Source: Ruminococcus albus 7 = DSM 20455
Lineage (GTDB): Bacteria; Bacillota; Clostridia; Oscillospirales; Ruminococcaceae
Reading direction: 5' to 3'
Length of the DNA: 32,000 nt
Assembly (NCBI RefSeq): GCF_000179635.2
Contig: NC_014833.1
Coordinates: forward strand, 270,001-302,000
Shown here: in pieces, positions 1 to 32,000 of the stretch
How the letters are laid out: each line of letters starts with the position of its first letter
Position numbering within the stretch: position 1 is the first letter of the stretch
Program-made: the position numbers and the translations under genes
Notes under the pieces: generated by a model
What the model saw: the letters and a program-made list of their open reading frames with translations, nothing else
The model's database searches: none
What the model was told of the DNA's origin: nothing

Positions 1-1
1 G

Positions 2-526
2 TTCCTGGGTCCTCCGTTATTCAGGTCGATGAAGGATTTCTGCGGTCTGGATGATGAACGTGCATGGGAAGCGGTGAGGATATACCGTGAGAAATATCCT
101 GTGGACGGACTGCTTGAATCGGAAAGATTCGACGGAGTTGAAGATCTGCTTGGAACACTGAAGGACATCGGATATGTTCTCGGAGTGGCTACAAGCAAAC
201 CTGAGCCGTTTGCAAGAAATCTGCTGGAACACTTTGATATGGCAAAGTATTTCACGTTTATCGGAGGCTCCGGTGTGGATGGCGCAAGGGACACCAAGCG
301 TGAGGTGATAGAGTATGTGCTGGAAGCACTGAATGTCACTGACAGGAGCAGGGTGCTGATGATAGGCGACAGACAGCATGATATCATAGGAGCGAATGAA
401 TGCGGACTTGAAAGCCTGTACGTGCTCTGGGGATACGGCAGCAGAGAAGAAGCGAAGGAATGCGGTGCGCCCGCGATAGCGGAAACACCTGCGGACTGCC
501 GCAAATATATAATGTCACAAATTTAA
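2..526 (+). CDS. HAD-superfamily hydrolase (phosphoglycolate phosphatase / nucleotidase-like), 5'-truncated by the window edge
   Basis: The frame of the 29..526 ORF stays open back to nt 2 (FLGPPLFRSM...). HAD motifs are visible: GVATSKP (motif II) and MIGDRQHDI (motif IV). The DxD motif I would lie upstream of the window. The stop is 31 nt before purC. Confidence 0.8.
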   Translation, partial: FLGPPLFRSMKDFCGLDDERAWEAVRIYREKYPVDGLLESERFDGVEDLLGTLKDIGYVLGVATSKPEPFARNLLEHFDMAKYFTFIGGSGVDGARDTKREVIEYVLEALNVTDRSRVLMIGDRQHDIIGANECGLESLYVLWGYGSREEAKECGAPAIAETPADCRKYIMSQI

Positions 527-557
527 GTTAAGATAAACATTTCAGGAGGTAATCGTT

Positions 558-1277
558 ATGGCAAATGTAGTAAAGGGAGAGCAGCTCTACGAGGGTAAGG
601 CAAAGAAGGTATACGCTACCAATGATCCCGACCTGGTGATCGTTGATTACAAGGACGATGCTACCGCTTTCAATGGTGAGAAGAAGGGTACTATCGTAGG
701 TAAGGGCGTTATCAACAACAGAATGACCAACTTCATGTTCAAGAAGCTTGAAGCAGCAGGCGTTCCCACCCACCTTGTAGAAGAGCTGAGCGACAGAGAG
801 ACTCTGGTAAAGAAGGTTTCTATCGTTCCTCTGGAGGTAATAATCAGAAACGTTGCAGCAGGCAGCTTCTCCAAGAGAATGGGCGTTCCCGAGGGCAAGG
901 AGCTCCTGACACCAATACTGGAATTCAGCTACAAGAACGATGATCTGGGCGATCCTTTCATAAATGATTACTATGCACTGGCACTGGGTCTGGCTACAAA
1001 GGAAGAACTGGATACCATCGCTAAGTATGCGTTTGCTGTTAACAGCTTCATGGTAGATTTCTTCAAGGGCGTAGGCGTTGATCTTATAGACTTCAAGATC
1101 GAGTTCGGTAAGACTTCTGACGGTACTATAATCCTCGCTGACGAGATCTCTCCCGATACCTGCCGTTTCTGGGACAGCAAGACCCACGAGAAGCTTGACA
1201 AGGATCGTTTCCGCAGAGATATGGGCGGCGTTGAGGACGCATATCAGGAAATGATGAAGAGAGTCCTGGGAGAATAA
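558..1277 (+). CDS. purC: SAICAR synthase (phosphoribosylaminoimidazole-succinocarboxamide synthase)
   Basis: 239-aa ORF with AGGAGG 8 nt upstream of the ATG. Typical short-form PurC blocks are present ([28 protein letters not shown]). Confidence 0.95.
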
Positions 1278-1280
1278 TAT

Positions 1281-2702
1281 ATGGGCGGATTTTTCGGCGC
1301 AGTGTCGGCAAACGACTGTATACAGGACGTTTTCTTCGGCACAGACTATCATTCTCATCTCGGCACCAGAAGAGGCGGTATGACCGCTTATGCACCCGAG
1401 ATAGGATTTCAGAGAAATATTCACAGCATAGAAAACTCACCTTTCAGAACAAAGTTCGAGAAGGATGTTGAAGCTATGCGCGGCAAGGTCTGTATCGGCT
1501 GCATAAGCGATACTGATCCTCAGCCTATAATGGTACGTTCCAAGATGGGACTCTATGCTGTCTGTTCCATAGGCGTTATACATAACGCCAAGGAGCTGAC
1601 TCAGGAGCTTTTACAGAACGGCTGTGCGAATTTTGAAACCATGAGCAGCGGCGCTATCAACTCTGCGGGGCTGATAGGTGCACTGATAGCTCAGAAAGAC
1701 AATTTCGTTGACGGTATACGCTATGCTCAGGAGAAGATACAGGGTACCATGTCACTGGTGCTTATGACAGAGGATTCTATCATATGCGCAAGGGACAAGG
1801 CAGGCAAGCTGCCTATAATCATAGGACAGAGGTCTGACGGCTACTGCTTCTCATTTGAGGATTTTGCTTATCAGAAACTTGGCTACAAGACTTGCCATGA
1901 GCTGAAGGCAGGCGAGATACTGAAGCTTACCAAGGACGGCTTTGAGGTTCTGTCCGAGGGTACAGACGATATGAGTATATGTACGTTCCTGTGGACTTAC
2001 TACGGTTATCCCAACGCTAATTACGAGGGTGTGAACGTAGAGGGCATGAGGATACGCAACGGCATGATAATGGCTGAAAATGACATCAAGAACGGCAAGC
2101 TGCCTGATGTTGATTACGTTTGCGGAGTTCCCGATTCAGGCACTCCTCACGCTATCGGTTATGCCAACAGGAGCGGTATCCCCTTTGCAAGACCATTCAT
2201 AAAGTATACTCCCACATGGCCCAGAAGCTTTATGCCTACCAATCAGTCTATGAGGAACAGGGTAGCAAAGATGAAGCTGATACCTGTGCATGAATTCATT
2301 GAGGGTAAAAAACTGCTGTTCGTTGATGACAGTATAGTAAGAGGTACCCAGATGAGGGAAACTGTAGAGTTTCTTTATGAGAACGGCGCTAAGGAAGTAC
2401 ACATGAGGTCGGCTTGTCCTCCTATAATGTACGGCTGCAAGTACCTGAACTTCTCCAGAAGCTCATCTGAACTGGAACTAATTGCCAGACAGATCATCGA
2501 CGAGAACGAAGGCGCTGAGGGTGTAAAGTATATAAGAGAGTACAGCGACACCAATACCGAGAGGGGCAAACTTCTGAGAGATGAGATCTGCCGCAGGCTG
2601 AAGCTCACCTCACTGGAATTCCAGTCCATCGAGGGTACAGTTAAGGCTGTTGGCAAGCCTGAATGCGGTCTTTGCACATATTGCTGGGACGGCAAGGAAT
2701 GA
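1281..2702 (+). CDS. purF: Amidophosphoribosyltransferase-like protein (PurF family) with a non-canonical N-terminus (no Cys1)
   Basis: 473-aa ORF starting 3 nt after the purC stop. It has the PRPP-binding loop LLFVDDSIVRGTQM and Cys-rich C-terminal blocks (SACPPIMYGCKY, ECGLCTYCWDG) like Fe-S PurF. The N-terminus reads MGGFFGAVS where canonical PurF has MCGI/VxG. Confidence 0.85.
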   Translation: MGGFFGAVSANDCIQDVFFGTDYHSHLGTRRGGMTAYAPEIGFQRNIHSIENSPFRTKFEKDVEAMRGKVCIGCISDTDPQPIMVRSKMGLYAVCSIGVIHNAKELTQELLQNGCANFETMSSGAINSAGLIGALIAQKDNFVDGIRYAQEKIQGTMSLVLMTEDSIICARDKAGKLPIIIGQRSDGYCFSFEDFAYQKLGYKTCHELKAGEILKLTKDGFEVLSEGTDDMSICTFLWTYYGYPNANYEGVNVEGMRIRNGMIMAENDIKNGKLPDVDYVCGVPDSGTPHAIGYANRSGIPFARPFIKYTPTWPRSFMPTNQSMRNRVAKMKLIPVHEFIEGKKLLFVDDSIVRGTQMRETVEFLYENGAKEVHMRSACPPIMYGCKYLNFSRSSSELELIARQIIDENEGAEGVKYIREYSDTNTERGKLLRDEICRRLKLTSLEFQSIEGTVKAVGKPECGLCTYCWDGKE

Positions 2703-2744
2703 CATACATACCATTAGATCATACAAGACCGAAAGGAAGCATTT

Positions 2745-3785
2745 ATGAATAATAACAGCTATTCAAACAGCTACAAGGAAGCAGGCGTGGACGTTACAGC
2801 CGGCTACAAGGCAGTAGAGCTTATGAAGCAGTACGTAGGCAGAACGGTCACAAAAGGCGTAATCGACGGCATAGGCGGCTTCGGCGGACTTTTTGAGCTG
2901 GACATGACAGGCATAAACAAGCCTGTACTGGTGTCGGGCACTGACGGCGTAGGCACTAAGATCAAGATCGCTTTCCTGCTGGACAAGCATGACACTGTGG
3001 GCATAGATTGTGTTGCCATGTGTGTCAATGATATAATCTGCTGCGGTGCAAAGCCTCAGTTCTTCCTGGACTATATTGCCTGCGGAAGAAATATCCCCGA
3101 GAAGATCGCAAGCATAGTTTCGGGCGTGGCCGAGGGCTGCGTTCAGGCAGGATGCGCTCTGGTAGGCGGTGAGACTGCAGAACATCCGGGTCTTATGCCG
3201 GAGGAAGAGTACGATCTTGCAGGTTTCTCCGTGGGTGTTGTTGACAAGGACAAGATACTTGATCCCACCACACAGAAGGCAGGAGATGTGATGATCGCTA
3301 TAAAGTCAAGCGGTGTACACTCCAATGGTTTCTCACTGGTTAGAAAGGTATTCGATGTAAACGAGGAGAACCTTGCAAAGCACTATGACGAGCTGGGCAC
3401 CACACTGGGTGAGGCACTGCTGACACCTACACGCATCTACGTAAAGGCTATAATGAGCCTGCTTGATGCTGTAAAGGTAAAGAGCATATCCCACATAACA
3501 GGCGGCGGATTCTACGAGAATATCCCGAGATCACTGCCCAAGGGCATATCAGCTCAGATCAAGAGAAGCGATGTTCAGGTACTGCCTATATTCGACCTTA
3601 TCGCAAAGACAGGCAATATCCCCGAGAGAGATATGTTCAACACCTTCAACATGGGCGTTGGTATGACTGTTGTTGTTGACAAGGCTGATGCTGATGCAGC
3701 TATCGCGGCTATAAAGGCTGCAGGCGAGGACGCTTATGTTCTCGGTGAGCTGGTAGACAGCGATATGGGCGTTATCATCTGCTGA
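2745..3785 (+). CDS. purM: AIR synthase (phosphoribosylformylglycinamidine cyclo-ligase)
   Basis: 346-aa ORF with an AAAGGAAG ribosome-binding site. PurM blocks [25 protein letters not shown] and ITGGG are present. Confidence 0.95.
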
Positions 3786-3800
3786 TAAAAAGTATTTTTC

Positions 3801-3836
3801 AGCCACTCGGCGCGGCTCGTGTCGGGTGGCTTTTTT
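3801..3836 (+). terminator. Rho-independent terminator after purM
   Basis: AGCCACTCG (3801-3809) pairs with CGGGTGGCT (3823-3831), giving 9 bp including one G-U, and runs into TTTTTT (3831-3836). Confidence 0.7.
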
Positions 3837-3874
3837 GAACGGTTCGGGTACGGCATCAGAGGATAAATAAGTAT

Positions 3875-4438
3875 ATGAAGTACAGGATATTCGGGAACGG
3901 AGATAAAGATACTATACTTCTGCTCCACGGCGGCGGGCTATCTCTTGGGGGACAGGTCGCTCTGGAAATGCTGGCACAGCGCGGAGATATCTGCGAAAAT
4001 GCAGTGATAGAGAGCGCGCTTGTTATACCCTCAAAGGTGACAGCGGCGCTTCTGCCGTCGTCACTGAAAATGAGTTACGGTCTGATACAAAAAGAGTGGT
4101 TCGCAAGAAAGCAGTTTGCGGCACTCAGGATACCCGAAGAATTTTTTGAGGATTATTTCCGCGACACCAAGGAGATAACTCTGAAAAATATGACAGCTTT
4201 TCTCACGGCAAATCAGCAGTATGAACTGAAAAGCTCTGTGAAAGATACTTCTGCGCGGGTGTATGTTTTTGCAGGCGGAAAAGAAATAAAGTCGGTAAAA
4301 CGATCGGCGGAGATGATAAACAAAGCCGTTAAGGGCAGCAGCATTGAGGTGCTTGACGGAATGTATCACGGAGAATTCTCAATGAAGTATGCGGAGCGGT
4401 ATGCTGATAAGATCATTGATATCTGCGGAGGAAAATGA
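3875..4438 (+). CDS. Alpha/beta-hydrolase-fold protein, apparently internally deleted (possible gene remnant)
   Basis: 187-aa ORF with an AGAGGA ribosome-binding site. The N-terminus has ILLLHGGG (oxyanion motif) running directly into GLSLGGQ (GxSxG nucleophile elbow). A C-terminal GMYHGEF could supply the catalytic His. Confidence 0.6.
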   Translation: MKYRIFGNGDKDTILLLHGGGLSLGGQVALEMLAQRGDICENAVIESALVIPSKVTAALLPSSLKMSYGLIQKEWFARKQFAALRIPEEFFEDYFRDTKEITLKNMTAFLTANQQYELKSSVKDTSARVYVFAGGKEIKSVKRSAEMINKAVKGSSIEVLDGMYHGEFSMKYAERYADKIIDICGGK

Positions 4439-4890
4439 TGTTGGACAAACTTGACGATAAGGTTATCGGATTTCTGATAAGGGCGAAGAAAGCCACTTAT
4501 GCGGGCAAGGGCGCGGAAAGCGCAAGCAGCCGTCCGAAATCCCATGATTTGAAGTACAGCGAGGATGGGCTTACTTACATAGACACTTATCTAGGCGGCG
4601 AGAGATTTGCGGGCGAGGAAGCTTTATGGCGTGACGGCGAACCATTCTGGTCGATGAATTATGTCGGCAGAGTGACAGGCGAGAATTTCAGCGGAGATTT
4701 TCTGAAAGAGGCGCTGTTAAGAGTTCCTGCGGATAAGCCATTCAGAGGACCTGCGCGTTATGAGGACGGCGGATATGTATACGAATGCGAGGTAAGCGGT
4801 GACACCTGCTGGTTTTATGGGCATGAGATAATATCATTGAATGGTGTGCAGATATATGAATGTCTGTTCCACGGCGGAAGCATAAAGTAA
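4435..4890 (+). CDS. DUF5680-like protein (family assignment from memory)
   Basis: 151-aa ORF whose ATG overlaps the upstream stop (ATGATG at 4435-4440), with GGAGGA upstream. Blocks KKATYAGKG, DTYLGGERFAGEE, WSMNYVGRV and YECLFHGG match my recollection of DUF5680. Confidence 0.55.
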   Translation: MMLDKLDDKVIGFLIRAKKATYAGKGAESASSRPKSHDLKYSEDGLTYIDTYLGGERFAGEEALWRDGEPFWSMNYVGRVTGENFSGDFLKEALLRVPADKPFRGPARYEDGGYVYECEVSGDTCWFYGHEIISLNGVQIYECLFHGGSIK

Positions 4891-4900
4891 GGAGGGCATT

Positions 4901-5392
4901 ATGCCGTTTACAAAGATAAAGAAAAGGCTTGAGACGGAGTTTCTTGCGCCCTCATTGCAGGGGCGTGTGACATACTTTGCCACCTCATACAGCAAATATC
5001 CCGACCATGAGGGGCGTGCGGCAATACGTGTTGACGGTGTTGAGGTCTTCAAGAGCGACTATTTTGAACTCATGATGCTGCATTCACAGAAATACCATGA
5101 GCAGGAAGAAAGCGGCGCGGGGCTTCACAAAAGCTGGATGCAGGCATTTGATGAAGCCGAAAAAGCTGGCGGATTTGACCATCATGCATTTTACCGCGCA
5201 TTTGATATGTTTGCTTCACAGCCGATTGAGGAGAGCCTGAAAAGCGAGTATCCGCTTGTCAGGATATTTGCGATACTCGACAGGCGGACGGGTAAGCGCA
5301 GACTTTCTGCTATGGCTGAGGAAATGGAGAGCGCACCGCCTTTTATACAGATATTTTACAAGCTGAGATGCGAAGCGGAGGGCTTATCGTGA
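4901..5392 (+). CDS. Hypothetical protein (163 aa)
   Basis: AAGGAGG lies 6 nt upstream of the ATG. The composition is protein-like. I cannot assign a family confidently. Confidence 0.6.
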   Translation: MPFTKIKKRLETEFLAPSLQGRVTYFATSYSKYPDHEGRAAIRVDGVEVFKSDYFELMMLHSQKYHEQEESGAGLHKSWMQAFDEAEKAGGFDHHAFYRAFDMFASQPIEESLKSEYPLVRIFAILDRRTGKRRLSAMAEEMESAPPFIQIFYKLRCEAEGLS

Positions 5393-5898
5393 GAGAATTC
5401 GACAACAGGAAGTCGCTGAAGACATTCTGGCACAGGCACGGACATCAGCTTGCAGGACTTATCGTGCTGGCGGGAGTATTGACAATTGGCTATATCGGTT
5501 ATCGTGAAAGTCACCCAAAGGCGGTCAGTGTTGATGATATCAACTCGGAGATGCCAACTTATAAGGAGACGCTTGGCATTGATAAACTAAAGCTGAGTTA
5601 TGATATCAAGGTCGATGGCTTTGACGGAGAGATGTTCCTGTACAGCGTTTACTTTGAAAATCCCCCCACAGATGAAGATATCAGTGCGGTGGAAGAGTGT
5701 ATGGATAAACTCCCGCAGGATGACGAAAATACATATCACGGCGATGTTATGGTCTTTGCAGATGAACCCGACAAAGTAACGGTGATGCTCGATCTCGGAA
5801 ATGCAGATGATGAACAGTATATAACCGAAATCCCGAAAGCACTGGACGGTATGAAAGGCATTAAAAAGGTAGTTTTAAACGAAGGTGCGGAATACTAA
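5389..5898 (+). CDS. Hypothetical N-terminally membrane-anchored protein
   Basis: The track ORF is 5368..5898. I prefer the GTG at 5389 because GGAGG (5377-5381) sits 7 nt upstream and GTGA overlaps the upstream stop. There is one hydrophobic helix (LAGLIVLAGVLTIGYIGY) followed by an acidic soluble domain. Confidence 0.55.
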   Translation: MREFDNRKSLKTFWHRHGHQLAGLIVLAGVLTIGYIGYRESHPKAVSVDDINSEMPTYKETLGIDKLKLSYDIKVDGFDGEMFLYSVYFENPPTDEDISAVEECMDKLPQDDENTYHGDVMVFADEPDKVTVMLDLGNADDEQYITEIPKALDGMKGIKKVVLNEGAEY

Positions 5899-5918
5899 TT
5901 GCGAAAGGAAGTATCATT

Positions 5919-6545
5919 ATGAAAAATATAGTTGTACTGGTCTCGGGCGGCGGGACTAATTTGCAGGCGCTGATAGACGCTCAGGCACGCGGAGAGATAA
6001 AGGGCGGAAAGATAAGCTGTGTAATATCCTCAAAAGAGGGCGCATATGCCCTTGAAAGAGCGGCTAAGGCAGGTATACCCTCAGTGGTGCTGCCAAGAAA
6101 GGAGTATGCTGACAAAAAGGCATACAGTCAGGCTATACTGGAAGAACTGAACAGACAGAAAGCCGACCTTGTTGTGCTGGCAGGATTCATGATAATCCTT
6201 GACGAAGTAGTTACAAAAGCCTACCCCTATAAGATAATCAACGTTCATCCCGCACTGATACCCTCTTTCTGCGGTGAGGGCTACTATGGTCTGAAAGTTC
6301 ATGAAAAGGCTCTGGAATACGGTGTTAAGATCAGCGGCGCGACTATCCACTTTGTAAATGAAGAAGCAGACGCAGGTGCGATAATCCTTCAGGGCGCTGT
6401 GGATATCGCCAACGATGAAACTCCCGAAACTCTGCAAAAGAAGATAATGGAAAACGTGGAGTGGAAGCTTCTGCCCAAGGCAGTTTCGCTGTTCTGTGAG
6501 GACAGGATAACTATCCGTGACGGCAAGGCATATATTGATCTGTAA
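5919..6545 (+). CDS. purN: GAR formyltransferase (phosphoribosylglycinamide formyltransferase)
   Basis: 208-aa ORF with PurN blocks VLVSGGGTNLQAL, NVHPALIP and GATIHFVNEEADAG. Confidence 0.93.
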   Translation: MKNIVVLVSGGGTNLQALIDAQARGEIKGGKISCVISSKEGAYALERAAKAGIPSVVLPRKEYADKKAYSQAILEELNRQKADLVVLAGFMIILDEVVTKAYPYKIINVHPALIPSFCGEGYYGLKVHEKALEYGVKISGATIHFVNEEADAGAIILQGAVDIANDETPETLQKKIMENVEWKLLPKAVSLFCEDRITIRDGKAYIDL

Positions 6546-6546
6546 T

Positions 6547-6878
6547 AAAAAGGGACTGCTTAAGGGCAGTACTCATACGGAAGTTTTATGTTATCTATTG
6601 GGGAAAACCCTTTTGAAAAAGGGTTATTCCTAAGCGTCAGCTTCGCTGATGCTGACCCCTTTCCGAAAACTTCTATTTCTTTTGGGCAGGGGGTAGCTAT
6701 GTTTGCAAACATAGCTACCCCCTGTCTTTTTCTGTCTTTATAAAAAACTACCCCCTGCCCAAAAGAGTTAAAAGTCTTTTGAAAGGGGTTCGGGGGATAA
6801 CTTTTCTTCAGAAAAGTTTCCCCCGATAAATAATATAAGCTTCTATATGGACACTGCCCTTAAGCAGTCCCCTTTTTT
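6547..6878. repeat. Nested inverted-repeat (MITE/BIME-like) element between convergent purN and purD
   Basis: An exact 19-nt inverted match joins 6552-6570 (GGGACTGCTTAAGGGCAGT) and 6853-6871, flanked by an A-run on the left and a T-run on the right. The arms can be aligned over about 130-150 nt. Internal hairpins lie at 6606-6625, 6636-6656 and 6792-6824. A perfect 38-bp palindrome spans 6687-6724. Confidence 0.8.
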
Positions 6879-6890
6879 ATGTGGATATCA

Positions 6891-8246
6891 TCACTGACGC
6901 AGATATACGCCGTTTTCTTCGATGTAATCTTCCATATCGTCTTTATATCCCAGGTGCAGAGGGTCACTGTCGAGTGCCTTTAATGCACGCTGACCGATGT
7001 CCTTACGGAAGTGTGCGCCCTCGAAGGTGATCTTTTCAACACCCTGGTATGCCTTTTCAAGAGCGGAGTTGAGGGTAAGACCCTTTGCGGTAACACCGAG
7101 GACACGTCCGCCGCTGGTGAGAAACTTGCCGTCAGCAAGCTTTGTACCTGCGTGGAAGACCTGAGCACCGTCAACCTGACCCTTGGCGTCAAGACCCTTG
7201 ATCTCAATGCCCTTGGGGTAAGAGAGGGGATATCCGCCGCTTGCCATGATAACACAAGCGCAGCTGCCCTCTGCCCACTCAACGTTGAGTTCGCTCAGCT
7301 TGTGATCGTATATGGCTTCCATTATGTCAACGAGATCCGTTTTCAGCATAGGCAGAACTACCTGTGTCTCGGGATCACCGAAACGGCAGTTGTACTCGAT
7401 GACCTTTGGTCCTTTGGGGGTAAGCATAAGTCCGAAATACAGACAGCCTTCAAATGTCCTGCCCTCGGCATTCATGGCATTTATAGTAGGCAGGAATATC
7501 TTCTCCATGCACTCCTCAGCTATGCTGTTTGTGTAGTAGGGGTTGGGAGATATAGTACCCATTCCGCCTGTGTTAAGACCTTCATCATTGTCAAGTGCTC
7601 TCTTGTGATCCATGGAGGATATCATGGGAACTACAGTCTTGCCGTCTGTGAAGCTGAGTACAGAAACCTCGGGACCTGTCAGATACTCTTCAACGACGAT
7701 AGTCGAACTGCTGTCACCGAACTTCTTATCATCTATCATTTCCTTGATAGCTGTTACAGCTTCTTCCTCGTTCTGCGCAAGTATAACGCCCTTGCCCAGT
7801 GCAAGACCGTCAGCCTTGATAACAGCAGGATAGGTGTTCTGCTGCTTAACGTAAGCTATGGCAGATTCACTGTCCTTGAACACCTCATAGCCTGCGGTAG
7901 GGATATTGTATTTTTTCATCAGGTCCTTGGAGAATACCTTTGAACCCTCGATTATAGCTGCAGCCTTCTTGGGTCCGAAGGTCTTGAAGCCCTCAGCCTG
8001 CAAAGCATCGACCATGCCCAGTACCAGCGGATCATCGGGTGCTACAACAACAAGATCGACAGCCAGTTTTTTTGCAAGTGCAACAACACCGTCAATATCT
8101 GTTGCACCAACGTCAAAGCACTCTGCCATAGCAGAGATGCCGCCGTTTCCCGGGGTGCAGTATATCTTTTCTGCTTTCGGAGACTGTGCGAGTTTTGCGA
8201 TGATCGCGTGTTCACGTCCGCCGCCGCCGACTACAAGTATTTTCAT
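6891..8246 (-). CDS. purD: GAR synthetase (phosphoribosylamine--glycine ligase)
   Basis: 451-aa ORF starting MKILVVGGGGREHA, with ATP-grasp blocks and an AAGGAG ribosome-binding site. The C-terminal tail after FRKDIGQRA looks longer than usual. Confidence 0.95.
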   Translation of the reverse strand: MKILVVGGGGREHAIIAKLAQSPKAEKIYCTPGNGGISAMAECFDVGATDIDGVVALAKKLAVDLVVVAPDDPLVLGMVDALQAEGFKTFGPKKAAAIIEGSKVFSKDLMKKYNIPTAGYEVFKDSESAIAYVKQQNTYPAVIKADGLALGKGVILAQNEEEAVTAIKEMIDDKKFGDSSSTIVVEEYLTGPEVSVLSFTDGKTVVPMISSMDHKRALDNDEGLNTGGMGTISPNPYYTNSIAEECMEKIFLPTINAMNAEGRTFEGCLYFGLMLTPKGPKVIEYNCRFGDPETQVVLPMLKTDLVDIMEAIYDHKLSELNVEWAEGSCACVIMASGGYPLSYPKGIEIKGLDAKGQVDGAQVFHAGTKLADGKFLTSGGRVLGVTAKGLTLNSALEKAYQGVEKITFEGAHFRKDIGQRALKALDSDPLHLGYKDDMEDYIEENGVYLRQ

Positions 8247-8271
8247 TTAATACACTCCTTTGTGAATATTA

Positions 8272-9012
8272 TCATGTCTTTGAGAAGCTTATGGTCTTCA
8301 ACACTTTGTTGAAATTATCACGCATGGCGGAAGTACACTGATCATAGGATATGACCCAAACTTCAAGAACATTGGTGTCCTCAGCCATAATGCTTATATC
8401 TATGTCGAAGGATACGCCGTCAGAAGTATAAACACCGCTGACAGTGTACGCAAAGTGTCCGCCGATTTTGGTATCGCCTCTGTCGGTAACATCGATCAGA
8501 TCTTTCATACCCTTTGAATCTATCACTGCATCAGCAACTTCGCTCAGGGTCATTTCAGCCATGGTTTCAACTACACGGGAATTTATCATTATCGAGCAGT
8601 TGTCTTTAGCGTCGGCAATATCATCGCCCTTGTAGATTATCGAGGTGCTTGAAGAGGACTCCTGCGTAGTTTCCCACTTGGCTTCGTCAGCCTTTACGGT
8701 GAATACAGGTTTTGATTCCTTCTTCTTTTCAGCCGCAGAAGATGTATCAGCAGCATCGGGGTCTTTTATCTCGATGACAGTCTGTTCATCTTTATCGGGA
8801 TCATGCCCGGCTGCTGATGACGTGTCATTGACAGCCGTTTTTTCCTCGTTTGGGTCGATAACTACTATACCGGGGGTATCCCCGGATGGAGCGCCCGTTT
8901 CTGCGGAAGCACTGTCTGCAGTTTTGTCAGCGCTGTCCTTGTTTTTGCCGCCGCAGGCAGTGAGCCCTAAAGCCATAACTGCTGCTAGCGCAGCGATAGC
9001 GATCTTTTTCAT
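8272..9012 (-). CDS. Lipoprotein with an acidic low-complexity linker
   Basis: The track ORF starts at a TTG (9033). I prefer the ATG at 9012, which gives MKKIAIAALAAVMALGLTAC|GG (signal peptide plus lipobox). A D/S/T/E-rich linker is followed by a roughly 150-aa globular domain. Confidence 0.75.
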   Translation of the reverse strand: MKKIAIAALAAVMALGLTACGGKNKDSADKTADSASAETGAPSGDTPGIVVIDPNEEKTAVNDTSSAAGHDPDKDEQTVIEIKDPDAADTSSAAEKKKESKPVFTVKADEAKWETTQESSSSTSIIYKGDDIADAKDNCSIMINSRVVETMAEMTLSEVADAVIDSKGMKDLIDVTDRGDTKIGGHFAYTVSGVYTSDGVSFDIDISIMAEDTNVLEVWVISYDQCTSAMRDNFNKVLKTISFSKT

Positions 9013-9044
9013 ATCAAACCACACTTCTGTCAAATTTTATGTCA

Positions 9045-9257
9045 TTATTCAGCTTTGATGTTCTCCTCATCGGTAACAACGTCCTCTTCCTCGGAAGTTG
9101 TTTCATCCTCAGCGGTAGTAGTTTCTTCATCGGTAGTAACAACAGCAGTTGTTTTTGCCTTAGTGTTCTTTTCTGACTTGCTGTCGTCCTTCTCGTTGCA
9201 AGCTGTCATTGTGAGTGCGGCAGCAGCGGCTACCATAGTTATAAGTACCTTATTCAT
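9045..9257 (-). CDS. Small acidic lipoprotein (about 70 aa)
   Basis: The internal ATG at 9257 is preceded by GGAGAG with a 7-nt spacer. It gives MNKVLITMVAAAAALTMTAC|NE (lipobox), and the rest is T/E/D-rich. Confidence 0.6.
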   Translation of the reverse strand: MNKVLITMVAAAAALTMTACNEKDDSKSEKNTKAKTTAVVTTDEETTTAEDETTSEEEDVVTDEENIKAE

Positions 9258-9323
9258 TTTAAACTCTCCATTCATGTACCGATCTCTCGGTTATTTTACT
9301 TTCCTTATTTGCAGTTATTACTG

Positions 9324-10109
9324 CTATTCAAAATTTACTGACCACAGCAGATCACGCAGATCGCTGTCGATTGATTCCACACTTGTTTCAGTTATGGTGA
9401 AACAGATATTAAGCTCTCTGTATCCATTGAAACCTGTGTATTGTAAAAGTCTTGATTCGGCTCCGAAAAGTGTCGGATCAATTGTATATTCCCTACGTAT
9501 CCAGGTCTTGCCGTTGATATCTACGGTGTTATGGTCTATCAGTGTCTGTCCCGTGGGAGGGGCATCATTTTCCCAATAATGCTGTGCTACTTCATTGATG
9601 TCATACTGTGATAAATCAGTAGAAAGCTCATTTGAAGCAAACACACAGGTCGAACTGTAATCACCCATCCATCCGTAAATATATTCTATGCCCTCAGTTC
9701 CTTCAGCTGCGTTTATGGAAACGTGTTCTTTTGCATCCATCCATTTAGAAAGATCAACGTCAAATCCGTAGCCTGTGCCGCTTATGTGCTCTATCCTTAC
9801 CTCTGCAGGTTCGGGCTTTTCGACGGCGGAAGTTTCGGCTGCTGAACTATCCGCGGCAGGTTTGCTTTCAGCTGTGGGAGGTGTTTCCGTTACAGAACTT
9901 TCTTCTTCGGGCTTGCTTTCCTCGGTGATACTGCTTTCTTCGGGTGCTGAGCTTTCTTCGGCAGCACTTATCTCTTCCGACGAAGTTTCAGCTTTACGGC
10001 TCATATCCTTCTTCACGGCACTTACCTCCGAAGTTTTTACGGAGGCTTTGCCGCATGAAGTCAGCAGCACTGCTGACAGCAGCGCCGCTAATATAACTCT
10101 CTTATCCAT
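9324..10109 (-). CDS. Lipoprotein with an S/E/P-rich linker and a C-terminal globular domain
   Basis: The N-terminus is [19 protein letters not shown]|GK (lipobox). The ATG shares one nucleotide with the purH stop (TGATG, 10107-10111). Confidence 0.8.
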   Translation of the reverse strand: MDKRVILAALLSAVLLTSCGKASVKTSEVSAVKKDMSRKAETSSEEISAAEESSAPEESSITEESKPEEESSVTETPPTAESKPAADSSAAETSAVEKPEPAEVRIEHISGTGYGFDVDLSKWMDAKEHVSINAAEGTEGIEYIYGWMGDYSSTCVFASNELSTDLSQYDINEVAQHYWENDAPPTGQTLIDHNTVDINGKTWIRREYTIDPTLFGAESRLLQYTGFNGYRELNICFTITETSVESIDSDLRDLLWSVNFE

Positions 10110-11290
10110 CAGTGGTGGAAGAGTCTGATACCTGTGAATGCCATAGCCATTCCGTACTTGTTGCAGGTGTCTATAACATTGTCGTCACGGATAGATCCGC
10201 CGGGCTCTGCGATATAAGCCACACCTGACTTCTTGGCTCTTTCGATGTTATCGCCGAAGGGGAAGAATGCATCGGAACCAAGACATACATCGGTATTTTT
10301 AGCCAGCCATTCCTTCTTCTCCTCGCGGGTCAGAGGCTCGGGCTTGGTCTTGAATATTCTCTGCCACTCGCCTTCAGCCAGAACGTCCTCATACTCCTCA
10401 CCGATGTATACGTCGATAGCGTTGTCACGGTCAGGTCTGCGTATATCGTCCTTGAAGGGCAGAGCCATTACCTTGGGGTTCTGTCTGAGCCACCAGTTGT
10501 CAGCCTTGCTGCCTGCAAGTCTTGTGCAGTGTACTCTTGACTGCTGACCTGCACCGATACCGATAGCCTGTCCGTTCTTGACATAGCATACAGAGTTTGA
10601 TTGTGTATACTTCAGTGTTATCAGCGAGATGATAAGATCTTCCAGCTTGTCATCGGGGATATCCTTATTCTCGGTAACAACGTTGGAAAGCAGCTCCTTG
10701 TCGATCTTCAGCTCGTTTCTGCCCTGTTCAAATGTAACACCGAATACCTGCTTGCGCTCGATCTCAGCGGGAACATAGTTCTCGTCGATCTTGATGATAT
10801 TGTATGTACCCTTTCTCTTGGACTTGAGTATCTCCAGAGCTTCATCGGTATAGCCGGGAGCGATAACGCCGTCGGATACCTCTCTCTGTATCATCTTGGC
10901 AGTAGGAACATCACATACATCGGACAGTGCGATGAAATCGCCGTAGCTGGACATTCTGTCTGCACCTCTTGCCCTTGCATAAGCGCAAGCCAGTGAAGAA
11001 AGCTCGCCCAGATCGTCAACGAAGTATATCTTAGCCTCAGTCTCTGTCAGGGGTCTGCCGATAGCGGCACCTGCGGGAGATACGTGCTTGAAAGAAGTTG
11101 CAGCGCACATACCGGTAGCAGCTTTCAGCTCCTTTACCAGCTGCCAGCCGTTGAAAGCGTCCAGCAGGTTGATATAGCCGGGCTTGCCGTTGAGCACTTC
11201 GATAGGAAGATCCTTACCATCCTCCATATATACTCTTGACGGCTTCTGATTGGGGTTGCAGCCGTACTTCAAAAGCATCTCGTTTGCCAT
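10109..11290 (-). CDS. purH: AICAR formyltransferase, stand-alone AICARFT domain (no MGS-like IMP cyclohydrolase domain)
   Basis: 393-aa ORF with a GGAGGT ribosome-binding site. Blocks KYGCNPNQ and [11 protein letters not shown] are present. It is about 130 aa shorter at the N-terminus than bifunctional PurH. Confidence 0.9.
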
Positions 11291-11305
11291 TGTTATTACC
11301 TCCGA

Positions 11306-12124
11306 TTAAAATATAATTTTATCCTTATCCGCGGGATCATCCGCGTCTTTATCAGCTTTTACTATCGGGACTTTACCGAAGAAATCATCGGGATCCACAG
11401 TTTTAGTTCTTTCATCCATGCGGCGCATTTCTATGCCCATGTTTTTGAACATCGGGTCATCAGGATCTTTTACTACCAGAATATCATCACTGTTTCTGTT
11501 GGCGCGGGCATCTATCTGTTCTGCCGAATACTTGTCAAGCTGTAAAAAATCTGCCACAGTGTTTCCCAGTGCTGCTCTTGTCAATGAGTCCATTTCTTTG
11601 CCTGTTGGTGCGCCCAAAGGTTCGTTCACTCTCAGTTCGATGGGTGAAACGCTTTTTATCATTTCGATAAACTCTTCAATTTCACTGCGTGTCGCAAAAT
11701 TCAGCACATTGCTCGCTGTTTCACTGTTATACTTTATATAAATATACAGCTGATACGTCGGTTTATTGCTTTGAAGACCGTAATACCTCGGCTGAATAAT
11801 GTCTATATCGGTGTAAAGAGTCAAATGACATGATAACAAACCGTAGATACCCTGATCCAGCGCTGCATTATCGCCCTTCACATTCCGGCATTTTCTTACA
11901 GCTTCATCAAGGTCGCCCTTGTACAGAAGTTTCGAGCGCCTGTATTCCTTTTCTGTCTTGCTGATAAAGAAAAGGAACGGACCCCAAAGCAGCAGCAGAA
12001 AAGGTAAAGCAAATATCAGATCAAATACGTCAAAGAACATCATAGGTAAGAATAGCAGTGTGAAAAGGGTGATTATAACAAACCCGTTCTTTTTGTTCTG
12101 CCTGTACTTGTCATTATTATTCAT
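11306..12124 (-). CDS. Hypothetical membrane protein (two N-terminal TM helices plus a soluble acidic C-terminal region)
   Basis: The track ORF reaches 12166, but the ATG at 12124 has GGAGGTG 7 nt upstream. That start gives MNNNDKYRQNKKNGFVIITLFTLLFLPMMFF... Confidence 0.65.
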   Translation of the reverse strand: MNNNDKYRQNKKNGFVIITLFTLLFLPMMFFDVFDLIFALPFLLLLWGPFLFFISKTEKEYRRSKLLYKGDLDEAVRKCRNVKGDNAALDQGIYGLLSCHLTLYTDIDIIQPRYYGLQSNKPTYQLYIYIKYNSETASNVLNFATRSEIEEFIEMIKSVSPIELRVNEPLGAPTGKEMDSLTRAALGNTVADFLQLDKYSAEQIDARANRNSDDILVVKDPDDPMFKNMGIEMRRMDERTKTVDPDDFFGKVPIVKADKDADDPADKDKIIF

Positions 12125-12149
12125 ATTCTGACACCTCCACAGGCGATGT

Positions 12150-12695
<546 letters not shown>

Positions 12696-12730
12696 TCACT
12701 GTTTCAGAAACTGTTATGTGCAGAAGATGA

Positions 12731-12919
12731 TCAAAAAATCTCCATGATGAGATAAGCTATGAAACCACCTCCCAAAGCTACCAGCAATGCGGTAACTGTC
12801 ATTCTGACAGCGGCGGGCAGCCCTGATCTCAGTCTCAGCGGCTGTTCGACTTCTTTGGGTGGGATGGGTACTGTTTTAGAAAAGACCGCAGGTACTGCCA
12901 GAAAGGATATGCACAGCAT
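12731..12919 (-). CDS. Small hydrophobic protein (about 62 aa, two predicted TM segments)
   Basis: The ATG at 12917-12919 shares one nucleotide with the stop of the upstream zinc-ribbon gene (TGATG). Both ends are hydrophobic. No homology was recognised. Confidence 0.4.
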   Translation of the reverse strand: MLCISFLAVPAVFSKTVPIPPKEVEQPLRLRSGLPAAVRMTVTALLVALGGGFIAYLIMEIF

Positions 12920-13242
12920 CAAAAAATTATCCCGCCGAGATTATACCCGCCTGAATGATTCCTGAAGAAGTCTAACAACAGGAAAGCTGTGATCGTCAGC
13001 ACGAATACAAGCCCGTAATAGAGATATGTGAGCGTTTTCCAGTGCTGTACGCTTCTGGCATATTCATACCTGATATGCTCGATGTTCTTGAATTCATTTT
13101 TGGTTCTTTCAAGGGCTGCCCTGTCAGAGCCTTCCTTTATGTTCAGCACCGAATCACAGTATGGGCATTTTACCACCTGTTCACCAGGGGTATAACTTAT
13201 ATCGCCCGAACAGTTCGGACATCTGATAGCTACTATTTGCAT
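12919..13242 (-). CDS. Zinc-ribbon protein with a C-terminal membrane anchor
   Basis: AAGAGGAG ribosome-binding site. The N-terminus has CPNC...x15...CPYC (a four-Cys ribbon). The C-terminal helix is LTYLYYGLVFVLTITAFLLLDFF. Confidence 0.7.
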   Translation of the reverse strand: MQIVAIRCPNCSGDISYTPGEQVVKCPYCDSVLNIKEGSDRAALERTKNEFKNIEHIRYEYARSVQHWKTLTYLYYGLVFVLTITAFLLLDFFRNHSGGYNLGGIIF

Positions 13243-13322
13243 AGTATTCTCCTCTTATGGAAAAATGTTTGCTTCAACTGTATCACCGTGGGGTATTTCA
13301 TAGATGTTCCTTTTTGGTATAC

Positions 13323-13727
13323 TCAGTCCAGATCGAAGCTTTTTTCGCAGTCATCAGTCACAAGTATCACCTTTTCACCCTCGATCCTGCCGCTTATAAT
13401 GTGGTTCCCATTGATGAAACGGAAATACTCCATGTGTTCCTCAAGCGTTTTATGCTCGGGTACCAGCAAAGGCATAGGTTCTGCACGCGAACCCTGAAAA
13501 GCTATACATTCACAGTTTGTATATACGCTCTGGATCAATCCGCGGACAGTACCTTTGTTAGCGGGGTCGGTAAACTTCTCATAAAGCTCTCTGCCGATGT
13601 CATACAGCTCGGTCATCTGGGTGCTTCCAATCTTGCCTGCAAAGACATATCGTCCGTCCTCTGTCATGCCGAGTGTATAACCGTTTCCCGGAGCGATCGA
13701 GAAGTATCTGATCATCTGCCGTGCCAT
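13323..13727 (-). CDS. Hypothetical protein (134 aa)
   Basis: The ATG shares one nucleotide with the purO stop (TAATG, 13725-13729). The composition is balanced. No family was recognised. Confidence 0.6.
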   Translation of the reverse strand: MARQMIRYFSIAPGNGYTLGMTEDGRYVFAGKIGSTQMTELYDIGRELYEKFTDPANKGTVRGLIQSVYTNCECIAFQGSRAEPMPLLVPEHKTLEEHMEYFRFINGNHIISGRIEGEKVILVTDDCEKSFDLD

Positions 13728-14443
13728 TACTTTGTGTATTTGTTAACTATCTTCGATACAGCCTTGCCTGTTTCTATGTCGATGAATCTTACGAACAGGG
13801 ATACCTTGTTATCCTCGTTCAGCGCATTCCACAGACCATTTGTGAATTCATCGATATCATTGGGGATAGTTATCTTCTTGGGCTCACCTTCAAAGCTGGG
13901 CAGAGGGTTGCCGTCACCCATATATGTGTGGATGAAATGACCGTAGCCGGCTATGGGAGTTGAATAGCTGAAAGTGAATCTCTCAACACTGTCGGGGTTG
14001 CCGTCAGCGGATTTCAGTATGCTCATAGCATAGTTGTACTGACCGTCGCCAACGTGCATGATTCCGGAAATTCTGGGTGTGTAGTTGGGAGCATCGTCCT
14101 CATATTCTCTTGTGCGCAGGCTCTGTTCAAAGGTCTGCTGCTTGTCCATCAGCTCATAGATCGTATCTGTCTGATCGCCGTTGGTAACGATGGTCTTGTT
14201 TCCAAGAACTCTGACAGGTGAGTATATTATCAGATGAGGATCGGAAAGCTTTGAAGGATCAGCAGCCTCGGTCTTGATGCCGTCAGCAGTTTCGGTGAAT
14301 ACTCTGTTTCTGGAATTTACGCTTCTGCCCATGATGAAATAAGCAGTAACAGCGTTCTTTCCGTCAGCACTCTTGCCGATAACGATACCTCTTCCGGGGT
14401 AAGCGTTGCCTTTCAGTTCCTCATAAATGTCAAGTGTTTTCAT
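13727..14443 (-). CDS. purO: IMP cyclohydrolase, archaeal PurO-type
   Basis: Blocks YPGRGIVIGKS and YFIMGRSVNSRNR are typical of the PurO-type IMP cyclohydrolase family. I prefer the ATG at 14443 (AAGGAGG 8 nt upstream) to the track start at 14479. Confidence 0.85.
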   Translation of the reverse strand: MKTLDIYEELKGNAYPGRGIVIGKSADGKNAVTAYFIMGRSVNSRNRVFTETADGIKTEAADPSKLSDPHLIIYSPVRVLGNKTIVTNGDQTDTIYELMDKQQTFEQSLRTREYEDDAPNYTPRISGIMHVGDGQYNYAMSILKSADGNPDSVERFTFSYSTPIAGYGHFIHTYMGDGNPLPSFEGEPKKITIPNDIDEFTNGLWNALNEDNKVSLFVRFIDIETGKAVSKIVNKYTK

Positions 14444-15401
14444 ATTTTTGACCTCCTTGATCGGGTTTAGGTTTGCCATTGAACTTTACTTCAATGGTAT
14501 TTGTCAGTTTTTTTATAATATTTTTTGTCAGCTGAAAAACAGCCTCGTAAATTCTCATAACGATCCTGAGCATCAGCTCGAAGCATATCACTATCGCCAG
14601 ATTCAGCAGAGGGAAAAGAATAAACGGGACGATAAGTCTATCGAGGATAATATCCGATGCTGAATACAAGCAATAAACTTTTACATAGATACCGTAAAAA
14701 AAGCCTATCAGAAATTGTGTTGATTTGTATATGGGCATTGTTATGCCCAGTAGCATATTGTATATACTAATCAGGATCGCTCGAAGCCAGATGGATTGAT
14801 AGATCGACCACCTAACCATAGGTGCAAATATCACAAATATCAATCTTGTGGCTGCACCTATAGAAAAGAACGCGATGTAGTCAGCCAATACCTCCGCAAA
14901 GATATTCTCCGTGCGGTAGTATAGCAGCCTGAATCCCTTCTTTTTTGGCTCGCCAAGTTCAACCCTGTCTTTTTCCTTTTTGAACAGCCTTTTGCAGACA
15001 AATGTCTTGATCAACATTATCAACGGAAATGTAACTGCCAATATATCAGTGGCATAGTCCATCAGGACTTCGTCATAGCACACAACTAGATCTTCCACAC
15101 CGAAAGTTGTGATCTTCATCAGAAGTTTTATAATATAACCATTATGAGGTCGTTCAAAGTGATATATCTCATCGTACATGACTGCCAAATACTGATCCTG
15201 CGCTGAATTTATACTAAAGGGGCAGTTTTCTTCCATGTGTTCCACAAAGGTATCGCCAATGTCGTAAGGACTGGATGACCACGGATTGGCAAAAGTGCCT
15301 ATCAGCAGACAAAGCAAATATATCCCTATAAGTATAAGATACTTTTTCTTCTTAGGCTTAGGCGATATCCCCGATAGCATATTATTTGATTTTTCGTTCA
15401 T
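14430..15401 (-). CDS. Hypothetical polytopic membrane protein (323 aa), first gene of the purO transcription unit
   Basis: Long ORF with several hydrophobic helices. It is visibly AT-richer than its neighbours. Its 3' end overlaps the purO start by 14 nt. No family was recognised. Confidence 0.65.
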   Translation of the reverse strand: MNEKSNNMLSGISPKPKKKKYLILIGIYLLCLLIGTFANPWSSSPYDIGDTFVEHMEENCPFSINSAQDQYLAVMYDEIYHFERPHNGYIIKLLMKITTFGVEDLVVCYDEVLMDYATDILAVTFPLIMLIKTFVCKRLFKKEKDRVELGEPKKKGFRLLYYRTENIFAEVLADYIAFFSIGAATRLIFVIFAPMVRWSIYQSIWLRAILISIYNMLLGITMPIYKSTQFLIGFFYGIYVKVYCLYSASDIILDRLIVPFILFPLLNLAIVICFELMLRIVMRIYEAVFQLTKNIIKKLTNTIEVKFNGKPKPDQGGQKYENT

Positions 15402-15474
15402 ATTATGTTCGTTATTCTCAAATGCATTCAGTGTTTTAAGCCAAAGTGATGTACGCCCACCACCTCAAATATAT

Positions 15475-15503
15475 ATTATAGCAGAAATTTCAGACAATTG
15501 CAA
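15475..15503 (-). promoter_or_regulatory. Sigma-A-type promoter for the membrane-protein/purO unit
   Basis: On the minus strand: TTGCAA (15503-15498), a 17-nt spacer, then TGcTATAAT (-10 at 15480-15475). It lies about 70 nt upstream of the ATG at 15401 and downstream of the pta terminator. Confidence 0.55.
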
Positions 15504-15584
15504 GTCATAGCGGACAATTATCGCTAATTTTATTGGAACAGAATGAAAAGAATATCTGATATTCAAAAAGTATGTTGCATATAT

Positions 15585-15626
15585 CCAAAACAGCCATAAA
15601 GAGGTCAGCTGATCTCTTTATGGCTG
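15585..15626 (-). terminator. Rho-independent terminator of pta
   Basis: A 13-bp perfect stem joins CAGCCATAAAGAG (15591-15603) and CTCTTTATGGCTG (15614-15626), with a 10-nt loop. On the minus strand it is followed by TTTTGG. Confidence 0.8.
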
Positions 15627-15655
15627 TGGATAGTTATGGTATTATTGCTTCGTTA

Positions 15656-16672
15656 TCAAGCCATGCCTGCAGTGATGATAGCCATCTTGTAAACTTCATC
15701 AGCGTTGCAGCCTCTGGAGAGGTCGTTGATAGGAGCGTTCAGACCCTGGAGGATAGGACCGTAAGCCTCATAGCCGCCGAGTCTCTGAGCGATCTTGTAG
15801 CCGATGTTGCCTGCCTCGATAAGAGGGAAGATGAATGTGTTAGCCTGACCTGCGACCTTGCTGTCGGGGCACTTGGTCTTTGCAACTTCGGGAGATACAG
15901 CTGCATCGAACTGGAATTCACCGTCGATAACGAGATCGGGGTCGATGTTCTTAGCTTCGATAACAGCATCGTGGCTCAGCTGAACAGTGCCGCCCTTGCC
16001 TGAACCGTAGGTGGAGAAGCTCAGTACAGCTACCTTGGGGTCGATACCGAAGAAAGCTGCTGTTCTTGCAGTTTCAACTGCAACTTCACCCAGCTGTCTT
16101 GCTGCGGAAAGAACTACGTTGCCTTCCTTGTCAAGTCTGTCGGTGTAGCCGAGATTGATAGCACAGTCGCCCATAGCGATCTTCTCTTCCTTGCCGTCCT
16201 TCTCTCTGAAAAGGATGAAAGAGGAGCTTACCAGATTGCTGCCCTTCTTGGTCTTGATGATCTGGAGAGCAGGTCTTACTGTATCAGCGGTGGAATAAGT
16301 AGCGCCGCCCAGCAGAGCGTCAGCCTTGCCTGCCTTAACGAGCATTGTGCCGAAGTAGTTGGACTTCTTCAGTGCAGCTCTTACTTCTTCCTCGGTCATC
16401 TTGCCCTTTCTCAGCTCAACCATCTGAGCAACGAGAGCATCCATCTCGGGATAAGTCTCGGGATCGAGTATCTCAGCGCCGTCGATATTGAAATTGCCTG
16501 CCTTTGCAGCAGCCTTTACTTCGTCAACGTTGCCACAGAGTATAACGCCCATCAGACCCTCTTTCAGAAGTCTGTCAGCAGCGGTGAGTATACGTGAGTC
16601 ATTACCCTCGGTAAATACGATTGTCTTCTTTTCAGCTTTGAGATTAGCTATCAGCTTATCAAACATTCCCAT
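15656..16672 (-). CDS. pta: Phosphate acetyltransferase
   Basis: 338-aa short-form Pta with a GGAGG ribosome-binding site. Blocks GGATYSTADTVRPALQIIKT, DGEFQFDAA and INDLSRG are present. Confidence 0.93.
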   Translation of the reverse strand: MGMFDKLIANLKAEKKTIVFTEGNDSRILTAADRLLKEGLMGVILCGNVDEVKAAAKAGNFNIDGAEILDPETYPEMDALVAQMVELRKGKMTEEEVRAALKKSNYFGTMLVKAGKADALLGGATYSTADTVRPALQIIKTKKGSNLVSSSFILFREKDGKEEKIAMGDCAINLGYTDRLDKEGNVVLSAARQLGEVAVETARTAAFFGIDPKVAVLSFSTYGSGKGGTVQLSHDAVIEAKNIDPDLVIDGEFQFDAAVSPEVAKTKCPDSKVAGQANTFIFPLIEAGNIGYKIAQRLGGYEAYGPILQGLNAPINDLSRGCNADEVYKMAIITAGMA

Positions 16673-16712
16673 AATTTTACAACCTCCATGAGAAAAATAA
16701 ATTTACCATATA

Positions 16713-16741
16713 ATTATAACATACTTTTTGAGAAAAGTAAA
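16713..16741 (-). promoter_or_regulatory. Putative pta promoter
   Basis: On the minus strand: TTTACT (16741-16736), a 17-nt spacer, then TGtTATAAT (-10 at 16718-16713). Confidence 0.5.
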
Positions 16742-16832
16742 GGGATTTTTCAGGGTACGGAAAGGCTTTTTGTCGCACAAAAAATCTTTTTGTATAAATT
16801 TTGAATTCCGCATATTTTTTCGTTATTCGTAC

Positions 16833-16861
16833 TTGTAAAGCGGTGTAAAATGTGTTATACT
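16833..16861 (+). promoter_or_regulatory. Putative promoter of the YdbS-like to cheW unit
   Basis: TTGTAA (16833-16838), a 17-nt spacer, then TGtTATACT (-10 at 16856-16861), about 58 nt upstream of the ATG at 16919. Confidence 0.5.
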
Positions 16862-16918
16862 AATTATGTATAAGTTTTTGGGATAATGCAGGAATGCCGT
16901 TTATAAGGAGTAGGGGAT

Positions 16919-17392
16919 ATGAAAGTTTACAAGCTGTCTAAAAGACCGCTGGCGCTTATCTATGCGTTTCTTGGCGGGATACTTCTGCTTATAAGGTTCG
17001 CGCTGAATCTGGTGATCGATCTTATCGGACGATTTACACATATCCGTGGTGATCTTGCCGATTACTATGTGCTTTTGCCATTATGGGTGATCGCTGCACT
17101 TTTTGCGATACTGGTACTGCCTTTTTATTTCCACAAGGCGAGTTACACGGTATCGGATAAGGAGATAACCGCTAAGGGCGGACTTATGGTCACATCAAGG
17201 CAGTTCATGCTGACATCTGCCGTTAAATCGGTGACTTCGATACTTCTGCCACTGGGCAGGCTGACAGGCATGAACTTCATAATACTGAACGCGCTGGGCT
17301 CAAGACTGGTGATACCCTTTCTGTGCAGACGTGATGCCGAAGAGATCGCCAATCTGGTAAACAATTCCATAAGGAGCAGGGCTGACCTATGA
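16919..17392 (+). CDS. YdbS-like bacterial PH-domain (bPH_2) membrane protein
   Basis: 157 aa with two N-terminal TM helices followed by a bPH-like module (YTVSDKEITAKGGLMVTSRQFM...). The size and architecture resemble B. subtilis YdbS. AAGGAG ribosome-binding site. Confidence 0.75.
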   Translation: MKVYKLSKRPLALIYAFLGGILLLIRFALNLVIDLIGRFTHIRGDLADYYVLLPLWVIAALFAILVLPFYFHKASYTVSDKEITAKGGLMVTSRQFMLTSAVKSVTSILLPLGRLTGMNFIILNALGSRLVIPFLCRRDAEEIANLVNNSIRSRADL

Positions 17393-18885
17393 TTGACGAA
17401 TACAAGGGTATAGGCGGCTTTTTCAGAAGACGGCAGCATCCTGTGAAGATATTGATGTATATAGCGAAGTATCTGTGGCTGCTGCTGATACCTCTGGCGA
17501 AATACCTTATTGCGATGCAATTCGATTTTGAAAACTGGGTTAAGACAAACTGGGTAGATATACTTACCCTCTCGGTGATATTCGGATACGGCATACTGCG
17601 GTGGGTATTCATATACTTTGAGATAGAAGAAGACGGTATTATCGCACATACCGGATATTTCGGCATAGAAAAGACCCAGGTGTATTTCAGTGAGATGTCC
17701 TCAATGTCCCTATGTCAGGGTTATATATTCAGGCTGCTGGGAGCGTGTACGGTATATATCGACACAGATGCCAAAAGCATCGGAAATACGGATATAAGGC
17801 TTGATATCAGTCAGAAGCAGGCATTCAGGATATACGAGCTTGCAACAAAGCGCTGCCGCAATAAGCCAAAGTATATATTCAATTCGCAGAAGCGAAGCCT
17901 GATCATATTCTCGCTGCTTTTTTCATCGACGCTTTCGGGTATGCTGCTTACGCTAACATTCATATACCAGGCGTACAGGATAGTCGGACGTGAGATAGAG
18001 GAGGAATTCCTTACAAAGGTCAATACTCAGCTTGAAAAGCTGGCAGTACACATACCCAAATATCTTATAGTTGCAGCAGCGGTGGTGACAGGCAGCTGGC
18101 TGGTATCCTTTATATCAAACCTTATGCGTCACTGGGGATTCAGCTGTACCAGATGTGCGGATATGCTCCTTATAAGCAGCGGAAAGGGGACCAAGCGCCG
18201 CCATGTAATAATGCGTGACAGGATAAACTTCATAGATTATCAGCAGTCAATGTTCATGAAGCTTTTCGGGATATGTTCGGTGCAGGTGCACTGTACGGGC
18301 TACGGCAAACGCAGGCTCGAACTTTCTGCACTTGTTCCCATAACGACTAATACTGCTGCGGAAACTTCCGTCAGGCTTCTGATGCCGAATATGCCTACAG
18401 CAGGGTATGATGTAAGAACAGGCTGGGGAGATGTCAGGAGATTCGTTACTGTGCCGCTGCTGATATGTCTTCTGCCCGGAGCGCTGTATGAATTCCTTTG
18501 CAGATTGATACCTCACTTTGAGATGGTGGTGAAGACTATCCCAGACTGGAAAAGCGCCATAACCAATCTTGCAGTGATATCTATGCTGCCGCTTGTATGG
18601 CTCGTAATAATAAAGGTAAATGCGGCATTCAATACAGCGGCAGGATTTGAAAACGGTCAGTGTATGCTGTCATACTGCAAGTTCTATCGTTTCCACAGAG
18701 CGGCAGTGAGGATAGACCGCATAAGCAAGATAAAGATAACCAGAAATCCATTTCAGCGTATGAACGGTACTTGTCACCTTTATGTGTATACCTCTGCGGA
18801 GGGTTCAAGCCGCCATGTGGTAAAGGGGCTGAATTATGAAAGACTCACTGCTGCGATGGCTAAGGCAGGCATTATCGACCCATGA
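17389..18885 (+). CDS. YdbT-like membrane protein with repeated bPH_2 modules
   Basis: 498 aa, with an ATGA overlap with the upstream gene. TM hairpins alternate with PH-like segments, and the size resembles B. subtilis YdbT. Confidence 0.75.
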   Translation: MIDEYKGIGGFFRRRQHPVKILMYIAKYLWLLLIPLAKYLIAMQFDFENWVKTNWVDILTLSVIFGYGILRWVFIYFEIEEDGIIAHTGYFGIEKTQVYFSEMSSMSLCQGYIFRLLGACTVYIDTDAKSIGNTDIRLDISQKQAFRIYELATKRCRNKPKYIFNSQKRSLIIFSLLFSSTLSGMLLTLTFIYQAYRIVGREIEEEFLTKVNTQLEKLAVHIPKYLIVAAAVVTGSWLVSFISNLMRHWGFSCTRCADMLLISSGKGTKRRHVIMRDRINFIDYQQSMFMKLFGICSVQVHCTGYGKRRLELSALVPITTNTAAETSVRLLMPNMPTAGYDVRTGWGDVRRFVTVPLLICLLPGALYEFLCRLIPHFEMVVKTIPDWKSAITNLAVISMLPLVWLVIIKVNAAFNTAAGFENGQCMLSYCKFYRFHRAAVRIDRISKIKITRNPFQRMNGTCHLYVYTSAEGSSRHVVKGLNYERLTAAMAKAGIIDP

Positions 18886-18909
18886 TGATATCGGGAAAAG
18901 GAGAGGGAT

Positions 18910-19203
18910 ATGGCAGAGGCTAAAGTAATTATAACGAAGATAACCGATAACGGCACCTACCCGATGTGGGCGGAGGCAGAACTTATCGATACCCACGGGA
19001 AGAAACACGTTTTCAAGGATAAACTGCCGATATTCGCTCATGATGATATGGACGATACCTGTCCCCGTGATGGTGTGGTGAGATGTTTTATCAAGGAAGA
19101 ACACGACAGTTTTTATGTTATCGATACGAGATTTCCCGATGATGTTGAATCTGATGACGGAGAGACATGGTTTGAGGTGGACAAGGAAAAAGTCACACCA
19201 TAG
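18910..19203 (+). CDS. Hypothetical small acidic protein (97 aa)
   Basis: GGAGAGGG ribosome-binding site. It starts 24 nt after the YdbT-like stop. No family was recognised. Confidence 0.6.
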   Translation: MAEAKVIITKITDNGTYPMWAEAELIDTHGKKHVFKDKLPIFAHDDMDDTCPRDGVVRCFIKEEHDSFYVIDTRFPDDVESDDGETWFEVDKEKVTP

Positions 19204-19222
19204 CTTGAAAAAAAGCAGCGGT

Positions 19223-19510
19223 ATGACCCTAATAAAAGATGAGGCTTTTGAAAAGCTTTATGAGCAGTACGATGAAGGTGTAATAGAGTATTTTATCATG
19301 AAGAGCGATAAGCCTTACGATGGCGAAAAGTCCCACAGGAATGCGGTGCTGTTCCCGAAAGGGGTTCAGGACACCGAGATATACAGCTGGAGCCATGACT
19401 GGTCGGAATATTTTGACGATGGAAATGAATGGTGGGGCTGTATGTATCATACTGTATACGACAGGGCTATGGACAGATTTACAGTTATAGCCGCATCTGC
19501 CACGGACTAG
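19223..19510 (+). CDS. Hypothetical small acidic protein (95 aa)
   Basis: The track ORF 19115..19510 overlaps the previous gene. The in-frame ATG at 19223, 19 nt after that gene's stop, is the plausible start. It is Trp/Asp/Glu-rich. The ribosome-binding site is weak. Confidence 0.5.
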   Translation: MTLIKDEAFEKLYEQYDEGVIEYFIMKSDKPYDGEKSHRNAVLFPKGVQDTEIYSWSHDWSEYFDDGNEWWGCMYHTVYDRAMDRFTVIAASATD

Positions 19511-19520
19511 GAGAGGGACT

Positions 19521-19913
19521 ATGGAAGAATATTCTGTAAAGCTGAAAAAACTTACGGACGGTACTTTCTATAATGCCGTTGTAACAGAGGATGATAACGG
19601 TGAAGTGCTGAAGTTCAAGGCGGAAATCGGCGGCAAAAATTACGTGGGTGAAGACGAGGACTATTATACGGCTTTCAGAAAGCTGAGGGACGTTCTTCTC
19701 ACTGCGGGGTACGGTATGTGCTGTGCAGGGGCAATGGTGAATGCTTTGCAGTCGGGCATGATGGCGGGGAGTGACAGGGTATATCTTGTGAAGCTGAATG
19801 AAAAGCCGTCATTGAAAGACGCAGCAGGGATATTTGATCCTGCTGCCCCGGAGATATTCCCCGACAGCAAAGCACAGGAGATATACACAGAGAGATTCTT
19901 TGATTCGATATGA
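19521..19913 (+). CDS. Hypothetical protein (130 aa)
   Basis: GGAGAGGG ribosome-binding site, 10 nt after the upstream stop. No family was recognised. Confidence 0.6.
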   Translation: MEEYSVKLKKLTDGTFYNAVVTEDDNGEVLKFKAEIGGKNYVGEDEDYYTAFRKLRDVLLTAGYGMCCAGAMVNALQSGMMAGSDRVYLVKLNEKPSLKDAAGIFDPAAPEIFPDSKAQEIYTERFFDSI

Positions 19914-19950
19914 TACAATGAATATTTGAAATAATGGGCGGTGATACGAT

Positions 19951-22368
19951 ATGCCAAAATTTGATGAGAGTATGGAAAGCATGGTCGATACCTTTTTGTT
20001 TGAAACGGGCGAACTGCTTGAAAACCTTGATGAGATACTCATGCGTGCCGAACAGGCGGAAGAGATATCCATGATAGAGGAGAGCGACATCGCGGAGATA
20101 TTCCGAACCATGCACACGATAAAGGGTTCGGCGGCGATGATGGGTTTGCAGAATATGTCTACCCTTGCCCATGCGATGGAGGATATGTTCTATATAATCC
20201 GTGAGAAGACCTATGTACGCACTGACAAGGCAGCGCTGTTTGACCTGCTTTACAAGAGCAGTGATGCGCTGAAAGCAGAGCTTGAAAACCTTTCGGATGA
20301 GGATATACCGCTTACTGATTTTTCGGATATGATAGGGCATATCCACGATCTGGCAGCATTCTTCAAGGGCGAGGGTGATACTGTTGAAGAACAGATCGCG
20401 GAAGTACCTCAGGATATCTTTGATGAAAATGAACCTGAGGATATGCTGACATATAAGCTTATATATGATGAGGGCTGTCAGATGCCGTCTGCAAGGGCTA
20501 TAGTGCTGATACGCAAGCTTGGGGCTTTTGCAGAGGTCTGCAGAACTATCCCGCCTGATATGGATGATGACAGCGCTGATGGAATAATCAAAAAATCGGG
20601 GCTGTATATCAAGCTGATAACAGATGACCGCAAGGCAGTTGAAAAGGTACTTTCATCTGCGCTGAATGTTGAAAACTTTGAGCTTTTCACAAAGGAAAGG
20701 CTGAAAATTATGACGGCGGGATCAGCAGCTGATAAAACTCCCAAGGCGGATCTACCTGATGGCGTATTCCTGCCCGATGATCCGGACGATCTTCTGACCT
20801 ACATGGTAAAATACAGTGACAACTGTGCTATGCCCTCCGCAAGGGCGATAGTGCTGCTGCGAAAGCTGGGCACTGTTGCGGAAGTCTGCCGCACTCTGCC
20901 TGCCGATATGGACAGCGATGATGCCGATGATATCATCAAAAAGCAGGGGCTGTATATCAGATTGATGACTGATGATACCTCCGCAGTGGAGAAAATGCTC
21001 AAAAGCGGTATCAATGTGGAGCAGACAGCGAGGATAGAAAAGCCCTCGGAAAAAAAGGAAGAACAAGGTGTTGTTCCGGAAAAAACAACGGAGAAGGATA
21101 CTCCGCAGGAAAAAAACGATCAGTCGGCAAAGCCTGCACCGAAGCCGCAGAAAAAGGATCACAAGGAGCAGAGCCTGCTGACGGTCAAGCTTGAAAAACT
21201 GGACAAGCTTTTAGACCTGGTATCTGAGATCGTTATAACCGAGAGCGCTGTTACCTCATCGCCTGACCTGAGAGGATTGGAAACCAAGCTTGACCGTTTC
21301 AACAAATCCTCCCGTGAACTGAAAAAACTGACGGATGAATTGCAGGACGTAGTCATGTCACTGCGAATGGTCCCTGTATCTACGGCTTTTCAGAAGATGA
21401 ACCGAGTTGTCCGTGATATGAACAACACCCTTAAAAAGAATGCTGTGCTGCTTTTCAGGGGTGAGGATACAGAGGTCGATAAATCCATAATAGATATGCT
21501 TGGCGATCCGCTGATGCACATTGTCAGGAATGCTGTCGATCATGGTATCGAGACCCCTGAGGAACGTGCTGCAGCAGGCAAGACCAATGCCCCTACAGTA
21601 ACTCTTAGCGCAGGCTATGAATCCAATGAGGTAGTTATATCATGCAAGGATAACGGCGCAGGTATGGATGCTGCCAAGATCCTTGCAAAGGCAAAGAAGA
21701 ACGGTCTGCTTACCAAGCCCGAGAATGAGTATACCGAAAAAGAGATATTCAACTTTGTTATTGCTGCGGGCTTTTCAACAAATGAATCGGTCACACAGTA
21801 CAGCGGACGCGGTGTCGGCATGGACGTAGTAAAGCAGAATATCGAAAAAGTGGGCGGCAAGCTTATCGTATCTTCAAAACTGGGAGTAGGCAGTACCTTT
21901 ACCATAAGGATCCCACTTTCGCTTTCGATACTGGATGTTCTCAGTGTTGAAATAGGAGAAAGCAGTATATCTATACCTGCGGCATCTGTAAGGGAAGCAT
22001 TCTCCTGCAAAGCGGGCAGCCTTATAACCGATCCTGACGGTAATGAGTTCATATATCTCAGGGATAAGTGCCTGCCGCTGATAAGGCTGGGAGAAAAGCT
22101 TAAGCTTGAAACTGAGATAACCGAACCCGAAAAGGGTATATGCATATACTGCCGTGAGGGCGCCAATGAAGCGGTGCTTCTTGCTGACAGGATAGTATGC
22201 GATCAGCAGGTGGTAGTAAAGCCGTTCTCACCGCTGCTTGACGGTCTTCACCTTAAAGAAGCGGGGCTTGCAGGCTGTTCGATATTGGGTGACGGCAGTA
22301 TGACCATAATACTTGATATGATAACACTGCTGGGCAGCGAAACAGGAGAGGAGACTTCAAATGGCTGA
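19951..22368 (+). CDS. cheA: Chemotaxis histidine kinase CheA with a tandemly duplicated P2-like module
   Basis: HPt site FRTMHTIKGSAAMMG, N-box HIVRNAVDHGIE, G1 DNGAGMD, G2 GRGVGMDVV, and a C-terminal CheW-like domain. There are two 86-aa repeats between HPt and the dimerisation domain. Confidence 0.93.
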   Translation: MPKFDESMESMVDTFLFETGELLENLDEILMRAEQAEEISMIEESDIAEIFRTMHTIKGSAAMMGLQNMSTLAHAMEDMFYIIREKTYVRTDKAALFDLLYKSSDALKAELENLSDEDIPLTDFSDMIGHIHDLAAFFKGEGDTVEEQIAEVPQDIFDENEPEDMLTYKLIYDEGCQMPSARAIVLIRKLGAFAEVCRTIPPDMDDDSADGIIKKSGLYIKLITDDRKAVEKVLSSALNVENFELFTKERLKIMTAGSAADKTPKADLPDGVFLPDDPDDLLTYMVKYSDNCAMPSARAIVLLRKLGTVAEVCRTLPADMDSDDADDIIKKQGLYIRLMTDDTSAVEKMLKSGINVEQTARIEKPSEKKEEQGVVPEKTTEKDTPQEKNDQSAKPAPKPQKKDHKEQSLLTVKLEKLDKLLDLVSEIVITESAVTSSPDLRGLETKLDRFNKSSRELKKLTDELQDVVMSLRMVPVSTAFQKMNRVVRDMNNTLKKNAVLLFRGEDTEVDKSIIDMLGDPLMHIVRNAVDHGIETPEERAAAGKTNAPTVTLSAGYESNEVVISCKDNGAGMDAAKILAKAKKNGLLTKPENEYTEKEIFNFVIAAGFSTNESVTQYSGRGVGMDVVKQNIEKVGGKLIVSSKLGVGSTFTIRIPLSLSILDVLSVEIGESSISIPAASVREAFSCKAGSLITDPDGNEFIYLRDKCLPLIRLGEKLKLETEITEPEKGICIYCREGANEAVLLADRIVCDQQVVVKPFSPLLDGLHLKEAGLAGCSILGDGSMTIILDMITLLGSETGEETSNG
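20431..21036 (+). repeat. Intragenic tandem duplication in cheA (two 258-nt units, 348 nt apart)
   Basis: Residues 161-246 and 277-362 are identical at 54 of 86 positions (ungapped, hand count). An example shared block is MPSARAIVL(I/L)RKLG..AEVCRT. Confidence 0.9.
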
Positions 22369-22795
22369 TGTTTACGAACTTCTGGATAATGGCGGTCAGC
22401 TGCTGACATTTACCGCCGGGGGAGAGTATTACGGATTTTACATTCTTGATGTAGCAGATATCATAGAGATGCCAGCATTTACTGTCATACCTACAGCACC
22501 GCCGTATGTTCTGGGACTGATGAACCATCGCGGAAAGGCGGTTCCCGTAATGGATCTGCGTCTGCGTTTGGGGCTCCCTAAGGGCGATTACGATGACAGG
22601 AGCTGTGTGATAGTGATAGAGGTTAACACTATGCAGTGCGGACTTGCAGTTGACAGGGTCAGCGATGTTGAGAATATCACAACGGATATGATAGCACGTT
22701 CCCCTGTAGATACAGGTCTTGTAAAGGGTTTTGTTATCCGTGATGGCAGACCGAGGATAGCTATACTCGACCCCGAGTCAGTGGCAAGGACATAA
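22361..22795 (+). CDS. cheW: Chemotaxis coupling protein CheW
   Basis: 144 aa, with an 8-nt overlap with the cheA stop and a GGAGAGGAG ribosome-binding site. Block LLTFTAGGEYYGFYILDV...GLMNHRGKAVPVMDLR is present. Confidence 0.9.
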   Translation: MADVYELLDNGGQLLTFTAGGEYYGFYILDVADIIEMPAFTVIPTAPPYVLGLMNHRGKAVPVMDLRLRLGLPKGDYDDRSCVIVIEVNTMQCGLAVDRVSDVENITTDMIARSPVDTGLVKGFVIRDGRPRIAILDPESVART

Positions 22796-22810
22796 TGATC
22801 GTATTATCTT

Positions 22811-22856
22811 ACAGTGAACAGTTAAGGTATCACCTTGCTGTTCACTGTTCTTTTTT
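22811..22856 (+). terminator. Rho-independent terminator after cheW
   Basis: An 11-bp perfect stem joins ACAGTGAACAG (22811-22821) and CTGTTCACTGT (22838-22848), followed by TCTTTTTT. Confidence 0.85.
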
Positions 22857-22858
22857 GC

Positions 22859-22887
22859 TTGCATGATCAGGCATAATGTGGTATAAT
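22859..22887 (+). promoter_or_regulatory. Putative polA promoter
   Basis: TTGCAT (22859-22864), a 17-nt spacer, then TGgTATAAT (-10 at 22882-22887), 37 nt upstream of the polA ATG. Confidence 0.6.
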
Positions 22888-22924
22888 ATAACAGAACATT
22901 GTTAACAAACCGGGAGGTATACAG

Positions 22925-25495
22925 ATGAAACTGCTTTGTATAGACGGCAACAGCATAATGAACCGTGCTTTTTACGGCATACGCATACTCACCAATTCCA
23001 AGGGGATATGCACCAATGCCATAACAGGGTTCATGAATATATATATGAAAGAGATAGGTGAAGTGCACCCCGACTGTGTGGCTGTAGCCTTCGATCTTAA
23101 AGCACCGACTTTCAGGCATAAGGCGAATTCTTCATACAAGGCAAACCGCAAGGGTATGCCCGATGAACTCGCTCAGCAGATGCCCCTTATAAAAAAGCTT
23201 CTCGGACTTCTCGGCATAAAGACTGTGGAGTGTGAGGGCTACGAAGCCGATGATATCCTCGGCACACTCTCAAAAGCCGCTGCCGATAGCGGAAATGAGT
23301 GCTATATCCTCACAGGTGACCGCGACAGTTTCCAGCTTGTCAGTGAAAATGTCACGGTACGACTTGCGGGTACTAAAGAGACCAAGATATACACTCCCGA
23401 AAGGATAATGGAGGAATATGGTGTAACACCCCGTCAGATGATAGAAGTCAAAGCGCTCATGGGTGATACCTCGGATAATATCTCGGGTGTTAAGGGCATA
23501 GGTGAAAAGACCGCCCTGAGCCTTATACAGCAGGCAGGTACTGTTGAAAACCTCTATTCCGACCTTGATAAATTCACGATAACTAATGGCAACCGCGCAA
23601 AGCTTGAAGCGGGTCATCAGGACGCGATAGACAGTCATTTCCTTGCAGAGATATGCCTTGAAGCCCCCGTTGAAAAGGACACTGCGGCTTACAAATTAAC
23701 TGCTCCCGATGCAGCCGAAGCTAAAGCTTTCCTCACCGAGCTTGAAATGCTCAGACTGATGGAAAGGCTGAAACTCACAGGTGCAGACAGCAAGTCAGCC
23801 GATGCGGGTGAGGAGACCAAAATAAAGCTCAAAGACCTGCCCAAGTACGAAACAGGTCTTCCCTTAAATGATGATGCCATCGCACAGATGACCGAGGGCA
23901 AAAAATCAGCCTTTATCTTTGACGGTAATAAATTGCAGGTCTTCTTTGAGGATAAGGTGTATTCAATAGCTTTCGGTGACTGGGATTTCGACGGCATCGC
24001 CCTGAGATATTTTGAGAGCGGCTGTGAAAAGACCGCATTTGAGGGCAAGAAAGCCCACAGATTCGCATTTGATAACGGTACCCGCCTTAACGGTCTGACA
24101 TTCTGCTGTGACCTTGCAGGATATCTGCTGAATTCTCAGGCAGGGGAGTACACAGCCGAAAATCTCTGCCTGACCTATAAGGTCACTTACCGCTCGGATA
24201 TGGGCGATTTTGCAGATGTCTGCTCTCTGCTACCGCTTGCAGAAAACCTTAAATTACAGCTTGAACAGACCGAGATGCTCAAACTCTTCAATGAGGTGGA
24301 AATGCCCCTCTGTGAAGTCCTCGCATCTATGGAACATTACGGTGTACGTGCAGATACAAACGGTATACGTGAGTTCGGCAAATGGCTGAAAAAGGATATC
24401 GAAGCCCTCACCAAGCAGATATACGACCTTGCAGGCGGCGAATTCAATATCGCATCACCGAAACAGCTGGGCGAAGTCCTCTATGAAAAACTGGGACTTC
24501 CCGCAAAGAAGAAAACCAAGTCGGGTTATTCCACCAACGCCGAAGTTCTTGAAGAACTTGCAGACAAGCACCCCATTGTACGCCTTGTGCTTGAATACCG
24601 CACCCTTACAAAACTCAGCTCCACCTATGTTGACGGTCTGCTGAAAGAAGTAGAATCCGACGGCAGGGTACACAGCGTATTCAAACAGACCGAGACCCGC
24701 ACGGGACGTATAAGCTCCACCGAACCCAATATGCAGAATATCCCCGTGCGCAAGGAGATAGGACGCAATATGCGTAAGTTCTTCGTTGCAGGTGAAGGCT
24801 GTACTCTTCTTGATGCCGATTACAGCCAGATAGAACTCCGTGTTCTCGCGGCAGTATGCGGCGACGAGAATATGAGAAAAACTTTTGAAGAGGGCACGGA
24901 TATCCATGCCATGACAGCTTCACAGGTATTCGGGATACCCGCCGATATGGTGCTCCCCGAGATGAGATCAGCCGCAAAGGCAGTAAACTTCGGCATCATC
25001 TACGGTATCGGAGCATTTTCACTATCCAAGGATATAGGTGTCAGCGTGGCAGAAGCCAAGCAGTATATCAAGAACTATCTCGATAACTTCCCGAAGGTAT
25101 CACAGTTCATGGATAAGACAGTAGAGGACGGCATAAAGAACGGATATGTCACCACCATATTCGGCAGAAGACGCTATATCCCTGAGCTTTCCGCGACCAA
25201 TAAAGTCATGCAGGCATTCGGAAAGCGTGCCGCTATGAATGCCCCGATACAGGGCGCGGCGGCAGATATCATCAAGATAGCCATGGTAAAGGTCTACCAA
25301 AGGCTGAAAGAAGAAAAGCTTGATGCAAGGCTGATACTTCAGGTACACGATGAACTTATAATCGAAGTCACCCCCGAGGACAAGGACAAAGCTTCCGCAG
25401 TTCTCAAAGAGGAGATGGAGAATGCAGTCAAGCTTGCAGTACCTATGGAGGTCTCCGTAGGCGAGGGCGAAAGCTGGTATCTTGCAAAGGGCTGA
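22925..25495 (+). CDS. polA: DNA polymerase I
   Basis: 856 aa with a GGGAGG ribosome-binding site. It has a 5'-nuclease domain with H3TH (GDTSDNISGVKGIGEKTA), motif A LLDADYSQIELRVLA, motif B RSAAKAVNFGIIYG and motif C LQVHDELIIE. The middle domain shows no obvious DxE ExoI motif, so proofreading is probably vestigial, as in several Firmicutes. Confidence 0.97.
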   Translation: MKLLCIDGNSIMNRAFYGIRILTNSKGICTNAITGFMNIYMKEIGEVHPDCVAVAFDLKAPTFRHKANSSYKANRKGMPDELAQQMPLIKKLLGLLGIKTVECEGYEADDILGTLSKAAADSGNECYILTGDRDSFQLVSENVTVRLAGTKETKIYTPERIMEEYGVTPRQMIEVKALMGDTSDNISGVKGIGEKTALSLIQQAGTVENLYSDLDKFTITNGNRAKLEAGHQDAIDSHFLAEICLEAPVEKDTAAYKLTAPDAAEAKAFLTELEMLRLMERLKLTGADSKSADAGEETKIKLKDLPKYETGLPLNDDAIAQMTEGKKSAFIFDGNKLQVFFEDKVYSIAFGDWDFDGIALRYFESGCEKTAFEGKKAHRFAFDNGTRLNGLTFCCDLAGYLLNSQAGEYTAENLCLTYKVTYRSDMGDFADVCSLLPLAENLKLQLEQTEMLKLFNEVEMPLCEVLASMEHYGVRADTNGIREFGKWLKKDIEALTKQIYDLAGGEFNIASPKQLGEVLYEKLGLPAKKKTKSGYSTNAEVLEELADKHPIVRLVLEYRTLTKLSSTYVDGLLKEVESDGRVHSVFKQTETRTGRISSTEPNMQNIPVRKEIGRNMRKFFVAGEGCTLLDADYSQIELRVLAAVCGDENMRKTFEEGTDIHAMTASQVFGIPADMVLPEMRSAAKAVNFGIIYGIGAFSLSKDIGVSVAEAKQYIKNYLDNFPKVSQFMDKTVEDGIKNGYVTTIFGRRRYIPELSATNKVMQAFGKRAAMNAPIQGAAADIIKIAMVKVYQRLKEEKLDARLILQVHDELIIEVTPEDKDKASAVLKEEMENAVKLAVPMEVSVGEGESWYLAKG

Positions 25496-25568
25496 TAAGT
25501 CCATATATACTAAAGCGGAACTGGCAGATTATCTAAAAACGACAGCATAGTACAGGCGGAGGATAAAT

Positions 25569-26534
25569 TTGAGAGAATTCAGTATAAATAAAAATGACGC
25601 GGGACAGCGCATGGATAAATTTCTCACCAAGGCAGTCCCTGCACTGCCGAAAAACCTGATGTACAAATACATCAGGTTAAAGCGCATAAAGCTTAACGGC
25701 AAACGTTGTGAGATAAGCACAAAACTCAGCGAGGGCGACAGCGTACAGCTCTATATCAATGATGAATTTTTCCCGGAAAAGCGCGATGAAGCCCATCGTT
25801 TCCTCAACTCGCCCAAGGATATCGAAATAGTGTACGAGGACGAAAATATAATCCTCTGCGATAAGCCCTGCGGTCTTGTTGTACATGAGGACGAAAGCGG
25901 CGAAGCGGATACACTGATAGACCGTGTTCTGCACTATCTCTATGACAAAGGGGAATACGATCCCGATACCGAAAACAGCTTTACTCCCGCCCTGTGCAAC
26001 CGCATCGACAGGAATACCTCTGGTATAGTGATATGTGCCAAAAATGCCGAAAGTCTGCGGGTGCTCAATCAGAAAGTCAAGGACAGGGAACTTGAAAAAC
26101 TCTATCTCTGCGTTACAGTGGGTATACCGAATAAAAAGTCCGCTGAGCTGAAAGCTTTCCACCGCCGCGATGAAAAGACAAAGGTAGTCCGTGTAGAGGA
26201 CAAGTCTTTCCCGGGCAGTAAGACCATGATAACCCGCTATAAAGTCCTCGCTGAGAATAAGCAGTCAGGTCTTGCACTTCTGGAAGTCGATCTCGTCACA
26301 GGCAGAACTCACCAGATAAGAGCACATCTTGCACACATCGGCTACCCCCTGCTGGGCGACGGAAAATACGGCAGCAATAAGATAAACCGCGCCCTCGGCG
26401 TGAAGACCCAGGCACTGTGCTCATATAAACTCACATTCAGATTTACCACCGAAAGCGGCTGTCTGGAATACCTTGACGGCAAAAGTTTTGAAGTTAAAAA
26501 AGTCTGGTTCAAAGATAAGTTCTTTGAATTATAA
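25569..26534 (+). CDS. RluA-family pseudouridine synthase with an N-terminal S4-like domain
   Basis: TTG start with GGAGG 7 nt upstream. The catalytic block is NRIDRNTSGIV, and HQIRAHLAHIGYPLLGD is present. Confidence 0.88.
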   Translation: MREFSINKNDAGQRMDKFLTKAVPALPKNLMYKYIRLKRIKLNGKRCEISTKLSEGDSVQLYINDEFFPEKRDEAHRFLNSPKDIEIVYEDENIILCDKPCGLVVHEDESGEADTLIDRVLHYLYDKGEYDPDTENSFTPALCNRIDRNTSGIVICAKNAESLRVLNQKVKDRELEKLYLCVTVGIPNKKSAELKAFHRRDEKTKVVRVEDKSFPGSKTMITRYKVLAENKQSGLALLEVDLVTGRTHQIRAHLAHIGYPLLGDGKYGSNKINRALGVKTQALCSYKLTFRFTTESGCLEYLDGKSFEVKKVWFKDKFFEL

Positions 26535-26560
26535 AAAAACCGTCCCCGAAAAAGGGACGG
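26533..26560 (-). terminator. Rho-independent terminator serving malQ
   Basis: CCGTCCC (26540-26546) pairs with GGGACGG (26554-26560). On the minus strand it is followed by TTTTTTT (the complement of the A-run at 26533-26539). Confidence 0.75.
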
Positions 26561-26581
26561 CTCATATATCGTATCATATCG

Positions 26582-26612
26582 GGCGGAGGTCATTCTTCCG
26601 CCTTTTCTTTTT
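26582..26612 (+). terminator. Rho-independent terminator serving the pseudouridine synthase gene, embedded in the malQ 3' end
   Basis: An 8-bp stem joins 26582-26589 and 26595-26602 (GGCGGAGG/CTTCCGCC, one G-U) with loop TCATT, followed by TTTTCTTTTTTCTTTT. The loop contains the complement of the malQ stop codon. Confidence 0.6.
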
Positions 26613-28107
26613 TCTTTTCTGTCTTGGGTGCTCTGCCATAGATCTCAGTTATATCTGCAAGCTTGTCGATCAGCTTGTTCGTGAGAAGCTCTGAACTTTC
26701 CAGACGCCATTTCCAGTTCGTGCCAACAGTCGAAGGTGTGTTCATTCTGGCGGATGAACCAAGTTCAAGTATGTCCTGCATCTGCGCGATAGCAGTATCA
26801 CATACGCTTGACCAGCACAGCCTTGTAAGTGCCCAGGGCACATCACTGTCTTTTTTGACGTTAAGGTACTTCTTGCAGAATTCCGCAGTCTTTTTATCGC
26901 AGCCGGTTATCCAGCCAAGGGCAGTTTCATTATCGTGAGTGCCCGTGTAGCATACGCTGTTTGAAGTTGTATAATTATGCGGAAGATATCCGTTGGAACT
27001 GTCACCGTCAAATGCGAACTCCAGTATCTTCATGCCGGGATAACCTGCTGCTTCCAGCATCTTGACAACCTTTTTAGTAAGGAATCCAAGATCTTCCGCT
27101 ATGATATCAAGATCTCCAAGCTTGCGGTTCACCGCTTTGAAAAGCTTCATATCAGGACCCTTGCTCCAGTGACCCTTTCTAGCATTGGGTGCACCGTAGG
27201 GTATGCAATAGTAGCTTTCAAATCCGCGGAAATGGTCTATCCTGACGGTATCATATATATCAAATGCTGTGCGTATACGTTCTGTCCACCAGTGGTATTT
27301 TTCCTTTGCCATATAGTCCCAGCGGTACAGGGGATTTCCCCACAGCTGACCGTCCTCTGAGAAACAGTCGGGAGGACATCCTGCCACTTCGATTGGCTTC
27401 TTGTCCTTATCCAGATAGAAGTATTCCGGAGTAGCCCATACCTCAACACTGTCGTAAGCGCAGTATATCGGTATATCACCGATTATCTTTATGCCGCGGT
27501 CATTGGCGTACTTTTTAAGACGTTTCCACTGTCTGAAATACTCATACTGCACAAAGCACCAGAAGTCGATATCGTCAGCATAATCCTTTGAAGCCTGTTT
27601 GACAGCCTTGCCCTTGTGCATTTTCAGCGGTTCTTCCCATTCGTACCAAGCTTTTCCGTCATGTGCGAATTTCAGCGCCATGAACAGACCGTAGTCGTAT
27701 ATCCAGTTCTTGTTGTCCAGTACGAATTTCACATAACCCTTTGCAGGAGATTTGCGGAAGCGCTTATGTGCTTTTTTCAGCACCTTGAAGATATTCTCGT
27801 ATATAGTGCCGTAGTCAACGGAGCCTTTGTCTTCGCCCCAATTGATATCTTTGTATTCCTCGGCTTTAAGGTATCCGTCCTTTTCAAGCGTTTCAAGGTC
27901 GATGAAATAAGGATTTCCCGCGTGTATCGAAAAACTCTGATAAGGTGAATCACCATAGCTTGTAGGTGACACCGGAAGTATCTGCCAGCAGCTTTGCTTG
28001 GCACGTACCAGAAAATCCACAAATCCATAGGCTTCACGCCCCATTTTGCCTATGCCGTAATTATTTGGCAGTGAGGATATATGCATAAGTATTCCGCTTT
28101 TTCTCAT
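26590..28107 (-). CDS. malQ: 4-alpha-glucanotransferase (amylomaltase, GH77)
   Basis: 505 aa with a GAGGT ribosome-binding site. Blocks SGILMHISSLP, GDIPIY, RIDHFRGF and YTGTHDN are present. Confidence 0.93.
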   Translation of the reverse strand: MRKSGILMHISSLPNNYGIGKMGREAYGFVDFLVRAKQSCWQILPVSPTSYGDSPYQSFSIHAGNPYFIDLETLEKDGYLKAEEYKDINWGEDKGSVDYGTIYENIFKVLKKAHKRFRKSPAKGYVKFVLDNKNWIYDYGLFMALKFAHDGKAWYEWEEPLKMHKGKAVKQASKDYADDIDFWCFVQYEYFRQWKRLKKYANDRGIKIIGDIPIYCAYDSVEVWATPEYFYLDKDKKPIEVAGCPPDCFSEDGQLWGNPLYRWDYMAKEKYHWWTERIRTAFDIYDTVRIDHFRGFESYYCIPYGAPNARKGHWSKGPDMKLFKAVNRKLGDLDIIAEDLGFLTKKVVKMLEAAGYPGMKILEFAFDGDSSNGYLPHNYTTSNSVCYTGTHDNETALGWITGCDKKTAEFCKKYLNVKKDSDVPWALTRLCWSSVCDTAIAQMQDILELGSSARMNTPSTVGTNWKWRLESSELLTNKLIDKLADITEIYGRAPKTEKKKEKAEE

Positions 28108-28154
28108 ATTGATTACCTCGCATAGAAGTTCTTGTCATTGTTACGTATACTATA

Positions 28155-28183
28155 ATTGTAACATATTTATATGAATTTTGCAA
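28155..28183 (-). promoter_or_regulatory. Putative malQ promoter
   Basis: On the minus strand: TTGCAA (28183-28178), a 17-nt spacer, then TGtTACAAT (-10 at 28160-28155). Confidence 0.5.
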
Positions 28184-28283
28184 TAGTGTGGAAGGAAATA
28201 TTGTTATATTTTTCACAATTAAGATATCACTTCAACGCACCGCTTAAAATGTATGTAGACACTGCTGATCATTTATATTGCAA

Positions 28284-28317
28284 ATAAAAAGGGGCTGAGA
28301 TCATTGATCCCAACCCC
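28284..28317 (-). terminator. Rho-independent terminator of the atp operon
   Basis: GGGGCTGAGATC (28291-28302) pairs with GATCCCAACCCC (28306-28317), 12 bp including two G-U pairs. On the minus strand it is followed by TTTTTATTTG. Confidence 0.75.
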
Positions 28318-28332
28318 ACAGCTCTTTATGTT

Positions 28333-28737
28333 TTATTTCTTGTTCGCCACCGAGATACGGTTGACCGCTCTCTTCAGCTGTCTTTCAGCAAGGTCGAATT
28401 CGGTTCGGCTAGTCTCGGCTTTGAGCTGTTTCTCCGCTCTTGCCTTGGATCGTTCTGCACGAGCTACATCGATCTCGTCAGACCATTCTATAGCCGAAGT
28501 CAGCACAGTGACCATGCTGTCCTCGGATACTTTTACTATACCGTCGGATATAGCCGCACTGCGGAAGCTTCCGTCTGAACGTATCTTCATTTCGGAAGGT
28601 ACTATACTTGCAACATAGGGCGCATGACCTTTCAGTATGCCTACATAGCCTGATGTAGTTTTAGCGATCAGCTGTTCGGCATCGCCCTCAAAGAATATCT
28701 TCTCGGGGGTCAGTACTCTTAATTTGAAAACTGCCAT
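28333..28737 (-). CDS. atpC: F1 ATP synthase epsilon subunit
   Basis: 134 aa, in the position after atpD. The N-terminal beta-sandwich block LRVLTPEKIFFEGDAEQL and a C-terminal helical hairpin are present. Confidence 0.9.
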   Translation of the reverse strand: MAVFKLRVLTPEKIFFEGDAEQLIAKTTSGYVGILKGHAPYVASIVPSEMKIRSDGSFRSAAISDGIVKVSEDSMVTVLTSAIEWSDEIDVARAERSKARAEKQLKAETSRTEFDLAERQLKRAVNRISVANKK

Positions 28738-28752
28738 AGTTTCCGCCTTTCG

Positions 28753-30174
<1,422 letters not shown>

Positions 30175-30220
30175 CTATCCATTATCTGAATGATACAGTC
30201 AATGGATCATGAATTGTGAA

Positions 30221-31081
30221 TCACGAATTATCGTTCAGGCTTGCCGAGCTTATCTCGGTGATCTCCTGAGTTATCTGTGCCTGTCTTGCGCGGTTGTACA
30301 GCAGTGACAGCTTTTCGATCATCTCGTTAGCGTTGTCGCTTGCTGATTCCATAGCAGTTCTTCTTGCAGCCTGTTCGGATGCGAAGCTGTCAACTATGGC
30401 CGAATAAAGCATACCGCCCATATATTCAGGTATCAGGCTGTCAAAGACCTCTTCGGGTGAAGGGTCATATATGGTCATAGGATGTTTCTGACCAAGGTAT
30501 TCAAGGTTCTCAACAGGGAGTATCCTGAGGTGCTGTGGTTCCTGTGTCATTACAGAAACGAAAGTGGTGTATACCAGTTCCACAGCATCGAAATCACCTA
30601 TCTTGAAACGCTCGATCACCTTGTTGGCTATCATCATGGCATCTATGAGCTCTATGCCTTCAGCTATCTGCGGGAAGCCGTCTATAAGTTTATATTCACG
30701 CTTCTCAAAGTACTCAACTGCCTTTTTTCCGATAGCCATTATAACAGCTTCACCGCCGCTTTCGGTTATCGCATCAGCCTTGGCTTTTGCCAGTTTCAGT
30801 ACATTAGTGTTGAAACCGCCCGCAAGACCTCTGTCACCTGCAATAACTATCAGAAGTACCGAGTTCTTGAACTTTTTCTTGGTGAACACCGAGGTGAATT
30901 CGTGGTCGCGGGAGATATCTGCCATTACCTGGAAAACGCCCTCAAAGAACGGGTGTACCGCTTCGGCACGCTCCTTGGCTTTCCTCATCTTTGAGGACGC
31001 GACCAGCTGCATAGCCTTGGTTATCTGCATGGTGCTTTCCACGCTTTTTATACGGCGCTTTACGTCCTTCATGTTAGCCAT
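30221..31081 (-). CDS. atpG: F1 ATP synthase gamma subunit
   Basis: 286 aa. The N-terminal block IKSVESTMQITKAMQLVASSK and the C-terminal block LLYNRARQAQITQEI are typical of gamma. Confidence 0.92.
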   Translation of the reverse strand: MANMKDVKRRIKSVESTMQITKAMQLVASSKMRKAKERAEAVHPFFEGVFQVMADISRDHEFTSVFTKKKFKNSVLLIVIAGDRGLAGGFNTNVLKLAKAKADAITESGGEAVIMAIGKKAVEYFEKREYKLIDGFPQIAEGIELIDAMMIANKVIERFKIGDFDAVELVYTTFVSVMTQEPQHLRILPVENLEYLGQKHPMTIYDPSPEEVFDSLIPEYMGGMLYSAIVDSFASEQAARRTAMESASDNANEMIEKLSLLYNRARQAQITQEITEISSASLNDNS

Positions 31082-31093
31082 AAGCCGTTCTCC

Positions 31094-32000
31094 TTACTTC
31101 TGCTGCATAAACTTATCCGCAAAATCCTTAAGCACATTTTTGAGTGCCTTTTCGTTCTCTGCGGTGAGTTCCTTTGTATCGCGTATAGATGCGAGTATAT
31201 CGGGATGAGATTCATCGAGGAACAGGAACAAGTCCTTCTCGTACTCACGTATATCCTCCACCGGTATCTTCTTGAGGTAATTATTTACAACAGCGTAGAT
31301 TATAACTACCTGCTTTTCAACATCAACAGGGGAGTTCTTGGACTGTTTGAGTACCTCAACTATACGTTCTCCCTGTGCAAGTCTGTCCTTGGTATCCTGG
31401 TCAAGATCTGAACCGAACTGTGAGAAGCTCTGCAATTCTCTGTACTGAGAGTACAGCAGCTTCAAGGGACCCGATACCTTCTTCATCGCCTTTATCTGTG
31501 CCGAACCGCCGACACGGGATACGGATATACCCGGGTTTACCGCAGGTCTAACACCTGAGAAGAACAGCTCTGTTTCCAGGAATATCTGACCGTCGGTAAT
31601 GGATATTACGTTTGTTGGTATGTAAGCCGAAACGTCACCTGCCTGAGTTTCGATGATAGGCAGTGCGGTTATGGAACCGCCGCCGTTATCTTCATTAAGA
31701 CAGCACGCTCTCTCCAGCAGACGTGAATGCAGATAGAATACATCGCCGGGATAAGCCTCACGTCCTGTAGGTCTTTTCAGCAGCAGTGACATTGTTCTGT
31801 ACGCAACAGCGTGCTTTGAAAGATCGTCGTATACGCACAGCACATCCTTGCCCTGTAACATGAAGTACTCTGCCATAGCAACACCTGCATAGGGTGCTAT
31901 GTACTGCAGAGGAGCCATTTCAGATGCAGTAGCTGATACTACTATGGAATAATCCATAGCATCATTCTTAGTCAGGGTATCAACGATATTTGCAACAGTT
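31094..32000 (-). CDS. atpA: F1 ATP synthase alpha subunit, C-terminal part (5' end outside the window)
   Basis: The frame stays open from 31957 to the window edge (…[21 protein letters not shown]…). Blocks [19 protein letters not shown] and ITDGQIFLE are present. Confidence 0.95.

What the first reader, a model, noticed from the sequence alone, without database searches (positions are those of the whole stretch)
6547..6878. A roughly 330-bp nested inverted-repeat element fills the convergent purN/purD junction
The 345-bp gap between the purN stop (6545) and the purD stop (6891) is almost entirely one large imperfect palindrome.

- The termini are an exact 19-nt inverted match (GGGACTGCTTAAGGGCAGT at 6552-6570 against 6853-6871). 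An A-run lies outside the left end and a T-run outside the right end.
- Read inward, the two arms stay alignable. CATACGGAAG matches CATATAGAAG. An AT-rich stretch matches. Each arm has a G-rich hairpin (6606-6625 against 6792-6824). ACCCCTTTCCGAAAAC...TCTTTTGGGCAGGGGGTAG matches ACCCCTTTCAAAAGAC...TCTTTTGGGCAGGGGGTAG.
- The left arm carries an extra 21-nt hairpin (6636-6656) that the right arm lacks.

This is far more structure than a bidirectional terminator needs. The architecture (terminal inverted repeats, internal stem-loops, no ORF of 60 aa or more) is that of MITE/BIME/PATE-type non-autonomous elements or a structured sRNA locus. I do not recognise it as a named family.
Basis: seen in the sequence. 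Interest (0 to 1): 0.7.

Follow-up and report, generated by a model that had tools for sequence, protein, structure and literature searches.

The report
Foldback repeat element inside a terminator
The large palindrome between purN and purD is one copy of a small non-coding mobile-type repeat of Ruminococcus albus; it appears to sit in the loop of the two genes' shared terminator hairpin and occurs in both orientations in otherwise near-identical strains.

Summary
Window 6547-6878 is a roughly 330-bp imperfect palindrome with exact 19-nt inverted ends and a predicted fold near -176 kcal/mol on either strand (z -15 to -17).

It is not a locus-specific structure. Interiors 97-99% identical lie at four or more unrelated junctions in R. 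albus-type genomes. One MAG holds three copies, and R. albus 7 carries three annotated ORFs derived from the element.

Similarity between copies stops abruptly at TA|AGGGCAGT...ACTGCCCT|TA, window 6563-6860, 298 bp. The 8-12 nt outside differ between copies but are complementary within each copy and carry A- and T-tracts. Removing the element rebuilds a canonical intrinsic terminator each time.

At purN/purD the whole interior also occurs as a precise reverse complement. This is seen in four independent metagenome contigs on at least three flank haplotypes. One flipped contig is identical to an unflipped one over the adjacent 1,335 nt.

A recombinant contig joins purN to a different gene through the element.

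No transposase, invertase, empty site or Rfam family was found.

Verdict: a new MITE-like foldback repeat family. Insertion into terminator loops and in-place flipping are inferred, not proven.

The parts
6547..6559 (+). Left half of the presumed original purN/purD bidirectional terminator: A-tract 6547-6551 and stem half GGGACTGC 6552-6559. This part is locus-specific and not part of the repeat family.
   Evidence: Other copies have unrelated sequence here (GGCGGTCC, AGCACTTGC, GTCTGACACCC). In each copy that sequence is complementary to the far side of the same copy. The reconstructed empty site folds as a terminator, -17.5 / -20.1 kcal/mol.
6561..6562 (.). Left flanking TA, a possible target-site duplication.
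   Evidence: TA abuts AGGGCAGT / ACTGCCCT at every end seen except the L014/L016 DHHW-side end. There the T of ACTGCCCT is missing (CCCTATGGG) and the reading assumes a 1-nt deletion. Because TA is palindromic, it cannot be told apart from an extension of the inverted repeat.
6563..6860 (.). The repeat element proper, 298 bp. It is an asymmetric foldback with a left arm (6563-6696), a centre, and a right arm (6748-6860). Its terminal inverted repeats are AGGGCAGT...ACTGCCCT.
   Evidence: The interior is 97-99% identical at four loci with unrelated flanks. nhmmer E-values for the other copies range from 1e-67 to 1e-88. In L017 the interior is exactly reverse-complemented.
6600..6630 (.). Subterminal hairpin 1 of the left arm: GGGGAA-AACCCTTTT-GA-AAAAGGGTT-A-TTCC.
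   Evidence: 15 pairs are 100% paired in six arms of three types. Five pairs changed on both sides. 0 of 500 shuffles reach the observed score.
6631..6654 (.). Strain-variable mini-hairpin. These 24 nt replace CCAA. The stem is 6634-6641 / 6645-6652.
   Evidence: Present in the window, L002, L004, L113, L114 and L115. Absent in L016, L017, L019 and L020.
6684..6737 (+). Central 20-bp hairpin followed by a T-rich tail. It looks like a terminator on the + strand only in this orientation.
   Evidence: Terminator scan. The 13-mer GGGCAGGGGGTAG occurs at 6684-6696 (+), 6715-6727 (-, 2 mismatches) and 6748-6760 (-).
6791..6825 (.). Subterminal hairpin 1 of the right arm: CGGGGG-A-AACTTTTCT-..-AGAAAAGTT-T-CCCCCG.
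   Evidence: It has the same architecture as the left-arm hairpin, with four doubly compensated pairs.
6861..6862 (.). Right flanking TA.
6864..6878 (+). Right half of the presumed original terminator: stem half GCAGTCCC 6864-6871 and T-tract 6873-6878.
   Evidence: It is complementary to 6552-6559. It is followed by T6 on the + strand, and the left half by T5 on the - strand.
6560..6712 (-). Spurious 50-aa ORF inside the element. In R. albus 7 it is annotated as a hypothetical protein (ADU20823.1).
   Evidence: Its only homologues are ORFs from other element copies. Their C-terminal tails differ where they run into different flanks. The 20-nt indel destroys the ORF.
5919..6545 (+). purN, the left flanking gene.
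   Evidence: TIGR00639, 203 bits.
6891..8246 (-). purD, the right flanking gene.
   Evidence: TIGR00877, 541.7 bits.

Best explanation
The palindrome is one copy of a non-coding foldback repeat of about 300-365 bp (MITE-like). The family is dispersed in Ruminococcus albus-type genomes.

**Shown**
- The same interior occurs at several unrelated gene junctions at 97-99% identity.
- The interior has a distinct left arm, a distinct right arm and an asymmetric centre.
- Similarity between copies ends at TA|AGGGCAGT...ACTGCCCT|TA.
- Each complete copy lies at the 3' ends of convergent genes.
- Each complete copy is bracketed by copy-specific sequences that are complementary to each other and flanked by an A-tract and/or a T-tract.

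**Inferred**
- The element inserts at a TA in the loop of an intrinsic terminator hairpin. At this locus that hairpin is the purN/purD bidirectional terminator AAAAAGGGACTGC-TTAA-GCAGTCCCCTTTTTT.
- Because the element folds back on itself, the transcript should bring the two terminator stem halves together again ahead of the U-tract. Termination would then be kept and the insertion tolerated.
- The element also carries its own strong one-directional terminator-like hairpin at its centre.

**Shown in assemblies; mechanism inferred**
- At purN/purD the whole interior is found precisely reverse-complemented on several flank haplotypes. The copy therefore flips recurrently.
- The most likely route is recombination or replication template-switching between its inverted ends (19 identical nt). 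Excision and re-insertion is less likely.
- Flipping swaps which gene's transcript meets the central terminator first.
- Copies at different loci also recombine and rearrange the chromosome (the purN-element-DHHW contig).

The mobilising enzyme is unknown.
For: **Multiple copies**
- The element's 50-aa ORF hits only four protein clusters, all from R. albus-type sources. Three of these ORFs are on the 3.69-Mb R. albus 7 chromosome: ADU20823.1, ADU22772.1 and ADU23349.1.
- MAG GCA_024689805.1 holds copies on three contigs: L002/L018, L113 and L115.
- L114 is a complete copy between a GH26 gene and a 528-aa gene.
- An alignment of the copies shows near-identity inside and no similarity outside T(T/A)AAGGGCAGT / ACTGCCCTTA. 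nhmmer scores agree.

**Terminator-loop reading**
- The outer stems differ between copies: GGGACTGC/GCAGTCCC, GGCGGTCC/GGACCGCC, AAGCACTTGC/GTGAGTGCTT and GTCTGACACCC/GGGTGTCAGAC.
- The L115 stem contains G.U pairs that are valid on one strand only.
- Removing the element and one TA gives hairpins of -15 to -25 kcal/mol with 4-6-nt loops and T-tracts. Three of them are bidirectional.
- Relatives without the element have plain hairpin-plus-T terminators after purD.

**Flipping**
- The L017 interior is the exact reverse complement of the L016 interior, apart from one A in an A-run.
- L004, L005 and L019 are also inverted.
- L016 (forward) and L019 (inverted) have 0 differences over the adjacent 1,335 nt. 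Other haplotype pairs differ at 14-25 sites in purN alone.
- The inverted state sits on at least three flank haplotypes.
- It occurs both with and without the 20-nt indel.

**Ectopic recombination**
- L014/L016 reads purN-element-DHHW. Its DHHW-side end matches the stem type of the symporter copy.

**Hairpin conservation**
Against: - No empty site was recovered for any locus, so insertion into a pre-existing terminator is reconstructed rather than observed.
- The DHHW/symporter 'locus' is assembled from two different contigs.
- No transposase with matching ends was found or could be searched for. The flanking TA cannot be distinguished from part of the inverted repeat.
- The copy number seen is low: three or more per genome, detected only through miscalled ORFs.
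- Orientation states come from assemblies, not reads. A mis-join at a 19-nt repeat is unlikely with large k but is not excluded. Independent insertions into the same TA in opposite orientations could mimic flipping.
- No transcript data exist, so terminator function is predicted only.
Confidence: 0.72

Rival explanations
1. A programmed invertible switch (inverton). A site-specific recombinase encoded elsewhere flips the segment between the 19-nt repeats. This redirects the central one-way terminator and so changes the purN or purD 3' ends. The dispersed copies would all be targets of one global invertase.
For: - Precise inversion bounded by the inverted repeats, seen on several haplotypes.
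- The repeat has a dyad core, ACTGC-TTAAGG-GCAGT, like a recombinase site.
- The directional element inside is a terminator. The C. difficile cwpV switch also works through a terminator (PMC2784873).
Against: - Pfam/NCBIfam scans of the main ORFs of the 32-kb window found no recombinase.
- The dyad is largely the host terminator stem and differs at every copy, so there is no shared recombinase core beyond TAAGGGCAGT.
- The segment lies at the 3' ends of convergent genes. Outward-facing terminators at both fixed ends predict little regulatory effect.
- Near-identical dispersed copies with unrelated flanks are the signature of a repeat element, not of a switch.
Confidence: 0.12
2. The element is real and multicopy, but the two orientations at purN/purD are not in-place inversions. 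They would arise from independent insertions, or excision followed by re-insertion, into the same loop TA. Alternatively they are assembly or library artefacts at the inverted repeat.
For: - All four reconstructed sites point to a very narrow target, one TA in a terminator loop, so hitting the same site twice is plausible.
- Many contigs break inside the element, which shows that assemblers struggle here.
Against: - Every purN/purD junction seen in this species is occupied and no empty allele appears.
- L016 and L019 share identical flanks yet have opposite orientations.
- L017 spans the whole inverted element inside a 142-kb scaffold.
- The exact repeat is only 19 nt, shorter than the k used by current assemblers (L016 comes from a k141 assembly).
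Confidence: 0.12
3. A locus-specific elaborate bidirectional terminator or structured 3'-UTR/sRNA that evolved in place between purN and purD.
For: - Extremely stable fold on both strands.
- Terminator-like hairpins.
- Compensatory changes in hairpin 1.
Against: - The same 300 bp occurs at 97-99% identity at other, unrelated junctions.
- It is absent from the purD 3' end in close relatives.
- No Rfam family reaches its threshold.
Confidence: 0.04

Closest known systems
Bacterial MITEs with TA-flanked ends, for example RUP of Streptococcus pneumoniae (thought to be mobilised by IS630-Spn1) and Correia/NEMIS elements of Neisseria
   Same: - Small, non-coding and dispersed, with terminal inverted repeats.
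- The transcript folds so that the ends pair with each other.
- TA flanks both ends.
- Found in intergenic regions downstream of genes. RUP and its IS630-Spn1 link are described in PMC3049150. The Correia properties are from general knowledge.
   Different: - Three times longer than RUP.
- Palindromic over almost its whole length, but with distinct left and right arms.
- No cognate IS has been identified.
- Every complete copy seen sits between the two halves of a terminator hairpin.
- The orientation is polymorphic at a fixed site.
[quoted passage not shown]
   Same: - Dispersed palindromic repeats enriched at the 3' ends of genes.
- Predicted to act as, or substitute for, terminators (PMC3049150; PMC3333891; PMC2817692).
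   Different: - SPRITE and REP carry the terminator-like stem themselves. Here the basal stem appears to be supplied by the host site and differs at each copy.
- REPs are 20-40 nt, occur in hundreds of copies and are linked to RAYT transposases. None of that is seen here.
Insertion sequences that home to hairpin loops or terminators: IS1397/ISKpn1 in REP loops, ISPpu9/10 in REPs, class C group II introns after terminators, Tn7 in the glmS terminator
   Same: Insertion is aimed at an extragenic palindrome or terminator, which limits damage to the host (PMC1525189; PMC8450116). The group II intron and Tn7 examples are from general knowledge.
   Different: - Those are autonomous, protein-coding elements.
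- This one is a non-coding foldback.
- Targeting here is inferred from four reconstructed sites and has not been demonstrated.
Invertible DNA switches, including the C. difficile cwpV switch, which acts through a terminator
   Same: A segment bounded by short inverted repeats exists in both orientations and contains a directional terminator (PMC2784873; PMC5386303).
   Different: - cwpV lies in a 5' leader, is single-copy and is flipped by RecV.
- Here the segment is a dispersed repeat at gene 3' ends.
- No recombinase is known for it, and there is no evident on/off output.

Membership tests
MITE (non-autonomous inverted-repeat transposable element) | Small size and no coding capacity | tested here: met
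   The element is 298 bp. The longest ORFs are 50-51 aa, are broken by indels in other copies, and have no homologues other than other copies.
MITE (non-autonomous inverted-repeat transposable element) | Terminal inverted repeats | tested here: met
   (TA)AGGGCAGT...ACTGCCCT(TA) is shared by all copies, and the arms remain alignable inward.
MITE (non-autonomous inverted-repeat transposable element) | Several near-identical copies at unrelated loci in one genome | tested here: met
   Three contigs of MAG GCA_024689805.1 carry copies, and R. albus 7 carries three ORFs derived from the element. Four flank contexts are aligned at 97-99% interior identity.
MITE (non-autonomous inverted-repeat transposable element) | Target-site duplication | tested here: inconclusive
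   TA borders nearly every end seen, but TA is palindromic and could belong to the inverted repeat. TTAA is not conserved on both sides.
MITE (non-autonomous inverted-repeat transposable element) | Presence/absence polymorphism with a precise empty site | tested here: inconclusive
   - Every purN/purD junction seen in this species is occupied.
- Relatives have a different gene next to purD.
- Plasmid searches with L114/L115 flanks found no empty site.
- Empty sites were only reconstructed.
MITE (non-autonomous inverted-repeat transposable element) | A cognate autonomous IS with matching ends | not testable with these tools
   No whole R. albus genome could be searched. No transposase lies in the 32-kb window or next to the other copies.
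Inverton / site-specific invertible switch | A segment bounded by inverted repeats and found in both orientations | tested here: met
   Four inverted and eight forward contigs were seen, and the reverse complement is precise.
Inverton / site-specific invertible switch | A dedicated or global invertase acting on a conserved core site | tested here: inconclusive
   The 32-kb window holds no recombinase. The outer half of the repeat differs between copies. The rest of the genome could not be searched.
Inverton / site-specific invertible switch | A mixture of orientations within a clonal population | not testable with these tools
   This needs raw reads. Only assemblies were available. Both states come from assemblies labelled with the same BioSample.
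REP / BIME / REPIN | REP units of 20-40 nt in high copy number, paired in alternating orientation and associated with a RAYT gene | tested here: not met
   The unit here is a 298-bp asymmetric foldback. The conserved motifs occur only inside the element in 750 kb of held sequence. The presence of a RAYT gene is not testable.
IS200/IS605-derived PATE | Subterminal hairpins, no terminal inverted repeats, and insertion 3' of a fixed tetra- or pentanucleotide without duplication | tested here: inconclusive
   Conserved subterminal hairpins are present. However, the ends are true inverted repeats, and the 4 nt outside vary (TTAA, ATAA, TTAC, TTAT).
Intrinsic (bidirectional) terminator | A G+C-rich stem followed by a U-tract at the 3' ends of convergent genes | tested here: met
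   Met at the sequence level only: flanking stem halves plus A5/T6 tracts, the central hairpin plus a T-rich tail, and the reconstructed sites. Termination itself was not tested.
Any Rfam RNA family | A match at the family's gathering score | tested here: not met
   No match at gathering score in the whole window. The best sub-threshold hit scores 36.9 bits against a required 78, and the hits are generic long-hairpin models.

The most novel reading that the evidence does not exclude
A foldback element that actively homes to the loops of intrinsic terminators. It would restore the terminator through its own fold and flip in place at a high rate. A population would then be heterogeneous in which of two convergent genes ends at the strong internal terminator and which carries a 300-nt structured 3' UTR. 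This would be a dispersed, phase-variable 3'-end module rather than a passive repeat.
Probability: 0.15. Interest if true: 0.75.

Novelty: new member of a known kind. Interest (0 to 1): 0.5.

Why it matters
- **Assembly and annotation.** The element explains why metagenome assemblies of this rumen species repeatedly break at purN/purD. It also explains why R. albus genomes carry small 'hypothetical proteins' that are miscalled ORFs inside a repeat.
- **Genome rearrangement.** It identifies a recombination substrate that rearranges the chromosome between strains.
- **Terminator homing.** If confirmed, it would be a clear bacterial case of a non-coding element that survives by inserting where its own fold repairs the damage. 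Such a case would be useful for thinking about how repeats and terminators co-evolve.
- **Orientation flips.** If they occur within clones, they would add gene 3' ends to the places where DNA inversion creates heterogeneity.

Tried and rejected
- **Exact 19-mer scans.** There were 0 hits in 185,579 species genomes. In JGI metagenomes it hit only this locus plus one chance match, L012. It had 0 hits in IMG/VR. This first suggested a single-copy feature. It was misleading, because 8 of the 19 nt are locus-specific.
- **Other DNA searches.**
  - blastn of the element against phage and plasmid collections gave no match.
  - Two more viral scans with internal motifs gave one chance hit, L116.
- **Rfam.** Nothing was found at gathering or E-value thresholds.
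- **Recombinase or transposase.** None was found in the window or beside L014.
- **Integrated island in L014.** Rejected. The genes to the right of the element are housekeeping-type: DHHW, NUDIX, YfhO, a sigma factor and Mfd.
- **Real small protein.** Rejected. The only homologues of the 50/51-aa ORFs are other element copies with divergent tails.
- **Empty sites.** Plasmid searches with L114/L115 flanks found none.
- **Look-ups that failed.** P0241 and P0244, the R. albus 7 ORFs, were not on record.
- **Local inverted duplication of the purD 3' region.** Dropped once the other copies were found. Only a weak possible remnant remains in R. albus 8.

Full report
**1.

- purN (5919-6545, +) and purD (6891-8246, -) are confirmed by NCBIfam equivalog models. 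They converge on a 345-bp gap.
- The 19-mer GGGACTGCTTAAGGGCAGT occurs exactly twice in the window, in inverted orientation, at 6552-6570 and 6853-6871. No occurrence was expected by chance.
- The arms stay 77-83% complementary inward, and a perfect 38-nt palindrome lies at 6687-6724.
- Either strand folds at about -176 kcal/mol, against about -87 for shuffles (z -15 to -17).
- No Rfam family matches the window at gathering score. A permissive scan gives only sub-threshold generic long-hairpin models.

**2. Source and relatives**

- The window's PurD and PurN proteins are encoded on NCBI assembly GCA_000621285.1 (contig JHYT01000003.1) and on many rumen metagenome contigs.
- The nearest named genomes are Ruminococcus albus 8 and a Ruminococcus MAG, at 91% PurD identity.
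- Relatives with 86-95% PurD identity have no such element after purD. They show ordinary hairpin-plus-T terminators and a different downstream gene in each lineage.
- nhmmer with the element against all held loci, about 750 kb including 80 Oscillospiraceae purD regions, finds it only in R. albus-type contigs.

**3. It first looked single-copy**

- The 19-mer gave no hit in 185,579 species genomes and none in IMG/VR.
- In JGI metagenomes it hit only this locus plus one chance match.
- The element has no blastn match among phages or plasmids.
- Pfam/NCBIfam scans of the main ORFs of the 32-kb window found no recombinase or transposase; the hits are purine-synthesis and other housekeeping genes.

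**4. It is in fact a dispersed repeat**

*The first sign of other copies*
- A contig (L014/L016) reads purN-element-DHHW instead of purD.
- Other contigs carrying the identical DHHW protein continue, after its stop codon, into a copy of the element's left arm that is about 75% identical.

*ORF-based search for copies*
- I used the 50-aa ORF that gene callers place inside the element as a protein query.
- It returned four clusters, all from R. albus-type sources.
- Three of these ORFs are on the 3,685,408-bp R. albus 7 chromosome: ADU20823.1, ADU22772.1 and ADU23349.1.
- Their C-terminal tails differ, as expected if they run out of the element into different flanks.

*Copies recovered as DNA*
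- L113 is a copy next to a Na/Ala symporter gene.
- L114 is a complete copy between a GH26-dockerin gene and a 528-aa gene.
- L115 is a complete copy between a 336-aa gene and an aconitase-C/leuD-like gene. It was reached through the second ORF.
- L113 and L115 come from the same MAG as a purN/purD copy (L002).

*Comparison of copies*
- The interiors are 97-99% identical.
- Similarity stops abruptly at T(T/A)AAGGGCAGT on one side and ACTGCCCTTA on the other.
- The element proper is therefore window 6563-6860 (298 bp), bordered by TA on each side.

**5. What lies just outside the element**

- The 8-12 nt outside differ completely between copies, yet within each copy the two sides are complementary:
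  - GGGACTGC / GCAGTCCC at this locus.
  - GGCGGTCC / GGACCGCC in L114.
  - AAGCACTTGC / GTGAGTGCTT in L115, with two G.U pairs that work on one strand only.
  - GTCTGACACCC / GGGTGTCAGAC at the DHHW and symporter ends.
- These sequences are flanked by A- and T-tracts and lie at the 3' ends of convergent genes.
- Deleting the element and one TA yields canonical intrinsic terminators of -15 to -25 kcal/mol with 4-6-nt loops. Three are bidirectional. One is one-directional, and there the convergent gene has its own terminator.
- If the stems belonged to the element, they would have had to diverge by more than 50% while the adjoining interior stayed 97-99% identical. That is implausible.
- I therefore infer insertion at a TA in terminator loops.

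**6. Both orientations occur at purN/purD**

- L017, a 142-kb scaffold, spans purN-element-purD with the whole interior reverse-complemented. It equals the reverse complement of the L016 interior apart from one A in a run.
- L019 (read from the purN side) and L004 and L005 (read from the purD side) are also inverted.
- Eight other contigs, including the isolate, have the window's orientation.
- Orientation does not follow the flanks:
  - L016 (forward) and L019 (inverted) are identical over the adjacent 1,335 nt, while other haplotype pairs differ at 14-25 sites in purN alone.
  - On the purD side, inverted L017 is closer to forward L003 (5 differences in 1,100 nt) than to inverted L004/L005 (17-18 differences).
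  - The inverted state occurs with the 20-nt mini-hairpin (L004) and without it (L017, L019). So does the forward state.
- This pattern calls for recurrent flips.
- In-place inversion through the 19-nt inverted ends is the simplest reading. Re-insertion into the same TA, or assembly error, cannot be excluded without reads.
- Many contigs end inside the element. That fits a palindromic, multicopy and possibly mixed-orientation region.

**7. Internal anatomy**

- The centre carries a 20-bp hairpin followed by a T-rich tail. It is terminator-like on one strand only.
- In the window's orientation purN transcripts meet it first. In the flipped state purD transcripts do.
- A subterminal hairpin in each arm is fully paired in six arms of three sequence types. 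Five pairs changed on both sides, and 0 of 500 shuffles match the score.
- That conservation could reflect selection, for example for transposase binding or RNA structure. It could also reflect templated correction within quasi-palindromes.
- Mini-hairpin indels occur in the left arm (window 6631-6654) and in the right arm of L115.

**8. Comparison with known systems**

- The element behaves like a bacterial MITE. It is small, non-coding and dispersed, has inverted ends and is bordered by TA.
- It resembles RUP and Correia in fold, and SPRITE and REP/BIME in its position at gene 3' ends (PMC3049150, PMC3184786).
- Homing to extragenic hairpins is known for some IS elements in REPs (PMC1525189).
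- Invertible segments that act through terminators are known from the C. difficile cwpV switch (PMC2784873).
- Full-text searches found no description of a MITE or inverton in R. albus.
- I file it as a new member of the MITE-like repeat class. Two features are unusual but unproven: terminator-loop insertion and in-place flipping.

Noticed in passing
L014/L016 (ENA ERZ1756109 k141_3512902), locus L016 2128-2441: A strain in which the element joins purN to a DHHW/ALGX gene instead of purD. The DHHW-side end carries the stem type of the symporter copy (L113). This suggests a chromosomal rearrangement by recombination between two element copies.
   Followed up: partly
L110-L112, about 100 nt after the DHHW stop codon: A diverged subfamily of the element, about 75% identical to the left arm, with end TTAAGGCGGGT. 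It lies next to a DHHW protein identical to that of L014. All three contigs end inside it.
   Followed up: partly
L023 (R. albus 8) 4390-4419; L022: Downstream of purD, R. albus 8 has TTAAGTACGGTACGCATAAAGAAGTTTTA. This resembles the element's left end (z 4.6, 0 of 200 shuffles) and may be a remnant of an old copy. The similar stretch in L022 is not significant.
   Followed up: partly
L003-L006, L013, L019-L021, L110-L113: Metagenome and MAG contigs repeatedly start or stop inside the element, often at the GGGCAGGGGGTAG repeats or the central palindrome. L006 runs into Illumina adapter sequence.
   Followed up: no
window 3875-5898; L016/L018 1069-1482: Four small ORFs of unknown function (one DUF5680, one SF0329) sit between purM and purN. 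Their content varies between strains: some have an extra 137-aa ORF, and some a 191-aa ORF in place of two others.
   Followed up: no
window 1281-2702: The purF-like ORF scores 193.9 bits against TIGR01134, well below its 350-bit cut-off. It may be a divergent amidophosphoribosyltransferase.
   Followed up: no
window 10109-11290 and 13727-14479: The AICARFT/IMPCHase-family protein matches only positions 76-311 of the Pfam model, and a separate PF07826 IMP cyclohydrolase-like gene lies nearby. The purH functions appear to be split between two genes.
   Followed up: no
window 15590-15627: A 38-nt near-perfect palindrome (95%) lies in the gap next to the pta gene. It is unrelated in sequence to the element.
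   Followed up: no
window 6684-6760: The 13-mer GGGCAGGGGGTAG is present three times, at 6684 (+), 6715 (-) and 6748 (-). This allows two alternative central hairpins. Its start resembles the element's own end (GGGCAGT), which hints at an older nested or duplicated structure.
   Followed up: no
L115 about 3165-3205: The right arm of this copy carries its own insertion of about 35 nt that forms a hairpin (CAAAGGC-AAA-GCCTTTG). So both arms can acquire unrelated mini-hairpins.
   Followed up: no
window 6873-6878 versus L004, L005, L017: The inverted contigs from BioSample SAMN02144231 have T7 rather than T6 in the purD-side tract.
   Followed up: no
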